Shown here: in pieces, positions 1 to 64,000 of the stretch
Position numbering within the stretch: position 1 is the stretch's first letter
Layout: each line of letters begins with the position of its first letter
DNA from: Promethearchaeota archaeon
Lineage (GTDB): Archaea; Asgardarchaeota; Lokiarchaeia; Sigyniarchaeales; SOKP01
Direction: 5' to 3'
Length of the DNA stretch: 64,000 nt
NCBI GenBank assembly: GCA_016839705.1
Contig: JAEOTR010000030.1
Coordinates: 39,084-103,083 of the forward strand
Translations under genes and position numbers: made by a program
The notes under the pieces: model-generated
Told to the model about the DNA's origin: nothing
Database searches by the model: none
Seen by the model: only the letters and a program-made list of their open reading frames with translations

Positions 1-8
1 GGGAAACC

Positions 9-1409
9 ATGACAATTAAGGATCTAAAATCTAACTATTCTCATAAACAGATGAAATATGGGATAAGGTCTGAAGCCTTTAATATGATGAAAAAGTATTA
101 TCTAACTAAATATGAAACGCACAACAATTTCTTATTCGCTTTTCTCTGTTGCGTGTATGACGGGAAGAATAAACTTGAAGCTATCAAAAAAGAAATGCGA
201 CTTTTATTCATTTCTGCAACAAAACAGGTTGTTGTAGGGGAAGAAGACGTTGAAGAATACTTTCAATTAGCTAAACGACAAGAACTAATTTCTGTTAATG
301 AAAATAATCACATATTATTAACAAAAGAAGGGGAAAAGCTAGTAGAATTAAGTTATTATCATAATTTATATACCTCCCATTATTTACATAGGTTTTTCTC
401 AAAACAGACTGCAATGATAACAACAGCCTTAATTCTTATTTTGTTATCTTCCCTAAAAATTATTTTTGGCCTGCAATTATCCTCTCAAGCTATGCTAACT
501 GAAGGTTTTGAAAATCTAACTGATTTAATAAAAATAGGAATTATTGGCATGATTGGGATGAAACTTAAAAAAGATAAGCTTGCTAGCATCATAATCATAG
601 CAATCATGATGGTTACTGGTATTACTTTAGTTTGGTCGGGAATAGAAGCATTACTAGATCCGAGCCCGATTATACCCTCAATTCAAGCATATTTCATAAG
701 CTTTCTCTCAATATTTCTAAATGTTGGTTTAATGTTCCTTAAGAGCATCGTAGGAAGAGCTTCTGGAAATTTATCTTTTCTTAGCGATTCAAAAGACTCT
801 GCGTTAAACGTTCAAATTTCTATCGGTGTTATAATTGGGTTAACATTCGCAGCTTTCAGGATCTATTTTGTTGACTCTTTAGTGGGAATTGTAATAGCAG
901 TTTTAGTATTCAAGGAAGGAATTGAATTTTTGCGGGAGATCTTTTCAAAAGAGGAAGAATTCGATATAACATCTATAAAAGTATTTGCTGACAATCTCTA
1001 TAATAATCGTTTAACAGGGTATATATTGGGAAGTATACGTAGACAAAATTTAACTCAAGAAGAACTTTTAGAGAATTTTTCCAGAGGACTCAATCTTGGA
1101 CGGTTGTACTATGAAGGATTTGCTGATTTTTTCTATGATGAGCTTGGACCTAACATAGCTAATAAACATCTGAATAAACTCATTAAAGGAAGGTATATCG
1201 ATATTATAAATAATGAGTTATTCTTAACGCAAAAAGGTTTAAAAGCCTTTTATAATGCTAAAGCAAAAGAATTTCAGCAACGCTCAAATCTGATTCGGAT
1301 TGGGCATAAATTTGATTTGAAATTAATCTTGTATCTTGTAATTTTTGCGGGTCTCATTGCTCTCTTAATCTTTGCTCCATCTATAAATTCTTGGTTAGCT
1401 AATCTATAG
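9..1409 (+). CDS. Cation-efflux (CDF)-like membrane domain flanked by two winged-helix-like domains
   Basis: Central 6-TM block with CDF-like pattern (SQAMLTEGFENLTD; FLSDSKDSALN; VDSLVGIVIA). N- and C-terminal wHTH-like wings (LLTKEGEKL; FLTQKGLKA). Confidence 0.7.
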   Translation: MTIKDLKSNYSHKQMKYGIRSEAFNMMKKYYLTKYETHNNFLFAFLCCVYDGKNKLEAIKKEMRLLFISATKQVVVGEEDVEEYFQLAKRQELISVNENNHILLTKEGEKLVELSYYHNLYTSHYLHRFFSKQTAMITTALILILLSSLKIIFGLQLSSQAMLTEGFENLTDLIKIGIIGMIGMKLKKDKLASIIIIAIMMVTGITLVWSGIEALLDPSPIIPSIQAYFISFLSIFLNVGLMFLKSIVGRASGNLSFLSDSKDSALNVQISIGVIIGLTFAAFRIYFVDSLVGIVIAVLVFKEGIEFLREIFSKEEEFDITSIKVFADNLYNNRLTGYILGSIRRQNLTQEELLENFSRGLNLGRLYYEGFADFFYDELGPNIANKHLNKLIKGRYIDIINNELFLTQKGLKAFYNAKAKEFQQRSNLIRIGHKFDLKLILYLVIFAGLIALLIFAPSINSWLANL

Positions 1410-1428
1410 GTGAATACCTTAATATAGT

Positions 1429-3297
1429 TCAATAAAACATTTTATCTAATTCTTCTTTCAATTTAGCGGGAGGAAATTTAGGTTCTCGGTCAAGCGTTAG
1501 CAACCCATTTATTTCTTGAAATTGATCATAAAGTTCGGTATAGCAAAATCCTTGAATCCAATCCTTTCTTTTTTCAAATTCTTTAAGTAAACTTAAGACT
1601 CCCTGAAAGAGATCTTCTTCAGTTTCAATTAAATTTCCATATCCCCATTTATTTTCAACGTTTTTATCAAAATCGTATCCAAATCCACCTATTTCACTGT
1701 AAATAATCGGTTCATTGGCATATTTATAAGGTTTTAGATAAGTTTCTATTACTGCCTGTTCTTGATTACTTATTTCTTCCTCCAAGGAATCAGGTAATTT
1801 TATTGATTGTGAATCAGCATAATAGTGTCTTGTACAAATATCAGTTTTCGTATGCCACCATCCATCATCGTCGACAACCAATCTTGTTGAATCGATGGAT
1901 TTTATTAAATAGAATAACGAAAGAGTGTAAGCTGCCCTTTTAGGATCTCTTCTTAGACTGAAGACACCCCATGACTCGTTGATTGGAACCCAGGAAATGA
2001 TCGACGGATGATTATAATCCCGTTCTATTTCTTCTACAAATTCATTTAACAAACGCATTTGTGAGTTCACGGTAAATCTACGGGCATTCCCTATTTCTCC
2101 CCATACTAAAACCCCCATTTTATCACACCAGTATAAGAATAGTGGATCAAAAGCTTTCTGATGTGTTCTTAACCCATTAAAGCCAAAATCTTTTATATAT
2201 TGTATGTCTTTTTTAATATCATTTTCAGAGGGTGCAGTATATAATCCATCAGGCCAATATCCCTGTACTAAAAAGAGTTTCTGATATAGTGGTTTATTAT
2301 TTAGTAAAATTTGTTTATTTTTTTTCTGTTTAACATCAGACACCGAAATGCTTCTTAACCCAAAATAACTTCTTACCTCATCATAAATCATCTCTGTATT
2401 CTTATTAAAAATCTTTAAATTAACATCATACAAATTTGGGTTTTCTGGATCCCAAAGGTAATTTAAATCTTTAGGAATTTGAACCTTAAATTTAAAACAA
2501 TTCGGTGTTTTTGGGAATAATCTTCCTTTGAATTCTGGGTTGATCTCTACATCCTCAAATATTCCTAAAAAATGCAAATCAATATCTTCTTTAATAACGC
2601 CTTGATTTTCAAATAAAATTTCATATTTTAGGAAAATATCAGAAAAATCAGTTCCGTGAACATTGAATTCGAACATTACTTCAGTTTTATCTACATCAGG
2701 AGTCATTTTCAATTTTTTCAGATAAAAATCTGAGGAAACAAATTCTATCCACACTGTTTGCCATATACCTGAAACTCTCGGGTAGAAAATTCTTTCTATT
2801 TCCCTTCTCCAATATTGCTTTCCTCTTGGTATTTCCAGGGATTGGCTAGGATCTTCTACTCGTAGTACCATAACATTTAATTCTTCAATAAATTCTGTAA
2901 TGTCTATTGAAAATCCAATATATCCCCCTTCATGAGACCCAACATACTCTCCATTTAAATATACCATACAGGAATAATCAACTGCCCCAAAATGAAGTAA
3001 CACTTTTTTTTTTTGAAATTTTTTCTGTATAACAAATTCTCTTCTATACCATATGATATCATGAAAAGAATTATCCTCAATTCCGCTTAAAGGACTCTGG
3101 AAGCAGAAGGGTACAAGAATTTTTTTATTGAATTTATCAAATGCTTCCTTTTTATACCATCTCTCTTTTAGCCCCAAATTTAAATCATCAAACACAAAAT
3201 CCCATTCTCCATTGAGATTTAACCAATTATTCTCTCTTACAAATTGAGGTCGAGGATACTCTGGTCTTGGTAGTGTGTTTTGCTCTGTCTCTTTCAT
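1429..3297 (-). CDS. Glycoside hydrolase family 2 (beta-galactosidase/glucuronidase-like)
   Basis: PRPEYPRPQF, LNGEWDF, LHFGAVDY, SGIWQTVW, NHPSIISWVPINESWG and SEIGG motifs. Confidence 0.93.
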   Translation of the reverse strand: MKETEQNTLPRPEYPRPQFVRENNWLNLNGEWDFVFDDLNLGLKERWYKKEAFDKFNKKILVPFCFQSPLSGIEDNSFHDIIWYRREFVIQKKFQKKKVLLHFGAVDYSCMVYLNGEYVGSHEGGYIGFSIDITEFIEELNVMVLRVEDPSQSLEIPRGKQYWRREIERIFYPRVSGIWQTVWIEFVSSDFYLKKLKMTPDVDKTEVMFEFNVHGTDFSDIFLKYEILFENQGVIKEDIDLHFLGIFEDVEINPEFKGRLFPKTPNCFKFKVQIPKDLNYLWDPENPNLYDVNLKIFNKNTEMIYDEVRSYFGLRSISVSDVKQKKNKQILLNNKPLYQKLFLVQGYWPDGLYTAPSENDIKKDIQYIKDFGFNGLRTHQKAFDPLFLYWCDKMGVLVWGEIGNARRFTVNSQMRLLNEFVEEIERDYNHPSIISWVPINESWGVFSLRRDPKRAAYTLSLFYLIKSIDSTRLVVDDDGWWHTKTDICTRHYYADSQSIKLPDSLEEEISNQEQAVIETYLKPYKYANEPIIYSEIGGFGYDFDKNVENKWGYGNLIETEEDLFQGVLSLLKEFEKRKDWIQGFCYTELYDQFQEINGLLTLDREPKFPPAKLKEELDKMFY

Positions 3298-3373
3298 GCA
3301 AAAGAAAAAGCAAAAAACAATAAAAAGTTATTTAAAAAATGAATTATATCATCATCTGTTTGAGGATGGATCG

Positions 3374-3473
3374 ATTAAGAGGTCGTTTGGTCCTTATACT
3401 GGGCTAAGTTTCGTTAAATTCAATCTTGACTGGTCACCTAAGGTTTAAGCCATTTCGCTTCTTCGACCTTAAT
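3374..3473. ncRNA. Candidate structured non-coding element (three-way junction)
   Basis: Nested complementary segments 3374-3385/3464-3473, 3392-3396/3439-3443 and 3447-3450/3457-3460 in a GC-richer intergenic patch. No known family recognised. Confidence 0.3.
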
Positions 3474-4001
3474 TAAAGAGAAACAAAGAAATTTTATTGA
3501 TAATGATTGAACTGTAAAACATTTCTAACCTATTTTGCTTTCTTCTACCAAAAAATTCAATATCATCGTCATAAACTATAATCTTAATAGAAAGAAAATA
3601 GATTGACTATTTGATAATCACTATTTTCATAATCTGAATTGAATCTATTATAATTATTCACCATATTATCGAATTTGGAAAAGCTTGTATCATTGTGATA
3701 GAACAATTTTATCGCATTTTTTAACATACATGATCAATCTTGATCGATCACTTTTCCGTTATAGGATCACAATATTAATGCAATCCGCAATGTTTATATA
3801 CGATATCTGACATATAACTATTAGAGAACGATCAAGTTTCCGGCTCTCGACGGTCATTTATATTCCCACATGCATTCATGTAAGAATTTGATAACAAAAG
3901 GGGGATGATTTTGATAGTTTGTATGATCATTATTAGTTCATATTCGCCGAAAATTGATCTTTCAAGAAAAAATAAAAAAACAAAAAAAAAGGAGGATGAA
4001 A

Positions 4002-4601
4002 ATGAATAATATAATGTTTGAAACTTTGGCTGATAATAATTTTTCCGTATATATGATACAAGAAAAGGATGAAAAGGTTAAAGAAGACGATGTAGAAAGA
4101 ATATTAGAGAATATCAAGGATATTTCTATAAATTTCGCTACAATTGATTTGGGCCATATGAATTTAAGGGAGTTTAACGAAACTGCTTTATCAAAAGTAT
4201 TAAGGAAGTTTGGGATTCCTTATTTCACGATTCAATTACCCCATTATGTTAAAGGGCATTATTCAAGCCAACTGAGTGAAATTCAAAATAAGTATAATGA
4301 GTTAAAATCTACTTATGATTCACTAAAAGATAAAAATGCTCCTAGTGCTCAAGAACTCTGTTATTTAATTCAATACTATTCAACTGAGCTTAAAGAATTA
4401 AACCACTACATTAGTAAACAAGTGCGAACGAGCGCAGTGACCAAAAGAATTTTAGAAGTCATAAAAGATCGTCCAGATGAAGATATGACCTTTATTCATT
4501 TTGGTGAGGAGAATACTTTTGTAGAAATCATGAAAGAGTTGAAAGAATTGAATGTTAAATCTAACGTCATTTTTATACAGAGCTCAAGATTTATAAATTA
4601 A
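4002..4601 (+). CDS. Hypothetical protein, paralog of the N-terminal domain of the 6396..8078 protein (TraB/ChaN-like fold?)
   Basis: ORF opens at 3954; GGAGG at 3991-3995 supports ATG 4002. Shares LRKxxIPY and VR..R/KI..H motifs with the N-terminus of 6396..8078. Confidence 0.75.
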   Translation: MNNIMFETLADNNFSVYMIQEKDEKVKEDDVERILENIKDISINFATIDLGHMNLREFNETALSKVLRKFGIPYFTIQLPHYVKGHYSSQLSEIQNKYNELKSTYDSLKDKNAPSAQELCYLIQYYSTELKELNHYISKQVRTSAVTKRILEVIKDRPDEDMTFIHFGEENTFVEIMKELKELNVKSNVIFIQSSRFIN

Positions 4602-4652
4602 TTTTATTCCCAAATTAAAATTTAGAGAATTAAAAACGCAGAGGTAAGAGTT

Positions 4653-6197
4653 ATGAAAATAATTGAAGAAGAGTATGATCTGGCAATCATCGGAGCGGGT
4701 CCAGGTGGCTATCATTCAGCCATCAGAGCAGCTCAATATGGTGCGAAAGTTGCATTAATTGAAAAAGACAAATTAGGTGGCACATGTTTAAATAGAGGAT
4801 GCATTCCTACTAAAGCATTACTTGCTTCTGCCCATTTTATTGAGAAAATTCAAAAAGCAGAAGAATTTGGTGTAGAGATTAAAGGTTTTAGTTCTAATTT
4901 CAGTAAGGTAGTAGAGCGAAAAGATAAGATAGTAAATGAACTTGGCACTGGTATCGCAAATCTACAAAAGGCTTGGAAAAATGACGTTTACATCGGATTT
5001 GGTAAGATTCTTAGAGGTAATGCTCAAGAAGGTTTTAAAGTATTAATTCAGGGAGAAAATAATGAGGAGTTAATTCATGCTAAAAGAGTTATTATAGCAA
5101 CTGGTTCGACTCCTGCTTTAATACCAAATTTTAATGTAGACCATAAAAGAATTTTAACAAGTGATGATATTTTGGATTCCAATTTCAAAACTATTCCCAA
5201 AAGATTGTTAATTATTGGAGCAGGGGTTATTGGATGTGAGTTTGCAGACATTTTTACAACTTTTGGGAGTAAAGTAACATTGTTAGAATATCTACCTTCA
5301 CCAATCGCGACGGAAGAACCAATAATTATTAAGCAGTTACAAAAGAAATTCGATTCAAAAGGAATTAAGATCATTACTTCTCAAAATGTATTATCTGTAG
5401 AAAACACAGGCTCAAGTGTAAAAGCTTTAACCTGTTCTGCTTCAGTGCCAACAGAAGAAATTGAACTCGCAGAAAAATTTAGTTTTGAGGCTGATCTATG
5501 TTTAATTTCTATTGGTAGGAATAAGGTGTCAAAAAATTTGGGATTAGAGGAATTAGGCATTGAAACAAGAAGGGGAGCAATTGAAGTTGATCCAGGCACA
5601 TTAGAAACTGTTGTCAATGGAATATATGCAATTGGCGATGTGACTGGAGGAATTATGCTTGCTCATGTAGCAAGTTATGAGGGTGATATAGCAGTTGCAA
5701 ATGCTCTGCGTAGTCTCGGAGTAATCAAAAATCATTCTAGGAGAACTAATTATAGGGTCGTTCCTTCTACAATTTTTACAAGTCCTAATATCGGTTCAGT
5801 CGGATTGAAAAGAAATCAGGCTAGAGAACTAGGTATAGATGTTTTAGTTGGTCAATTTCCATATGAATCCCTTGGAAAAGCGAAATGTATGGGAGAAGAA
5901 GGACTTCTAATATTATTAGCAGATAAACATACTCTCCAAATAGTTGGTGCTTCTTGCATTGGTGAAGGGGCTTCAGAATTAATTGCTGAGGTGGCACTTG
6001 CCATGCAACACGGTTTATCCATCGAAGACATCACTCATACAATCCATAGTCATCCAACTCTCTCAGAAATGGTGCTAGAAGCAGCAGAGGCAGTTAAAGG
6101 TCGAGCTATTCATAAAAAAGGACACCCTATTGCGCCTAGATTAAGAGATATTCTAATGGAGCAACTTCCTTTGGGAGTTGAATACGGAACAGAATAA
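4653..6197 (+). CDS. lpdA: Dihydrolipoamide dehydrogenase
   Basis: GAGPGG, GGTCLNRGCIPTK, GAGVIGCE, AIGD, LAHVA and HSHPTLSE motifs. Confidence 0.93.
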   Translation: MKIIEEEYDLAIIGAGPGGYHSAIRAAQYGAKVALIEKDKLGGTCLNRGCIPTKALLASAHFIEKIQKAEEFGVEIKGFSSNFSKVVERKDKIVNELGTGIANLQKAWKNDVYIGFGKILRGNAQEGFKVLIQGENNEELIHAKRVIIATGSTPALIPNFNVDHKRILTSDDILDSNFKTIPKRLLIIGAGVIGCEFADIFTTFGSKVTLLEYLPSPIATEEPIIIKQLQKKFDSKGIKIITSQNVLSVENTGSSVKALTCSASVPTEEIELAEKFSFEADLCLISIGRNKVSKNLGLEELGIETRRGAIEVDPGTLETVVNGIYAIGDVTGGIMLAHVASYEGDIAVANALRSLGVIKNHSRRTNYRVVPSTIFTSPNIGSVGLKRNQARELGIDVLVGQFPYESLGKAKCMGEEGLLILLADKHTLQIVGASCIGEGASELIAEVALAMQHGLSIEDITHTIHSHPTLSEMVLEAAEAVKGRAIHKKGHPIAPRLRDILMEQLPLGVEYGTE

Positions 6198-6395
6198 ATT
6201 CTAACTTTTCTTTTTTATATTTTTTCAATAATTCTTATTTTCTGTTTTATGTAACAAATAGATCATCAATATGCTCGAATAGCAACATTTATATGCTTGG
6301 AAAACATAATATGATTTGGGAAAATCTACAAAAAAATATCGAAAAATGAAAATGGTAAATATTATCTAATTAAAAATAAGAGGTGTTGACAAAAA

Positions 6396-8078
6396 ATGGA
6401 AGTTTTAGAATTAAAACCTTTAAAAAAAAATCGATTAAAATTAGTTTTAATTGAAAGTGAATTTCCTATTGAATGGTGGTTTGAAAGCTCAGCACAGAAA
6501 AAACATGACTTAGTATGGAATTTGAATTTAATTTCAAAAGAATATATTGATTTAATTGAAGGTCTCATTAACAAGTATAATCCTAATTATGTTACTGAAG
6601 AGAAAGGTAGCAGGTGGGAAGAAGTAATATCACAAAATGACCCAATAGCTACATTATTAAGAAAATATGAGATACCCTATCAAATGGTAGACATTTCCGA
6701 AAATGCTGAGGGTTATCTCTCTGTAAATTTTGATGAATATAGAACTCTAATTGAACAATTAGAAAGAAATCTTTATAACTATTCCAATTCTAGCGAATCA
6801 GCCATTCAAAATGAATTCGAATATCAGAGAGCTGTATTATGGAAGGAGCATTTACAACAAGAGTATAATAATAAAGAAAATGATATAAGATATAAAGTTC
6901 GAGAAGCGTGGATGATGATGAAAATTATGAAATTCGCAAGAAAGATTGAAAAAAAAAATCTTACTGCTTTTCATATTTGTGATCCACACCATTTTAAAGG
7001 AATTAAGAGACTAGCTGAAGAATTGGGAGTTATTATTGAGGAGATAAAAATTAAAAGAGAAAGTAAAATTGTCCATAGTTCTGAAATATTTCCAATAAAG
7101 AGTATGATGAATAATTCAATAATAGAATTAACACCTGTAAAAATAAAGAAAAAGGAGAAACTTGATAAAATTTGTTATTTTTTTGACACTGATGAAAAAG
7201 CCTCTCCTTTTGATATTAATATGGCTTATGATGCAGGATTTGACGTGGTTGTTCCATTTAATAATGTAAAAGCAAAACAAGTACAAAAATTAGTTCAAGA
7301 TGCGATCTTTTCACGTAGACCTGGTGCTCCTACATCATTCTTTATTGGTGGATCGGATGTGAAAGAAGGAGAGGAAATAGCTCACACTGTTATTAATTCA
7401 TTGGTACACCCTTACGAATGTCCTGTAATTATCGATCCTAGAGGCTCCTATACAACAGCCTCTTCAATTGTAGCGAAAACTATGGAAATAACCAAAGCTA
7501 ATAATATTGATGATTTAAGAGGAAAAAAAGTCGTAATTTTAGGAGCAGGTCCAGTTGCTCAGATCGCAGCCATATTAGCTGCTAAATTAAAATGTCATAC
7601 CTACCTAGTAGAAACTTGGAATAAGTCTAATGAGAAATTTATTGAGGAATTATCACGAGAATTATCAAAGGAAGCTGGAATAGATGCTACAAGAATTATA
7701 GGAATATTCGCAGTACACGATGAAGAAAAATACCAAATTTTGAAAGATGCAGATATCATATGGTCTCTAGCTGCCGTAGGTATTCAAGTATTATCAAGAG
7801 ATGTAATGAATAAATTAAAAAACAAAATAATCTTTGATATAAACTTAGTACCTCCGTATGGTGTTGATGGACTAAAACCCAAGGATTCTAATAGAGAAAT
7901 CTTTCCAAGCATTTTCGGAACTGGGGCATTAACAGTGGGTCGTCTAAAATCTAAAGTTGAGGAAGCCATTCTAAAAGAAGCTTCAATAACCAATGGGAAA
8001 AAAGTTTTTGATTATCTATTCGCATTCGAAAAAGCAAAACAACTAATATTTGGAAATGAAATAGAAATCTCTCAATAA
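6396..8078 (+). CDS. mtdB: NAD(P)-dependent methylene-H4MPT dehydrogenase (MtdB-like) fused to a ~250 aa N-terminal domain of unknown function
   Basis: SPFDINMAYDAG, VQDAIFSR, FFIGG, DPRGSYTTA, GAGPV and DINLVPPYGV are Mtd motifs; the N-terminal extension is extra. Confidence 0.85.
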   Translation: MEVLELKPLKKNRLKLVLIESEFPIEWWFESSAQKKHDLVWNLNLISKEYIDLIEGLINKYNPNYVTEEKGSRWEEVISQNDPIATLLRKYEIPYQMVDISENAEGYLSVNFDEYRTLIEQLERNLYNYSNSSESAIQNEFEYQRAVLWKEHLQQEYNNKENDIRYKVREAWMMMKIMKFARKIEKKNLTAFHICDPHHFKGIKRLAEELGVIIEEIKIKRESKIVHSSEIFPIKSMMNNSIIELTPVKIKKKEKLDKICYFFDTDEKASPFDINMAYDAGFDVVVPFNNVKAKQVQKLVQDAIFSRRPGAPTSFFIGGSDVKEGEEIAHTVINSLVHPYECPVIIDPRGSYTTASSIVAKTMEITKANNIDDLRGKKVVILGAGPVAQIAAILAAKLKCHTYLVETWNKSNEKFIEELSRELSKEAGIDATRIIGIFAVHDEEKYQILKDADIIWSLAAVGIQVLSRDVMNKLKNKIIFDINLVPPYGVDGLKPKDSNREIFPSIFGTGALTVGRLKSKVEEAILKEASITNGKKVFDYLFAFEKAKQLIFGNEIEISQ

Positions 8079-8135
8079 TTTTTTTTTTCTTATTATTTAG
8101 ATTATAACTAGTTCAATTTAGGAGGAAGTGTAATT

Positions 8136-8651
8136 TTGCGTTCAACAAACCCGTTTCAAATTTTCATAATGTATCGTGATGAACTTAACGGTATTCTTCC
8201 CCTTCTAATTTTTCCAGATGAATCCGTTAAACAAGATAATAATACAATGAAACCAATCTATTATCATCCAATTTGGAATTTCTCCATCGATGATACCAAA
8301 AAAGCCGAGGGAGTAAATTTGATTTATAGAAAAAATGTTTATTGTGCTAAAAATTACCTAGTCTATTGTGAGGCAATAGAAGAAAGTAAGGTTGATTATT
8401 TAAAGGGATTTTTTAAAAAGATAGTTATTATAATAGTTATTCCGGAAGAAATGAATTATGAGCAAAAAATTTTTCTGAAAAGTGCCATAGAAGTCATCAT
8501 TAAAAATTTTAAAAGCCATTTTACTAAAATTGTAAAATCAGAGATTTTAAAACTAGACATAATAAAAATCCCCAAAAATGAAAATATTATCAAAGAGGGA
8601 AATACTTTAAAAGAAAAGATTAGAAAATTATTAAAAACTATTTTTATTTAA
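8136..8651 (+). CDS. Hypothetical protein, possible longin/uDENN-like domain
   Basis: GGAGG upstream of TTG start; IMYRDELNGILPLLIFP resembles the uDENN first hairpin. Confidence 0.5.
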   Translation: MRSTNPFQIFIMYRDELNGILPLLIFPDESVKQDNNTMKPIYYHPIWNFSIDDTKKAEGVNLIYRKNVYCAKNYLVYCEAIEESKVDYLKGFFKKIVIIIVIPEEMNYEQKIFLKSAIEVIIKNFKSHFTKIVKSEILKLDIIKIPKNENIIKEGNTLKEKIRKLLKTIFI

Positions 8652-8802
8652 CAAATAGGAATCGCACACCTAAAATCCATGAAAAATAACCAGAATTTAG
8701 TTTAAATTTTAGTTTGATCATTGGTTTGTGGTAGGGAAGGAGGTTTATATTTTCGCTCTCCAATTGCGACAAAGGCATCAATAACCTGTCAAGTTACTAA
8801 AT

Positions 8803-9420
8803 TTATGTATCTCTGTTAACAACCTTTTCATTAATTTTTTTAGGGAAGAACATACCCGTCTTCCTTTTGTAGTCAATATAGGATTCCCCATACCTAACTA
8901 CTAAATCTTTCTCTTCTGCCTTACAAAACCAGTAAAAAAGTGGGAACCATACGATAGAATATATAAAAAGAAATGGAGAATTTAAAATTAGGGCAACTGA
9001 CAACCAAATAAAGGCTTCCCCTAATGCTTGAGGGTGTCTAATCTTTTCATATATCCCCGAATAAAGAGTATGACTTATATCTGGGAAAAGAGCTTCTCTT
9101 CCTGCATCTTTAACTCCTTTTAACATAATGTATAAAGAAGGAAGTAAAATGATAATAGCAATAAGAATGGATATCCAATAATCCCATATAAAGAATTGAG
9201 GTATTGGAATAGGTAATGGGAGAAAAAAGTAGAATAGATAATTAACTACTGTAATTAATTCAAATACACTTGCAGTTATCCTATAATACGCGCATCTTGA
9301 AAATGCTTTTAATCCTATTTTTTGACTTAATGTTGCTGGATAGACACTCTTGATATAAAATAATGCCATTATGGCAGTTGAGAGAATTAGTATTATAAAA
9401 TTAATCCAACTAAACATCAT
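8803..9420 (-). CDS. Isoprenylcysteine carboxylmethyltransferase/PEMT family membrane protein
   Basis: GIYEKIRHPQ, EEKDL..RYG.SY..YK..TGMFFP motifs; multiple TM helices. Confidence 0.88.
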   Translation of the reverse strand: MMFSWINFIILILSTAIMALFYIKSVYPATLSQKIGLKAFSRCAYYRITASVFELITVVNYLFYFFLPLPIPIPQFFIWDYWISILIAIIILLPSLYIMLKGVKDAGREALFPDISHTLYSGIYEKIRHPQALGEAFIWLSVALILNSPFLFIYSIVWFPLFYWFCKAEEKDLVVRYGESYIDYKRKTGMFFPKKINEKVVNRDT

Positions 9421-9460
9421 AGTATTTAATTCTGCTAAGGATATAACACTTTATTTTCCT

Positions 9461-10486
9461 TTAACTATAATAGAGAATTTTCCGATTTTTTTCAATAGAG
9501 TGTACTAAACCTTGATTTTCAAGGAAAAATAAATGTCCAAGCGTTTCTGAAAGAGCTAAGAATGAATTTGTATCATCTAACTCCCCAAAATGTAATTGGG
9601 AAATTTCTAAGGGTGTTCGAGCTTTATCTTTAATTACCCGTGATATATCTGCTAACCTATTTTTATGATGTTCCTTAATCTCTGAAATACGCTTATGAGG
9701 ATCATAGATTATTTCTTGGTGAGCGGGAAATATTATTTTAGGCCCAAGCTTGTCAATTCGATCTAAAGAATCTAAATAATGGCTAAGGATGTTGTTAAAG
9801 TCATAACCTTCATATTGTTCAGTAAGAAATCTTGGTACAATATAATTTCCGATATGAGGAGTTATCCGTGATAGGATATGGTCCCCAACAAACAAATATT
9901 TAGTCTTCGTATTAAACAAACAGATATGACCAAAACTATGCCCGGGTGTCCAAATAACCTCTAAGTCATTAAGGATCTTATCTCCATCATGTAAAATTAT
10001 ATCTGGTTTTTGATACTGACGTAATTTAGGCCAATAACTAAGAAATGATATCACTCTTTCGGACTGACTTTCATTAAAACCATATGTTATCATTTGGTTT
10101 GCGATTTTTGTAGCTTCTCTTTCAATCTCACTTAGATTTTCTTGCTCAGTTTCCCATTTAAGAGTTTCATAGGTGATGTGATGCATTAGAAGCTTGAGAT
10201 CCGGATTCCTTTTCTTTAAGGTGGGAGCTAATCCAACATGATCAGTATGATTGTGAGAAATAAAGCAATAATCAATATCTTGAAGTGAAATATTAATTTT
10301 TTTAAGAGCTGAAAAGAATAACTTACTCCAGTTTGCCATGTTTAATCCTGAATCGAAAAGGATTTTACTCCCCTTATGGTCAAAAAGATACACACTTACG
10401 TTTTTTACTGACCATGGTACATCAATTTTAATTTGATGGACATCTTCAATTTTATTTATTTCAGAGTTAAAACTTGAGAAGTACAA
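9461..10486 (-). CDS. MBL-fold metallo-hydrolase with C-terminal wHTH
   Basis: SHNHTDHVG, TPGHSFGH, GDH and PAH motifs. Confidence 0.92.
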   Translation of the reverse strand: MYFSSFNSEINKIEDVHQIKIDVPWSVKNVSVYLFDHKGSKILFDSGLNMANWSKLFFSALKKINISLQDIDYCFISHNHTDHVGLAPTLKKRNPDLKLLMHHITYETLKWETEQENLSEIEREATKIANQMITYGFNESQSERVISFLSYWPKLRQYQKPDIILHDGDKILNDLEVIWTPGHSFGHICLFNTKTKYLFVGDHILSRITPHIGNYIVPRFLTEQYEGYDFNNILSHYLDSLDRIDKLGPKIIFPAHQEIIYDPHKRISEIKEHHKNRLADISRVIKDKARTPLEISQLHFGELDDTNSFLALSETLGHLFFLENQGLVHSIEKNRKILYYS

Positions 10487-10652
10487 CGCAAATTAGACCT
10501 GTAATAGTAGTGAATATAATAATTAAACTCCGAATTTTTACTTTCGTATTTATGCTTTCCCATTAGTTTAATATCATTCTAAACCAAAAAACAAAATTAT
10601 AAAAGTTCAAAAAAAAATTATATATCTACTTTAAAATATACCAATTAAAAAG

Positions 10653-12143
10653 ATGATAGAAAAGATGGAAAGAGAGTTAGAAAAAGATTTATCGAAAATT
10701 CTCAAGAAAGAAAAGTTTCAAGGAAATATGATTGGTTACATGTCAAAAGTAGGAAAGTTATTACTTTTTGTGCTTCCAGTTCTTCTAGTAATAGTAACAA
10801 TATTTACATTATTCATTCCACTTAGTTTTACATTAAATATAATTTTCTATACGATTTTAGCACTTTATTTATTCAATTCAATTATGCTATTTCTAGGGGC
10901 TAGTTCTACTGAATCATCACTAAAGATGCGCTTAAATTTTGAAAGGAAAAGAGGGAGACCTATTGATAGTCTTGATGGATTTGATTTATTATCCAACAAT
11001 GTAAAGAGAGTTACTAATTTATTGAAAATAATTGCACTCGTTTGCCTCGTTGCATTAGCGTTGTTTGTTATAATGCTTTTCATGGGAGACTTAAATTTAG
11101 GATTTGCAGCTGCAGGGTTCTCATTAATAGGTTTTGGTTTGGCGTTATTAATCAGAAGTTTAAATCTTAACATTCATGATGTTAACGGCCTCCAAGATTT
11201 CTATAAACCTACCACTCACCAGATATTTTTAGATAATTTTTTCGGAGAAATATTATCAAACCATTTAGATCCTGTTACATTCCTCAAATGGGATGAATAC
11301 CTTACAGAGATTAACAAAATATTAACACTTAGTTTTGTACAAAAAATAAAAGAAGAGGAACCTGATGAGCTACCCATTACGTTTGCCATAGAAAAGATAC
11401 TTTTTCTCTACTATTTGAAGTTCCAAGATGTTTTAACTGAAGATCAGTTTGTTCAAGAATTAAAAGAAGTAATCAAAGTTGATTCAGATACGTTTGATAT
11501 TAACAAAGGTATGCTAATAGAAAATATATGGCATTTTTCCCAAAGGGATATCGGTAAGTTATTTTCCTATATCAAAAAATTCAATCCTGGATTTTTCAAC
11601 ATAATAGATAGACTACAACTAGAATTAGCAGATAATATTGAACGATTATCAAAAGATCCAATTTATATGGATTCGACTGCTCAAGAAGTTGTATTTTTGA
11701 ATTCAGAATTGAATATATTTTGCTTCTTATATAACAATTCTCCAAGAGCTAAAAAATATATCATAAAGGTAAATGCACCGGGATTTGAACCGAATAAATT
11801 AAAACTTGATATAGAAGTAGAAGGGCGGGGAACTTTTTTAATACCTGATAAGCCTATACCCTTAATTTCGTCTGAAGGAAGAGATATCGCAGGAGTATTA
11901 TCAAATATGCTAGAGAATGGAGATACAACATGGTTAACTTTAGAACCGAGGGAAACAGGAGAACAAACTATCCAAATATTCTTACTTTCAGAGGATGGAA
12001 CAATTATCGAAGGAAAAACGCGTTCAGTGAAAGTTTCAAAAGATATAAAAACTTATTTGAAGAAATTCAGCTCTATCGGTTCCCTCCTTGGTGGATTAGC
12101 TGTACCCTTAGCTAAAATATTGCCTTCTCTTCTTGCAGCTTAA
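10653..12143 (+). CDS. Hypothetical membrane protein (4 N-terminal TMs, beta-rich C-terminal domain)
   Basis: Long ORF with hydrophobic segments; no family recognised. Confidence 0.7.
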   Translation: MIEKMERELEKDLSKILKKEKFQGNMIGYMSKVGKLLLFVLPVLLVIVTIFTLFIPLSFTLNIIFYTILALYLFNSIMLFLGASSTESSLKMRLNFERKRGRPIDSLDGFDLLSNNVKRVTNLLKIIALVCLVALALFVIMLFMGDLNLGFAAAGFSLIGFGLALLIRSLNLNIHDVNGLQDFYKPTTHQIFLDNFFGEILSNHLDPVTFLKWDEYLTEINKILTLSFVQKIKEEEPDELPITFAIEKILFLYYLKFQDVLTEDQFVQELKEVIKVDSDTFDINKGMLIENIWHFSQRDIGKLFSYIKKFNPGFFNIIDRLQLELADNIERLSKDPIYMDSTAQEVVFLNSELNIFCFLYNNSPRAKKYIIKVNAPGFEPNKLKLDIEVEGRGTFLIPDKPIPLISSEGRDIAGVLSNMLENGDTTWLTLEPRETGEQTIQIFLLSEDGTIIEGKTRSVKVSKDIKTYLKKFSSIGSLLGGLAVPLAKILPSLLAA

Positions 12144-12227
12144 AAAATTAATCTTCTTTTTTTTCTCTTTTTTGTTTAGAATAATTTTAAATTTAAAATC
12201 TGAGATTATATTGCAAGTGAACTAAAT

Positions 12228-12971
12228 TTGAATACTGATTATTTTGATAAAAAAGCAGCAGAGCTAGCTTACATGAAATCAGAATCGTTTGAATTTCTAG
12301 CTCATGATATAAACAATATTTTTAATAATGTTCGAAGTTCTACTGATTTATGTAGGATATTTTTAGACAATTCAAGTCAAATTAATAAAGTATATGAACA
12401 ATTCGATCTTATTAGTGGGCAAATAGCCCGAGGAATTAAGTTAATATCAAATGCTCGAAACTTAACTCAATTTAACAAATTAAATCGCTCAATTTTACAA
12501 ATTACTTTAATTGAACCTTTATCTAGAGCCATTAAGTTCGTAGAAAAGAATTTTCGGGATAAAAAATTAACTATTAATGTTAATTCCTTTGATAAGAAAA
12601 TTTCTATAGAAGCCAATGAATTAATTGTTGAAGTATTTGAGAATCTTTTAGTTAATGCGGTACTCCATAATTTAAATTATTCCGTTGAAGTTACTGTTCA
12701 GATCACGCAAATATTAAAAGATAATCAGAATTATATAAAAATCCAATTTATAGACAATGGAATAGGTATATCTGATGATCGGAAGAAATGGATTTTTAAT
12801 AGCAGCTTTATAAAAGATAAACATGGCAAAGGGATGGGCTTCGGATTATCCCTAATAAAAGAAATTATCAACACTTATGGTGGATTTATTTGGGTTGAGA
12901 ATAGAATCAAGGGGAATTATTCCAAGGGCTGTAATTTCGTAATGTTAATCCCAGCTGGTTCCGAAAAATAA
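12228..12971 (+). CDS. Sensor-less histidine kinase (HisKA + HATPase)
   Basis: AHDINN H-box, ENLLVNA N-box, DNGIGI and GMGFGL G-boxes. Confidence 0.88.
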   Translation: MNTDYFDKKAAELAYMKSESFEFLAHDINNIFNNVRSSTDLCRIFLDNSSQINKVYEQFDLISGQIARGIKLISNARNLTQFNKLNRSILQITLIEPLSRAIKFVEKNFRDKKLTINVNSFDKKISIEANELIVEVFENLLVNAVLHNLNYSVEVTVQITQILKDNQNYIKIQFIDNGIGISDDRKKWIFNSSFIKDKHGKGMGFGLSLIKEIINTYGGFIWVENRIKGNYSKGCNFVMLIPAGSEK

Positions 12972-13201
12972 TAAATAAATCTAAATTGCCATAAATCCAC
13001 AGATAGAATTAGGGATTAGATATTTTATACATGGGAAAATCACCAAAATTTTAGCAGATAAGTTTAAATAAAATTAGTCGACTATTTTTGTGGTTTAACA
13101 CGTTTGTTGATTTTGATCAAAATTAGATGAATATATTGTTTTTAAGAATATTTAAAAATCGTTTATTATTAATATGATGAATTATGAGGTTAGTTGGCTA
13201 G

Positions 13202-14806
13202 TTGGTAGTATCAGAACTTTATGAATCGGAAAAAATTTTCAAGGAACTTATTGAAAACATCAGTAGTGGTGTAGCTATTTATGAAACTACTGATCAGGGA
13301 AAAAATTTCACAATTCGAGAAATGAATAAAGCAGGGTTATCTATATGTGAAGCCACACGACAAGAGATTATAGGAAAAAATCTATCTGAATTATTCCCTA
13401 ATGTAGAAGATTTTGGTTTCGTTGGTACATTAAAGAGAGTATGGAAGACAGGGAAACCAGAACATTCTCCAACAGCATTCTATCAAGATACTAGAGTTGA
13501 TGGTTGGACTGAAATGTATATTTATAGATTATCTTCTGATAAAGTGGTTGCGATTTTTGATAGACAGTCAGAGATCATTGAGGCTAAAGAACGAAGTGAA
13601 GCACTATCCGTTTTAAATAAGATTATCACATTAGGTAATGAATCCACGACTCTTCAAGAGTTTTTAGAAAAATCTTATGATCACCTGTTGGATGTTGTAA
13701 GTTTTGACCGAGGAGGAATCTATCTTTATGATCCTGAAACTCATCATAATACACTTGTTCTTCATAAAAATGTCCATCCTGATTTTATAACTGCTGTAAA
13801 AGATGTAGATATATCTGAAGGTCTCTTCAGCAAGGTATTTGATAAAAATAATCCATTCTATATCGAAGATTTTTCAAAATTCATGGAAGATTCGAAAAAA
13901 CTCGGAGTACATTCTGCTGCCATAGTTCCACTTCGCTCTAAGGACGAATATGTCGGAAGTATGAATGTAGCGTCTTCATCTCATCAAGATCTATCCCAAT
14001 ATGAATTGGAGTTACTGGTTGCGATTGGTAAACAAATGGGAATTATCATTCAGAAATTTGAATCTGAAAAACTTCTTAAAGAATCAGAGGAAAAATATCG
14101 TAAAGCCTATTATCAAGCTAATCTTTATAGAGATATTTTTGCTCACGATATAAACAATATGCTCCAGAATATTCAATCTTCATCGGAACTTAGTTCTCTT
14201 TATCTGAACAATCCTGAAAAATTACATACATTAAAGGAATTATACGACATTATAACGGAACAAATTGAAAGAGGTAAAAAATTAATTGATAACGTCAGAA
14301 AAATAAATATCATAGATGAGTCTGAAGTTATTTTAGAAAAAGTTGAAATCATTCGATTCTTAAAAAAAGCAATTGAATATCTTAAAAATAGTTTTCAAAC
14401 AAGAGACATTGATGTTCAAATTAATAGCTCAGAAAAAAAACTCTACGTAATTGCAAATAATTTCTTATTAGATGTATTTGAAAATATTTTAATTAATGCT
14501 GTAAGACATAACAATAAATCTAAAATTGAAATCAGTTTGGAGATCACTAAGTATCATTCAAATGATATGGAGTATATCAAACTAGAATTTAAGGATAATG
14601 CGATAGGCATCTCTGATTACCGTAAGAAAAGTATATTTGAAAAAGGGAAGCAGAGGAGCTTAAACAGCAAGGGAATGGGTCTTGGGCTATCCCTGGTAAA
14701 AAAAATAACTGAAAGTTATAATGGTGTCATTTGGGTTGAAGATAGAGTTAAAGGAGATTATACACAAGGTAGTAATTTTGTAATACTACTCCAAGAAGCT
14801 ACATAG
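13202..14806 (+). CDS. PAS-GAF histidine kinase
   Basis: N-terminal PAS, GAF (VPLRSKDEYVG), AHDINN, ENILINA and GMGLGL. Confidence 0.9.
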   Translation: MVVSELYESEKIFKELIENISSGVAIYETTDQGKNFTIREMNKAGLSICEATRQEIIGKNLSELFPNVEDFGFVGTLKRVWKTGKPEHSPTAFYQDTRVDGWTEMYIYRLSSDKVVAIFDRQSEIIEAKERSEALSVLNKIITLGNESTTLQEFLEKSYDHLLDVVSFDRGGIYLYDPETHHNTLVLHKNVHPDFITAVKDVDISEGLFSKVFDKNNPFYIEDFSKFMEDSKKLGVHSAAIVPLRSKDEYVGSMNVASSSHQDLSQYELELLVAIGKQMGIIIQKFESEKLLKESEEKYRKAYYQANLYRDIFAHDINNMLQNIQSSSELSSLYLNNPEKLHTLKELYDIITEQIERGKKLIDNVRKINIIDESEVILEKVEIIRFLKKAIEYLKNSFQTRDIDVQINSSEKKLYVIANNFLLDVFENILINAVRHNNKSKIEISLEITKYHSNDMEYIKLEFKDNAIGISDYRKKSIFEKGKQRSLNSKGMGLGLSLVKKITESYNGVIWVEDRVKGDYTQGSNFVILLQEAT

Positions 14807-14947
14807 CAGTTTTATCTTCAGTTTTTCGTTTTTGATTTTAGTAATAGCATTATAAGTTTATGAAGAACATATAATTCAATCCTTCCTTCTATTTCTATTT
14901 AAATTATTAATATAAACTTTAAAAATGATATAGACAAGAATGAAATT

Positions 14948-16471
14948 ATGGAAACTTATGACTTAGTAGTTATTGGAAGTGGAGCGGGTTTAAGTGTTTT
15001 GAATGTAGGCCTACAAGTCGGGATGAAATGTGCGCTAGTTGAGGATACAAAATTGGGAGGTACGTGCTTAACACGAGGTTGTATTCCTTCTAAGGTGTTA
15101 GTTCATCCCGCAGATTTAATTCGAGAAGCTCAACATGCAAAAAAGGTTGGAGTTCATCTAAATATTGAAAAAATTGATTGGGATTTAATTTCAAAAAGAA
15201 TGTGGTCACAGATTGACGAAAATAAGCAAATGGAGGAAGGATTATCACATGTACCAAACCTAAAAATGTTTAGAGGTATTGGTGAATTTGTTGGAGAATA
15301 TGAAATGGAAGTTAAGTCTCGTGATGGTAAGGAGAGTATTGGAAGATTTAAAGGTGAAAAATTTGTTATAGCATCAGGTGCACGCACTATTATACCCCCA
15401 ATTGAAGATTTAGAAGAAGTAGGTTTTGTAACCAGTAGAACTTTTTTTGGAGATAAATTCCCTAAACAACCATGGAAAAGTCTTATAATTATTGGTGGAG
15501 GTGTGATTGCCGCTGAGTTTGCCCATATTTTCTCCGCAATGGGAACTGAGGTTACTATAATAGAAATGCTTCCACGTTTAATAACAACAGAAGAACCTGA
15601 GATTAGTGAATTTTTAGAGCAGAATTTCAAGAAGCATATGACCGTTTATGTTAATTATAGAGCAATTAAAGCCAAAGGAAAAAAAAAAAATAAAGCTATT
15701 ATCGCCCAAAATATGAACGACGGTAAAGAAATTGAAGTTTCTGCCGAAGAAATTCTTATTGCTACTGGACGACGCTCAAATGCAGATATTTTAAAAGTAA
15801 ATATGACTGGTATTGAAACTGATGAAAAAGGATGGATTAAGACAAATAAATACTTAGAAACCAGTAAAAAGAATATCTGGTGTTTTGGTGACGCTAATGG
15901 ACTTTATCAATTTCGACATAAAGCAAATTATGAAGCAGAAATCTGTACTAATAATATTTTCGGACCAGAAGACCAAAAAAAGTCTGCTGACTATTCTACT
16001 GTACCTTGGGCAATCTTTACCCATCCTCAAGTAGGACACGTCGGAATGACCCAAGCAGAAGCAGTTGAAAAAGGTCATGAGATATTTGTAGCAAAAAAGA
16101 ATTATTCTACTATTGCTAAAGGTTTTGCTATGGGTTTTAGTGCAGATGATGTAGATGACGGATTTGTTAAATTAATAGTTGATAAATCTTATCGGCTTCT
16201 AGGTGCTCATGTAGTTGGTCCTCACGCTGCTATTTTAGTCCAGCCATTTGTGTATTTGATGAATTCGGGATTCACATGTTCATTACCAGAACCTCAAAGT
16301 GAAATTAATATTCCTAAATTAGAAAAAGCTTGCCCGGAAGCAGGTTCTTTTATGCCGATATACAATTCAATGGTTATTCATCCCTCTCTTAATGAAGTTA
16401 CTGGTTGGGCAATCGGGAATTTGAAACCGATTAATATAAAAATGGAAAACCATGAACATCATCATAGTTAG
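14948..16471 (+). CDS. Class I pyridine nucleotide-disulfide oxidoreductase (mycothione reductase/Lpd-like)
   Basis: GGTCLTRGCIPSK, YQFRHKANYEA and IHPSLNE motifs; His-rich tail. Confidence 0.85.
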   Translation: METYDLVVIGSGAGLSVLNVGLQVGMKCALVEDTKLGGTCLTRGCIPSKVLVHPADLIREAQHAKKVGVHLNIEKIDWDLISKRMWSQIDENKQMEEGLSHVPNLKMFRGIGEFVGEYEMEVKSRDGKESIGRFKGEKFVIASGARTIIPPIEDLEEVGFVTSRTFFGDKFPKQPWKSLIIIGGGVIAAEFAHIFSAMGTEVTIIEMLPRLITTEEPEISEFLEQNFKKHMTVYVNYRAIKAKGKKKNKAIIAQNMNDGKEIEVSAEEILIATGRRSNADILKVNMTGIETDEKGWIKTNKYLETSKKNIWCFGDANGLYQFRHKANYEAEICTNNIFGPEDQKKSADYSTVPWAIFTHPQVGHVGMTQAEAVEKGHEIFVAKKNYSTIAKGFAMGFSADDVDDGFVKLIVDKSYRLLGAHVVGPHAAILVQPFVYLMNSGFTCSLPEPQSEINIPKLEKACPEAGSFMPIYNSMVIHPSLNEVTGWAIGNLKPINIKMENHEHHHS

Positions 16472-16511
16472 ATTAAAATAATAGAGAATACTCAGTTTGA
16501 AATCCTAATTT

Positions 16512-16550
16512 CTTCCTTTTTTAAAAAGGAGGTAACTCCTCTAAAGGAAG
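16512..16550 (+). terminator. 3' hairpin after the oxidoreductase gene
   Basis: CTTCCTTT/AAAGGAAG outer stem; AGGAG-GTAA-CTCCT inner stem-loop; T-rich sequence follows. Confidence 0.45.
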
Positions 16551-16673
16551 TAATTTTATTCTTTTATTACCAGAAGCAAATTAAGATATTTTAAGCATTT
16601 TTATTCTTTCCCTATCTTACTATATTTACTATACCATCAACTATTTAGATTCCTAAACTAATATTAAGATCAG

Positions 16674-18527
16674 ATGGTAACTAAAATCAATACTATTAGA
16701 GAAGGAGGAAAAATAGGTCAAATTTTTACTCCAAATTATATTGCTAAATTTATTGTAAAAAACTTATTTGATTTTATTCCTAGCAAGGTTAGTAACCCTC
16801 AGACATTAAGGATATTAGAACCATCTGCAGGAGAGGGCGTTTTTATTAAATTTCTTTTAAAAAATGGCTTTTCAGATATTACTGCTTATGAAATGGACAG
16901 TACTTTGAAAAATTCCTTAGTAAAATTATATCCATCTGTAAAATTCAAATTCGATAATTTCTTAGGCTCAGATCTTAATGAAAAATTTGATATAATAATC
17001 GGAAATCCTCCCTATTTAGGTCAAAACTATAATGCTGAAATTTTTCAAAATTATGTAAGAAAATACCCTATTTGCGCTAGATATTTTGTAGGAAATATGG
17101 ATTTATTTTATTTTTTCATTCACTTAGGCATAGAAAAATTGAATCCAGGTGGACTTCTCACTTATATCACAACAAATTATTGGATTACTAAATCCCAAAA
17201 AACCGGTATAAAATTATTAAAGCCACATATATTAGATGAATGTTTTCTGCTTCAATATATCGATTTATCAAACTTAAACATATTTGAAGCCGCAAGAGGG
17301 CAACACAATTGTATTTTCGTATTACAAAAAAAGACAGAGCAAGAAAAAATTAAAAAGATAAATAAAGATATTCAAATAATTCAAACCGTAAATGCAAATA
17401 ATTCTCAAAAGATAGGTGAGCTTCAGAATAAAAAAATATTCAGAGATTTAATCCAAAAAGTAGATTCTAGATATCTAAAGAAATATTTTTCAGCATTAAC
17501 AAATAACAATTTACAGCGAAATCATAATTGGAACTTAATCTACCCAAAAGAAGTAAAGGAGGTTGTAACCAAAATCGAAAATTACTGTAAGAAATCAAGA
17601 AAGGTTCTAAAATTACAAGATTACTTCATTATACGAAATGGGTTGATTTTGGTTAATGATAATATTTTTATCTTAAAAGAAGGTAAGGACTTAAAAATTG
17701 AAAACAACAGCTATTATGTTCAAATTAATGGAGAATTTATCAAACTCAATGAATTTGAAAAGGAAAGACTTAAAAAAATATACAAAAGCAAATCTATTAA
17801 ATCTTATGGATATAATAACGATAGTTTCATAGGATATTTATTATATTTCAACAAAAGCGAATTTAATCAACAATCATTAATGAAGCGAAAAAAATCTCTT
17901 GAGGAGAAGTACCCCACTCTCACTAAATACCTTAAACAATTTGAAAAAAAATTACGAAAGATCTTAATTAACGCTAAGGAAAATCCTGAAGATTTTTATT
18001 ATCCAAGAAGAGGTTCTTTTATACGAAGAACTGAAGAAGATGGGAAAGATACTTTGGTAGATCTTGAACCTTTCTACGATGATGCCCAAAAGATCTTCTT
18101 TAAATTCATTTCAAATGAAAATATTTTTGGATACTCCCATGACTCCTACTATGCCACCTCAGATACGTATTTCCTCTGGCCTTTAAAAAATAAAAATACA
18201 GACTATTTATTTACCCTTGCGTATTTAAATTCAAAACTCGTTTACTTCTTATATAAAGCTAAAAACATTGTCATCAAAAGAAGTAAAACTAAGCTCGAAC
18301 ATGATTTAACTGTTCCCAACCTTAAAGCTTTCGAATCTACCGAAAAAAAGGGTATAGTAGATTTGATAAGAACTCTTTCTTTTCTATTAATAAATAACAA
18401 TGAGAATGATCATGCTATAAATACTATACAAAATATTATAGATACACTATTTTTTAAGCTCTTTGACCTAGATGAAATTATACTCAATAACTTATTAAGC
18501 AAATATTATAATTTACCGTTAAACTAA
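16674..18527 (+). CDS. N6-adenine DNA methyltransferase (TaqI/Eco57I-like), no adjacent nuclease
   Basis: GQIFTP, ILEPSAGEG, IIGNPPY, DLFYFF and LAYLNS motifs. Confidence 0.88.
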   Translation: MVTKINTIREGGKIGQIFTPNYIAKFIVKNLFDFIPSKVSNPQTLRILEPSAGEGVFIKFLLKNGFSDITAYEMDSTLKNSLVKLYPSVKFKFDNFLGSDLNEKFDIIIGNPPYLGQNYNAEIFQNYVRKYPICARYFVGNMDLFYFFIHLGIEKLNPGGLLTYITTNYWITKSQKTGIKLLKPHILDECFLLQYIDLSNLNIFEAARGQHNCIFVLQKKTEQEKIKKINKDIQIIQTVNANNSQKIGELQNKKIFRDLIQKVDSRYLKKYFSALTNNNLQRNHNWNLIYPKEVKEVVTKIENYCKKSRKVLKLQDYFIIRNGLILVNDNIFILKEGKDLKIENNSYYVQINGEFIKLNEFEKERLKKIYKSKSIKSYGYNNDSFIGYLLYFNKSEFNQQSLMKRKKSLEEKYPTLTKYLKQFEKKLRKILINAKENPEDFYYPRRGSFIRRTEEDGKDTLVDLEPFYDDAQKIFFKFISNENIFGYSHDSYYATSDTYFLWPLKNKNTDYLFTLAYLNSKLVYFLYKAKNIVIKRSKTKLEHDLTVPNLKAFESTEKKGIVDLIRTLSFLLINNNENDHAINTIQNIIDTLFFKLFDLDEIILNNLLSKYYNLPLN

Positions 18528-18605
18528 TCTCTTGGCGCTTTATCTCCTTATTTTTCAGAAACGATAAGTTTTTATAGATCATTTCGCATAATTTAATCAT
18601 AAGTT

Positions 18606-18622
18606 GTCAATTAAAAATTGAC
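18606..18622. promoter_or_regulatory. Palindromic operator of the heat-shock operon
   Basis: GTCAATT-AAA-AATTGAC downstream of a TATA box (TTTTTATA, 18569-18576). Confidence 0.6.
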
Positions 18623-18645
18623 GTTTGAGAAAATCAAGGTGGTAA

Positions 18646-19266
18646 ATGTTGAAGGATGATTTTAATGATTTTATTGAAAAGATAAAGAAACATTTTAAAT
18701 TAGATTCAGATATGTTTGATATTGATTTTTTATTTCTTCCAGAATCTGAAATAAAACGAGGAAGAGCTCCTGATAATGATAAAATTAAGGGTTTTAAGAT
18801 CTCATATCATTTTGAGAGTGGTATGGAAAAACCAGAAATAAAAATTGAAGGAAATGTTGATAATAAGAAGGTGTGGGAATATTTGAAGAATGCTGATTTA
18901 TCTAAGCTCCCAAACGTAAGAGAACTTTATGAATCCGAACCTACGCAAGAAATTGATGCAAATTCTCTCTCTTTAGAGTCTTATGAAGAAGAGTATGAAG
19001 ATGATGAATTATTATTTTTAGAACCCTATTCAGAAGTATGTAATAATGAAGGATTTACTGAAGTTCTCATAGAAATTCCTGGAATTGATCAAAAAGATGT
19101 GGAAATCAGTTTCAGAGACAAGGGAAAAGAGTTAGTTTTTAGAGCAGTAAATGAAAACAGAAAATATATGACAACGGTGGCTCTACCGTTTCAATCATCT
19201 GAAGAGAATTGTGAAATGGAAGTAAATAATGGATTAGCTATAATAAAATTGAGTAATTCTATTTAA
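18646..19266 (+). CDS. Hsp20/alpha-crystallin domain protein
   Basis: EVLIEIPGIDQKDV and VNNGLAIIKL motifs; upstream of cdc48. Confidence 0.8.
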   Translation: MLKDDFNDFIEKIKKHFKLDSDMFDIDFLFLPESEIKRGRAPDNDKIKGFKISYHFESGMEKPEIKIEGNVDNKKVWEYLKNADLSKLPNVRELYESEPTQEIDANSLSLESYEEEYEDDELLFLEPYSEVCNNEGFTEVLIEIPGIDQKDVEISFRDKGKELVFRAVNENRKYMTTVALPFQSSEENCEMEVNNGLAIIKLSNSI

Positions 19267-19330
19267 AAATTAGATAATTAGATTTATTTATTGTAAATAA
19301 CCTAATATTAAGTGAGGAGTTGAAAAAAGT

Positions 19331-21556
19331 ATGAGTGGAATAACTCGTGAATATAAAGGAGATGGGAAAAAAGTAAGAATTAGAGATGCCTATAAAGGTG
19401 ATGCGGGGAGGGGTAGGATCCGAATTGATCCTCTTGTAATTGAAGAGATGAATCTTAAAACTGGTGATGTTATTGAAATTATTCATTCTGTAGCGAATAA
19501 AAAAACCGCAGCATTGTTGTATCCGGGAAAAGATGAAGATAAAGGATCTAATTCTCTACGAATAGATTCTTCATTACGGCGGAATCTAAATGCTTCCTTA
19601 GATGATATTGTAGAAATTCGTAAGATAGATGCAAGTTTAGCTGAAAGAATAACATTTGCGGGAGTAGAAGAGTCAGTAATCATAAGAGATCCAAACCGTT
19701 TAGTAAGGATGTTAGAAAATCGTGTAATTACTAAGGGTGATATTTTAAGTTTCAATGCAATGGGTAGAAGGATTGATTTTATAGTTGTTGATTATGCACC
19801 CAGAGCAGATGCTGTACGGATCCATTTAGAAACTAAAATTACGATTTCTGAAAAAACTCATAAAGAATTAGAGGAATTAGAAGGTAGGAGAGTTACTTAT
19901 GAAGATATAGGTGGTTTAGAAGAAGAAATTCAGAAAATTCGCGAAATGATTGAATTACCAATTCGACATCCTGAGTTGTTTAAAAGAATAGGCATCGATC
20001 CCCCTAAGGGTGTGTTACTCCATGGACCACCTGGTACTGGAAAAACACTACTTGCTCGAGCAGTTGCGTATGAAACTGAAGCACATTTTATAACCATAAG
20101 TGGCCCTGAAATCATGAGTAAATTTTATGGTCAAAGTGAAGAAAATCTAAGAAAAGTATTTGAAGAAGCAAAAGACATGTCACCTTCAATTATCTTTATC
20201 GATGAGTTAGATTCAATTGCTCCTAAAAGAGGTGAAGTTACAGGGGAAGTTGAAAGACGAGTTGTTGCTCAATTACTTTCATTATTAGACGGTTTAGAGG
20301 GAAGAGGTGAAGTCATTGTTATTGGAGCAACAAATCGGGTTAATGATATCGATCCCGCGCTTCGACGTCCCGGCAGATTTGATAGAGAAATTGAGATTGG
20401 GGTTCCCGATACTGATGGTAGATATGATATTCTATTAATTCATACTCGTGGAATGCCTTTACATACCGATGTTGATTTACGTCTCATGGCTGAAAAAACA
20501 CACGGATTTGTGGGTGCAGACGTGGAAGCATTAGCAAAGGAAGCCGCTATGCTGGCAATAAGAGATATATTACCAAACATCGATTTAGATAAACCAATTC
20601 CACCGGAAGTGTTAATGGACCTTGAAATAGTTATGAAAAACTTTCAATCAGCATTGAATAGTATTGAACCTTCAGCGTTAAGAGAAGTTTTAATAATTCA
20701 ACCATCTGAAACTTGGGATGACATAGGCGGTTTAGAGGAAGCAACCCAACAATTAAGAGAAGTAATTGAATGGCCACTGAAATATCCAGAGCTATTCAAT
20801 CATTTAAATTCAAAACCCCCGAACGGAATCTTACTTTTTGGCCCTCCTGGAACAGGAAAAACATTGCTCGCCAAAGCTTTAGCGCATGAAAGTGAGGTTA
20901 ATTTTATTTCTGTGAAAGGACCAGAATTTTTATCCAAATGGGTTGGTGAAAGCGAAAAAGCGGTAAGAGAAACTTTTCGGAAAGCGAGGGCTGCAGCACC
21001 ATGTATTATATTCTTTGATGAAATAGATGCAATTGCTGGGATGAGGGGAAGATTTGCAAGTTCCCAAGTAACTGAGCAAGTGGTTTCACAATTACTCACA
21101 GAAATGGATGGTTTGGAAGGCCTAAAGGATGTTATTTTACTTGCAGCAACGAATCGGCCAGATATGCTTGATCCCGCTTTATTGCGTTCAGGAAGATTCG
21201 GCAGGCATATCGAGATTCCATTACCAGATAAAGAAGCACGAGTCGAGATATTCAAAATTCACCTGATGAATAAACCTTTAGCATCTGATGTCGATATTAG
21301 TCAAATGGCACAAGAATTAGAAGGTTATACGGGAGCAGATATCCAGGCAATTTGTGAAGAAGCTACACTTTTAACTATTCGAAAAGCTGTATTAAATAAA
21401 AACATCACTACTCAAGATGCCACTTCTCTAAGAAATGTAAAAATTTCAAACGCAGAATTCGAGGAAGCATCTGAAAAAATCTTAAAATCTGCAGAAAAAG
21501 CACGAGTTTCTCATGAAAGTTATTCACAAGAACCCTCAGAAGAATTATATCGCTAA
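19331..21556 (+). CDS. cdc48: CDC48/VCP (VAT) AAA+ ATPase
   Basis: N-domain plus two AAA modules (GPPGTGKT twice, RPGRFDRE); C-terminal HbYX (LYR). Confidence 0.97.
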
Positions 21557-21602
21557 AATTGAAATCATTTCTATAAATTAAAAAAAAGGAGGAGAAATTC
21601 TA

Positions 21603-22391
21603 ATGGAATTGGAAGAACAAGGTGGAGGAAAATTGTTTCTTAGTTTGGATAATTTATTAGAAATATTGGGAAACCCAACAAGACGAATTATCCTCTCTAA
21701 ATTAGCTAAAGTACCACTAGGTGCTTCAGAATTAGCAGCCTCATTTGGCACAAAGATTTCAAGGCAGGCGATACACTCGCAACTTAAAACGCTTACTGAT
21801 TATAATATTATTGAAAGTATTGGCGAAGATCCAAGAAATATTAAATACAGAATTAAGAGTAATCTTTCTTTAAGAATTAATATTACTCCTGATTATTATA
21901 GTATCAAATATGATGTGTCTAAAATTGATGACTTGTCAGAAAACCTGAAACTAAAGGATATTAGCTGTCACGTTGATTATCAGAAAATTAATATTCCTAG
22001 TGAGAAACTAAGATTTCTGGGGGAAAGAATAAGAGAAGTTGAACAAAATATAAGTGAGTTAGAAGCTGAAAGAAATTCTCTACTCCGTACTAAAGAATGC
22101 TTTATAGTTGAGCTAAAAAAAATAATGATAGACCTATATGACAAAGACGTCAAAAAGAGAGAGCAACCGAATTTAGAAAAGGAAATCTTCTACACACTCT
22201 TTTATAATCCAATTAAATATTTTAAAAGAATAAATATCGATACATTGCTAGATGATATTTTTTTCTCAGATATGGGAAATATAAGAAGAGCTCAAAATAG
22301 AATATCTGTAAATTACCTATTAAGAGATTTATCTAAACTGATGGATTTCATGTATGAAGATGAAGAAGATTTTTTCTTCTTTGATATATAA
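21603..22391 (+). CDS. ArsR-family wHTH regulator with coiled coil (Phr/HSR-like heat-shock regulator)
   Basis: ILGNPTRRIIL and ISRQAIHSQL motifs; operon context. Confidence 0.8.
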   Translation: MELEEQGGGKLFLSLDNLLEILGNPTRRIILSKLAKVPLGASELAASFGTKISRQAIHSQLKTLTDYNIIESIGEDPRNIKYRIKSNLSLRINITPDYYSIKYDVSKIDDLSENLKLKDISCHVDYQKINIPSEKLRFLGERIREVEQNISELEAERNSLLRTKECFIVELKKIMIDLYDKDVKKREQPNLEKEIFYTLFYNPIKYFKRINIDTLLDDIFFSDMGNIRRAQNRISVNYLLRDLSKLMDFMYEDEEDFFFFDI

Positions 22392-22424
22392 AAATAAAAA
22401 CATAATTTTATTGAGGTAATCATA

Positions 22425-22925
22425 ATAGATTTCAACGAATTAAAAAAAAAAATGCCGGAAATTTTTGAAAAAGTAAAAAAAGATGTTCTAAAAACAACAG
22501 GAAGGAAAAGAGCCGGTCTTACTTTAGGATTAATCGAAATGGGGATGTATCAAGGTGGTTTTATTGGTGGAATGCATTTTTCTCCAGGAACGGATATTGT
22601 AATGAATAAAACTCCTTTAAAAATTCTCCTCGAACAGCAACCTTATGAAATAGTTTGGGCTTATACTTATCATATTCTTTTACATGAATATGTTCATTCA
22701 TTAGGTGCCCTGAATGAACATCAATGTCGAGATATTACCTTAAGAATTAGTGAAGCGATATTCAAAGAAGCTGACCATCCCACAATTATACTTGCAAAAA
22801 AAGGTATCGGTGCATTTTTCCCTAATTTACAGTTAATTTATGCGCCGCCAGATCTTAAGCCAGATGGACGGCCAATTGAATATATTGATGATTTTGACAG
22901 TGGAAGTTATGATTATTATTCATAG
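22425..22925 (+). CDS. Zincin-like metalloprotein (HEXXH)
   Basis: HILLHEYVHSLG. First ATG at 22452; GAGGT supports an in-frame ATA start at 22425. Confidence 0.75.
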   Translation: MDFNELKKKMPEIFEKVKKDVLKTTGRKRAGLTLGLIEMGMYQGGFIGGMHFSPGTDIVMNKTPLKILLEQQPYEIVWAYTYHILLHEYVHSLGALNEHQCRDITLRISEAIFKEADHPTIILAKKGIGAFFPNLQLIYAPPDLKPDGRPIEYIDDFDSGSYDYYS

Positions 22926-22947
22926 AGTATTTTCCAATTAAATCACA

Positions 22948-23310
22948 TTATTGCTTTAAGCAACTGTTTAATATATTTATCAATTTCTTATGTGTAAAAG
23001 GTTTATCTAAAAATCCCATTGCTCCTTGAAGGTAAACTTCCTCTTTTATTGTTTTGTCTGCGCTTGCAAATATTATTCTTGAAGTCTTATCAATTTCTAA
23101 GATTTCATGTAAAGCATCAATCCCGTTTTTAATTGGCATGCGATAATCTAGTATAATGATATCAGGTTTTTCTTCAAATGATTTAAACATTTTTATTGCT
23201 TTATCTCCATTATTAGCAATTCCTAATACCTGAAATCCTGACATTTTTAGAAGTAATCCATATAATCTTTGAAGATCTCTATCATCCCCAGCAATAAAAA
23301 TTGTTTTTAT
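22948..23310 (-). CDS. Stand-alone response regulator receiver (CheY-like)
   Basis: ILDYRMP and FLDKPF. The essential beta1/acidic pocket (KTIFIAGDD) lies upstream of ATG 23244, so the start is extended to ATA 23310. Confidence 0.85.
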   Translation of the reverse strand: MKTIFIAGDDRDLQRLYGLLLKMSGFQVLGIANNGDKAIKMFKSFEEKPDIIILDYRMPIKNGIDALHEILEIDKTSRIIFASADKTIKEEVYLQGAMGFLDKPFTHKKLINILNSCLKQ

Positions 23311-23633
23311 ATTAAATCTCCCCCATTACTAGCAAAACGAAATTAGCACCTACGCATTATTTATCTTTTGCTCTATCCTTTACCCAAATAGGCCTGTTAT
23401 TTTTCGGTATGATATAATTTGATATTTTATTCGTACTAAACATTAGCAACATTAATCGTATTTATGCTTAACTTTTTAGTCATAAAAGTTGAAAGTTTTT
23501 TTCTAAAAATCAAATTTAGATAAAAATTGTGATATATTATCGAAAGATTTTTTTTCTCTTGTTTTTTAGATGAACCTAGAGAATCTTTTATTTAATTTTA
23601 ATAAATTATTGAGAATCTATAATATCTGAACGA

Positions 23634-24710
23634 GTGATCGAGATTTCAAAAAGTGTAACTGATGATAAAGACCTTGAAGAAGAAGAAATTGAAAAAAATA
23701 TTGATATTAGTTCAGATCAATTGATACTTAAATGGAAGTTTCAAAATGTTAATAAAAAGCTAACTTATGACATAAAAAAATGTATCGGGTGTTCTTTGTG
23801 CAAAATAGTCTGCCCTGTTGATGCTATAGAACTTGGTCCTATCCCTGACATAGCTCAAGGTATACTGGATGATAGTAATCCACAAATTCTGATAGATCAT
23901 GAAAAATGTTGTTATTGTATGTTGTGTGCTGTGATTTGCCCAAACGACGCATTCCATGAGGATATTACACCTCTAGAACAAATCGATTTGGATGAATTCC
24001 CCTCTATTGGAAAGTTCTTCAAAATTGATATTAGTAAATGTATAGAAGATAAAAAAAGTGAAATATGCCAATTATGTTTAAAGGTAAGAGATAGGAATAA
24101 TATTAGGGACTATTTCAAAATTCAAAAAGAGTGTCCTACCAAATGCTTTCAAATTACATCCCCAATTGAAGGAGAAGTAGTAATAAAAAAAAATATGCTT
24201 CATAAATGTGATCCTCAAGGGTGTAAAGCTTGTGTAAATATCTGTCCTACTGAATCCTTTTTTATTCCAGAAAAAGCAGAAGATGTTAAAAAATATGGAA
24301 AAATAGCGTGCAATGAAGAAGAATGCTTTTATTGTGGAGCCTGTGAAAATTCCTGCCCCGATGATTTGATCCTTGTTAAAAGGAAAAATATTGAAATTAA
24401 TGATCCCAAAAAATCTGGAAACTATCCTTGGATAAGGGGTTGGATCAAAAACATCAAAGAAATAATGAGGAAAAGACTTGTTTATGGTAAAGAGCAAATA
24501 CAAATCCCTGTTATTGAAGAAGAAGTTAAAAAAATCACAAAAAGAATTGAAGAAACAATCCCCCAACTATCAAAAGAAGATAGGAAAAAATTAGCTGAAC
24601 TAAATGATAAAGTTCAATCATTCCTCAAATCTTCAAAAATTCGATATTGGATAAAAGATAAAAAAACAGATAAAGTAAGAAAAGAATTAAGTAAAATCCT
24701 AAATCAATAA
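23634..24710 (+). CDS. Polyferredoxin (FwdF-like 4Fe-4S protein)
   Basis: Multiple CxxCxxCxxxCP motifs. Confidence 0.85.
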   Translation: MIEISKSVTDDKDLEEEEIEKNIDISSDQLILKWKFQNVNKKLTYDIKKCIGCSLCKIVCPVDAIELGPIPDIAQGILDDSNPQILIDHEKCCYCMLCAVICPNDAFHEDITPLEQIDLDEFPSIGKFFKIDISKCIEDKKSEICQLCLKVRDRNNIRDYFKIQKECPTKCFQITSPIEGEVVIKKNMLHKCDPQGCKACVNICPTESFFIPEKAEDVKKYGKIACNEEECFYCGACENSCPDDLILVKRKNIEINDPKKSGNYPWIRGWIKNIKEIMRKRLVYGKEQIQIPVIEEEVKKITKRIEETIPQLSKEDRKKLAELNDKVQSFLKSSKIRYWIKDKKTDKVRKELSKILNQ

Positions 24711-24803
24711 AACTAGCTTAAAATTCTCCTTGTTTAAATAGATTCTATTAGAATTAACATAAATTAAGTTAATTCACCTAATTACTTATTAAAGGTTTTC
24801 AAA

Positions 24804-25082
24804 ATGATATTGAAGTTAAAAGTCAAAGATAAAAAAAAGAAAAGGATCATTGCTTGGATTCAAAAATCCAAAGAATTCGATGATAATATCCAACAGGTAT
24901 TTCAATTTTTTGAAGGAAAGGTGAAAATTTCTAAATGGAGTTGGTTTTCAAGATACTATAAAGTTTCTTCGAAAAACCCTGCCATGATTTTGTCGATGTT
25001 CTCCACTATTCAAGATTTAATTCCAGACATTTATTTTAATCTAGAAGAATCAATAGAAATTGAAGATTTTCCGAATAATTAG
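24804..25082 (+). CDS. Small hypothetical protein
   Basis: 92 aa ORF with plausible start context. Confidence 0.55.
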   Translation: MILKLKVKDKKKKRIIAWIQKSKEFDDNIQQVFQFFEGKVKISKWSWFSRYYKVSSKNPAMILSMFSTIQDLIPDIYFNLEESIEIEDFPNN

Positions 25083-25195
25083 CAATCCTATTTTTATTCT
25101 TTTTATTTCGTTTATCCCTAAGGGTATGAATGTATAATCTTCTATTGAAAATCCATAATTTGAATCAATTACTAGAAGGAGTAAAACTATTAAAA

Positions 25196-25269
25196 TGGGA
25201 GAGGGGGGAATTGAACCCCCGACCCCTTGGTCCCAAACCAAGAATCATACCAAGCTAGACTACCCTCCC
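25196..25269 (-). tRNA. tRNA-Pro (UGG)
   Basis: Acceptor stem GGGAGGG/CTCTCCC-A; anticodon arm CTTGG-TT-TGG-GA-CCAAG; T-loop GGTTCAATTCC; no intron and no encoded CCA. Confidence 0.96.
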
Positions 25270-25435
25270 ATTAAAAGAGAGCAAGAAATCAATTTTTTGA
25301 TAATTTTAAATAAAATTAGGTTATAATATTATAGAAATAATAAAAGGTAAAATATTTTTTCAATTTTTAATTTTTCCATTGAAAAAAACTGTTCAAAAAG
25401 AAGAGTTTTAAATTTTGATTCTTGAATAAATTTCT

Positions 25436-26920
25436 CTACTCAATATTATAAGGAAGGGAAAAGCAAAATTTTGACCCCATATTTCTACCCTCGGATTCTA
25501 CCCAGATTTTTCCTCCGTGTAGTTCTACAATTTGCTTTGATGTATATAATCCCATTCCAATTCCCTCAATACCAATATCCCAGCCTTGACCGTACCGCTC
25601 AATCTTTCCGAATTGTTTAAAAATTTTTTTTTGCTCATCATTGGTTAGACCAATTCCATTATCTTCAACTGAAACTATTACAAAGTCCTTATTAACTTCA
25701 GATCGAATTTTAATTACACCATATGGTGGTGTGTATTTTATTGCATTGATTATCAAATGACTAATTACTTCGTGTAGCTTCTCTTTCTCAAATTTGACAG
25801 TCAATTTTTCTGGTATGTCTAAGCTGATAAAATTTTTTCTCGTTTTCGCTAGGCCTCGTAAATTTTTAACACAAAACTTAATTAAAAATGATAAATCATC
25901 TTGAGTTGGCTTAAAATCAAGTTTTCCTGAGGCTAAATGTGAAGTATCTAAAAGGTTGTTGATTATCACCTCAATCTGTTCGGTTCCTTGTTTGATCTCA
26001 TCTAAAATTGAGACCGTTTCCGCATCAAATTTATCTCTATGTAAATCTAGTAATAAATCCGTGAAGCCTTTTATTGAAATGAGGGGAGTTTTTAATTCGT
26101 GAGATGTTCTTTCAAGTAATTCTGATTTTAACTGATTGATTTCTTCTATTTCTTTTTCAAATGTTATTCTTTCTGTTATATCCTTAAAAATACATTGTGT
26201 TCTCTCAAAATCCCCACTCTCATTATATCCTACTTTTCCGTTAAATGAGATAATTTTATGAGATCCTTCCTTTGTTATCACTTCATATTGTGCTTCTTGA
26301 ACTTCCCCTTCTTCTTTAAACTGTGGAAACCACTCTTTCAAGAACTCTCTACAAGAAGGATCCATAAAGTCTCCTAACCATCTTCCTATTACCTCTTCTT
26401 TATCATATCCAAAAAACTTAATCCAAGCGTTATTTACATCTAAAATATTTCCTTCAGCATCTAAGGATTGATAAGGAAGTGGAGCATTTTCATACAATAA
26501 TTTGAATTTTTTTTCAGACTCTTTCAATTTCTGCTCTGCCAGTTTCTTTTCAGTGATATCTCTCAATACACCAATGATCTTTAAATTGTTTTCAACTTTA
26601 ACTAATGAACCATTTGCTAAAACATTAATATAATACCCGTCTTTATGTCTTACCCTATATTCTATAGAAACAGATTCCTCAGATTTTATTGCCTTTTCAA
26701 AAGAATCCATAATGGATGGCATATCGTCAGGATGAATATAAGAAAAAAATTTACTACCTATTATTTCTTCGGGTTTATAGCCAAAAATCATGCGAACCTG
26801 GGGGCTAATATAGGTGAATATTCCATTAAGATCTATCTCAGCAATAACATCCACAATATTGTTAATTAAGAATTGATATTTCTCAACAGAATTTCCTACA
26901 ATGCTATTAAGTTCTGTCAA
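25436..26920 (-). CDS. PAS-PAS histidine kinase
   Basis: Two PAS/PAC domains (IHPDD, RDITE); SHELKTPL, DNGIG and GMGL. Confidence 0.93.
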   Translation of the reverse strand: MTELNSIVGNSVEKYQFLINNIVDVIAEIDLNGIFTYISPQVRMIFGYKPEEIIGSKFFSYIHPDDMPSIMDSFEKAIKSEESVSIEYRVRHKDGYYINVLANGSLVKVENNLKIIGVLRDITEKKLAEQKLKESEKKFKLLYENAPLPYQSLDAEGNILDVNNAWIKFFGYDKEEVIGRWLGDFMDPSCREFLKEWFPQFKEEGEVQEAQYEVITKEGSHKIISFNGKVGYNESGDFERTQCIFKDITERITFEKEIEEINQLKSELLERTSHELKTPLISIKGFTDLLLDLHRDKFDAETVSILDEIKQGTEQIEVIINNLLDTSHLASGKLDFKPTQDDLSFLIKFCVKNLRGLAKTRKNFISLDIPEKLTVKFEKEKLHEVISHLIINAIKYTPPYGVIKIRSEVNKDFVIVSVEDNGIGLTNDEQKKIFKQFGKIERYGQGWDIGIEGIGMGLYTSKQIVELHGGKIWVESEGRNMGSKFCFSLPYNIE

Positions 26921-27092
26921 TTTTTACCCAACCCAAGGAATAATGTAAGGTTGTTTAATTAAGAAATACTATTATCGATACGAATAATTTAGAAGTAAGT
27001 TATTTATTTAAGAGTTAGTGTTCACCATGTGACTTTTAAATATGAAATTATATTTTTCTTATGAAGAATATATCATCAATGATGTAAATTGT

Positions 27093-27662
27093 ATGGAAAG
27101 AATTATATATCTGCAAAAAATTGGTAGGATAGATCAATCCTTATTGATTAGTCTGAAGAGTCAATTAGAACGAATATTTAGTGCGCTTAATATTAGAGTC
27201 AAAATAAATAAGGATTCGATAACCTTATCTAAATCAGCATATAATATGTCTAGAGAGCAGTTTAATGCTTTAAAAATACTAAGGAGGATAAAGAATGGAT
27301 TTCAAAACAAGAATTTTTTTCGAATACTTGGAATCCTTGACGAAGATATTTATTCAAAAAAGTACAACTTTATATTTGGTTTGGCCAACATGAATTCTGG
27401 AGTCGCCTTAATTTCAATAACACGCCTTAGAGAAAGTTTTTATAAAGAAATCAGCAATTTATATAGGAAACATGAAAGTAGGAAGAATATCGAAGATAGA
27501 ATATTAAAAGAGGCTATTCACGAGCTTGGACACACCTTTGGGTTAAAACATTGCAATAATTTGTGTGTAATGCGATTTTCTGATAGTTTAAAAGAAACAG
27601 ATAAAAAACCACCTGCATTTTGTGATTCCTGCTTGACTTTAATAAAAGGAGTTCTTAACTAG
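27093..27662 (+). CDS. amzA: Archaemetzincin Zn-dependent protease
   Basis: KEAIHELGHTFGLKHC..CVMRFS and FCDSC. ORF opens at 27042; ATG 27093 is the more likely start. Confidence 0.9.
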   Translation: MERIIYLQKIGRIDQSLLISLKSQLERIFSALNIRVKINKDSITLSKSAYNMSREQFNALKILRRIKNGFQNKNFFRILGILDEDIYSKKYNFIFGLANMNSGVALISITRLRESFYKEISNLYRKHESRKNIEDRILKEAIHELGHTFGLKHCNNLCVMRFSDSLKETDKKPPAFCDSCLTLIKGVLN

Positions 27663-27670
27663 CTCAATAC

Positions 27671-28672
27671 CTAATTACGTTTTGCAAACTTAAGATATAG
27701 TTCTTCACTCAATTTTAAAATATTTTTATAACCTTTTACCATTTTAGCTAGATCAATCGGAATGTTATTATATCCAAAGTATGTCCCTACAAGGCTTCCT
27801 CCGATTGCTCCAACTGTATCGCTGTCTCCTCCTGCCGTTGCGAGTTCAAATACACACTTTTCAAAGGAACTTAAACTCTTAAGAAAGATAAAAATCGCAC
27901 AAACTACTGTGCTAATTGTATAGGGGTGCACAAATGCTTTTCCTAAATATTGCTCAATGAAATAAGGAGATTTTACCCCTATCTGTGAAAATTTAATCAA
28001 ACCCGCTTCAATTGGTAAATCTAAATTGGATTGTAATTTCGCTAAAATTTTAATAAATTCTTCCCATATTTCTTCCTGGGAACCGGAAATGGAAGAAATA
28101 ATAACTTCAAAGAATTCATCAATAGAAAAACCAGCTTCCGGATTTTTATCAATTAAATAAGCTATTGCTCTTGCTATAACAATTGCTCCAGCTGAAGCCG
28201 CAGGATGAGAATGTGTAATAATACTTGATTTAATTGCAGATTTTTTTAATTCATTGAGATCTTTACAATAAAACAAACCAATTGGTGCTATTCTCATTGC
28301 TGTCCCATTTCCACCAGAATTTGAAGAAGCTTGCTCCCAAGGAATTCCATATTTTAATTTACGAATAGAAGAAATGCAACCATATCCCGGGCCAATAGGA
28401 GGGTCTTCTAACCACAACACATATTCTCTTATAAAATTATCTGTATTAAAGCCATTTCCTTGAATCAACGCTTTTGCGGTATGAATTGTCAATTGTGTAT
28501 CGTCGGTATAAGTATTGAATAATTTTCTATTATTACCAATGAATTCTTTAAAATCTTTAAAATAAGAATGAATATCTTCCCGCAAAACACCCTCAAAGGG
28601 ATGACCTAAAGTATCACCTATGGCAACCCCTAACATACTACCTTGAAATTTATCCAAAAAATCTTGTTTCAT
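27671..28672 (-). CDS. ADP-ribosylglycohydrolase family protein
   Basis: AIGDTLG, YTDDT, GNGTAMR, THSHP and GGDSDT motifs. Confidence 0.93.
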   Translation of the reverse strand: MKQDFLDKFQGSMLGVAIGDTLGHPFEGVLREDIHSYFKDFKEFIGNNRKLFNTYTDDTQLTIHTAKALIQGNGFNTDNFIREYVLWLEDPPIGPGYGCISSIRKLKYGIPWEQASSNSGGNGTAMRIAPIGLFYCKDLNELKKSAIKSSIITHSHPAASAGAIVIARAIAYLIDKNPEAGFSIDEFFEVIISSISGSQEEIWEEFIKILAKLQSNLDLPIEAGLIKFSQIGVKSPYFIEQYLGKAFVHPYTISTVVCAIFIFLKSLSSFEKCVFELATAGGDSDTVGAIGGSLVGTYFGYNNIPIDLAKMVKGYKNILKLSEELYLKFAKRN

Positions 28673-28870
28673 TGTAAATCAAATCTATCTGAAGCCTATA
28701 ATTTAGTTAAGAATATTTTCTTTAAATATGAATGCAAGTATTTATTTCAAAAACAATTTTCAACTGAAAAATAGAATTCAAAATTACTATAAAGATATTA
28801 ATAAGGCTTATATAGGAACTTTACTAGATATAGTTTTAATTTAGAGTATAATCAAATAAAGGAGAATCTT

Positions 28871-29770
28871 ATGAGTAAGTTAAACAAATTGAAAAATGTA
28901 ATAACCGCAATGATAACCCCATTTGACGAAAATCTTGTTCTGGATGAAGAAAAATACAGAGAGTTTATAAGATTTCAAATTGATAATGAATGTCATATCT
29001 TAACAATGGGTACAACCGGCGAAAGTGCTACCATGTCTCATGAAGAACATCATCACGCTATGGATATTACTGTTGATGAGGCGAAAAAGAGTGGGAAAGA
29101 CCCTTTTGTATTAGCTGGAGCGGGAAGTAATTCAACTAAAGAAGCTATATCTTTATCTCAGTATGCCGAAAATGCCGGAGCTGGTGGAGTATTAATAGTC
29201 GTACCATATTATAATAAACCTGTTCAACATTCTTTAATTGATCACTTTTCAGCAATAGCAGACTCTGTATCCCTGCCAATAATCTTATATAATGTACCAA
29301 GTCGTACTGGAAGAAATTTAGAACCTGAAACTATTTCAAAACTCGCATATACGAAAGATAATATTGTTGGGATAAAATGTGCAAGTGGGGATATAGACCA
29401 GATAACAAGAATCATTAAGACTACCCCAGATGATTTTATCGTTTTAAGTGGAGACGATAGCATGACATATCATATTATGGCTCTAGGTGGAAAAGGTGTG
29501 ATAAGCGTTGCTTCGAATATTATTCCTTCTAAACTTGTAGAATTTACAAATAGTATGCTAAATAATGAATGGAAAAAAGCGAGAGATTGGCAGCTACAGT
29601 TGTATGATTTATTTAAAGTATTATTCGTTGAAACTAACCCAGGACCGGTGAAATACGCTGCAGATATAATGAATATAATGGAAAATCGAATGAGATTACC
29701 CATGACTCCACCCTTAAAAGAGAATCAAAAACGAATTAAAAATGTGCTAAAGGATTTAGACCTTATCTAA
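28871..29770 (+). CDS. dapA: 4-hydroxy-tetrahydrodipicolinate synthase
   Basis: GTTGES, PYYNKP, LYNVPSRTG, GIK and ETNPGPVK motifs. Confidence 0.95.
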   Translation: MSKLNKLKNVITAMITPFDENLVLDEEKYREFIRFQIDNECHILTMGTTGESATMSHEEHHHAMDITVDEAKKSGKDPFVLAGAGSNSTKEAISLSQYAENAGAGGVLIVVPYYNKPVQHSLIDHFSAIADSVSLPIILYNVPSRTGRNLEPETISKLAYTKDNIVGIKCASGDIDQITRIIKTTPDDFIVLSGDDSMTYHIMALGGKGVISVASNIIPSKLVEFTNSMLNNEWKKARDWQLQLYDLFKVLFVETNPGPVKYAADIMNIMENRMRLPMTPPLKENQKRIKNVLKDLDLI

Positions 29771-29791
29771 TAATCTGTGGAGGCATGTGTT

Positions 29792-30613
29792 ATGGTGAAA
29801 CTACTAATTTTTGGACCAACCGGTTCAATGGGAAAATTAATAAGCAAATTAGCGTTAGATGATAAAGATATTGATGTTGTTGCGGCCTGTGATGTTCAAA
29901 AAATAGGTGAAGAATTAGCAAATATCGTTGGTATGAATGATCCAAATAAAATTAAAATAACTGATATAAAAAATTTAAAGGAAACTATTAGTGATACAAA
30001 TCCAGATGTAGCAGTAGATTTTACAGTAGCAGCAGCTACAGAAAAAAACTGTATGATATGTGCTGAAAATGGAATAAGGTGTGTTATTGGAACTACGGCT
30101 CTTTCTCAAGAGTTTCTTGATAAATTTGAAATGGAAATAAAAAAAAATCATGCTCCTGCTGTAATTTCTCCAAATATGGCGACTGGCGTAAACGTATTAT
30201 TTAAAATGGCATCCGTATTAACATCCTATTTATCAGATTGGGATATTGAAATAATTGAAACACACCACCATAGGAAAGTGGATGCCCCCAGTGGAACTGC
30301 TTTAAAAATAGGACAGATAATAAGCGAAACGATAGAGTCTGAATTTGAAAAGATTGTAAAATTTGGGAGACAACGTGGTCCTAGTAAGCGTCTTGTAGGT
30401 GCAAAACAAGAGATTGGGGTTCATTCTATTCGAGGTGGTGATATCGTAGGTGATCATATCATTTTATACGCTGGACCTGGAGAGAGAATTGAAGTCAAAC
30501 ATCAAGCGCATAGCAGAATATGTTTTGCTGATGGCTCTATAGTAGCTATTAAATTTATTGCTACGGCAAAAGAAGATAAGATTTATACTACTCGTGAGGT
30601 TCTTGGTTTTTAA
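29792..30613 (+). CDS. dapB: 4-hydroxy-tetrahydrodipicolinate reductase
   Basis: GPTGSMG, VDFT and ETHHHRKVDAPSGTA; GGAGG upstream of ATG 29792. Confidence 0.95.
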   Translation: MVKLLIFGPTGSMGKLISKLALDDKDIDVVAACDVQKIGEELANIVGMNDPNKIKITDIKNLKETISDTNPDVAVDFTVAAATEKNCMICAENGIRCVIGTTALSQEFLDKFEMEIKKNHAPAVISPNMATGVNVLFKMASVLTSYLSDWDIEIIETHHHRKVDAPSGTALKIGQIISETIESEFEKIVKFGRQRGPSKRLVGAKQEIGVHSIRGGDIVGDHIILYAGPGERIEVKHQAHSRICFADGSIVAIKFIATAKEDKIYTTREVLGF

Positions 30614-30717
30614 GCTAGCAAATAGAAAATCCATTCAAATTGATTAGTACCCAGAGAAAAATAGGATTAGAACTATTTCAATTTTATAATATTGTATAAA
30701 ACTTTTTTCCTTTTTAT

Positions 30718-31287
30718 CTATTTAATTTTAAATTCAAGATGAATTAAATTAGTTGTTGTTTCTTCTATTTTGGTGATAAAATCTAAGTCAAAATAATCAG
30801 ATAATAGATATTTATAAAACTTTGTGAAAAAATTTGAATAAACCTCATCCATATCATGTAAACCTCTAAAGGTGAAAGACTTACCTTGAGTCTGAATATC
30901 AATTGTATTAAACCATTTTAATCCATTTTTGCCAAAAAAGCCAATTAAAAAAGTTGTATAGGATTTCAAAGTTTCTTCATTCATTGGCTTAGCTGTAGAG
31001 AATTTCATAATATCCGAGAATAAATCAGCAAAATCTTTAGCTATAGTATCTAAAGATTGTTCATCTAATTTGGAAAGAATTTTAGAAAAAATAGATTTAG
31101 ATATCATAATCATTTGGTTAGTTTGGTTGATCAATTCTAAATTGAGCCATTGCTCAATTGCATCTTTTGCTACTAAACCTCGAGTTCTATTCTTTTGCTT
31201 CGCAATTAGTTCTAGTTTTTTAAGAATTTCTTCGGAAAGTCTAAATCCAAGAAAATTATTTTTTTTATTTTTTATTTCTTTTGTCAT
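30718..31287 (-). CDS. Ribbon-helix-helix (CopG-like) regulator with C-terminal domain
   Basis: FLGFRLSEEILKKLELIAKQKNRTRGLVAKDAIEQWL fits an RHH domain. Confidence 0.7.
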   Translation of the reverse strand: MTKEIKNKKNNFLGFRLSEEILKKLELIAKQKNRTRGLVAKDAIEQWLNLELINQTNQMIMISKSIFSKILSKLDEQSLDTIAKDFADLFSDIMKFSTAKPMNEETLKSYTTFLIGFFGKNGLKWFNTIDIQTQGKSFTFRGLHDMDEVYSNFFTKFYKYLLSDYFDLDFITKIEETTTNLIHLEFKIK

Positions 31288-31457
31288 TTAAGACTTATGT
31301 CCATTTTTTCCTTTGTTTTCCTAGAGTTATAAAACTATATGTTTTTAAAAGTATTTAAAGTTGTCGATCATAGGATCTATTTTCAATTGATAACATTTAA
31401 ATACTTTGTAATTGTTATGATGAACTAAATATCTAATACAAATTGATAGAGAAAAAG

Positions 31458-31622
31458 ATGAAGATAATATCAAAGAAGAAAAAGAAGAGATATAACTATG
31501 AAAATGATGAATATGATGACGAAAATGATGAATATGATGACGAAAATGACAAAGATGATGATCGGGACTACAAAGGGGAGGAGGAAGAAGAATTAGACAA
31601 TGTTGACGAAATTTATAATTAA
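31458..31622 (+). CDS. Unannotated basic-then-acidic microprotein (54 aa; 59 aa from TTG 31443)
   Basis: MKIISKKKKKRYNYENDEYDDENDEYDDENDKDDDRDYKGEEEEELDNVDEIYN; TATA at 31396-31403; internal 21-bp tandem duplication. Confidence 0.5.
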   Translation: MKIISKKKKKRYNYENDEYDDENDEYDDENDKDDDRDYKGEEEEELDNVDEIYN

Positions 31623-31717
31623 TTCTATTAATTTGAGAAAAATTTGTTATTTTTAAATAAAATCCAAATAAAAAATACTGATAGAAAATAAATGAAAAAA
31701 AGGAGTGATTAGAACTA

Positions 31718-32374
31718 ATGGAAGAAGTTAAAAATGTTGAAAGTATGGCTATTGAAAATTCAAAAATAGCAAAGGATGAAAAGTTTAAAGCAGAAGCGAT
31801 GAAAAAGTTAACAAAACAAGAGGTAAAAAGGGCAAAAGCAAGAGAAATGTTAGTTAAAAATGAAATTGAACTAGCAAAAATACGAGAAAATTTAGCTGAA
31901 GAGAGTAAGAAATTAGTGGAGAGAAAAGAAAAAGTAAAAAAAATATTAAATTTTTCTGAAGCTAGTTTAAAAGCTGAGCTAAATCAAGCTGTTTACAATG
32001 AAAAAGTTGCAGAGGTTCAAAAAGATGTAGCTGAAATTCAACGAAAGATTACTCATACTGAAACTGAAATTACGGAAGTAAATCTAAAACTGGTTAGAAA
32101 AAAACTTAATGAGGCTAAAGGAAGGAGTAATTTGGCTAAAAAACAGTTTGTTTACGTCAAATTAGTGAATGCTAATGCTCCTGGCGAAAAAGTTGGGAAA
32201 GCTGAAGAAGTTTATCTTAAACTACAGAAACATTTAACCAAATTTGAAACTGATGCAATGGAAATAAATAAAGAGATGGTTGAGAAACAGAATAAATTAG
32301 CTAACCTGAAAAAACAACTCTCTGAGAAATTAGCAGAAAGGGAAAAAATCAGACCTATAGATTCTAGTTCCTAA
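31718..32374 (+). CDS. All-helical coiled-coil protein (paralog of 34496..35164)
   Basis: K/E-rich heptads; shares KARE.LVK.E.EL, IL.FS and ER.KIR with the paralog. Confidence 0.8.
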   Translation: MEEVKNVESMAIENSKIAKDEKFKAEAMKKLTKQEVKRAKAREMLVKNEIELAKIRENLAEESKKLVERKEKVKKILNFSEASLKAELNQAVYNEKVAEVQKDVAEIQRKITHTETEITEVNLKLVRKKLNEAKGRSNLAKKQFVYVKLVNANAPGEKVGKAEEVYLKLQKHLTKFETDAMEINKEMVEKQNKLANLKKQLSEKLAEREKIRPIDSSS

Positions 32375-32429
32375 ATAAGAAATAATATTCAATATGGAAA
32401 CTGGTAATGTGGTGAAGGAGGCAACTCTG

Positions 32430-32534
32430 ATGATTTTTCAAATTATACTCGCATTAGCTTTATGTGTTATTATTTTAGGTGAATTAGGAATTATATTTAG
32501 ATTATTAAAAGAATTTTTTAGAGTTGTTTACTAA
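32430..32534 (+). CDS. Unannotated single-TM microprotein (34 aa; 46 aa from ATG 32394)
   Basis: AAGGAGG upstream; MIFQIILALALCVIILGELGIIFRLLKEFFRVVY. Confidence 0.5.
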   Translation: MIFQIILALALCVIILGELGIIFRLLKEFFRVVY

Positions 32535-32625
32535 TTTTTTCTTAAATTTTTATAAATAAAAAAGTTAAAAAAATCAAGGAAAAAGAAATAATCAGTAATT
32601 CAATGGAAAAAATAAAAATTAATAA

Positions 32626-32835
32626 ATGCAGGGAGACAAAATGTTTTTTAACTCAAATATCTTCTTAGTGGCATTATCAATTGGCCTTTTAACTATAGCT
32701 CTAATCTTATTGATAAAGGTTATTATTGAAGAATTTAAAAAAGAATCTGTTGATTTACTTGTACTTATTAGTTTAATTGCAATTCCAATAATTTTTTTAA
32801 TCCCTATAATTTTGGGCTTGATTCAAGATTTATAG
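32626..32835 (+). CDS. Small two-TM membrane protein
   Basis: Two hydrophobic helices; GGGAG suggests the start is ATG 32641. Confidence 0.6.
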   Translation: MQGDKMFFNSNIFLVALSIGLLTIALILLIKVIIEEFKKESVDLLVLISLIAIPIIFLIPIILGLIQDL

Positions 32836-32903
32836 AAAATTGTTCTTTTATCTTCTTAAATCCAAGTATATTTAAACAAAATAAAAAAAGAGGTGCTATT
32901 AAT

Positions 32904-33110
32904 TTGGAAAATCCTGAGAATTTAGAAATAAAAGCACAAAAAAATTTAGCAATTGCAGAAAATGAAAAATTAATCTTTAAAGATTCTAAAATTTAGCTGA
33001 AAAGAGTAAAAAACTAATCGAGAGAAAAGAAGAAGTTAAAGATATTCTAAATTTTTCTAATAATAAATTTAAAAACGAAGAAGATTATGCTATTTACAAT
33101 ATAAAAGTTA
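32904..33110 (+). pseudogene. Internally deleted remnant of the coiled-coil family
   Basis: MENPENLEIKAQKNLAIAENEK, then shifted-frame NLAEKSKKLIERKEEVKDILNFS...DYAIYN; close DNA match to about 31888-31960. Confidence 0.75.
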
Positions 33111-33241
33111 TAAATTCTTTTCATACGAAAACATTTTTCCAAGGTTTTATTATTTTGAAAATATATGAAAACTTTTATTTTAAAAGTTGGTTTACTAAAT
33201 TATTAGTTAAAATTAAGTCTATAGTATTTAAGTGAGATAAT

Positions 33242-34334
33242 TTGAGGTTATTTTCAAGATCCCTTAGAAAAACAAGCCCTCCAAGTAAAAAAAAAGAAAA
33301 AAGTTGGTCTTCCACCAGGGACTCTAATTTATACAGGAGATAAAGTAGAAGAAGAGATTAAAATAATCTTAACAGATTATACTGAAGACCATTTTAATTT
33401 TCAGGATTTTAAAGATATTCAGATTAATTTTACCAAAATTGAAAAACCGATAATTAGATGGATTAATATATACGGTCTTGCAAAAATAAAAGTTATTGAA
33501 GAGATTGGTCGTCAATTCAGTTTACATCCTCTTGTTTTAGAAGACATCTTGAACCCAAATCAACGGCCTAAATTAGAAGATTATGGTAACTATATTTTTG
33601 CAGTATTAAAAAAGCTAAGTTGGAATCAAGAACGAGAGGATTTTGAATATGAACAAGTTAGTTTAATTTTAGGAGAAAATTCTGTAATATCATTTCAAGA
33701 GCGGGACACTAAACTTTTTAATCCAATTTACGAGAGAATTCAAGTTCCAAAAGGAAGAGTTCGTTTAATGGGAGCGGATTATCTCTTTTATGTGTTAATT
33801 GATATTATCATTGACAATTATTTTATTATATTGGAAAAGTTAGGCGAGGATATAGAAAATTTGGAAGACTTTTTAATAAAGAATCCTGAACCAGAAACTT
33901 TACAGCTTATTTATAGATTGAAAAGGTCTTCAATTGAGTTAAGAAAATCTATTTGGCCAATAATAGAAGTGATCAATAAATTACAACAGGAGCAATCGAA
34001 TCTAATCCATGATGGTTTGCAGATTTATCTAAGAGATGTTTATGATCACATTTTTAGAATTAGTGATCTCTTAGAAAATTATCGGGATATTATTTTTGGA
34101 ATGTTGGATATGTATCTTTCAAGTGTTAGCAATAGGATGAATGATATTATGAAAGTCTTAACAATTATTTCAACAATTTTCATTCCAATTTCATTTCTAG
34201 CAGGATTTTATGGTATGAATTTTCTTCACATGCCCGAACTATCCAATCCTTTCGCATATCCCCTTTTAATAATTATGATGATAACAATAGCATTTATTAT
34301 GTTATATTTCTTTAAAAGAAAAAGATGGATTTAA
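33242..34334 (+). CDS. corA: Magnesium/cobalt transporter CorA with a +1 frameshift in an A9 tract near the 5' end
   Basis: KKVGLPPGTLIYTG, LHPLVLEDILN and GFYGMNF. TTG 33242 is out of frame unless the A9 at 33287-33295 is A8. Confidence 0.9.
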
Positions 34335-34495
34335 AATATCTTTAGATGATTTTTCTAATATATAATTATAGCACAAATTGAAATTAGAATAGGAAAAAAA
34401 TATATTGATAACCAATTTAAAATAATCTTAAAAAAAATTTAAAATTTCAATTTTATTAACTTTTTCTTTTTATTCCTATAATAGCTCTATTTAAT

Positions 34496-35164
34496 TTATC
34501 CCGCAATAATAACTCCTGGGTGTCTAATTTTTCCTCTTTCTGTGAACTTTAGAGATAATTCCTTCTTTAATTCGGCAAGTTTATTTTCTTTTTTCTTTAT
34601 GTCTTTTTCTTTTTCCAATACATCATCTTTTTGTTTTAATAGATGTTTTTTATAGCCTTCATAATGATTTTTCGCTTTCAATATTTTACTTTCTGATGCA
34701 TCTTGTCGAAATACTTTAAGATAAATAGTTTGCTTTTTGGCTAATTTTTCTCGAGCCTTAGCTACATCTAATTTTTCCTCAGACAACTTTAGTTTTAGCT
34801 CAGCTATTTGTTTCTCAACTGCAGCAATCTTCTTATGAACTTCAGCAATTTCTTTTTGATTTATTGATATCTTCTCATTGTAATCGGCATAATCATTTTC
34901 ATTCTTTAAATCCTCATCAGAAAAATCTAGAATTTGATTTTTTTTAATATCTGATTTTTCCTTTGCTAATATTTTTCTTTTTTCGGCTAAATCCTTTTTT
35001 ATTTCAGCTAATTCATATTCAATTTTTACTAGAGTTTCTCTAGCTTTTGATTTTTTTATTTCAAGAAGAGCATTAACTTTTGATTTTTGGGCTAATTCTT
35101 TCTCAAACTTAGCAATTTTCAAATTCTGTTGGGCTTCTTTCTCAATAATAGTTAAATTTTCCAT
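34496..35164 (-). CDS. All-helical coiled-coil protein (paralog of 31718..32374)
   Basis: Colinear similarity to 31718..32374. Confidence 0.8.
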   Translation of the reverse strand: MENLTIIEKEAQQNLKIAKFEKELAQKSKVNALLEIKKSKARETLVKIEYELAEIKKDLAEKRKILAKEKSDIKKNQILDFSDEDLKNENDYADYNEKISINQKEIAEVHKKIAAVEKQIAELKLKLSEEKLDVAKAREKLAKKQTIYLKVFRQDASESKILKAKNHYEGYKKHLLKQKDDVLEKEKDIKKKENKLAELKKELSLKFTERGKIRHPGVIIAG

Positions 35165-35310
35165 TACTTTTTACCTTTAAATGTTGGTCCAAAAATTGAG
35201 TCTAAAGACATATTTTAGCTAGTAGGGTAGTATTTAAATTTAATTTATTTATTATTAATATTTCAATTTTGAGCAATTTTCACGTTCTAACTTAACCCGT
35301 TAATACATAG

Positions 35311-35952
35311 TCAAACTTTTTTTTCTTTTTCAATTAATTCCCTTAATTTAAAAATATCTTCATTATAGTTAATGATCTCTTTTTCTAATTTAATAATCTC
35401 TTGTTGAATCGAATTTATTTCTTTTTGAATACTTTTTGATTCCTCTTTATCAAAAAGATTCATTTTTTCTTGTAGTTCTTTAACATTTTGCTCTTTATTA
35501 TTTAAAAGAACTTGTAGATTTCTTAGTTGTTCTTCTTTTTCTAGTACTTCATGAAGGATGATTTCTTTCTCATCCATATCTATTAATTCTTCTATTCTAG
35601 TTATATACCTCTTAATAGCAGTCAATTTTAATTCTTTATCTTCCTCTTTCTTAAAAAATAGCGCAATATTACTCTCTTCTCCAAGTTTTAAAATAATTAT
35701 AGAAATATCATCTGTTTCAAAAATAAGTTTCTTATAACCCTCTAATTTAAAATTACAAAGACTATATACATTTCTAATATTATTTAGAAGCTCTGCTAGA
35801 TTTTCACCTAATTTTGGTATATTAATTTCTTGTTCGAGTGTCGTCTGAAAGACAGTGCCATTATTATAAAACATAATTATATGCAAAACTTCTGGTAATG
35901 CAGCTTTCATTCGAGTAATATTTTTAAAAACTATGATTACTTCACCTAACAA
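35311..35952 (-). CDS. Roadblock/profilin-like N-terminal domain plus coiled coil
   Basis: LPEVLHIIMFYNNGTVFQTT...KLIFETDDISIIILKL pattern; C-terminal heptads. Confidence 0.6.
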   Translation of the reverse strand: MLGEVIIVFKNITRMKAALPEVLHIIMFYNNGTVFQTTLEQEINIPKLGENLAELLNNIRNVYSLCNFKLEGYKKLIFETDDISIIILKLGEESNIALFFKKEEDKELKLTAIKRYITRIEELIDMDEKEIILHEVLEKEEQLRNLQVLLNNKEQNVKELQEKMNLFDKEESKSIQKEINSIQQEIIKLEKEIINYNEDIFKLRELIEKEKKV

Positions 35953-37387
35953 TTATTTCTCTAAATTTATTTATGAATCTATTAAATAGAGACTTTATCT
36001 TATTAGATCCAAACTTATACATTAAATAAATCACTACTATTACTAAAACAAATATTCCTATAATAATAAAACCGATTTGAGTATAAAATATTAATGTATA
36101 ATATAAAGAAATTAATACTAATTGATAATTTGTTGTAATAAAACCTAATTTAAAAAACGATTTGAAACTAATATGACGTTTATTTTCCTCAGCGATATTT
36201 ACTACTAAGATATTATCACCTAATGGTGTTAAATTATCTCCCCAATTCGCTCCAAAAGCAAGACTATAGAAAATTTTATTTCTATTAGTTAAAGAAACGC
36301 TTTGACTCATTACGTCTGCAACGGGAATTAAAACTTTTGTTATTGGAATATTATCAATACAACTGCTAAAATATGCAGATATCCAGAGAAGAATTATTAA
36401 TTGAATATAAAAATTATTCCCTCCTAGAGTTAAAATTGTGGATCCTATTGCACTGGTTACCCCTGTAATTTCTAACCCACCTACTATAATGAAAATCCCT
36501 ACTAAATAAAATATTAATTCAAAATCAATTTTAGAAAATAACTCTTTGGGATTCAATCTTGTTATTATAATTAACAATAGTGCAATAGTCAATGCTATTA
36601 TATCTGGAGAAAGAATAAAAGATGGAATTATTACCAGTAAAACAAATAAAACAACTAAAGAAATTAAAGATTGATATAATAGCTTTTTATTTTGAACAAC
36701 ATTCCATACATTAAATTCTTTCAAGACTTTTATTCCTTCTTCGGGTACTTTCAATTCATTTTTATATAGAAAAATAAAGAAGCCTACTGTGAAGAAAAAA
36801 ACGATTAAAGATATTAAACCAACATTGAGAAAAAATTCTAAAAATCCAATATTAGCAGAATTGATTATCAATATGTTAGGGATTGATGAAATTGAAAAAA
36901 TAGTCCCACCGATATTAACTAATATTGCTTGGGTTAATATATAGGGTGAAGGATTTATATTTAAAATCCTAGAAACTGTAATCGTAAGAGGAATAATTAT
37001 AATCACCGTTAAAATATTATTTAAAATTGCGGATATAAAAACAGTTACTGTGCAAAATGTAATCATTAAAACAATGGGATTTCCTCCAGATAATTTAATT
37101 AATTTGCCCGCGATAAACTGGAATGTACCTGCTTCATGTGCAATTTGAACAATCATCATCATCCCAATAATCATAATTATCGAATGTAAATTTACATATC
37201 CGTCACTAGAACTTCCAAATAATAAATCAACAATTATCGAAAAGTCTTTACCTTCAATAAAAGTAAGTACTAGATATGTAATCACAGCACCTAATAGAGA
37301 AGAAATTGCTCTACTTAATTTGTTGGTTATAATTAAAATAATTACTCCTAAAAAACATCCAAATATGATAATAATACTAATAATCAA
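35942..37387 (-). CDS. ArsB/NhaD (SLC13/P-protein-like) permease
   Basis: SAILNN, NIGG...SIPNILI, IDNIP and GDNLTPLG motifs; about 12 TMs. Confidence 0.88.
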   Translation of the reverse strand: MIISIIIIFGCFLGVIILIITNKLSRAISSLLGAVITYLVLTFIEGKDFSIIVDLLFGSSSDGYVNLHSIIMIIGMMMIVQIAHEAGTFQFIAGKLIKLSGGNPIVLMITFCTVTVFISAILNNILTVIIIIPLTITVSRILNINPSPYILTQAILVNIGGTIFSISSIPNILIINSANIGFLEFFLNVGLISLIVFFFTVGFFIFLYKNELKVPEEGIKVLKEFNVWNVVQNKKLLYQSLISLVVLFVLLVIIPSFILSPDIIALTIALLLIIITRLNPKELFSKIDFELIFYLVGIFIIVGGLEITGVTSAIGSTILTLGGNNFYIQLIILLWISAYFSSCIDNIPITKVLIPVADVMSQSVSLTNRNKIFYSLAFGANWGDNLTPLGDNILVVNIAEENKRHISFKSFFKLGFITTNYQLVLISLYYTLIFYTQIGFIIIGIFVLVIVVIYLMYKFGSNKIKSLFNRFINKFREIIVR

Positions 37388-37573
37388 AATTTCTCATGTT
37401 AACTAGTGTTTAATAATTTCAGTGGAGATAACGAAATTAATTATCACTCATAATTAAAATTATTTAATGAAGGATCTCAACTAATTTAAAATTATAATTT
37501 TTAGGGAAAAATTAAGTTTTTTAAAAGATTAATCTAAAGAATTAAGACCTTATCTTACCTTAGAGATGAAATA

Positions 37574-37987
37574 TTATATTTTATACTTAGAGAATTTGAT
37601 TTTCCCTAATAAAGTTCTTAATTCATCAACAGAAAAGCCTTTCTCTCTTAAACCAATTATAACACTTCCTAATGTAAGACCTTTTATAATATTTTTACAG
37701 TTTTCTTTTGAAATTTCAACATTTAATTCAGACGGTAATGTTTTAATTGTAAATAAGATTTCATTTATTTCATTAAACCGAGGTAATAGAAATTTTTCTA
37801 TTCTTTCACTAAATTTTGGAGATACTAATGGAGCAACCGATTGAAGATCTATACTTTCTGATAATGCATATATTTGTTTTTTCCCCAATTTAACTGTTCC
37901 GTATTCTTTACCTTTTTTTTTAAATTCATCCTTTATAAAAATACTACCTTCTCTGAGAAGATTATATTGATAATTTTTATATTCCAT
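37574..37987 (-). CDS. Hypothetical protein
   Basis: 137 aa ORF with AGGA upstream. Confidence 0.55.
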   Translation of the reverse strand: MEYKNYQYNLLREGSIFIKDEFKKKGKEYGTVKLGKKQIYALSESIDLQSVAPLVSPKFSERIEKFLLPRFNEINEILFTIKTLPSELNVEISKENCKNIIKGLTLGSVIIGLREKGFSVDELRTLLGKIKFSKYKI

Positions 37988-38272
37988 TTTCCTAACTCTT
38001 TATAATTTTGAGATTTTCTTAATCTTCTATTTTTTAAATTTTGGTTTATAGTTAACTTATATAAAATAACCTTTTCCCTCGAGTAATGATAATATATATC
38101 CAGCTTAATAAATTTAAGTTTTGATTCAAATTTCACATATTTATTAACACAATTTAAATAACTAAGATAGTATTTATTTGAAAAGGTTAAAAATTATGAT
38201 TTTTTAGTTAATTACTTTCATGTAAACAAATTTATTTATATGAAACAATGCGATTAGTTTATAAAATTACTC

Positions 38273-38932
38273 TTATTCATTAATTTTTGCGATTTTAACA
38301 AGATCAATTGGACCATTAATATTAATCAAACTAACTAAATTCTTATCTAATGGTTGAATAGACTTTTCTACTGATACATAGTGTATATTCCAATTGGGGT
38401 CAACAAAATTACTTAATCCATAATTTTCATTAATTAAAATGTCTTTAGCCTTTCGATATCCCTTCTCAACAGGATATATTGCAAATAAGGGTTCTAAATA
38501 ACCATTATTCCACCTTGGAATACAACAATCAAAATCTTGAGATTCATCAATCATTAATTTTATTACATCAGCTTTAATTAAAGGCATATCACATGATAAC
38601 AAAAAAGCTTTTTCAAAGTTTAATTCCCTGAGTTCTTTAAAACCAGAGTATATTCCTAACATTGGTTTAAAAATTTTGGGATGTGCAAAGATAGCCCTAT
38701 CATCCACAAAAAAAGTAACCCCTTTTGGGAAATCTATTAACTTTCGATAATTAAATATTTGTTCTTCAGAATGAGCTACCAGAAAAATATCTTGATCAAA
38801 TTTAGATAAAATATCTAATTGATATAGAATTAAGGGTTTGCCGTATAATTCAATTATTGCTTTTTCAGTTCCAAAACGAGTACTTTTTCCCCCGATTAAT
38901 ATTAAAATCGCTAAATACTTTGAATTCTCCAT
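38273..38932 (-). CDS. mobA: Molybdenum cofactor guanylyltransferase
   Basis: ILIGGKSTRFGTEKA, LSCDMP, EPLFAIY and NIN motifs. Confidence 0.9.
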   Translation of the reverse strand: MENSKYLAILILIGGKSTRFGTEKAIIELYGKPLILYQLDILSKFDQDIFLVAHSEEQIFNYRKLIDFPKGVTFFVDDRAIFAHPKIFKPMLGIYSGFKELRELNFEKAFLLSCDMPLIKADVIKLMIDESQDFDCCIPRWNNGYLEPLFAIYPVEKGYRKAKDILINENYGLSNFVDPNWNIHYVSVEKSIQPLDKNLVSLININGPIDLVKIAKINE

Positions 38933-39094
38933 TTTTAAAGACTAATGTGAGTAAAAATATATATTAAACCAGCAATTTTTAAGAAATTAAGTGTTAAAAA
39001 AATCAGGGCAATTATGCATTTTCACAGTTTTAGACGAAATGAGACCGTTTTAGAGCAATTATGAAACCTTTTTTCAATAGTCTCTTACGAATTC

Positions 39095-39208
39095 TTAGTC
39101 TTCTTCCCAATCTTCATCTTCGTCATCTTCGTCGTCATAATCTTCGTCCTCATCCCATTCATCATCTTTAGCGTACATCATTTCCCAATTCTTATTGTTT
39201 GAATTCAT
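39095..39208 (-). CDS. Unannotated 37-aa acidic Trp-containing micropeptide
   Basis: MNSNNKNWEMMYAKDDEWDEDEDYDDEDDEDEDWEED; own TATA (39290-39297, minus strand); synonymous codons vary within the acidic run. Confidence 0.6.
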   Translation of the reverse strand: MNSNNKNWEMMYAKDDEWDEDEDYDDEDDEDEDWEED

Positions 39209-39932
39209 TTATCTTATCTCTATTTTTTTATTATTGATTATAGATTAAAATTATCATATACTTTCAAATACGATAAAAGACATATAATATATTTAAATGT
39301 TTCTGATTTGAATAACAACTATTGAAGTTAAAATTATTAATTCAATTTGAAAAAAATTTAAATCTGAGAAATATTATTAGTAGGTTTTTGAAAGCCTTGC
39401 TTTTCTTAACTTTAAGATGTACTAGTTTATTTTTGTAATATATTTTGATTAGTTCTTAGAAGTATATAAAACACTCATAAATTTAATGAAATATTTAATA
39501 GATCTGAGAATATTAATTTTTTCGTAATAATTCTATAATTGTAAAATTCTATATCGTACCAAATTGTTATTTTTAGCTATTATTAAGTTTCCATGGGTAA
39601 GACTTTTCCGATTTTCAAAAACAATTATAGAATGAAAAAGGAATATTTAATCCATTTTGTATCTATCTCCTTGGATTTAAAAATAATTCCATCATCGCTA
39701 TACTCATAATATTTCATTAAAAACAGCCTGTAGACCTATTTTAAACTTCACTTAATTAATTATAAAAAATATAGAAATATTTATAAACAAGTCAGTTTTT
39801 ATTTAACCTCAGATAAACATGTTCATCTTTATTCAAAATAATCAAATCTATGTATTACCAAAATAAAATTTGAATAAGAAATCAAAGATTTAAAGCAAAA
39901 TCTATGAAGAATATAAAGGAGGGATAAATTAA

Positions 39933-40139
39933 ATGCATAACGGTAAAAAACTTAAAGGGTGGGAAAAGGAAACCTCAGATATTAAAGTAGATGGTCAAAA
40001 TATCAGAAAAGAAATTGAAAGTATAAAAACGATTCTTAAAACATTACAAATTGAAGTTGAGAGAATTCTAAAAAAGTTAGATATGAAATCAAGTGGGGAA
40101 GAAATGAGAGACAGAATGTTCAAATCTGAAAACAGGTAA
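39933..40139 (+). CDS. Small helical protein (68 aa)
   Basis: GGAGG upstream; ends 8 nt before the next gene. Confidence 0.65.
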   Translation: MHNGKKLKGWEKETSDIKVDGQNIRKEIESIKTILKTLQIEVERILKKLDMKSSGEEMRDRMFKSENR

Positions 40140-40147
40140 ACTAATCA

Positions 40148-42082
40148 ATGAGGAGCCAAATAGAAAACAGAATTAGTAAAAATAAGACTCTGGAAAACAG
40201 AGAAAAAAATAGCCCTATCTGTTTTGGACCAGTTCTCAACTTAGAAGAATATGTAAAGAAAGATTGGTGGAAAAGAGTTTTTAATTCTTATTATTTAAAA
40301 ACAGATGGTGATGTAGTAGAAGATCAAAATATTACCAAATATGAAGTAGACTTTTTTTCAGAAATTATGAAATTTAAACCAGATCACTTTATTTTGGATC
40401 TCTGTTGTGGCCAAGGGAGACATTCTATTGAATTAAGTAGAAGAGGTTTCGAAAATATTTTTGGTTTGGATAAATCACGATATTTAATTCAAAAAGCCAA
40501 ATTGAATGCTAAAAAAAATGGAGTGTTATGTAGATTTAGAGAAGGAGATGCTAGAAAATTACCATTTACTTCAGATTTTTTTGATTTTATAATGGTTTTA
40601 GGTAACAGTTTTGGATATTTTGAATCTATTAATGATGATGTGCAAGTTCTTAAAGAAATTTATCGAGTTTTAAAACCTTGGGGTAAAATTTTAATTGATA
40701 TTACAGATGGAGATTATATAAAAAATAATTTTCAACCACGCTCGTGGGAATGGCTAGATAAAGATCTTTTTGTTTGTCGTGAGAGAACATTATCATTGGA
40801 TGATCAACGATTAATCTCTCGCGAAGTCATAACTCATGTAAATAAAGGAGTATTAGTGGATCAGTTCTATGCTGAAAGGTTATATTCAAATGGAAAAATT
40901 TCTGAAATTTTGAAGAAAGTTGGTTTTAGTGATATAACCTATCATGGTATAATAACTCCTGAATCTCAGAGGAATCAAGATTTAGGTATGATGGAACAAA
41001 GAATTATAGTTAGTGCTTTAGTTAAAAAGGAATGGACAGAAATTAGAAAAAAACCAAAAGCGAGACAAAAAAAAGTAGTAGTCATATTTGGAGACCCTAA
41101 TAAACCAGATGTGCTTAAACCTTCAAATATTTTTGATGATGACGATTTTTATACAATAGATCAATTAAAAACCGCTCTAAATCAGTTTAGAGAATATTCT
41201 TTCTCATATTTGGATAATCATGATACCTTAATCAATGATCTACAAGATTTAAAAGGTAAATTTGATTATGTTTTAAACCTATGTGATGAAGGTTATTTTA
41301 ATGATGCTCGAAACGAATTGCATATACCGGCATTATTAGAGATGCTTAGATTCTCATATACGGGATCTGGACCTCAATGTCTTGCCTTTTGTTATGATAA
41401 GTCTTTAGTAAGAGGTATAGCCAGAGAATTACAAATACCTACTCCAGAAGCTATTTACATAAAACCTGGTGATAAGATTATTGATCTGACTCTATATTTC
41501 CCTGCGATTGTTAAACCTAATTTCGGTGATTCGAGTTTTGGCATTACTCAAAAATCTGTCGTAAATAATGGTGAGGAATTATTAAGTGCTATTACCGGAA
41601 TTCGCAATCAGTTTGGTTATGATAAGCCCGTTTTAATTGAGCAATTTCTTACGGGTAAAGATTTAACTATGGGAATTATCGGAAATCCACGTGATAATTA
41701 TATTATTCTACCTATAATAGAAGAAGATTATTCTTGTTTACCTCCAGAATTGCCAAAAATATGTGGTTACGAAGCAAAATGGCAACCAAATTCACCATAT
41801 TGGAACATTAAATCTAAACCAGCAAATCTTCATCCTGATGTTGTTGATATTATAGAAAATTCTTCGCTTAAATTATTTGAGCGATTAGAATGTCAGGATT
41901 ATGCACGATTTGATTGGCGTTTAGATGCTAAAGGAAATCCAAAGCTTTTGGAAGTAAATCCAAATCCTGGATGGTGTTGGGATGGACATCTAGCAAAGAT
42001 GTGTAAGTATGCCGATATTTCATATAAAGATATGTTAAAAAAAATTTTAGAGGGAGCAGAAAAACGCATTGGATTAATTTAA
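40148..42082 (+). CDS. Class I SAM methyltransferase fused to D-Ala-D-Ala-ligase-like ATP-grasp domain
   Basis: LDLCCGQGRH and GNSFGYF; then YTGSG, CYDK, IVKP..GDSSFGI, YEAKW, RFDWR and LEVNPNPG. Confidence 0.9.
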   Translation: MRSQIENRISKNKTLENREKNSPICFGPVLNLEEYVKKDWWKRVFNSYYLKTDGDVVEDQNITKYEVDFFSEIMKFKPDHFILDLCCGQGRHSIELSRRGFENIFGLDKSRYLIQKAKLNAKKNGVLCRFREGDARKLPFTSDFFDFIMVLGNSFGYFESINDDVQVLKEIYRVLKPWGKILIDITDGDYIKNNFQPRSWEWLDKDLFVCRERTLSLDDQRLISREVITHVNKGVLVDQFYAERLYSNGKISEILKKVGFSDITYHGIITPESQRNQDLGMMEQRIIVSALVKKEWTEIRKKPKARQKKVVVIFGDPNKPDVLKPSNIFDDDDFYTIDQLKTALNQFREYSFSYLDNHDTLINDLQDLKGKFDYVLNLCDEGYFNDARNELHIPALLEMLRFSYTGSGPQCLAFCYDKSLVRGIARELQIPTPEAIYIKPGDKIIDLTLYFPAIVKPNFGDSSFGITQKSVVNNGEELLSAITGIRNQFGYDKPVLIEQFLTGKDLTMGIIGNPRDNYIILPIIEEDYSCLPPELPKICGYEAKWQPNSPYWNIKSKPANLHPDVVDIIENSSLKLFERLECQDYARFDWRLDAKGNPKLLEVNPNPGWCWDGHLAKMCKYADISYKDMLKKILEGAEKRIGLI

Positions 42083-42114
42083 TCTCAAATAACATACAAT
42101 ATTTTTAATGAAAA

Positions 42115-43326
42115 ATGGGAATAACAGACTTTAATGATGATTTGAAAATACCACCAGATCCAGATGGTGCTATTTTATATATTCGATATCTTGAAAAAAA
42201 ATTAAAAGATCTTGATATTGAAAAAAAAAAATTAGAACCGGAATTATCAAAATTAGAATATGAGGTTCATAATCTTAAAAAAGAAATTGAACGCTTTGGG
42301 GAATTGCCTTTAATAAAAGCTAATATAGTTGACATTCTAGACGATAAAAATGAACGCGTTATTGTAAATTGTCACCCTAATACCAGATATGTTGTTAATG
42401 TTTCTAATAATCTCCAAAATTGTAAACTTTCTCCTGGTTTAAGTGTTGCATTAAACCAAAGAAATTATACCGTAATGGAAATTTTATCTTCTGAAATTGA
42501 TCCTTTCATAAAAGGAATGGAGGTAATAGATACTCCAATAAACGTTTCATATGATGATATTGGAGGATTAGATACACAGATTCAAGAAGTAAGAGAGGTT
42601 ATAGAGTTACCCCTAAAGAGACCTGAATTATTTGAAAAAATTGGGATTGATCCCCCTAAAGGGGTTCTTTTTTATGGATATCCTGGAACAGGTAAAACCT
42701 TGTTAGCTAAAGCTGTTGCTCATGACACGCATGCCACATTTATAAAAGTAGTAGGGACTGAACTAGTTCATAAATTCATCGGTGAAGGTGCTCAATTTGT
42801 GAGAGAGATTTTCAAATTGGCAAGAGAAAAAGCCCCAACTATTTTATTTATTGATGAGTTAGATGCAATAGGCTCTATAAGAATGGAAGATGCTACATCA
42901 GGAGATAGAGAAGTAAATAGAACATTAATGCAGATATTAAGTGAATTAGATGGATTTGATCAACGGGGTAATATAAAATTTATAGGGGCAACAAATAGAG
43001 CGGATATTTTAGATCCAGCATTGTTAAGACCGGGTCGATTTGACAGGTTAATTGAATTTCCTTTACCGGATGAGAAAGCGAGAGAATCCATATTTAAAAT
43101 TCATATGAGGGGTTTACATATTAACGATAAGATTAATTTAAAAACGTTATTAGAGCTTACTAAAGATGCTAATGGTTCACATATTAAGGGTATATGTACA
43201 GAAGCAGGGATGTATGCAATAAGAAGAAATTCTGAAATAATTTCAAATGAAGATTTTTTAATGGCAGTAGATAAAATTATGAGGTTAAAGAAGGAAGATT
43301 TTTCCTCGAGTGAATTATATTCTTAA
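42115..43326 (+). CDS. pan: Proteasome-activating nucleotidase paralog
   Basis: N-terminal coiled coil plus OB domain; GYPGTGKT, KFIGEG, EVNRTLMQ and RPGRFDR; C-terminal LYS (HbYX). Confidence 0.92.
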   Translation: MGITDFNDDLKIPPDPDGAILYIRYLEKKLKDLDIEKKKLEPELSKLEYEVHNLKKEIERFGELPLIKANIVDILDDKNERVIVNCHPNTRYVVNVSNNLQNCKLSPGLSVALNQRNYTVMEILSSEIDPFIKGMEVIDTPINVSYDDIGGLDTQIQEVREVIELPLKRPELFEKIGIDPPKGVLFYGYPGTGKTLLAKAVAHDTHATFIKVVGTELVHKFIGEGAQFVREIFKLAREKAPTILFIDELDAIGSIRMEDATSGDREVNRTLMQILSELDGFDQRGNIKFIGATNRADILDPALLRPGRFDRLIEFPLPDEKARESIFKIHMRGLHINDKINLKTLLELTKDANGSHIKGICTEAGMYAIRRNSEIISNEDFLMAVDKIMRLKKEDFSSSELYS

Positions 43327-43332
43327 TTAAAT

Positions 43333-44457
43333 TTAAAGAAAGAAATCTAAAAGTAGCAATATAAATTCCATTATGAAAATAAAGGTTAGTAATATTTCGA
43401 CAAAAAGTAAAAATCTTTCATTAATACTTGATTGTGTAAAATTGTAAATATTTTCTAACGTCTCAAGACGGTGTCTTATACTATCACTCCATTGTTTTAA
43501 TTGGAAAAGATCGGCTAAATGTCTATAGATTTGAGCTAAATAATAGTCTCCGATTAGCTTTGAAACATTTTCAATATTTTCTAATAAAAAAAGCAAATCA
43601 TAGTGTAATCTAATTAATCTCCCAACTTTTCTTTTAGATCTTCTTAAAAAACTTCTACTTTTAAAATAAAAATTACGTAAATCTTCTTCCGCGATGGTTA
43701 ATCTTCTATCTAGTAACTTATCTAAAGTACGCAATTCAAGTAATTGAAAATTGGCAATTTCAGTTGCAAGTAAGATATCTTCATAATCAGAATTTTGATC
43801 AATTAAAATGGCTCTTTCAAAGTCAAAGATACCTAAATCGTTTTTTAAAAATGAAAATGTATGATCAAGAGTTTGATTGATTTGATCTTGACTTAATTCT
43901 AAATTGGGATTCTCTCCATTAAGTAAAGTTGAGAAATAATTCTTCTCTTTTTGAAGAAACTCTTTTGGATCTGAAATCCCATTAGTTAAACAGAATATTG
44001 TATATTTTTCATGTTCTGTCTCCCCAAATATAAATCCTTCATCTTCTATGTAATCTCTAATTTGTTTAAGAATTTTATTATGGTGATATTTCAAAAAATT
44101 ATTAATTTGAAATTCCCCTTCTGTAGTTTTAAATCTAATTTTCTTTAATGTATGTAATTCATTATGGGGAAAATCTGTAAAGAGTAATCTAGCAATCAAA
44201 GAGATTACTCCATCTGAATATACTTTAATATATATAGTAATATTATGAAATGATTTTAACTCTGTAGATATCGATTGGGTGATTTCTATTATTAAAGGTT
44301 CGGGGAAATCTACATATGAGGGTGTATTCTTTGTCTTGATAATTTTTTTGTCTGGAATAGCAGGAATTATTGTAGCAACTTTACTCAAATCGATACTACG
44401 TCCTACATCTGTTAAACGGAAAAAAATAACTTCACCATCTAAAAACGATACTGTCAT
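43333..44457 (-). CDS. RMD1/DUF155-like protein with C-terminal TM
   Basis: DVGRSIDL, IGDYYLAQIY and RLETLENIY; terminal hydrophobic helix. Confidence 0.55.
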   Translation of the reverse strand: MTVSFLDGEVIFFRLTDVGRSIDLSKVATIIPAIPDKKIIKTKNTPSYVDFPEPLIIEITQSISTELKSFHNITIYIKVYSDGVISLIARLLFTDFPHNELHTLKKIRFKTTEGEFQINNFLKYHHNKILKQIRDYIEDEGFIFGETEHEKYTIFCLTNGISDPKEFLQKEKNYFSTLLNGENPNLELSQDQINQTLDHTFSFLKNDLGIFDFERAILIDQNSDYEDILLATEIANFQLLELRTLDKLLDRRLTIAEEDLRNFYFKSRSFLRRSKRKVGRLIRLHYDLLFLLENIENVSKLIGDYYLAQIYRHLADLFQLKQWSDSIRHRLETLENIYNFTQSSINERFLLFVEILLTFIFIMEFILLLLDFFL

Positions 44458-44645
44458 TTGTAATAGTTTTTTGAATTAAGACTAAATTCTATTCTTTAAT
44501 TAACTGCTATGTGATTTACTGTATACATGAAAAAATATTTTTGCTTAATTAATCTAATAATAATTGGGAATTCAAAGATAATAAGATCTATACACATTGA
44601 CTACTTCTGGATTGCAATAACAAAAATTAATCCCTTTTAATATTT

Positions 44646-45647
44646 TTAAGCCCTTCCTAACCTTTGCATTAATCCTGTGATTAAAATTGGAAAAGCGATG
44701 GTGGCATCACACCAAACGCTTACCGATTTTGAATCTGGTGCATATTTTCCCCACGATTTTGATTCTGAAACGGTACAACCAGAAAGGCCACCATCATATT
44801 CCATTGCAGTATGGAGTCTAATTGAATATTTATATCCGAATTCATTATCTTTTCTTTCCAATTGTTCAACATTTTCTATATAAGGATAAATTTGTTGAGC
44901 CCAATTTCTTGGAACCCCACCCCCAACAATTATTATTCCGCATTCTTTAGCATTTTTAACAATTTGAGCGAACTTTTTTACATCATTAAGAACCCTAAAG
45001 TCGATGTCATAATTTTCTATTTCTGTGAATTTTATCAAGTCCAATGCAAATTCTGAATCAGAAATAGCAGGAACGAATATGGGAATATTTTTTTTTGCAG
45101 CAACAGATAAGATACACTTTTTAGAGATCTCTTGACCGATGAGCTTAAAAAAGTCCGAAGGCATTATTTCAAATTCTCTTGAATCAAAAATTTTTTTTAA
45201 AATTCGTAATAATTCTATTTCTGCTATGTCATAATTATCTTCAGGGAGAAATACATCATATATTCGATTAATTCTTTCTTTATACAAAAAATTATCATCA
45301 ACTTCAGAACTTCCAATATAATGCCCCCCATTTGTGACAGCATCAATAAAATCATGAGTAATATTTGCTCCGGTTGAAACTAAAACATCGACTAGATTAT
45401 GTTCCAATAATGTGCTTATCAAATTACCCATTCCCGCAGGCACCATAGCTCCGGATAGAGTTAGAATGGTTAAACATTCTTTATCAGTGACCATTTGATA
45501 TAAAATATCAAGAGCCATTCCTAACCTACCTCCCTGGAAACCGCAATTCATTAGTTCTTTTAAGAAATCATCACTATTTTTCACTTTTTTAAGATCATAC
45601 GGTACAATCTTTTTCCTCAAATATTCTTCTCTTCTAAATTGCGTCAT
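44646..45647 (-). CDS. dys: Deoxyhypusine synthase family protein, copy 2
   Basis: CGFQG, LSGAMVPAGM, STGANITHD, DSE and DGGLSG...ESKSWGK motifs. Confidence 0.9.
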   Translation of the reverse strand: MTQFRREEYLRKKIVPYDLKKVKNSDDFLKELMNCGFQGGRLGMALDILYQMVTDKECLTILTLSGAMVPAGMGNLISTLLEHNLVDVLVSTGANITHDFIDAVTNGGHYIGSSEVDDNFLYKERINRIYDVFLPEDNYDIAEIELLRILKKIFDSREFEIMPSDFFKLIGQEISKKCILSVAAKKNIPIFVPAISDSEFALDLIKFTEIENYDIDFRVLNDVKKFAQIVKNAKECGIIIVGGGVPRNWAQQIYPYIENVEQLERKDNEFGYKYSIRLHTAMEYDGGLSGCTVSESKSWGKYAPDSKSVSVWCDATIAFPILITGLMQRLGRA

Positions 45648-45660
45648 ATCCTAATCAACC

Positions 45661-46653
45661 TCAAATAATCTTTAAACGCTGAAATAGACCTGTTATTAAT
45701 ATTGGTAAAGCTATTGTGGCATCACACCATACACTTATATATTTTGATTCTAAATGGTATTTCCCCCAAGATTTTGATTCTGATACGGTACATCCTGATA
45801 AGCCCCCATCATATTTTGGGGCGGTATGGATTCTAATTGAATAATTATATCCCATATTTTTGATACCCTCAGTTTGATCCAAAAGAGGAAATATTTGTTG
45901 TGCCCAATTTCGAGGTACCCCACCCCCAATTATTATCGTAGCATATTTTTTTGCCTTCCTTATAATATCAGCAAACATCTGAACTTCCTTCAAAATATCG
46001 AATTGAAAGTCATATCCTTCTCTTAAAGAATATTTTATTAAGTTTAATGCAAATTCTGAGTCTGAAAAAGCGGGTATAAAAATAGGTATATTATTTTGTG
46101 CCGCAACGGATATAATACATCGGTTTTCAATCTTCTCTCCTATTTTTTTTATAAGTTCATGTGGAGTAATTTGAACTTTTTTATCATTGAAGATCTCTTT
46201 AATTATTCCTAACAATATGATTTCTGCATGTTCATAATTTTCTTCAGGGAGAAAAACATCATAGATTCTATTAATTCGAAATTTAAATAATTGGTTATCA
46301 TCTACATCTGAACTCCCCTTGAAATGTCCAATATCTGTTGTAACATCTACTAGATCATGGATAATATTAGCTCCTGTTGTAACTAAGACATCAATAAAAT
46401 GATATTCCAGTAATATGCATATTAGTTCCCCCATTCCAGCAGGAACCATCGCTCCACTTAGTGTTAAAACGGTTAAACAATCTTCTTCTACAATCATCTT
46501 CTCTAGAAGATCTAATGCTTTCCCTAAATTTCTTCCTTGAAAGCCACAGAATTTTAAAGCAGACAATAAGGCATCAATATTTTTCACTTCTTTGGGATCA
46601 AATGGCTTAATCTTTGTACTTAAATCTATTTTTTCTTTATTATTTTCTGTCAT
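45661..46653 (-). CDS. dys: Deoxyhypusine synthase family protein, copy 1
   Basis: Same motifs as copy 2, including ESKSWGK. Confidence 0.9.
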   Translation of the reverse strand: MTENNKEKIDLSTKIKPFDPKEVKNIDALLSALKFCGFQGRNLGKALDLLEKMIVEEDCLTVLTLSGAMVPAGMGELICILLEYHFIDVLVTTGANIIHDLVDVTTDIGHFKGSSDVDDNQLFKFRINRIYDVFLPEENYEHAEIILLGIIKEIFNDKKVQITPHELIKKIGEKIENRCIISVAAQNNIPIFIPAFSDSEFALNLIKYSLREGYDFQFDILKEVQMFADIIRKAKKYATIIIGGGVPRNWAQQIFPLLDQTEGIKNMGYNYSIRIHTAPKYDGGLSGCTVSESKSWGKYHLESKYISVWCDATIALPILITGLFQRLKII

Positions 46654-47000
46654 TATTTAATTTCGTTAGTAATTATATTTATTAATAAATTCCTCTTTAT
46701 ATTATTTTTCATAAACGAATTTTTACGTAATCTATTTATGATATACGAAAGAAAGTCTAAACTTTCCATCCAATTGATTGATATAGTTATAAACAAATCA
46801 ATACTTTGATTTAACATGAAATAATACATTTATATTAAGTGAATAAAGACTAATTCGACCTTGATAAGAAGCAAGAGGTTTATATTAAATCTAATAAATA
46901 ATAATTTTATACTATTTTATGGATTTCAACACATTTAAAAACTTGTGATTCTTTCTTATATCTTAGATAATTATCGCAATATAAAAGGTGTTAGTTAAGA

Positions 47001-47549
47001 ATGTCGTTTGTTCCTAAAGCTGTCTTTTTTGTAACAGGCAAAGGCTATCATAAATCTAAACTAGGTTCATTCGAACAAGCCTTACGTAATGCGGATATAG
47101 CAATATATAATATTGTTAAAGTAAGTTCAATATTACCCCCATACTGTTTAGAAATTCCGAAAGAAGATGGGCTTGCGCAATTAAGGTCAGGTCAAGTTGT
47201 ATTTACAGTATTAAGTCGAGTCAGTAGTAATGAATATAACCGTCTAATCTCTGCTTCTATTGGTGTTGCAAAACCAGCAGACACAAGAACTTATGGCTAT
47301 TTAAGTGAACATCATGAATTTGGCGTTAAACCAGAAAAAGCGGGAGAATTTGCGGAGGATTTAGCAGCAGAAATGCTTGCCACCACTCTTGGCGTTTCTT
47401 TTGATCCAGAAGCAAATTATGATGAAAAAAAAGAAATTTTTAAAATGGATGGAAAAATCGTTGAAACTAAAAATTATACAGAATCAGGCGTAGTAAGAGA
47501 AGAAGGGGAGTGGCTGACTGTAATAGCAGCAGCAGTTTTTATTTTATAA
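47001..47549 (+). CDS. pdaD: Pyruvoyl-dependent arginine decarboxylase
   Basis: SFEQALRNA, NIVKVSSILPP (self-cleavage site), GYLSEHH and AEDLAAEML. Confidence 0.93.
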   Translation: MSFVPKAVFFVTGKGYHKSKLGSFEQALRNADIAIYNIVKVSSILPPYCLEIPKEDGLAQLRSGQVVFTVLSRVSSNEYNRLISASIGVAKPADTRTYGYLSEHHEFGVKPEKAGEFAEDLAAEMLATTLGVSFDPEANYDEKKEIFKMDGKIVETKNYTESGVVREEGEWLTVIAAAVFIL

Positions 47550-47660
47550 TCTGATGATATTTTGGATACTGACGATATATCTATTTTTTATAATTTTTTA
47601 TAATAAAATAAAGAACTTACGAATAACTTTAGAGAAATTAAATACTTCTCTGGCATATTT

Positions 47661-48149
47661 TTACCAACAATGGAATTCAGAAAATTTTCTGTATTTTTCT
47701 AACCAGGGACAAAATTTATATGTAGAATAATCCTCGGTTATTTCTTCTCCGGGTTGAATATCCCTGTCAGCAATTGCACAAAATCCGGGTTCATCCTTAG
47801 AAGTTCCAGAGTTAGCATTAGATGAATGGTTAATGTATCTTGAATCATCCAAGCAAAAAACTAAGGTATCAGTATCTTTTTCATAATAAGAATACGTGAG
47901 TACACATTCTATATAATTATTCGTTAAAGGTGATTTATCTGAGGTCATTAGCGTTAAAAACTGTTCCTTTGTCATGATTAGAACATCTTGTGGTCGAGCA
48001 TGCCAAAAAATTGTTTTTTCTGGTATAAACTTCTTTGCAAATACTCCTAAGCCATGAATCTTACTTGGTTTAACTTCTGCATATTCCATAAATGGATTTA
48101 TTGGAGTTAGGTTATAGGGAATTTTTTTAATATGGTTCTTTAATACCAT
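47661..48149 (-). CDS. SET-domain protein (lysine methyltransferase-like)
   Basis: SKIHGLGVFA, RYINHS..AN and DIQPGEEITEDY motifs. Confidence 0.9.
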   Translation of the reverse strand: MVLKNHIKKIPYNLTPINPFMEYAEVKPSKIHGLGVFAKKFIPEKTIFWHARPQDVLIMTKEQFLTLMTSDKSPLTNNYIECVLTYSYYEKDTDTLVFCLDDSRYINHSSNANSGTSKDEPGFCAIADRDIQPGEEITEDYSTYKFCPWLEKYRKFSEFHCW

Positions 48150-48179
48150 AGGTTTCCTCGCTTTTTCTTGGTCAATTGA

Positions 48180-48337
48180 ATGAGATAAAATTATATTAAT
48201 TATCAGTGCAGATCAGTGTTATCATTAATCATCTTTGAGTTAAATCTAAGAATTGATTTCATAACGCCAACACTTCATCGAGATTAGTAAGGGGTATCCA
48301 AGCCCTAATAATCCCACTCGATATAATTTTATCTCAT
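48180..48337. mobile_element. 158-bp MITE-like element with perfect 17-bp terminal inverted repeats
   Basis: ATGAGATAAAATTATAT (48180-48196) and ATATAATTTTATCTCAT (48321-48337); no clear target-site duplication. Confidence 0.45.
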
Positions 48338-48359
48338 AATTATTAAAAACTACTAACTA

Positions 48360-49313
48360 TTAATTGTTTTTCCACATTCGATCAATAAATATTAGTATAA
48401 TCGGTGTAATTATTTGAATAATATCTGATGCAAGAGTTGCTGGTAAAAACTCAAAAGTGAGATTTCCTACTGTGTGCAGCAATGCTGTGGATAAAACGCT
48501 TCCCCCAGTACGATTATAAAGCCAAGTAAGAATAATAGTTATTTTTAAAGTGTTTAATAGAAAAAGGATGAATTGAAAAGGAGAATCATATTGAGGTAAA
48601 TACATAGGCGCGTGCCAAAGTCCCCAAATTAGACCCAAAATTAAGCTTGAAACAAGAGGAAAATATTTCAATTGCAGTTTAGGTAAAATAAAACCACGCC
48701 AGCCTGGTTCTTCATTAGTACCTGCTCCAAAGAAAAAAGTGTATAAAAAAGTAAGAATTATTAATCCTACAAGCTCAAATCCACTAGGTAAGCTTAACCA
48801 TATAACAGTTCCACCAATTCCGAGGGTAATAGGATTCCTATGAAAAAAATGGTGGGTAGATATAGAATTGCGAATATATACAAAGCAAAATGTCCTTTAG
48901 GTTTTATATATGATTGAAATATGGTTTTAACATCATCATTTTGAGAAAAACCAGAATATACCATAATTGCCGGCAATAAGCCTAGAAAAAAAGCGGCTAC
49001 TATGATTATTAAAGAAATAGATGCACTTTGTATCAAATAATTCATAATGAAAGTGATTGTAGCGATTATCCAGACGATTAAAAAAACAATCCACTTAACA
49101 AGTGAATTATTGTTATTTTGTTTATCACCAGTTATTTTAGATATTAGCAATGCCATAATAGCGGGTGCGTAGATTGCAAATATAACAAACAATAGAGTAA
49201 TATCGTTAGGAATTAAAACATAAATTAATAAAAACTATCCACGAAAATGTAAAAGTTAATATAAAGAAAGTAAGTAATGGATAGCACTTAATAACGTCAT
49301 TTATTTTAACTAT
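48360..49313 (-). pseudogene. CPBP/Abi (CAAX protease II) intramembrane metalloprotease with two frameshifts
   Basis: Three frames join: YPLLTFFILTFTFSW; FAIYAPAIMA; EEPGWRG, WGLWHAP, LHTVGN. Shifts near 49230 and 48835. Confidence 0.8.
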
Positions 49314-49358
49314 AATTATATCCCCTATTCGATTTTTTAAATTTTTATAATAATTCTT

Positions 49359-50672
49359 TTATTTTAAGTGTTCTGGAATTCTTTGATTTCTATATAAATC
49401 TTCATACGTTTCTTCTTGCCTAATTTTGAAAGTTTTACCATTACTTATTAGAATCTCTGCTGTACGAGGTCTTGAATTATATAAACTGCTCATTACAAAT
49501 CCATAAGCACCAGCGTCTAATATTGCAAGATATTCTTCTTCTTTTAACTCTGGTATTACTCTTTCTTTACCGATAACATCCCCAGATTCGCAAATTGGAC
49601 CAACCACGTCATATTTGATCCTATCCCGCTCTTGATTCTCTAAACATGGGATGATATGATGATAGGAGCCATACATAGTAGGTCTAATTAAAGTATTAAA
49701 CCCTGCGTTAATCCCCGCAAATTTTTTATAGCCATTATCTTTGACAGTGTTTATTTGTGCCAAAATAATGCTTGACTCGGCCGAAAGATAGCGTCCAGGC
49801 TCAATAATAAAACATGGTTCGCCAAGATCTCCACGTGTTACTAGATCCTTAAACCTTTCTACAACAACATCTTTATAAATACCTAAATCCAACGGATCTT
49901 CTTCTGGACGATATGGTATTCCTAAACCTCCCCCAAAATCTATGAATTCCAACTTAATATTAATTACATCGGTTAAATGAGTAATTATAGTAAGATACTT
50001 TTCTACAGCTTTTTCATAATCATAAGCATTGAGGATCCCTGAACCGATATGGATATGTGTCCCAAATCTTTTAAATCCTAATTCTTTTGCCAGAGAGTAT
50101 GCTTCTATAACTTGGTCTTCAAGGATGCCAAACTTTATCATTTTTCCAGCGGTTATAGTATGAGAATGATGCCCTGCTCCGAATTCTGGATTAATTCTAA
50201 ATGATATTGCTTGTTTTTCTAATTCTAAATCATCATAGATTTTACTTAATCGTCTTAATTGACTAATACAGTCTAAATTTATATGTACCTTATACTCAAC
50301 CGCAAATTTAAGATCCTCATTAGTAAACATGTTTCCTGTAAAAAATATCTTTTCCGGGGGAATACCCACCTTAAAACATTCATGAATTTCTCCTGTTGAT
50401 GTACAATCAAAAGAAGCCCCTTCTGAATTCAAAATTTTTAAAACCGATAAGCTTGAATTTGCTTTTACAGCAAAATAGATACTATTTCTCTCATAAATGG
50501 AATCCAAAGTTTGTTTTAAATCTCGATACATTTTCCTAATCATTTCTTCATTAATCACATATATAGGAGTACCATATTCTTCGGCCATCTCTATAGTGTT
50601 TACATTAGCGAAATGTAGAATTCCATCTTTATATTGTAAATCTTTATTTTTTAACCATTCAGCATATTCCAT
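49359..50672 (-). CDS. lysA: Diaminopimelate decarboxylase
   Basis: YGTPIY, FAVKAN, HIGS, DFGGG, EPGR, GPICESGD and GAYG motifs. Confidence 0.95.
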   Translation of the reverse strand: MEYAEWLKNKDLQYKDGILHFANVNTIEMAEEYGTPIYVINEEMIRKMYRDLKQTLDSIYERNSIYFAVKANSSLSVLKILNSEGASFDCTSTGEIHECFKVGIPPEKIFFTGNMFTNEDLKFAVEYKVHINLDCISQLRRLSKIYDDLELEKQAISFRINPEFGAGHHSHTITAGKMIKFGILEDQVIEAYSLAKELGFKRFGTHIHIGSGILNAYDYEKAVEKYLTIITHLTDVINIKLEFIDFGGGLGIPYRPEEDPLDLGIYKDVVVERFKDLVTRGDLGEPCFIIEPGRYLSAESSIILAQINTVKDNGYKKFAGINAGFNTLIRPTMYGSYHHIIPCLENQERDRIKYDVVGPICESGDVIGKERVIPELKEEEYLAILDAGAYGFVMSSLYNSRPRTAEILISNGKTFKIRQEETYEDLYRNQRIPEHLK

Positions 50673-50690
50673 GATACAATCCTTTTTTAT

Positions 50691-51563
50691 TTATATTTCA
50701 ATCTCTTCGATTATTCCATTAAAAACTTTATTAATTGGACCTTCCATAAGAACAGTTTTACCGGAATATTCTATTTTAAGGTCTCCTCCGTCGTTGTGTA
50801 CGATAATTGGAGTATATTTTTTGAATATTCCGAGAATAGAACCCGCAACTACGGTAGCGCAAGCTCCCGTTCCACAGGATTTGGTAATACCGACTCCTCT
50901 TTCAAATACTCGCATAATACATTCCTTATCAGAAACGACTTTTACAAATTCTACATTTGTTTTATTTGGAAAACGCTCATGAGCTTCTACCAAACCACCA
51001 TACTTATTCAATTTGTCGTCATTTAACTGTTCTTTAACAAAAATTATCGCATGGGGATTTCCCATTGATACTGCTGTAAATTTGAAAATTTTATCTAAGA
51101 TAGGAATCGGTTCATTTACACATTTATTTGAAAAACCCTCAGATATGACCGGTATTTCTTCACAATTTAAAATTGGAGGTCCCATGTCGATTTGAACACC
51201 CTCAACAATCCCTCCGTTAAGAGTTAATTTAGCACCCATAACTCCCTTAAGTGTTTCAATGCTGATCTCTTCCTTCTTGACAATTTCGTGTTCATAAACA
51301 TACTTTGAAAAGCATCTAATCCCGTTTCCACACATTTCCGCTTCAGAGCCATCATTATTGAATATTCGCATCTTAACATCTGCTTCATTTGAATTATTAA
51401 CAAAGATTAAACCATCCGCACCAATTGAAAAGTGAATTTCGCATAATTTAATTGCTAAATCGGGCTTCTTATTTTCAGGTATATTCCATTTAATATCATT
51501 AATTATGATATAGTCATTTCCAAGGGCGTGGTACTTGGAAAACGATAAATTTTCAAATTTCAT
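50691..51563 (-). CDS. dapF: Diaminopimelate epimerase
   Basis: KYHALGNDY, EMCGNGIRC, MGNPH and ERGVGITKSCGTG motifs. Confidence 0.96.
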   Translation of the reverse strand: MKFENLSFSKYHALGNDYIIINDIKWNIPENKKPDLAIKLCEIHFSIGADGLIFVNNSNEADVKMRIFNNDGSEAEMCGNGIRCFSKYVYEHEIVKKEEISIETLKGVMGAKLTLNGGIVEGVQIDMGPPILNCEEIPVISEGFSNKCVNEPIPILDKIFKFTAVSMGNPHAIIFVKEQLNDDKLNKYGGLVEAHERFPNKTNVEFVKVVSDKECIMRVFERGVGITKSCGTGACATVVAGSILGIFKKYTPIIVHNDGGDLKIEYSGKTVLMEGPINKVFNGIIEEIEI

Positions 51564-51634
51564 TTTAAAATCATCTTGAGTATAGATTAAATCTTATTAT
51601 ATAATAATATCAATAATAAAATTTAAATGTTATT

Positions 51635-51658
51635 TGTGTATATATACATATATACACA
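51635..51658. promoter_or_regulatory. Inverted-repeat operator between dapF and the TrmB-like gene
   Basis: TGTGTATATA-TACA-TATATACACA. Confidence 0.5.
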
Positions 51659-51678
51659 TCTATGTGAGATCATCCATA

Positions 51679-52596
51679 TTGAGAGAAGAAAATTTAGTTG
51701 AATCATTAGAAAACATTGGATTAACTCATAACCAATCATTGATCTATTTCACTTTAATAAAAGCTGGGAAGAATGGAAGTATAGTCCGTGATTTAGATCA
51801 TGCTACTGATATCAAAAGGACTAATATTTACCCTATTTTGCATGAATTAATTGATCTTGGTTGTATTATTGAAGGTGGATATGCCGAAAAATCAAAAAAT
51901 GCAGCAATTTATACTGCTATAGAACCGATATTTTTTATTGACCACCTTATTCAAAAAAAGAGAGACGAAATAAATCACCTACAAAAATTTAAAGAAACCA
52001 ACGCAAAATCATTACAATATATATTTCAAGAGGGGATAGAAATAACTCTCGATGAAATTGATCCAATTTTAAGAGAATATTTTAAGCCATTGATAATGTC
52101 AGGTTGGAAGATTCATTCCATTGTAAAAAGGAATGATATCCCAATGTTTGATTACGAGGTTCATGATTGTATGCTTTATGCACCTCATGCGAGTATCTTA
52201 AAAGATTGTAGCTTCCACTTATTTACATTTGGTTATGATATTCAAAATGATAAAAGTGCCCTTGAATTCTTTACTCAGAGTTTAAAGAGAAAAACGAAAG
52301 AAATAAAATCCTATTTTTTTGATATAAAGCAAATTCAGTTACTAGATGAGAAAGTTGAATTCTTTAACAATACATTTCAAAGCTATAAAATGCGGATTAA
52401 AATTAACGACCTTAAAAATTCAAAATATTTTTCAGAAGAATTGAAAGAAAATACCAATATGAAAAACGACATTTATTTTGAGATTGGAAAGGCAGTTATT
52501 ATGCCCATTAAGAACAAATTATTTTATTTCTGGGCTGAATCTAACCAAATTTTAAGTGAAATTATTGAACCTATTATTAAGATTGAAAAACTTTAA
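51679..52596 (+). CDS. TrmB-family wHTH transcriptional regulator
   Basis: LENIGLTHNQSLIY, IKRTNIYPIL and YTAIEP. ORF opens at 51634; TTG 51679 is the more likely start. Confidence 0.8.
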   Translation: MREENLVESLENIGLTHNQSLIYFTLIKAGKNGSIVRDLDHATDIKRTNIYPILHELIDLGCIIEGGYAEKSKNAAIYTAIEPIFFIDHLIQKKRDEINHLQKFKETNAKSLQYIFQEGIEITLDEIDPILREYFKPLIMSGWKIHSIVKRNDIPMFDYEVHDCMLYAPHASILKDCSFHLFTFGYDIQNDKSALEFFTQSLKRKTKEIKSYFFDIKQIQLLDEKVEFFNNTFQSYKMRIKINDLKNSKYFSEELKENTNMKNDIYFEIGKAVIMPIKNKLFYFWAESNQILSEIIEPIIKIEKL

Positions 52597-52669
52597 TTAA
52601 AAAAATTAAAATGAAAAATTTTAAAATTTGTAATGAAATATCTATTTTATTAGAATTCGAAGTTACAAC

Positions 52670-53185
52670 ATGATGAATAAGAAAAAAGTCATCTTGCTTT
52701 TATCCTTATTTTTCTTCTTGGTACCAACCATTAATGTCAAAGCTTTTTCATATATTGACTATATTAATAATGGAAATTATGCCTTTTTTTTATTCGACCT
52801 GGGAACAGGAAATAGTACTGAAATCAGCGTTACTCATGACGAGAATGGAAATTTTACTCTTTTTCTGTTTAACACACGCCCGATTGAAGCGTATGTGAAA
52901 GGTGATAAAACTCTTGATAATCGGATTTTTAGTCACGTAATTAGCTCTAGTTTGATTGATAGCCCTTATATTAATTTTACCGCCCCAGAAACTAAAGTTT
53001 ATTATATAGAGGTAATATTAGTAGGTGGCGGACCAGATACTTATACTTTAACAAGCACCAAGGACTTAACCCGATATTATCTTCCAATTATTCCAGGATT
53101 TCAAACTGAATTACTTTTGTTTTCATCAATTCTCTCAGTAGGATTAATTCTTATATTATATAAAAAAAAAATAAGGAAAAATTAG
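52670..53185 (+). CDS. Secreted cell-surface protein with an IPGF-TM-basic C-terminal sorting signal (PGF-/Loki-CTERM-like)
   Basis: Signal peptide ending VKA; C-terminal IIPGF, TM helix, KKKIRKN. Confidence 0.8.
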   Translation: MMNKKKVILLLSLFFFLVPTINVKAFSYIDYINNGNYAFFLFDLGTGNSTEISVTHDENGNFTLFLFNTRPIEAYVKGDKTLDNRIFSHVISSSLIDSPYINFTAPETKVYYIEVILVGGGPDTYTLTSTKDLTRYYLPIIPGFQTELLLFSSILSVGLILILYKKKIRKN

Positions 53186-53304
53186 AGCAACATTTTTAAT
53201 TATCCTATATATATTTTCTTTTAAGTGATTTTTCTAAGTTATCATTACAATTAGATCATTTTTTACTTAAAATTCTATAGTTAGAAAGCTAAAAGGTAAA
53301 AAAA

Positions 53305-54978
53305 ATGTATGAAAAAAAACCTTGGATAAAGTTTTATGACGGTCATGTTCCTGAACATATTGATTACGCTCGAACCACCATGTACAACGCGGTGGTAAAA
53401 ACTGCAGAAAAATATCCCCATTCAATTGCTTATGATTTTATGGATAACGAATCTACTTATCAACAGATGGTTGAACAAATAGATCAATGTGCTAGAAGTT
53501 TAGCTAATTTAGGATTAAAACCTGGGGATAGAATGACCATAGCGATGCCAACATCTCCTCAAGGAGTCATTTGCTTTTACGCAATAAATAAAATTGGTGC
53601 AATCGCTAGTATGATCCACCCACTAAGTCCACCTAAACAAATAGAATTCTTTTTGAATCTAAGTAGAAGTAATTTTGCCCTTACGATTGATAGTGTATAT
53701 CCAAATTTCAAACAAATTTTAAGTAACACGAATCTGAAAGGATTAATTCTAACTCAATTTAGCCAAGATGAAATAGATGTGGTAGACTCTCAGCTAATAT
53801 TCCGGTGGAATGATATCATGGCGAAGTCATATCCGGAAACACCTGAATTTAAGAAGGATCCTGATGAAATGGCAGTCATTTTATATTCGGGAGGGACAAC
53901 TGGAGTACCAAAAGGTATAATGCTTTCAAATTACAATTTTATAGCAGAGGGAACACAAGTTGCTACTTGGATGAATATGTCAGATAAGGATTCTTCACTT
54001 GCAATATTGCCGATTTTTCATGGATTTGGATTAGGAGTATGTGTTAATGCAATATTCATGGGAGGGGGTAAAAGTATCCTAGTTCCATCATTTACTCCCG
54101 ATCAAGTTGCTGATTTAATTAAAAATAAAAAACCAACTTTAATCTTTGGTGTACCTACTTTATATGAAGCCCTTAATAGAAACAAAAAATTTCAGAAAAC
54201 AAACCTAAGTTTCTTAAAAGCAGCCTTTTGTGGTGCCGATACATTAGCACGTACTACAAAGGAAAAATTTGAAGAGATTTGCAAAAATAATGGTTCTGAT
54301 GTTCAACTTCGTGAAGGATATGGATTGACCGAAGCTGTTACAGGAATATGTGCTATGCCCTTAGGAGAATACAGGGAGAGAAGCATCGGTATTCCAATGT
54401 CAGATATGATGATGAAAGTAGTAGAAATTGGAACCATTAATGAAGTTTCGGCTGACCAAGAAGGTGAATTGTGTATTCATGGACCTGCTGTCATGTTAGG
54501 GTATTTGAATAAACCTGAAGAGACAGCAAAAACACTTAAAAAGCATGATGATGGAAAAATTTGGTTACATACTGGAGACATTGCCACTATGGATAAGGAT
54601 GGATTCTTTTATTTCAAACTTCGGCTAAAGCGAATGATTAAATCCTCTGGTTTTAATGTCTATCCTGCTCAGGTAGAGGATATTCTTTATAAACACCCAG
54701 ATGTTCTCGAAGCTTGTGTTATAGGAGTACCTGATGAAAAACAAGTACAAACAGTGAAAGCTTTTGTTGTTTTAAATGATGGATATAAGGAGACCCCAAA
54801 TTTAGCAAAAGATATTATTAAATTTTGTCAAGAAAATTTGTTAAAATGGTGTTGTCCAAGAGAAATTGAGTTTAGTAAGCAACTACCAAAAACTCTTGTT
54901 GGAAAAATTGATTTTAAGTTATTAGAGGAACAAGAAAAGGAAAAGTTAAAAGCAGTCGGGAAATTCTTTGGAGAATAA
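53305..54978 (+). CDS. Long-chain acyl-CoA synthetase (AMP-binding)
   Basis: YSGGTTGVPKG, EGYGLTE, HTGD and LPKTLVGK motifs. Confidence 0.92.
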   Translation: MYEKKPWIKFYDGHVPEHIDYARTTMYNAVVKTAEKYPHSIAYDFMDNESTYQQMVEQIDQCARSLANLGLKPGDRMTIAMPTSPQGVICFYAINKIGAIASMIHPLSPPKQIEFFLNLSRSNFALTIDSVYPNFKQILSNTNLKGLILTQFSQDEIDVVDSQLIFRWNDIMAKSYPETPEFKKDPDEMAVILYSGGTTGVPKGIMLSNYNFIAEGTQVATWMNMSDKDSSLAILPIFHGFGLGVCVNAIFMGGGKSILVPSFTPDQVADLIKNKKPTLIFGVPTLYEALNRNKKFQKTNLSFLKAAFCGADTLARTTKEKFEEICKNNGSDVQLREGYGLTEAVTGICAMPLGEYRERSIGIPMSDMMMKVVEIGTINEVSADQEGELCIHGPAVMLGYLNKPEETAKTLKKHDDGKIWLHTGDIATMDKDGFFYFKLRLKRMIKSSGFNVYPAQVEDILYKHPDVLEACVIGVPDEKQVQTVKAFVVLNDGYKETPNLAKDIIKFCQENLLKWCCPREIEFSKQLPKTLVGKIDFKLLEEQEKEKLKAVGKFFGE

Positions 54979-55153
54979 TTCTTATATTTATGTTTTAATA
55001 TGTACCGAGGAATAAACCAGATATTATCTTCCAATAATTCCCGGTTACCCAATCGAAATTATAATTTTTTCGACTATTGCTGCGATTGGAGTACTTTTAT
55101 TATTATTTAAGATGAGGAGAGTACAGATAAATTTCTCCTAAACCTACACTCCC

Positions 55154-57049
55154 TCATTTATTTGTAAATATTTCTTTAATAAATCCTTCTAAAAAGGGAA
55201 AATCTTTTACCTCAATAACTTGGTTTGTCTGATTAAATTTATTTAGTATCTGCATCATGGAAGTATTCTTTTGAAAGTTCTCTGTAAAATTAGCTAATTT
55301 TTTTTTAGCTATATATGTCTGACCCTTGAATACATAACAAAAAGAAAAATCCGCGATATTGTTCATAAGAACAGTATATTGACCGAACTTAGCTCGATCA
55401 AGCCCCACGGAGAAAACTTCATCACTAAACGAAGTAAGAGCAGATAAAAAGCCCCCGAAAATCTCATCTTCGATTTTTATTTCATCAGAAAAAGGATATG
55501 AAAATAGGAGAATCCCCCCTCCTGCTAGTATTAAAAGCAACACGGGTTCTTCATTAATCAACTCTGGTGCCTTTATCGCACGTTTTCGCTGCAAAAGTTC
55601 TACTGATTCATTTAATGATGCTAAAGCCATTCGTTCTGAGATGGGAGCATCAGATGCTTTGAATTCCTCCCATTTATCTAGTTGCTCCAATAAGTTATCG
55701 TGTTCAGTTGAAATAGCACGGGCTAACAATTGAAGACTATGTTCCTCAGCAATGTGCTGAGCTTGAGTTAAATATCGTCGAGTATCCCCCATATTCATCT
55801 GAAGCAAAGAAATTTTCCCATATAATAAATGTGCTTGAGCTTGTAAAGTATAAGAATTTGTCCGTTCTGATTCCTTTAGTAGTCTTATAACAAGTGGTTT
55901 AATATCATCAATTATTTTTAAATTATTAGTTGAACGCAATTCTTCAAGATAATAATCACATAGTTCGATTAAAACTTCTGAGAATTCCTCTGATAGTCCG
56001 TGATTTGCTATTGATTTCGTAGATTTATGCTTCTCTGTTAATTGTTTTAGAATTTTCTCAGCTTCAGCTCGATCTCGAATACGTGAGCTTGATCTTAACA
56101 ATCGTGCTTTTGACAATCTATACCAGGGGTATTTTTCTGATTTTTTGTTTTGTTCTAGATAATGAGAGAAACGTTCTAGGTATTCTTGTGCTTCATCAGG
56201 AGAATCCTTGTATAAAAACACTTTTATCAAGCTGGTGTAATCGACTGAGACCCAAGCAACCCAGAGTCCAGGTGTGGTTTGTTCGAATATTTTCAAACTT
56301 TTTTTTAAATATTCAATTGCTTGGTCTAGATCTCCTTTTTGAAAAAAAATTGTACCAATAAATTGGTAAAGCCCTGCTCGTCCCATTTTAGTTATTAAAC
56401 TACTTCCCTTGTAAAGAGCCAAACTCTCTTCATTATATTTTAATGCTAAATCTAATTCCCCTTTGAAAGTGTAAGAACCTCCTAGTATATTTAAAACATG
56501 AGGTACAATGGATAAAGATATATAATAATTTTTAAAAATTTCCAGACACTTTTTATGGTGTTTTATAGCTTTATCATAATTATGCTCCCAATAATGGAAA
56601 TAACCCTTCATAAAAAATAGATAACCCTCTCTCAGTTTAACCTCGTAAGGAGGTTCTTGTGATGCTGATTTAAGCAATTTCTCACAAGATACAACATCTT
56701 CCCATAACTTAGGAGCTCTTCCTAGTAGAACCATAATTTGCCATTTTAAAAAGATAGAATCAATTATAAGCAAGGGTTTATTCTGCTTTCTACTCTCCTG
56801 ATAATTTTCTTCTACTATTTTAAGACATTCTTGAACTCTTCCCATATAAAACAAAATAAATGCTTTAAGACCCCGATAATTATGTAGATCATCTTGATTT
56901 AGTTCTTCTACATTTTCAAAATTCGCTATTGATTCTAAAGCTTCCTCTTCTTTTCCCTCATTTAAAAGATTCAACGCTTGTTCTAATTCCTTATGCATTG
57001 GAATTCGTATGAGATTTTTATCTTTTTGTCTTTCTTGTATAAAATTCAT
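55154..57049 (-). CDS. TPR-repeat protein with C-terminal longin-like domain
   Basis: TPR units (KGELDLALKY, KGDLDQAIEY); C-terminal GILLFSYPF...FGGFLSALTSF. Confidence 0.8.
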   Translation of the reverse strand: MNFIQERQKDKNLIRIPMHKELEQALNLLNEGKEEEALESIANFENVEELNQDDLHNYRGLKAFILFYMGRVQECLKIVEENYQESRKQNKPLLIIDSIFLKWQIMVLLGRAPKLWEDVVSCEKLLKSASQEPPYEVKLREGYLFFMKGYFHYWEHNYDKAIKHHKKCLEIFKNYYISLSIVPHVLNILGGSYTFKGELDLALKYNEESLALYKGSSLITKMGRAGLYQFIGTIFFQKGDLDQAIEYLKKSLKIFEQTTPGLWVAWVSVDYTSLIKVFLYKDSPDEAQEYLERFSHYLEQNKKSEKYPWYRLSKARLLRSSSRIRDRAEAEKILKQLTEKHKSTKSIANHGLSEEFSEVLIELCDYYLEELRSTNNLKIIDDIKPLVIRLLKESERTNSYTLQAQAHLLYGKISLLQMNMGDTRRYLTQAQHIAEEHSLQLLARAISTEHDNLLEQLDKWEEFKASDAPISERMALASLNESVELLQRKRAIKAPELINEEPVLLLILAGGGILLFSYPFSDEIKIEDEIFGGFLSALTSFSDEVFSVGLDRAKFGQYTVLMNNIADFSFCYVFKGQTYIAKKKLANFTENFQKNTSMMQILNKFNQTNQVIEVKDFPFLEGFIKEIFTNK

Positions 57050-57224
57050 GTATATCGATGGGTTTTTTCTTATTATTGATTTCTAATTCTTATTGATTTC
57101 TACACTTTAGTTAAAAATTAAGAAGATAATTTTCCTTAAAAGATTAATTCTTATCGATCTTTTTATCTCTTAGATAAGCTTCTAATTTAACAGTATTATA
57201 CATTATCAAAATTCAACATGCTAT

Positions 57225-57237
57225 GACGAATTTCGTC
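57225..57237. promoter_or_regulatory. Palindrome upstream of the cdhD TATA box
   Basis: GACGAA-T-TTCGTC about 10 nt upstream of TTTAAATA. Confidence 0.4.
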
Positions 57238-57321
57238 GCACTCCCCTTTTAAATAAACTTAAATTCAATTCTACAATTCCCTATCTATCAAAATACTAAA
57301 TAACAAAAAAAGTGATGTAAG

Positions 57322-58515
57322 ATATCTTTTAACGAGTTAAGTAAAAAATTAGCGGAATTTATGAAAGATACCGAAGAAGTCGAACTTAATGACGTAGATC
57401 TATTCGCTGAGTATCTTGAACTCCAAATGTTACCTGGAATCGTTCAAACTGCGGCTCAAGCTGTTCTACCAGGGGTGCCAGGAAAAGCTGAATGGACTCC
57501 AGCCAAATTCGCACTCGATTTAGACTATCCCGGGAAAATCCAAACAATAGAATTTATTCGATCAAATGGGAAAAAGGCGGTTATTGGAGGGGAAGTAGTA
57601 CCACCCTTTTACAATTTTCTTGGATTAGATAAAAGGAATCCGAACCCTCCCTTAGTCACTTATGATGTATTTGACATGGGTGCAGATATGATGCTTCCTA
57701 AACCAATTAAAGAGCAATATGGAGATGTTTTAGCTAATCCTGCTGAATGGGCTAAATTTGCTGTTAACAAGTTTGGAGCTGAATGCATAACATTTCATTC
57801 GCTCTCGATAGATCCCGCGATGGGCGATAAACCTGTCTCGCAATCTCGGAAATTTCTTGAAGATATTCTCCAAGCTGTTGACGTTCCAGTTATTATCGGA
57901 TGTTCTGGAAATAAAAAGAAGGATGTAGAATTGTTTGAAGTTACCGCAGCAGCAACAGAAAGCGAAGTTTTAATGCTTTCAGCAGCAGATAAGGCTACTT
58001 GGGAAGAAGTAATCCCCCTAGCAGTCAAATACGACCATAATTGTCTTCTATGGACAAGTTTAGACTTGAACAATCAAATTAAAATGAATAAGGATGCATT
58101 AGAATTAGGACTTGCTCCCAACCGAATAGTTATGGATCCTACATGTGCCACTTTGGGCTATGGGATGGAATATTCTTTCAGTATTTACCAACGGATGCGA
58201 ATAGCAGGATTATTAGGAGAAACTGATTTAGCATATCCTATAAGCGGAGGAACTACAAACGCCTGGGGTGCACGTGAAGCATGGATGAGTGAAAAAATAG
58301 CACCAGAATGGGGGCTGAGGGAGTATCGAGGCCCTATGTGGGAAATTATAAATGCTTTATGTTTAAGCCTTGTAGGACTTGATTTGGCTATGATGTTTCA
58401 CCCTATTGCCGCCAAACATGTAAAAGAGATAACAACCCAATTCTTTAAAGCTGTACCAAAAGAGTTAGAAGCAAAAGGCTATACCGATTGGGTTAACGCC
58501 AATTTGAAACGTTAA
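57322..58515 (+). CDS. cdhD: Corrinoid iron-sulfur protein small subunit (ACDS delta)
   Basis: IGGE..PFY, PAEWAK, IIGCSGN..KD, MDPT...LGYGMEY, NAWGAREAW and MMFHP. First ATG at 57361; possible ATA start at 57322. Confidence 0.92.
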   Translation: MSFNELSKKLAEFMKDTEEVELNDVDLFAEYLELQMLPGIVQTAAQAVLPGVPGKAEWTPAKFALDLDYPGKIQTIEFIRSNGKKAVIGGEVVPPFYNFLGLDKRNPNPPLVTYDVFDMGADMMLPKPIKEQYGDVLANPAEWAKFAVNKFGAECITFHSLSIDPAMGDKPVSQSRKFLEDILQAVDVPVIIGCSGNKKKDVELFEVTAAATESEVLMLSAADKATWEEVIPLAVKYDHNCLLWTSLDLNNQIKMNKDALELGLAPNRIVMDPTCATLGYGMEYSFSIYQRMRIAGLLGETDLAYPISGGTTNAWGAREAWMSEKIAPEWGLREYRGPMWEIINALCLSLVGLDLAMMFHPIAAKHVKEITTQFFKAVPKELEAKGYTDWVNANLKR

Positions 58516-58593
58516 CTTCAATTTTTCTTTTTTTACAAAAAAAGAATATATTTTTTTAAATTTTTTTATATCATATCTATTCCTTGAAATTGT

Positions 58594-58911
58594 CTATTCG
58601 ACACATTTCCATGAATCAGTGATTAAATGATATTCGGAGAATTTATCACTAATTTTAGACAGGGGGTTTTTATGTTGGCTTTCTACTTTTATTACTTCAC
58701 CTACTAATTCAATTTTTTCTTTACAAGAGATTGAATTTTTGGTATATACTACAATCTGATGACCATCGCTCAAATCAAAATAATTCATAAATGGATGAGA
58801 ATCAATATAGGTAGTAAGATGTTGCCGTATAGCTTTACCTATTTCCCCAACAATCTTAACTTTTTTTCCAAGATTATTAGTAAGATCAAAATAATTAGAA
58901 ACAGTATCCAT
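58594..58911 (-). CDS. Small OB-fold-like protein
   Basis: GKKVKIVGEI...IELVGEV...EYHLITDSW beta-barrel pattern. Confidence 0.6.
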   Translation of the reverse strand: MDTVSNYFDLTNNLGKKVKIVGEIGKAIRQHLTTYIDSHPFMNYFDLSDGHQIVVYTKNSISCKEKIELVGEVIKVESQHKNPLSKISDKFSEYHLITDSWKCVE

Positions 58912-59071
58912 AATTATGTTTTTTTAGGCAATTCTAAATTATTTGATATTTAATATGATTATAAAGTTTATATCATTTATTTGATACACTTCACATTAAA
59001 CAATATTTTAAATTATTATATCAATTAAATAAGTAATTAATAGTGGAGTTGAAATACAGAGGTAATTTCAT

Positions 59072-59857
59072 TTGGATAATGAAGATGTTGGTAGATACTG
59101 GGATGAAAATGCGGAAAATTGGACAAAGCTTGTAAGAATGGGATATGATCGCTATAGGAACTTAGTTAATTCTCCTGCTTTTTTTAAAATGCTGCCAGAA
59201 GTTTTAAATTTAGAAGGATTAGATATTGGTTGCGGAGAAGGATATAATACAAAGATAACGGCAAAGTTAGGAGCAAAAGTTACGGCAATTGATATTTCTA
59301 AAGTGTTTATCCAGTATGCAAATCAAAGTGAAGAAAAGGAACCATTGGGTATTAAATATCAAGTTGCTAGTGGGACAAATCTTCCCTTTTCAAACGATCA
59401 CTTTGACTTTGCAATAGCTACAATGAGTCTTATGGATATGGCAGATAACGAGAAAGCAATACAAGAAGCCTATAGAGTCATAAAATCTGGGGGATTCTTT
59501 CAGTTTTCAATTCTCCATCCTTGTTTTGCCGATCCTGATCATGAATGGGTTAGAAATGAAGAAGGAAAAAAGATTGGTTTTGTTGTAAAAAATTATTTTA
59601 AGAAACACAATGGAGAACTTGAAGAATGGATATTCGGTGCAGCTCCTAAAGAGATTACTGAAAAAATGAAAAATTTCATAGTCCCACGTTTTTCTCGAAC
59701 TTTATCTGAATGGTTAAATTTGTTAATTGAAAACGGTTTCATCTTAGAAAGATTTTGTGAACCTTATACAGATGATGAAATTTTAAAGAAATTTCCAGAG
59801 GGTTATGAAGCTTGGGTTATTCCATGGTTTTTGATTATTCGCTGTCGAAAACCCTAA
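59072..59857 (+). CDS. Class I SAM-dependent methyltransferase
   Basis: LDIGCGEG, FSILHPCF and RTLSEW motifs. Confidence 0.9.
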   Translation: MDNEDVGRYWDENAENWTKLVRMGYDRYRNLVNSPAFFKMLPEVLNLEGLDIGCGEGYNTKITAKLGAKVTAIDISKVFIQYANQSEEKEPLGIKYQVASGTNLPFSNDHFDFAIATMSLMDMADNEKAIQEAYRVIKSGGFFQFSILHPCFADPDHEWVRNEEGKKIGFVVKNYFKKHNGELEEWIFGAAPKEITEKMKNFIVPRFSRTLSEWLNLLIENGFILERFCEPYTDDEILKKFPEGYEAWVIPWFLIIRCRKP

Positions 59858-60930
59858 TTAAAATTAAGTGGGTATGTGCCCCATTTTTTTATTGCTTTTG
59901 GAATTTCCATAATGTTGTTCAATGAAACGCCCCATGGAAGACAACAAATAGGGCCAACTACATATCTTCCACCAGTTGCTAAATTCATGATGTTTTCTTT
60001 TACTTTATTTTCAACATCTTGGGGAGTACCATTTAATAATTCTCGACTTACATCAATATTTGCTCCTATAATTGTCACATTTGGGAATTTTTCTTTAAAA
60101 TTTACCCAATATTCAATATCTAAAGGATGTGAGCCATTGACAGCTAATAGATCAATTTCCTTACAAACTTCATCGAAGTACGGGGTCGTGCCACAATTAT
60201 GGAGTATTATACTGGCTTTCGTTTCTTTTTGGATTCGTTTAATAAACTGCCCCTCAAATTTCATTGCATCTTCGAAACTCATCATGTGTTTGTTAAAAGA
60301 ATAACCAGTAAAGAAAATCATTCCAATCCCTCCTACTTTTTCCTTGTAAAAATTAAGGATATCCATCTGTGATTTATATACTTTTTCACATAATTTTAAT
60401 AATAAATCCGGATTACGACGCATGTCTCTATAAGCTTGTATACCTCTTAATTCTTGAACTACAGACCAAATTCCAAGACATAACCCACCCATTCCTAGTT
60501 TTTTATTAATTATATCAAGAGCGGAAATACATGTATCCCATACAGAAATTTTTCTATGATCTGGGATTTCAAGTTTATCAATATCTTCTTCTGTCTTGCA
60601 TACAACACCTTGTTTTGCCATGAAAACTTTATAATCGAACCATTTTATAGATTCCTTTTTGTTATTTGCTTCAGCAAAAGCCAATGCTTCTCCCGGACCG
60701 GCATAGGCCGTTGGAATCGAAATCGTATCCGCTTTTAAAAATTCAAATGTTGTAATAGCAGCATTAGCATAATTTTTTGGAGAAGCTATGATTTCTTTAT
60801 AAGTTTTACCTGTTATTCGACAAATCATTTCTTCACAAGCTAATGGAAAATAAGGTACCCTATCAATTTCATTTGTCCCAAAAAATGTTCCGATGATTCT
60901 TTTTCTTGATGCATCCCAATCATATGGCAA
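59854..60930 (-). CDS. URO-D family methylcobamide methyltransferase (MtaA/MT2-like)
   Basis: DRVP, ILHNCG, GTPQDV and GPICC motifs; coupled to the corrinoid protein gene. Confidence 0.85.
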   Translation of the reverse strand: MPYDWDASRKRIIGTFFGTNEIDRVPYFPLACEEMICRITGKTYKEIIASPKNYANAAITTFEFLKADTISIPTAYAGPGEALAFAEANNKKESIKWFDYKVFMAKQGVVCKTEEDIDKLEIPDHRKISVWDTCISALDIINKKLGMGGLCLGIWSVVQELRGIQAYRDMRRNPDLLLKLCEKVYKSQMDILNFYKEKVGGIGMIFFTGYSFNKHMMSFEDAMKFEGQFIKRIQKETKASIILHNCGTTPYFDEVCKEIDLLAVNGSHPLDIEYWVNFKEKFPNVTIIGANIDVSRELLNGTPQDVENKVKENIMNLATGGRYVVGPICCLPWGVSLNNIMEIPKAIKKWGTYPLNFN

Positions 60931-60931
60931 T

Positions 60932-61573
60932 TTAAGAAACCTCCATTAGCTTTTTTATTAATTTTACACCTTCCCATCCGTCTTTCGTCCACGCATCAGC
61001 GCCTACCTGTTTACATGATTCTTCAGATAAAATTCCCCCCCCTAAAATAATTTTCGCATTAATTCCTTCTCGTTTAAGCAGTGCTATAGTTTCTTTCATT
61101 TTAGAAATCGTGACGGTTAATAGCCCACTTATTCCAATAATGTCCGCATTTTCTTTCTTCGCAGCTTCTAAGAATCTTTCAGGAGAAACATCCACTCCTA
61201 AATCAATAACTTCAAATCCTTGACCTTGTAATAGTGCAATGACTAAACTTTTACCTATATCGTGTAAGTCACCTTCAGGAGTTCCAATTAAGACTTTAAC
61301 AGGTGTTTCGTGAGTTCCTTCTTTTAATTTTGGTTTAATCACATTCATGCAATCATTAATAGCATCCGCAGCTAACAGCATATCTCCGAGAAAATATTCT
61401 CCCTTTTCATATTTCAATCCAACATTTTCTGCTCCTCTTATTATAACTTCATTTAGTATTCGTTTGGGATCAACTTTAGCTTTTAGAGCTTTTTTAGTTA
61501 AGTTAATCGTATCTTCTGATTTTCCTTTTATAATTGTACTCCTTAATTTTTCCAAAAGATCGTTATCATTCAA
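60932..61573 (-). CDS. Corrinoid (B12-binding) methyl-carrier protein (MtaC/MttC-like)
   Basis: GDLHDIGK, DLGVDV, SGL and LGGG motifs. Confidence 0.93.
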   Translation of the reverse strand: MNDNDLLEKLRSTIIKGKSEDTINLTKKALKAKVDPKRILNEVIIRGAENVGLKYEKGEYFLGDMLLAADAINDCMNVIKPKLKEGTHETPVKVLIGTPEGDLHDIGKSLVIALLQGQGFEVIDLGVDVSPERFLEAAKKENADIIGISGLLTVTISKMKETIALLKREGINAKIILGGGILSEESCKQVGADAWTKDGWEGVKLIKKLMEVS

Positions 61574-61815
61574 AACTATTACACTACTGTTATTTCTAAA
61601 AATTCTACTATTAAGCGCTAATTAATATTCTTATTAAAACCATTTTTCAAATAAACTTTATTATTCCCAGAAATACTCTATAAACCACCCTTTAATTATA
61701 GACTTTAGTCGTTTATATCGAATTTAAATTAGAAATTTAAATATACTCATTCGAATATCCAAAAATAATGAAAAAATTTGTAAAAATAAAAGTAAATTAT
61801 CTGAGAAAAACTTCT

Positions 61816-62043
61816 TTATACTTTCTCAATTTTCAAGTAATAATTCTCGCCATCAACTTTAAATTCTAATATTTTATCACTATGTTTTTCTATGTACCGT
61901 TTTATATTTTCTCCCGCTTCTGCGAAATCTCCTGTAACTTCAATTATATCTCCACTTTTCATCTCAAGAAGTTGTCTTTTAGTTTTTGCTACTGGCATTG
62001 GGCATACTAGTCCAGAACAATCTAATTTACGTGAGGTTACCAT
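61816..62043 (-). CDS. tusA: TusA/SirA family sulfur carrier
   Basis: LDCSGLVCPMP motif. Confidence 0.9.
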   Translation of the reverse strand: MVTSRKLDCSGLVCPMPVAKTKRQLLEMKSGDIIEVTGDFAEAGENIKRYIEKHSDKILEFKVDGENYYLKIEKV

Positions 62044-62065
62044 TTTTTATCAATTCACGTTCCAT

Positions 62066-62425
62066 CTAGCTAAATAAGACTTTATCAGCTTCAACACACA
62101 TATCAACAAATCCATTCATAGTCGTTTTTTTAATACCTTCAATCAGTTCCTCTTCCGTCATACCCCGAGCTTTCATACATACACCACAAACTTTCACGGT
62201 TGCACCTTCGGAAATCACATCTTTCATCCATTTTTCGAGGTTATCATAAGTAGAGGGATCTTGATTCTTCTTCCCTACAAAAATTCCATCTTCAACTAAA
62301 AAAATATTGATTTTATGATCTTCCAATAGCGCGGTATAAGCAAACCTTAGCATTGTAAAGGGTCTTTCCTTTGTGTAAGGGCCATCTGAAATGATAACAG
62401 TAAAAATTTTGTTTTTATCGCTCAT
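62066..62425 (-). CDS. DsrE/DsrF family protein
   Basis: GPYTKER, FLVEDG and VCGVCMKARG motifs. Confidence 0.88.
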   Translation of the reverse strand: MSDKNKIFTVIISDGPYTKERPFTMLRFAYTALLEDHKINIFLVEDGIFVGKKNQDPSTYDNLEKWMKDVISEGATVKVCGVCMKARGMTEEELIEGIKKTTMNGFVDMCVEADKVLFS

Positions 62426-62463
62426 TTTTAGTTTCCCTATTTTTATATTAGTGTAATAAAAAG

Positions 62464-62536
62464 TCTATCTTTGATAGAATAAACAGTAAGAGATTTATTA
62501 ATTTTTTCGTAATGGTTTATCAAAAAAATCGATAAA
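62464..62536. promoter_or_regulatory. LysR-type operator sites in the divergent promoter
   Basis: TCTATC-TTT-GATAGA (62464-62478) and TTTATC-N9-GATAAA (62516-62536, matches T-N11-A). Confidence 0.6.
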
Positions 62537-62582
62537 TAAAAATAGATTAATGACTGTATATTAAATGATAATAATTAATTGA

Positions 62583-63530
62583 ATGAAATATAATTTGAAG
62601 GCGATTTATAGAGTGAATATTGAATATTTAAGAAATTTTATCCTTTTAACACAATATAAAAGTTTCTCGAAATTAGCACGAGAACTTCCACTTTCTCAGA
62701 GTACATTATCACATCAAATATCACAGTTAGAAAAAGATTTTGGTGGGGTTGTTTTGATTGATAGGTCAACAAAAAAATTTGAATTAACTAAAGCAGGAAC
62801 ATTATTACTTAACCACGCTAGGCAGATAATAGATTTATATGATAGATGTAAATTTGAAATTTCTAAATTTCAAGATCAAATGATTGAAGATATTGTCATA
62901 TCTGCATCTACAACTCCTGGTTCGCACATTTTACCACGATATATAGCAGAATTTCGAAGTAAAAACTCAAACGTAAACTTTAAAATAATAATTAATAATT
63001 CTCAGAAGTCTATTGAAAATTTGAAGAATGGAATGGCAGATTTCGCGGGAATTGGCAGTTTTATGAATTATAGTGAGAAAGAATTCGAATACATCATGAT
63101 TGGGGAAGATAAGTTAAAGTTTATATGTTCTCCTAATCATGAATTGATTAAAGATACTAATCTGGTGGAATTTGAAGATCTTCTCAAATTTCCTTTTATA
63201 TGGAGAGAAAAAGGCTCAGGAATGAGAGGAACCTTCGAACAACAATTTCCAGACTACAAAAAATTACAAATTGAGTTAGAAATAAATGACAACGATTCAA
63301 TTATTTCAACTGTAAGCGATTCTAATTATGTTAGCATAATGAGTGAAATCATGATTGACAAAGCAGAATCTGCAGGATTAATAAAATCATTGATAATTAA
63401 TGATTATCCTCTAATAGCTAAAAGACCTTTATACTTTGTTAGACTAAAAAATAAGGATTTAAGTAATTTAAAAGAGAAATTTTGGGATGAAATCGAATCA
63501 AAAGCGAAAAAAATAGGAGAAAATATTTAA
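62583..63530 (+). CDS. LysR-family regulator (CysL/selenium-associated type)
   Basis: SFSKLARELPLSQSTLSHQISQLE, ASTTPGSHILP and REKGSGMR motifs. Confidence 0.9.
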   Translation: MKYNLKAIYRVNIEYLRNFILLTQYKSFSKLARELPLSQSTLSHQISQLEKDFGGVVLIDRSTKKFELTKAGTLLLNHARQIIDLYDRCKFEISKFQDQMIEDIVISASTTPGSHILPRYIAEFRSKNSNVNFKIIINNSQKSIENLKNGMADFAGIGSFMNYSEKEFEYIMIGEDKLKFICSPNHELIKDTNLVEFEDLLKFPFIWREKGSGMRGTFEQQFPDYKKLQIELEINDNDSIISTVSDSNYVSIMSEIMIDKAESAGLIKSLIINDYPLIAKRPLYFVRLKNKDLSNLKEKFWDEIESKAKKIGENI

Positions 63531-64000
63531 AACTTAATATCATCTACCTTTTTCATGTGTCTAATTGCTTGAATAGAGTAAATTATACTCGTGATAATAG
63601 CATGAACACAAATTGAAAAAATTGCATATTCAAAATGACCTAAAATACCAAAAATTAAGATATGCAAAGTATAAATATTTCTTCTTCCATCAAATTTTCG
63701 AAAGATTTGATCAAATCGGCTACTATCAGCTAGAGTAATCCCCATTACTTCTTTATATTGCATAGAACAATGTCGATTAAAAGAATCCATTAGAAGTGTT
63801 ATAATTAAAACAATAATAACATATACAGAAACAATTATAAAATACGCTCCAAGCCCTATTCCCACATAAATCGATTGCTCATATAACTGATCAAATGAGT
63901 GTTCCATGTGCCCTGCTTTACTTTCTTTCATTCTCAAACGAGCGAGTTTACCATCTACACCATCTAAAATATTAATGAGGATTAATAAAATAAGACCGAT
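63527..64000 (-). CDS. CDP-alcohol phosphatidyltransferase family protein (5' end lies outside the window)
   Basis: Frame is open to the window edge; LDGVDGKLAR...GHMEHSFD motif. Confidence 0.85.
   Translation of the reverse strand: MGLILLILINILDGVDGKLARLRMKESKAGHMEHSFDQLYEQSIYVGIGLGAYFIIVSVYVIIVLIITLLMDSFNRHCSMQYKEVMGITLADSSRFDQIFRKFDGRRNIYTLHILIFGILGHFEYAIFSICVHAIITSIIYSIQAIRHMKKVDDIKF

Follow-up and report, generated by a model that had tools for sequence, protein, structure and literature searches.

A domain family of Asgard archaea genomically attached to methylene-H4MPT dehydrogenase, a dihydrolipoyl dehydrogenase paralog and Hdr-type complexes

Gene content of the analyzed locus

The analyzed stretch of DNA (64,000 nucleotides from a Promethearchaeota archaeon, here called the window) carries three genes of interest at positions 4002-4601, 4653-6197 and 6396-8078, where the sequence-only reading had placed them. 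These genes, the Lpd tail, the parts of the fusion, the P0217 gene and the two promoter-like elements described below are located on the forward strand. The first gene (4002..4601) encodes a free protein of 199 aa, the L type of the domain family described here. Its homologs are all 193-207 aa long and share the same ATG start; a 215-aa open reading frame starting with TTG at 3954 was rejected because it exceeds the length of every homolog. The second gene (4653..6197) encodes a dihydrolipoyl dehydrogenase (Lpd) paralog, which scores 475.8 bits against TIGR01350 (cut-off 408.8, the curated equivalog threshold) and contains the motifs CLNRGC (residues 45-50) and HSHPTLSE (near the C-terminus), both invariant in 19 orthologs. 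Solved Lpds align with this protein only up to residue 480-488, and the protein carries a C-terminal tail at residues 489-514 (6117..6194) with the core PRLRDILMEQ.

The third gene is a fusion. Its residues 1-228 (6396..7079) form an M-type member of the family, as shown by hhalign against the free type and by its place in the M clade. This domain is followed by a linker (7080..7166), which is variable in the alignment and of low confidence in the predicted model (pLDDT 40-67 over fusion residues 221-255), and by the core of an MtdA/MtdB-type NAD(P)-dependent methylene-H4MPT dehydrogenase (7167..8078), here called the Mtd core. The core consists of the Pfam domain Mpt_N (PF09176; 90.9 bits, cut-off 27) and a Rossmann domain and matches solved MtdA (1LU9/6TGE) over the full length (core residues 3-294, E about 5e-26). 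Downstream, a 171-aa protein of no known family is encoded (P0217, 8136..8651). It has no match in Pfam, and its nearest Atlas clusters are Asgard hypotheticals. By BLAST clustering, its relatives occur only in the window, L003, L020 and L038, the four loci in which L-Lpd is found together with an Mtd fusion.

Two BRE/TATA-like elements were read from the sequence, GCAATGTTTATATA (3787..3800) upstream of the L-Lpd pair and GCAACATTTATATG (6282..6295) upstream of the fusion gene. The two 14-mers resemble each other and may function as promoters. Since the second lies in the 198-bp gap after the Lpd gene, the fusion gene is probably a separate transcription unit. A candidate structured RNA at 3374-3473 has no match in Rfam, is not a tRNA and gave a folding z-score of -1.1. 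No Hdr or Mvh genes were found near the three genes in the window.

The domain family and its subfamilies

The similarity between the free protein and the N-terminal part of the fusion, previously proposed from an alignment by eye, is borne out by profile comparison. Hhalign of 22 free-type sequences against 25 fusion N-domains gave a probability of 97.9% with an E-value of 5.7e-13 over 192 columns, and the two are homologous paralogs. A direct BLASTP comparison of the free protein with fusion residues 1-260 reached an E-value of 4e-4 at 20% identity. In a whole-genome search the free-type HMM matched the fusion at 2.6e-10, and the fusion-type HMM matched nearly all free-type open reading frames of related loci (1e-6 to 1e-10). 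A third paralog, P0216, matches both window genes (9e-18 and 9e-7). In the source genome no third paralog was detected, as the queries A1, A2 and P0216 matched the two window genes only.

No Pfam or NCBIfam model reaches its cut-off for either domain, also when 25 M domains were tried against Pfam, and a PDB sequence profile search gave no significant family. SLATT_6, glutaredoxin and SH3BGR appeared in these searches, but only over short stretches and below the cut-offs, and were rejected. An exhaustive search of 1.84 billion proteins yielded 139 cluster representatives. The family, uncharacterised and with domains about 200 aa long, is known so far almost only from Asgard archaea. No description of it was found in the literature searched, and searches on Asgard MtdB, on methylene-H4MPT dehydrogenase of Lokiarchaeota and on Asgard Lpd together with glycine cleavage returned nothing relevant.

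In the phylogenetic tree the family splits into two deep branches, the M type and the T type. The free copy of the window belongs to the L clade (SH-aLRT 99), which is nested within the T grade, and the H type is in turn nested within L (SH-aLRT 100). The N-domain of the fusion falls into the M clade, where fused and unfused forms are intermixed, so that at least nine changes between them are needed.

Gene order and enzyme partners

Three conserved units were identified among the relatives: T-M-Mtd with M and Mtd fused or separate, L with tailed Lpd, and H in HdrB-HdrA-MvhD-polyferredoxin operons.

The Mtd core is the only fusion partner of the family, and every long match tested carries it. 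In P0275 the order is reversed, with the Mtd core preceding the domain, and in L087-L089 the T (205-209 aa), M (241-243 aa) and Mtd core (331-337 aa) proteins are encoded by three adjacent genes only 27-55 nt apart. A functional tie between the domain and Mtd is supported by fusion in both orders and by separate neighboring genes. A free T gene lies directly 5' of M in 21 pairs. Of the 23 genomes with M in the sampled order, 18 contain such pairs; T, and not the L type of the window, is the regular partner of the fused-type domain. T-M-Mtd operons were found divergent from a DUF7347-HdrA-MvhD fusion together with MvhG, and NfnA-like and FrhB-like genes were found downstream. Among 41 genomes of the order, M-Mtd occurs only together with Mch (23 of 23 M-positive genomes, none of the 11 Mch-negative ones), which bears indirectly on the substrate, H4MPT or H4F. 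As related genomes are not independent samples, such a perfect correlation overstates the evidence. Mch, FolD and F420-dependent Mtd are present in the source genome and in most relatives; they leave no gap for the M domain as a missing methenyl-H4MPT/H4F cyclohydrolase, and this gap-filling argument was discarded.

The L type is associated with Lpd by tight synteny, the Lpd gene following directly 3' in 25 of 32 loci, and by the co-occurring tail. In 27 of 27 L-paired entries the HxHPxxSE motif of Lpd is followed by 37-47 residues, compared to 21-25 in all 25 entries without L upstream, a correlation that is likewise overstated by the relatedness of the genomes. In about 6 of 22 loci L-Lpd adjoins [NiFe]-hydrogenase, HdrA-MvhD or FrhB genes. 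L was also found without Lpd, between TPR genes (L048/L091), and without M (G050), so neither partner is strictly needed by L. Complex prediction for the tailed Lpd with the L protein gave scattered scores (0.62, 0.01 and 0.00) with the median below the mark, which weighs neither for nor against binding.

Lpd had been taken for the L protein of glycine cleavage. This assignment is doubtful, since gcvT-H-P is located on another contig (C88) and a tail-less Lpd paralog is also present in the source genome; 38 of the 41 genomes from the order have this form. GcvH (147.5 bits) adjoins gcvT and gcvP there, and no E2 or lipoyl domain other than GcvH was found in the 93%-complete source genome.

H-type genes are located between MvhD and polyferredoxin in HdrB-HdrA-MvhD-H-polyferredoxin operons and overlap their neighbors.

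The arrangement described in the sequence-only reading, with the free copy and the fusion bracketing lpdA, did not prove to be conserved among relatives. The fusion lies within 10 kb of the free type in only 2 of 32 loci. In four loci, the window, L003, L020 and L038, L-Lpd and (T-)M-Mtd are at most 10 kb apart, and their arrangement takes at least two forms. Comparison with syntenic relatives shows that the fusion and the 171-aa gene were inserted between Lpd and PEMT. The bracket arose when the fusion gene entered, by a local insertion, an L-Lpd-PEMT-MBL block that is older. No T gene was found in the source genome. Together with the recent insertion of M-Mtd after L-Lpd, this could mean that L stands in for T here and ties Lpd to Mtd.

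Predicted fold and conserved residues

AF2 models were obtained for the L protein (pLDDT 82), with an alpha/beta core and a long helical hairpin, and for the M domain (pLDDT 81); strands and helices alternate in both. The sequence-only reading had likened a residue pattern of these domains to the TraB/Tiki/ChaN fold. They were compared with the TIKI superfamily, taken as Tiki, TraB/PrgY/GumN (PF01963), ChaN, erythromycin esterases, HopBA1 and the RRSP/PMT C-domains. Several weak signals agree with such a resemblance. The longest structural alignments were to ChaN (2G5G, Z 8.1, 149 aa), HopBA1 (5T09, Z 7.0, 146 aa), Bcr136 (2QGM, Z 6.2, 153 aa) and PMT (2EC5, Z 6.2, 137 aa). All Z-scores lie within the background stated for the tool, and tetrapyrrole-methylase N-domains score equally high (Z 8.4-8.8, about 120 aa). 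In the Atlas shape search TraB/GumN was the first named non-self family (TM 0.48/0.51, 157 aa). Hhalign of the whole-family profile against 8 genuine Asgard TraB proteins gave a probability of 45% (E 2.2e-4, score 34.9) over the Arg...His region only, compared to a mean score of 16.4 (sd 2.2, maximum 21.6) for 60 block-shuffled controls. Foldseek against the PDB with the M model gave no match at E <= 0.001, the helical hairpin dominated the matches of the L model and made that structure search uninformative, and none of 25 M domains matched the Pfam TraB model (TraB_PrgY_gumN).

The catalytic motif of TIKI proteins (2His/2Glu) consists of E-x-H, Glu and His, and inactive members without it exist, e.g., PMT (PMC6254334). 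In the M type it is incomplete, with E-x-E, Glu and His covering three of four positions; the first His is replaced, by Phe or Tyr, and was found in only 5 of 40 representatives. Neither the first motif nor H199 is found in the L, T and H types, where only the acid of beta2, the Arg and a differently placed His are retained. The weak but concordant signals suggest that the family is most likely a very divergent branch of the TIKI/TraB/ChaN fold.

About 70-80% of 40 representatives of the M clade have E20, E22, E68, E170 and H199, none of which is seen in the L clade, and the M domain of the window carries all five together with R169. The suggestion that the fused copy keeps candidate catalytic residues which the free copy has lost holds largely true, but the free copy is not featureless: it retains D49, R142 and H166, besides a conserved E169 of its own. 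Among the 40 representatives, none of the M-specific residues is invariant. A pocket-like location common to all subfamilies bears a different set of conserved polar residues in each, and the alignments contain no conserved Fe-S cysteine motif.

Possible function of the domain family

The genomic attachment of the family to redox enzymes suggests a new kind of accessory subunit. Our preferred explanation, which we consider about as likely as not, is that its members dock on NAD(P)-linked dehydrogenases and Hdr-type complexes and perhaps connect them. They would be accessory subunits without redox cofactors, each binding its own oxidoreductase: M by its covalent linkage to Mtd, L probably by means of the Lpd tail, and H as a component of an Hdr-type complex. 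The paralogs may pair among themselves as well, T and M being the prototype, and such pairs could serve to assemble or control the NAD(P)-linked dehydrogenases, possibly on modules for flavin-based electron bifurcation. The occurrence of L without Lpd or without M, and the absence of Hdr and Mvh genes near the genes of the window, count against this explanation. A more specific version appears quite unlikely. It holds that paralog heterodimers formed via the helical hairpins plug Mtd (through M) and Lpd (through L and the tail) into HdrA/MvhD/[NiFe]-hydrogenase bifurcation via H and T partners. If it were true, interchangeable adaptors would couple the oxidation of C1 units and glycine to H2 or ferredoxin in Asgard archaea.

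In about 70-85% of its representatives, the M clade keeps a set of acidic, Arg and His residues along the C-terminal edge of the sheet, which looks less like a pure scaffold than like a ligand or catalytic site and speaks against the accessory-subunit reading. Alternatively, the M domain could be an active TIKI-type hydrolase or metal-binding enzyme coupled to Mtd, with T and L as degenerate partners in an enzyme/pseudoenzyme pair. It might hydrolyze, for example, a methenyl- or formyl-pterin intermediate or a cofactor derivative. We regard this as possible but unlikely. E20-x-E22, E68/E69, R169-E170 and H199 match the E-x-H, Glu, Arg and His positions of TIKI proteins and lie at the C-terminal ends of strands in the predicted model, and hhalign lays VREAWM...CD..HF.GI on the TraB pattern RN.YM...G.GH..GI. 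However, the first His position and the lack of invariant M-specific residues, as well as the unproven membership in the TIKI fold itself, speak against it, and with Mch, F420-dependent Mtd and FolD in the genome the pathway has no gap for a new hydrolase.

The pocket-like location shared by the subfamily-specific polar residues would also fit small-molecule sensors, which bind, e.g., a pterin, a nucleotide or a redox metabolite and act allosterically on the attached or neighboring oxidoreductase. That the family associates with a range of enzymes, and not with a single step of a pathway, is in line with this. We nevertheless find it very doubtful, as no known ligand-binding family was matched and simple sensing does not explain a T and M paralog pair in one operon.

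The sequence-only reading itself had proposed that the L/M pair channels C1 units between the lipoyl system of glycine cleavage and the H4MPT branch. The short distance between L-Lpd and (T-)M-Mtd in the window and three other loci, and GcvH as the sole lipoyl carrier found in the genome, are consistent with such a module. In most L-Lpd loci, however, no Mtd fusion lies within 10 kb, and in the window the two are adjacent because of a local insertion. With gcvT-H-P elsewhere, tail-less Lpd widespread and T as the regular partner of M, the proposal is weakly supported and hardly probable. That the paralogs have unrelated roles and the neighborhoods reflect drift or operon shuffling is extremely improbable: the bracket is lineage-specific and orphan L genes exist, but fusion with Mtd, in both orders, and fission occurred repeatedly, 21 T-M and 25 L-Lpd pairs exist, the Lpd tail correlates with L, and the genes overlap in Hdr operons.

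No closer relatives of eukaryotes are known than Asgard archaea, whose energy metabolism, with the Wood-Ljungdahl pathway, amino-acid fermentation and the transfer of hydrogen or formate, underlies syntrophy models of eukaryogenesis. In the genomes the family is attached to three kinds of central redox enzymes, namely Hdr/MvhD complexes, a distinct Lpd paralog and an MtdA/B-like NAD(P)-dependent methylene-H4MPT dehydrogenase. Should its members prove to be docking or regulatory subunits, they would reveal how NAD(P)H-producing steps are wired to electron bifurcation; should the M type prove to be an enzyme, a so far unknown reaction would be added next to Mtd. Whichever reading holds, the Mtd and Lpd proteins whose genes now carry ordinary enzyme annotations probably belong to larger assemblies, for which candidate partners are now defined.

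Comparison with known systems

The predicted alpha/beta core with helical insertions may be shared with the TIKI superfamily, from which the family differs by a helical hairpin insert of 60-70 residues. To our knowledge, neither fusion nor pairing with dehydrogenases has been seen in a TIKI protein. The Asgard core of 300 aa matches solved MtdA of methylotrophic bacteria over its full length and contains the Mpt_N domain. The bacterial enzymes are single-domain proteins, whereas the Asgard core has an M domain fused to it or encoded just before it, usually together with a T paralog, and the source genome additionally has an F420-dependent Mtd. In Hdr/Mvh operons small accessory proteins such as MvhD and MetV (MetFV-HdrABC-MvhD) link a substrate-specific dehydrogenase to HdrA. 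The H type is similar to these adaptors in gene context alone; there is no sequence relation to MvhD or MetV and the family has no conserved Fe-S cysteine motif. The Lpd of the window is like canonical E3 in sequence, redox-active disulfide and His-Glu dyad. It differs by the extra tail of 14-26 aa and is paired with an unrelated 200-aa domain instead of a lipoyl/PSBD protein, in a genome in which no E2 was found. A small dedicated partner that tethers E3 has precedents in E3BP/PSBD.

Gene content of the region

The region at 4002-8078 contains three genes in one common orientation. The first gene (4002-4601, + strand) encodes a free protein of 199 aa, for which the same ATG start was found in all of about 95 homologs (193-207 aa). 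The gene for dihydrolipoyl dehydrogenase (Lpd; 4653-6197, + strand; 514 aa) starts 51 bp further 3'. Its product scores 475.8 bits against TIGR01350 (cut-off 408.8) and has the canonical CLNRGC disulfide and HSHPTLSE dyad. The third gene (6396-8078, + strand) encodes a fusion protein of 560 aa, whose C-terminal 300 residues form an MtdA/MtdB-type dehydrogenase. This Mtd core reached 90.9 bits with Mpt_N, and a solved MtdA was matched full-length (E about 5e-26). MtdA forms trimers. No Pfam or NCBIfam family was found above cut-off for the free protein or for residues 1-255 of the fusion.

The gap of 198 bp between Lpd and the fusion gene has its own TATA-like element. Two similar BRE/TATA-like 14-mers, GCAATGTTTATATA (3787-3800, + strand) and GCAACATTTATATG (6282-6295, + strand), are located about 200 and 100 nt ahead of the start codons of the free-protein gene and the fusion gene, respectively. 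They resemble ordinary archaeal BRE/TATA promoters more than a special shared operator. Within the gap of 700 bp that precedes the first gene, a candidate structured RNA at 3374-3473 (+ strand) showed no Rfam match (E <= 1) and no tRNA, and its folding energy is just 1.1 sd below that of shuffled sequences.

Homology and diversity of the domain family

The similarity claimed by the sequence-only reading between the free protein and the N-terminal part of the fusion is real. Alignment of 22 free-type proteins with 25 fusion N-domains by hhalign gave a probability of 97.9% (E 5.7e-13, 192 columns); BLASTP of the two window sequences was marginal (E 4e-4, 20% identity). HMMs of the free type and the fusion type each retrieve the other family, and a third paralog, from a metagenomic locus, matches both window genes (9e-18 and 9e-7). 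AlphaFold2 models of the two domains (pLDDT 81 and 82) share one layout, in which strands and helices alternate in the core and a helical hairpin of 60-70 residues is inserted ahead of the fourth strand. A description of the family was not found in the literature search.

With an all-subfamily profile, 139 proteins were retrieved from 1.84 billion representative proteins. They fall into two size classes of about 180-265 aa and about 550-580 aa, and the Mtd core is present in the full-length long forms tested. One retrieved protein, P0275 (496 aa), shows the reversed order as gene-called, with the Mtd core at residues 1-290 and the domain at 300-488; in the tree it belongs to the clade of the fusion type, where its neighbour is a free protein of 206 aa. 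Since all tested long forms carry the Mtd core, one of them in reversed order, Mtd appears to be the sole fusion partner and the fusion to have arisen more than once.

The 96 domains of a maximum-likelihood tree separate into a clade of domains fused to or preceding the Mtd core (M) and a grade of free proteins (T). Fused and unfused forms are interspersed in the M clade, which requires at least 9 changes. The free protein of the window is placed in a third type, the L clade (SH-aLRT 99), itself nested within the T grade, and the H clade (SH-aLRT 100) is nested within L.

The T-M-Mtd unit

Among 41 genomes sampled from the order of the window, 23 have the M domain, and 18 of the 23 have a T gene directly upstream of it on the same strand (21 pairs). 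About a dozen genomes encode M as an unfused ORF of 233-262 aa. In three loci that were inspected in detail, unfused M is followed after 27-55 nt by a separate Mtd-core gene of 331-337 aa, and the fusion in the window can therefore be seen as one state of a T-M-Mtd unit. The T gene was not found in the window's own genome, so that L could substitute for T there. A tandem duplication of the unit is seen in locus L090 (G033:C52:1-11000), where 6 kb contain T, M-Mtd fusion, T, unfused M and M-Mtd fusion; the same layout occurs in a sister genome (G054:C72).

Divergently oriented to the T-M-Mtd operons are genes for a DUF7347-HdrA-MvhD fusion and a hydrogenase small subunit; on the downstream side, NfnA-like and FrhB/GltD-like genes come next. 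In L087-L090 (e.g., L088:1126-3669, - strand) the divergent fusion protein has 843-848 aa and combines DUF7347, which may be a winged helix, with an HdrA-like flavoprotein, ferredoxin domains and MvhD. Its gene, followed by that for the hydrogenase small subunit, was found divergent from every T-M-Mtd operon examined.

L genes with a tailed Lpd and H genes in Hdr operons

Lpd lies directly 3' of the L-type gene in 25 of 32 loci, while two loci stop at a contig edge and five are without Lpd. Four of these five (L046, L047, L049 and L050) carry the H type, whose gene is flanked by MvhD and polyferredoxin. The operon has the order HdrB-HdrA-MvhD-H-polyferredoxin, and its stop and start codons overlap. 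Pfam searches confirmed this content for L046 and L093, and L049 matches by ORF layout. The fifth locus, L048, is an orphan L gene flanked by TPR genes. The genes on both sides of this orphan (also L091; G034:C33:19000-28000) are TPR/MalT-like, and Lpd is absent from its vicinity. Its genome belongs to the window's genus and encodes T and an M-Mtd fusion at other sites. [NiFe]-hydrogenase, HdrA-MvhD or FrhB genes adjoin L-Lpd pairs in about 6 of 22 loci.

The alignment of solved Lpds stops at residue 480-488 of the 514 residues of the window Lpd. The remaining tail, with the core PRLRDILMEQ, is conserved among orthologs downstream of an L gene. All 27 Lpd entries with L upstream, a few of them from duplicate contigs, extend 37-47 residues past the HxHPxxSE motif, and all 25 entries without L upstream extend 21-25 residues. 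Both kinds occur in the window's genome, where the tail-less Lpd (contig C42, 66% identical) ends in ...KKGRPLHQ and is not preceded by an L gene. In the order sample, 38 of 41 genomes are Lpd-positive; most of these 38 have tail-less Lpd, and tailed Lpd with L was present in just two, one of them the window's genome. This shows that a tailed Lpd clade goes together with L; because related genomes are non-independent, the correlation is not evidence of repeated co-evolution.

Surroundings of the L-Lpd pair

The bracket around lpdA, with the domain free on one side and fused to MtdB on the other, turned out to be a local arrangement. In five syntenic relatives (L030, L031, L035, L037 and L041) PEMT and MBL genes follow L-Lpd after about 15-85 bp. 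In the window, where these genes are located at 8803-10486, and in its close relative L020, an M-Mtd gene and a gene for 171-193 aa are inserted 3' of Lpd. T-M-Mtd is located upstream of L-Lpd in L038 and L003. The two units thus come close to each other repeatedly, in at least two arrangements, but in the majority of L-Lpd loci an Mtd fusion is absent from the surrounding 10 kb.

The inserted gene of the window (8136-8651, + strand) encodes a protein of 171 aa without Pfam family, which is always found at the downstream end of the cluster. Its BLAST relatives occur only in the four loci with both L-Lpd and an Mtd fusion (window, L003, L020 and L038), and an Atlas feature search returned hypothetical proteins of Asgard archaea, with the NPR2/longin family as a weak lead (0.89; 19% of the members of that cluster). 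Downstream of the L-Lpd-PEMT-MBL block, a 496-aa protein without Pfam family (10653-12143, + strand) shows 78-81% identity across seven syntenic Asgard loci. A second pyridine-nucleotide-disulfide oxidoreductase (about 14945-16273, + strand; 32% identity to Lpd) is located 9 kb downstream and keeps its relative position in the syntenic loci L037 and L041.

Possible function of the family

Repeated fusion and fission with Mtd, the T-M pairs, L together with the Lpd tail and the H gene that overlaps its neighbours in Hdr operons are genomic signatures of complex subunits. The best-supported reading, to which we give about even chances, is that the family comprises accessory subunits which would dock onto NAD(P)-linked dehydrogenases and Hdr-type modules and perhaps link them. 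As the main alternative, M could be a real TIKI-like hydrolase or metal site that acts with Mtd, and T and L would then be its degenerate partners. E20-x-E22, E68/E69, R169 and H199 of the M clade match in position the TIKI E-x-H, Glu, Arg and His, with the first His replaced; these residues occur in about 70-85% of 40 representatives, and an acid at 69 is near-universal. In L, T and H, just the acid of beta2 and the Arg are retained, together with a His placed six residues further N-terminal. We consider such an enzyme unlikely.

The glycine-to-H4MPT channel proposed by the sequence-only reading is conceivable in the window's genome, at a low probability, but does not account for the family in general. 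The gcvT-gcvH-gcvP genes of this genome, which is 93% complete, are located on a different contig, and no E2 and no lipoyl domain beyond GcvH were found in it. Mch is present in all 23 M-positive genomes and M is absent from all 11 Mch-negative genomes, which fits a role of the MtdA/B-like enzyme in the H4MPT branch. That the M domain fills a missing cyclohydrolase step is argued against by this co-occurrence and by canonical Mch, F420-dependent Mtd and FolD, which are all present in the window's genome.

Comparison with the TIKI superfamily

The sequence-only reading had seen a resemblance to the TIKI/TraB/ChaN fold, and evidence from structure, Atlas, profile and motif comparisons agrees with it, but each signal is weak. 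The longest coverage in the structure search was obtained for ChaN (Z 8.1, 149 aa), HopBA1 (7.0, 146 aa), Bcr136 (6.2, 153 aa) and PMT (6.2, 137 aa), all within the background of the tool. These four are classed as TIKI-superfamily or Ere-family proteins (PMC6254334). N-domains of tetrapyrrole methylases match equally (Z 8.4-8.8, about 120 aa), also within this background. In the Atlas, TraB/GumN was the first named non-self family in the shape search (TM 0.48/0.51) and the nearest named cluster by language-model features (0.82), the latter being a lead only. The whole-family profile matched eight genuine Asgard TraB proteins with 45% probability (E 2.2e-4) and a score of 34.9, and 60 block-shuffled controls scored 16.4 +/- 2.2. 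In the alignment with TraB, VREAWM...CD..HF.GI of the family is placed over RN.YM...G.GH..GI. A true TIKI ancestry of the family seems somewhat more probable than not.

Follow-up and report, generated by a model that had tools for sequence, protein, structure and literature searches.

A methyltransferase-ligase fusion gene beside a second PAN gene in a Lokiarchaeon: most likely shared regulation, not a tag-and-destroy system

Described systems and the Lokiarchaeal locus

In the actinobacterial Pup system (pup, pafA, dop, arc/mpa), the genes for a small protein, a ligase and a proteasomal ATPase lie close together; the ligase PafA has a glutamine-synthetase fold, the tag ends in GGE or GGQ and the ATPase is ARC. 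Ubiquitin and SAMP systems make use of a beta-grasp modifier ending in GG and of E1-type activation. In LysW/LysX carrier ligation, a zinc-finger carrier with a conserved EDWGE C-terminus is combined with a RimK-family ligase. As for archaeal ATPases, two PANs are present in Haloferax volcanii (PanA/PanB) and in Methanosarcina mazei (PAN-A/PAN-B); the penultimate PAN residue is Tyr or Phe, both being counted as the motif, with Phe giving a weaker activator (PMC3493965).

The window analysed here, a 64,000-nucleotide stretch from a Lokiarchaeon whose genome (G000) is 93% complete, contains three co-oriented genes, encoding a 68-aa protein, a methyltransferase-ligase fusion and a PAN-type ATPase (PAN2; Table 1). 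An earlier note on this DNA had read them as a possible pupylation-like tagging route feeding the ATPase. Its three genes, the gaps of 8 nt (68-aa gene to fusion) and 32 nt (fusion to PAN2) and its domain calls proved correct when the ORFs and domains were checked again. The genes probably constitute one transcription unit, with the upstream element as its probable promoter.

Table 1. Features of the locus, in positions of the window
Feature	Position	Strand	Basis or remark
37-aa hyper-acidic Trp/Tyr-punctuated micro-protein	39095-39208	-	divergent from the three-gene unit
Promoter-like element	39771-39816	+	BRE-like GAAATA, TATA box, TCARAT box
68-aa ORF	39933-40139	+	coiled-coil protein with its own AGGAGG site
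644-aa methyltransferase-ligase fusion	40148-42082	+	ORF call, domain calls
PAN2, 403 aa	42115-43326	+	ORF call, NCBIfam PAN cut-offs

The likeness to Pup is one of layout alone. The fusion ligase is an ATP-grasp enzyme, PafA/Dop (PF03136) was absent from the host genome search, the 68-aa protein has no GGE/GGQ tail, and the ATPase is a PAN and not an ARC (220 bits against a cut-off of 504.75). Furthermore, genes for tag, ligase and ATPase are not co-conserved at the Lokiarchaeal locus. Unlike ubiquitin and SAMP systems, the 68-aa protein lacks GG and the enzyme lacks an E1 domain; the host genome encodes three E2 ubiquitin-conjugating enzymes. Judged by comparative sequence analysis, a tag-and-destroy reading of this locus fails, and the fusion-PAN2 unit most likely reflects shared regulation. 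The explanation that we hold to be probable, with some reserve, is that the fusion by itself makes an N-methylated aminoacyl-amide metabolite and shares its regulation with an auxiliary PAN2, and that the 68-aa gene is a late insertion. The genes of the unit would be co-transcribed without any action of their products on each other.

The fusion enzyme and its relatives

A Pfam-type domain search places Methyltransf_25 at residues 82-179 (E 5.5e-21) and Dala_Dala_lig_C at residues 448-635 (E 3.7e-26) of the 644-aa protein. The structural comparisons are based on an alignment-based AlphaFold model (pLDDT 81, against 33 for a single-sequence fold) with two complete domains, at about 40-295 and 305-643. 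The predicted layout is that of a class I SAM N-methyltransferase-type domain (about residues 26-296), a basic linker and a Ddl-fold ATP-grasp ligase (about residues 305-643).

The ligase half resembles DdlA/DdlB and VanA (PF07478, TIGR01205) in its full three-domain ATP-grasp fold, with Z scores of 25-28 and an rmsd of 2.3-3.3 A over 272-298 residues, as opposed to Z 20-21 for LysX/ArgX or RimK. Unlike the Ddl enzymes, it is fused to a methyltransferase and its carriers keep a separate true Ddl (a canonical one in 29 of 31 bacterial carriers); it scores 114 bits against the D-Ala-D-Ala ligase family cut-off of 245.65. The residues for ATP, Mg and the acyl-phosphate are intact (K418, K456, S462, E498, R587, D589, E602, N604, G608). 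The substrate site is altered: FDDDDF and NLCDEG stand in place of the D-Ala-1 motifs EREVS and HG (Glu15 and His63 of E. coli DdlB), and WCWDGHL in place of the C-terminal TxxSLxP. Since the D-Ala-1 site is replaced, D-Ala-D-Ala chemistry is not to be expected; by motifs and model the half is an amide ligase of Ddl fold and not a peptidoglycan Ddl, in agreement with the non-peptidoglycan substrate proposed before. The active-site motifs are identical in Lokiarchaea, bacteria and methanogens, so that the pan-linked lineage shows no sign of a change of substrate.

The methyltransferase half has a class I core with a four-strand cap, like NmbA (9RI2) and glycine/sarcosine N-methyltransferase (PDB 5GWX/5H02), both of which methylate an amino-acid nitrogen. 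NmbA is its best PDB sequence match (E 9e-25 with a single sequence, 1e-26 with a profile), aligning residues 38-261 with 14-234 of 9RI2 and including the class I SAM motif; glycine/sarcosine N-methyltransferase comes second. NmbA is a bacillithiol N-methyltransferase (PMC12719100) and, unlike the domain of the fusion, stands alone as a protein. Bacillithiol methylation as the role of the fusion was rejected from the distribution of BshC, the Bsh gene searched, which does not follow that of the fusion: it was not found in the host genome and was strong in 3 of 47 fusion carriers.

The nearest sister ligases (33-40% identity) are found in operons of methanogens and other Lokiarchaeal families that combine a Ddl-like ligase pair with a GNAT acetyltransferase and, in methanogens, a KamA-like radical-SAM aminomutase. 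They have the motifs FNLxEG and YExKW in common with the fusion, and both occur in archaea without peptidoglycan. These operons contain no methyltransferase fusion, and no pan was nearby in the loci examined. In several Lokiarchaeal loci, dhs-dhs-pdaD and a SET gene are found near the fusion, and these also adjoin the sister ligase pair in genome G050. The polyamine link that these genes bring to mind was not seen in bacterial or methanogen loci and is left as a weak lead.

Relatives of the fusion occupy 540 loci in GTDB, with 55-69% identity in bacteria and methanogens; the best 80 of these include Planctomycetota, Atribacterota, WOR-3, Thermotogota and others (61-69%). About 44 near-full-length copies are present in 301 genomes of the methanogen phylum, among them Methanosarcina, Methanolobus, Methanofollis, Methanoplanus and Methanohalophilus, and 57 of 251 Asgard genomes carry the gene. 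Copies from cultured methanogens include WP_023845521.1 of Methanolobus tindarius and WP_048128154.1 of Methanosarcina lacustris. The occurrence is patchy, with loss in close relatives (28/36 in the host's genus), and no plasmid copy was found. Neighbours vary by lineage: trmD-rplS in Phycisphaerae-type loci, whereas Jord/Freyarchaeia have a 2-oxoacid oxidoreductase there and, in Methanosarcina-type loci and related ones of the methanogen phylum, the neighbour is an ArsB/NhaD-type permease. A search for PAN alone found it in none of 31 bacterial carriers; pan lies beside the fusion in none of 34 methanogen-phylum loci and in none of nine loci of other Asgard families. On such evidence the fusion is a conserved orphan enzyme, patchily distributed and probably self-contained. 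No study of it or of its product was found in the literature searched.

In the explanation that we hold to be probable, the ATP-grasp half would convert the carboxylate of an amino acid to an acyl-phosphate and couple it to a small amine as acceptor, and the SAM half would N-methylate substrate or product at a free amino group. The result would be an N-methylated metabolite, either a dipeptide or an aminoacyl-amine, with a probable protective role (a solute, thiol-like or polyamine conjugate). We infer this type of reaction and a small-molecule substrate, and the distribution, active-site and neighbour evidence makes such a role, which had been put forward earlier as the alternative to tagging, the better reading. 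The enzyme is conserved in hundreds of bacteria and archaea, cultured methanogens included, and its two halves point to an N-methylated amide metabolite that is directly searchable in Methanosarcina or Methanolobus.

The most serious rival, which we nevertheless regard as unlikely, is that the fusion is a universal protein or peptide modifier, adding an amino acid and N-methylating a terminus of a conserved cellular target encoded elsewhere, for example a translation protein, the link to PAN2 being only regulatory. Its very high conservation across domains would suit this, as would several Planctomycetota loci in which it is part of the ribosomal trmD-rplS operon. So would CypM and CgnL, peptide N-terminal methyltransferases found among the structural neighbours of the modelled methyltransferase half; they allow a peptide substrate and count against the metabolite explanation. 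However, patchy presence and loss in close relatives suit an accessory metabolite better, the ligase has a closed Ddl architecture and groups with the small-molecule ligases of the KamA operons, and no conserved precursor gene is found near the fusion outside one family.

PAN2, the upstream element and the link to the fusion

With 531.6 and 521.5 bits, the 403-aa protein clears the NCBIfam cut-offs for PAN, which are at 500. Its description in the earlier note as a complete PAN with an HbYX tail stands for the domains (coiled coil, OB and AAA; the Walker A motif, GYPGTGKT, and Walker B are intact, as are the pore loop and the Arg finger) and for the L-Y-S end seen here, but the strict motif is atypical, most orthologs ending in Hb-F-X. 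Four 20S subunit genes are present in the host genome. PAN2 is the only PAN in the host assembly, where a second paralog is thus not visible; the PAN tree supports one in relatives, where a conserved PAN1 is encoded at another site in addition to the faster-evolving PAN2. The pair groups inside the host's Lokiarchaeal family (support 100/100 or 99/100) and therefore looks like a separate duplication. As in Haloferax and Methanosarcina, there are two PAN genes per genome in this family, with Tyr or Phe at the penultimate position; unlike in those pairs, PAN2 is placed in a predicted transcript with a biosynthetic enzyme. Such a family-level duplication with a common promoter bears modestly on the diversification of proteasomal ATPases in Asgard archaea.

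The promoter-like element contains a TATA box, TTTATAAA, at 39780-39787 and a TCARAT box conserved about 30 nt downstream. It has a single strong match in the host genome (44 bits; best shuffled 11), the only strong copy that a search for a wider regulon gave. Across the genus it is placed 215-275 nt upstream of the fusion; where the 68-aa gene is present, the element precedes that gene by 153 nt, and a similar BRE/TATA element precedes pan2 where this is separate from the fusion. When a matrix was built from the sites that precede the fusion or the 68-aa gene, the regions upstream of separated pan2 genes scored 31, 31 and 20 bits, and those upstream of PAN1 and of the other PAN2 clade -5 to -16; alignment z values are 6-13 and 1 or less, respectively. 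No credible Rfam match was obtained in the leader, which in relatives contains an ORF of 47-62 codons.

Adjacency of fusion and pan2 spans three genera of one Lokiarchaeal family, with differing flanking genes. Within this family synteny is conserved for the fusion-pan2 pair, and the three genes together are not co-conserved. Of the 29 fusion carriers in genus g1, nine lack a pan close to the fusion and three have it separated; in one genome of this genus (G004) PAN2 is present and the fusion was not detected. In the explanation that we favour, the fusion gene would have come under PAN2's promoter type in this family, many members of which would co-transcribe both, probably as a stress or growth-phase unit. 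The persistence of the pair through flank changes in three genera is more than inertia, and no known shared function explains it, a point that weighs against this explanation.

Alternatively, the adjacency may be a positional accident of ancestral neighbours, local shuffling and promoter duplication with no selected co-regulation, which we consider improbable. It would agree with the occurrence of every arrangement within one genus (fusion-pan2, separated, fusion alone, pan2 alone), in kin that are not independent, but the pair survives amid different flanks and separated copies retain a similar upstream element.

The small genes

The 68-aa ORF is by sequence criteria a real gene: it has an AGGAGG at 39917-39922, 34 homologous clusters and a third-position-biased divergence (mismatch 0.22/0.19/0.35 by codon position). 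The protein is of a heptad-type helical sequence, without GG and without a Pfam family above cut-off, and ends in S-E-N-R; the C-termini of 11 homologs vary in length and sequence. A PHROGs search gave nothing significant, IMG/VR no locus and the ESM Atlas matches all below 0.9, while two types of metagenomic contig that carry virus-like genes contain relatives. A complex prediction with the PAN2 N-domain dimer scored 0.17 against a mark of 0.32 and speaks neither for nor against an interaction. The gene was found in 8 of 135 family genomes (not in 127) and directly before the fusion in 4 of the 8, which does not bear out its proposed part as a conserved partner.

Far more persistent as a small-gene neighbour within the family is an acidic micro-gene: in 46 of 69 loci (some genomes fetched twice) it lies no more than 1.5 kb upstream of the fusion, and 90 loci outside the family contained nothing comparable. 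It is co-oriented with the fusion in several loci and on the opposite strand here, and it accompanies pan2 in G024 and G025. Unlike LysW, these micro-proteins have neither a cysteine motif nor a fixed C-terminus, and the ligase fits Ddl better than LysX/ArgX/RimK. Ten acidic family members gave no Pfam match of any kind, DSS1/Sem1 (PF05160) included, at E up to 10, a search with little power on short, low-complexity sequences.

A further reading is that the enzyme was co-opted in this family to attach a tag, or to mature one, that directs substrates to PAN2; the acidic protein would be a more plausible tag than the 68-aa protein. This would fit the family-level linkage, the common promoter element, the upstream acidic gene and the 68-aa gene before pan2 in L245 and L247, but it is most improbable given unchanged active-site motifs relative to bacteria without detected PAN, the rarity and variable ends of the 68-aa protein, the variable ends and opposite strand of the acidic one, and a host with no Pup ligase found and three E2 enzymes already encoded. 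We would assign an equally slight chance to a ubiquitin-independent proteostasis module made up of the fusion, PAN2 and the acidic Trp/Tyr micro-protein, with PAN2 reading a small tag, or an N-methylated degron, that the enzyme has attached or matured. Were there a third route of tagging for the proteasome, based on ATP-grasp, it would be important; the failure to find PAN in the 31 bacterial carriers or pan beside the fusion in the methanogen loci, the rare 68-aa gene and the missing ligatable tail argue against it, and the comparative evidence makes it unlikely.

Returning to the metabolite explanation, the 68-aa gene is a recent add-on in one sub-lineage of one genus and not a part of a conserved system. 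Locus L246 holds both the gene and the old leader, and the gap between gene and fusion runs through 250, 141, 72, 27, 8 and -4 nt. This intermediate and the gap series show an insertion of the gene into the 5' leader, followed by a deletion of the old leader that gave the 8-nt gap. In two lineages (L245, L247/L239) the 68-aa gene stays directly before pan2 with no fusion there, which runs counter to this explanation.

Table. Features of the locus (L-numbers denote fetched loci, G000 the host assembly)
Feature	Position	Strand	Remarks
68-aa ORF	39933-40139	+	8 nt before fusion
Fusion, 644 aa	40148-42082	+	32 nt before pan
PAN, 403 aa	42115-43326	+	third gene
374-aa gene	43333-44457	-	convergent on pan, 6 nt after its end
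BRE/TATA-like element	39771-39816		215-275 nt before fusion across the genus, with or without pan2 following
Acidic micro-gene, 37 aa, Asp/Glu-Trp/Tyr	39095-39208	-	upstream of fusion; hyper-acidic, aromatic-punctuated
Further hyper-acidic, aromatic-punctuated micro-genes of G000	31458-31622; C52:56192-56356, 96559-96732	+ (first)	
Leader ORF	L034:5844-6029, L050:5844-5993, L246:5311-5466, other relatives		open frame kept
Basic coiled-coil paralogs	31718-32374; 34496-35164	+; -	46% identical, of no known family
Fragment noted with these paralogs	about 32990-33110		
Two tandem deoxyhypusine-synthase paralogs, divergent arginine decarboxylase-like gene, SET-domain gene	44646-48149		

The fusion enzyme

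The three same-strand ORFs of the earlier note, with their gaps of 8 and 32 nt, were confirmed, and the closest relatives are Promethearchaeota (Lokiarchaea) MAGs. The reading that we consider reasonably probable is that the fusion makes a predicted N-methylated aminoacyl-amide and is co-regulated here with an auxiliary PAN, the 68-aa gene being a passenger. In the fusion, a class I SAM methyltransferase precedes a Ddl-type ATP-grasp domain; an alignment-based model (pLDDT 81) shows both as complete. Database entries name the protein a "methyltransferase domain-containing protein" or, wrongly, a Ddl. A total of 540 GTDB loci were confirmed to carry relatives. Among 251 Asgard genomes 57 have the fusion, and about 44 of the 301 methanogen-phylum genomes encode a near-full-length copy, among them those of cultured Methanosarcina, Methanolobus, Methanofollis, Methanoplanus and Methanohalophilus. 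Its neighbours are lineage-specific, for example trmD-rplS in Planctomycetota and a permease in Methanosarcina-type loci, which is the pattern of a self-sufficient gene. In Planctomycetota (L095, L097-L099, L102, L107) it directly follows trmD, in several cases with rplS next, within a ribosomal-protein operon.

The ligase domain retains the residues for ATP, Mg and acyl-phosphate. The D-Ala-1 site is replaced by the invariant acidic motifs FDDDDF and NLCDEG, and a WCWDGHL motif is also present; these motifs are identical in Loki, bacteria and methanogens. A pocket this acidic suggests that the amine partner is cationic. The modelled fold is nearer to Ddl (Z 25-28) than to LysX/ArgX/RimK (Z 20-21), and the domain is sister to the paired Ddl-like ligases found in KamA-like/GNAT operons. 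These uncharacterised archaeal operons (L172-L174, L204-L209) carry two Ddl-like ligases and a GNAT, often fused, joined in methanogens by a KamA-like radical-SAM aminomutase. In L174, a dhs-pdaD pair resembling the window's genes lies near the sister pair.

For the methyltransferase domain, the best PDB sequence match is NmbA, a lead that is new here, followed by glycine/sarcosine N-methyltransferase. NmbA N-methylates the cysteine amine of bacillithiol (PMC12719100). Bacillithiol itself is ruled out as the substrate of the fusion, since BshC does not co-occur. The enzyme would combine acyl-phosphate ligation and SAM-dependent N-methylation, in either order, starting from common metabolites. 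Among the structural neighbours of the modelled methyltransferase are N-methyltransferases that act on small molecules, in many cases, and on peptides, in some. No PAN was found in 31 bacterial carriers, 29 of which have a separate canonical Ddl. That the enzyme universally modifies a protein or peptide, with no connection to PAN, is conceivable but rather unlikely. By the features tested, the unit does not belong to the Pup, ubiquitin/SAMP, LysW, Ddl or NmbA systems, and the enzyme, as yet uncharacterised, is a variant of established types.

Association with the auxiliary PAN

The third protein scores above the PAN cut-offs, ends in L-Y-S and is a PAN by the features tested. It is the only one in the 93%-complete host assembly. 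Most genus relatives carry a pair: PAN1, which is conserved (about 580-595 bits, tail S-R-L-Y-S), and PAN2, which evolves faster. In trees the window's pan falls in PAN2, sister to PAN1 within the Loki family; its proposed status as a second paralog is thus borne out. Since PAN1 is encoded elsewhere in all five closest genomes tested, that of the host is probably merely unassembled. The window's PAN2 has all catalytic motifs intact; most orthologs have an Hb-F-X tail, which is counted as the motif, with weaker activation than with Tyr (PMC3493965). Two mutually exclusive PAN2 clades exist in one genus (L124-L132 versus L031-L055 and L133-L136), of which one has GPPGTGKT and an x-F-F-I/V tail and is encoded at an unrelated locus, and the other is encoded close to the fusion.

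In the genus sample, pan2 lies directly 3' of the fusion in 16 of 29 carriers (one more is interrupted by a contig end); in three it is found 1.4-2.7 kb upstream, separated from the fusion by other genes. Nine have no pan near the fusion, eight of these bearing a different PAN2 clade elsewhere; one genome (G004) has the window-type PAN2, with no fusion detected. The adjacency recurs with different flanking genes in two more genera of the family (G427, G545; G559, G479, G623, G626), and was found in none of 9 loci of other Asgard families and none of 34 methanogen-phylum loci. Given its presence in three genera, its absence from these loci outside the family and its losses, the pair is a real association, limited to one family and often lost.

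Separated pan2 genes are preceded by a BRE/TATA-like element similar to that of the fusion. A matrix whose training sites all stood 5' of the fusion or of the 68-aa gene gave 31, 31 and 20 bits for the separated pan2 genes, and -5 to -16 bits upstream of PAN1 and of the other PAN2 clade; pairwise upstream alignments reached z 6-13 versus 1 or less. This may reflect promoter duplication, common regulation, or both. The common element is the best evidence for selected co-expression, and a purely positional linkage seems improbable. The family-level link with its common promoter element is new here. Within the Loki family, the fusion would be co-regulated with the auxiliary PAN. Auxiliary PANs have a general role tied to stress, and on this basis stress may be the regulating signal.

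The small genes and the leader

The 68-aa gene is real, with its own AGGAGG and a divergence biased to third codon positions. It occurs in 8 of 135 family genomes, all of one genus, and the protein forms 34 clusters among 5.8 billion proteins. It precedes the fusion in four carriers and lies elsewhere in four. Metagenomic contigs show it ahead of pan2 with no fusion (L245, L247) or ahead of MFS genes (L244); on others it follows mobA or dhs, and the promoter element is lacking there. It would ride along as a passenger. In L245:5001-6534, L247:5001-6519 and L239, promoter, 68-aa gene and pan2 follow in series with no fusion between, and this PAN2 has the Walker A motif GAPGTGKTM. The two most distant relatives (L115:5001-5213, L118:5001-5201) lie on low-GC contigs, possibly viruses of Lokiarchaea, whose virus-like genes are those for thymidylate synthase, endonuclease VII and DNA methylase on one type and a DNA polymerase fragment on the other.

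In relatives without the 68-aa gene, the same leader holds an ORF of 47-62 codons whose conserved ATG lies about 157 nt upstream of the fusion. At 21 loci selected for showing it, its frame has 2 stops in 903 codons, where the remaining forward frames have 116-118; about 1.5% of shuffled sequences stay open, and codon-position bias is absent. It was found again in 7 further fetched loci, some overlapping earlier genomes. It resembles a leader that is translated for regulation or coupling. In the window it is deleted between 40139 and 40148. One locus (L246) has both the 68-aa gene and the old leader, and the gap from 68-aa gene to fusion runs through 250, 141, 72, 27, 8 and -4 nt across relatives; therefore, the tight spacing is derived, by deletion following insertion. 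This insertion history is also new. The earlier note had pointed to this close spacing.

That note had proposed a pupylation-like tag-and-degrade system; its observation stands and its interpretation is supported in part. Features tested for a Pup system were not found: the 68-aa protein has an internal conserved core and a variable C-terminus, its homologs have no C-terminal GG or GGE, and a Pup ligase was not detected in the host genome. Genes for three E2 enzymes and for four 20S subunits are already present in the host, and a tag-and-degrade co-option specific to the family is very improbable.

In 46 of 69 family loci, some of them from duplicated genomes, the acidic micro-gene is found upstream of the fusion at a distance of at most 1.5 kb; it is a more faithful companion of the locus than the 68-aa gene. 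Most loci have it divergent and several have it co-oriented; in two genomes (G024, G025) it stands next to the separated pan2. At 90 fusion loci from outside the family, no comparable gene was found nearby. The product of the micro-gene cannot be a general substrate of the enzyme; it has a variable C-terminus and no Pfam match. Two of the four hyper-acidic micro-genes of the host lie in this neighbourhood, and in L246 one is directly 5' of an HSP20 gene. The 374-aa gene, without a match in Pfam or NCBIfam, is conserved next to the fusion across a large part of the family, and in L065 a SET gene is directly 3' of the fusion.
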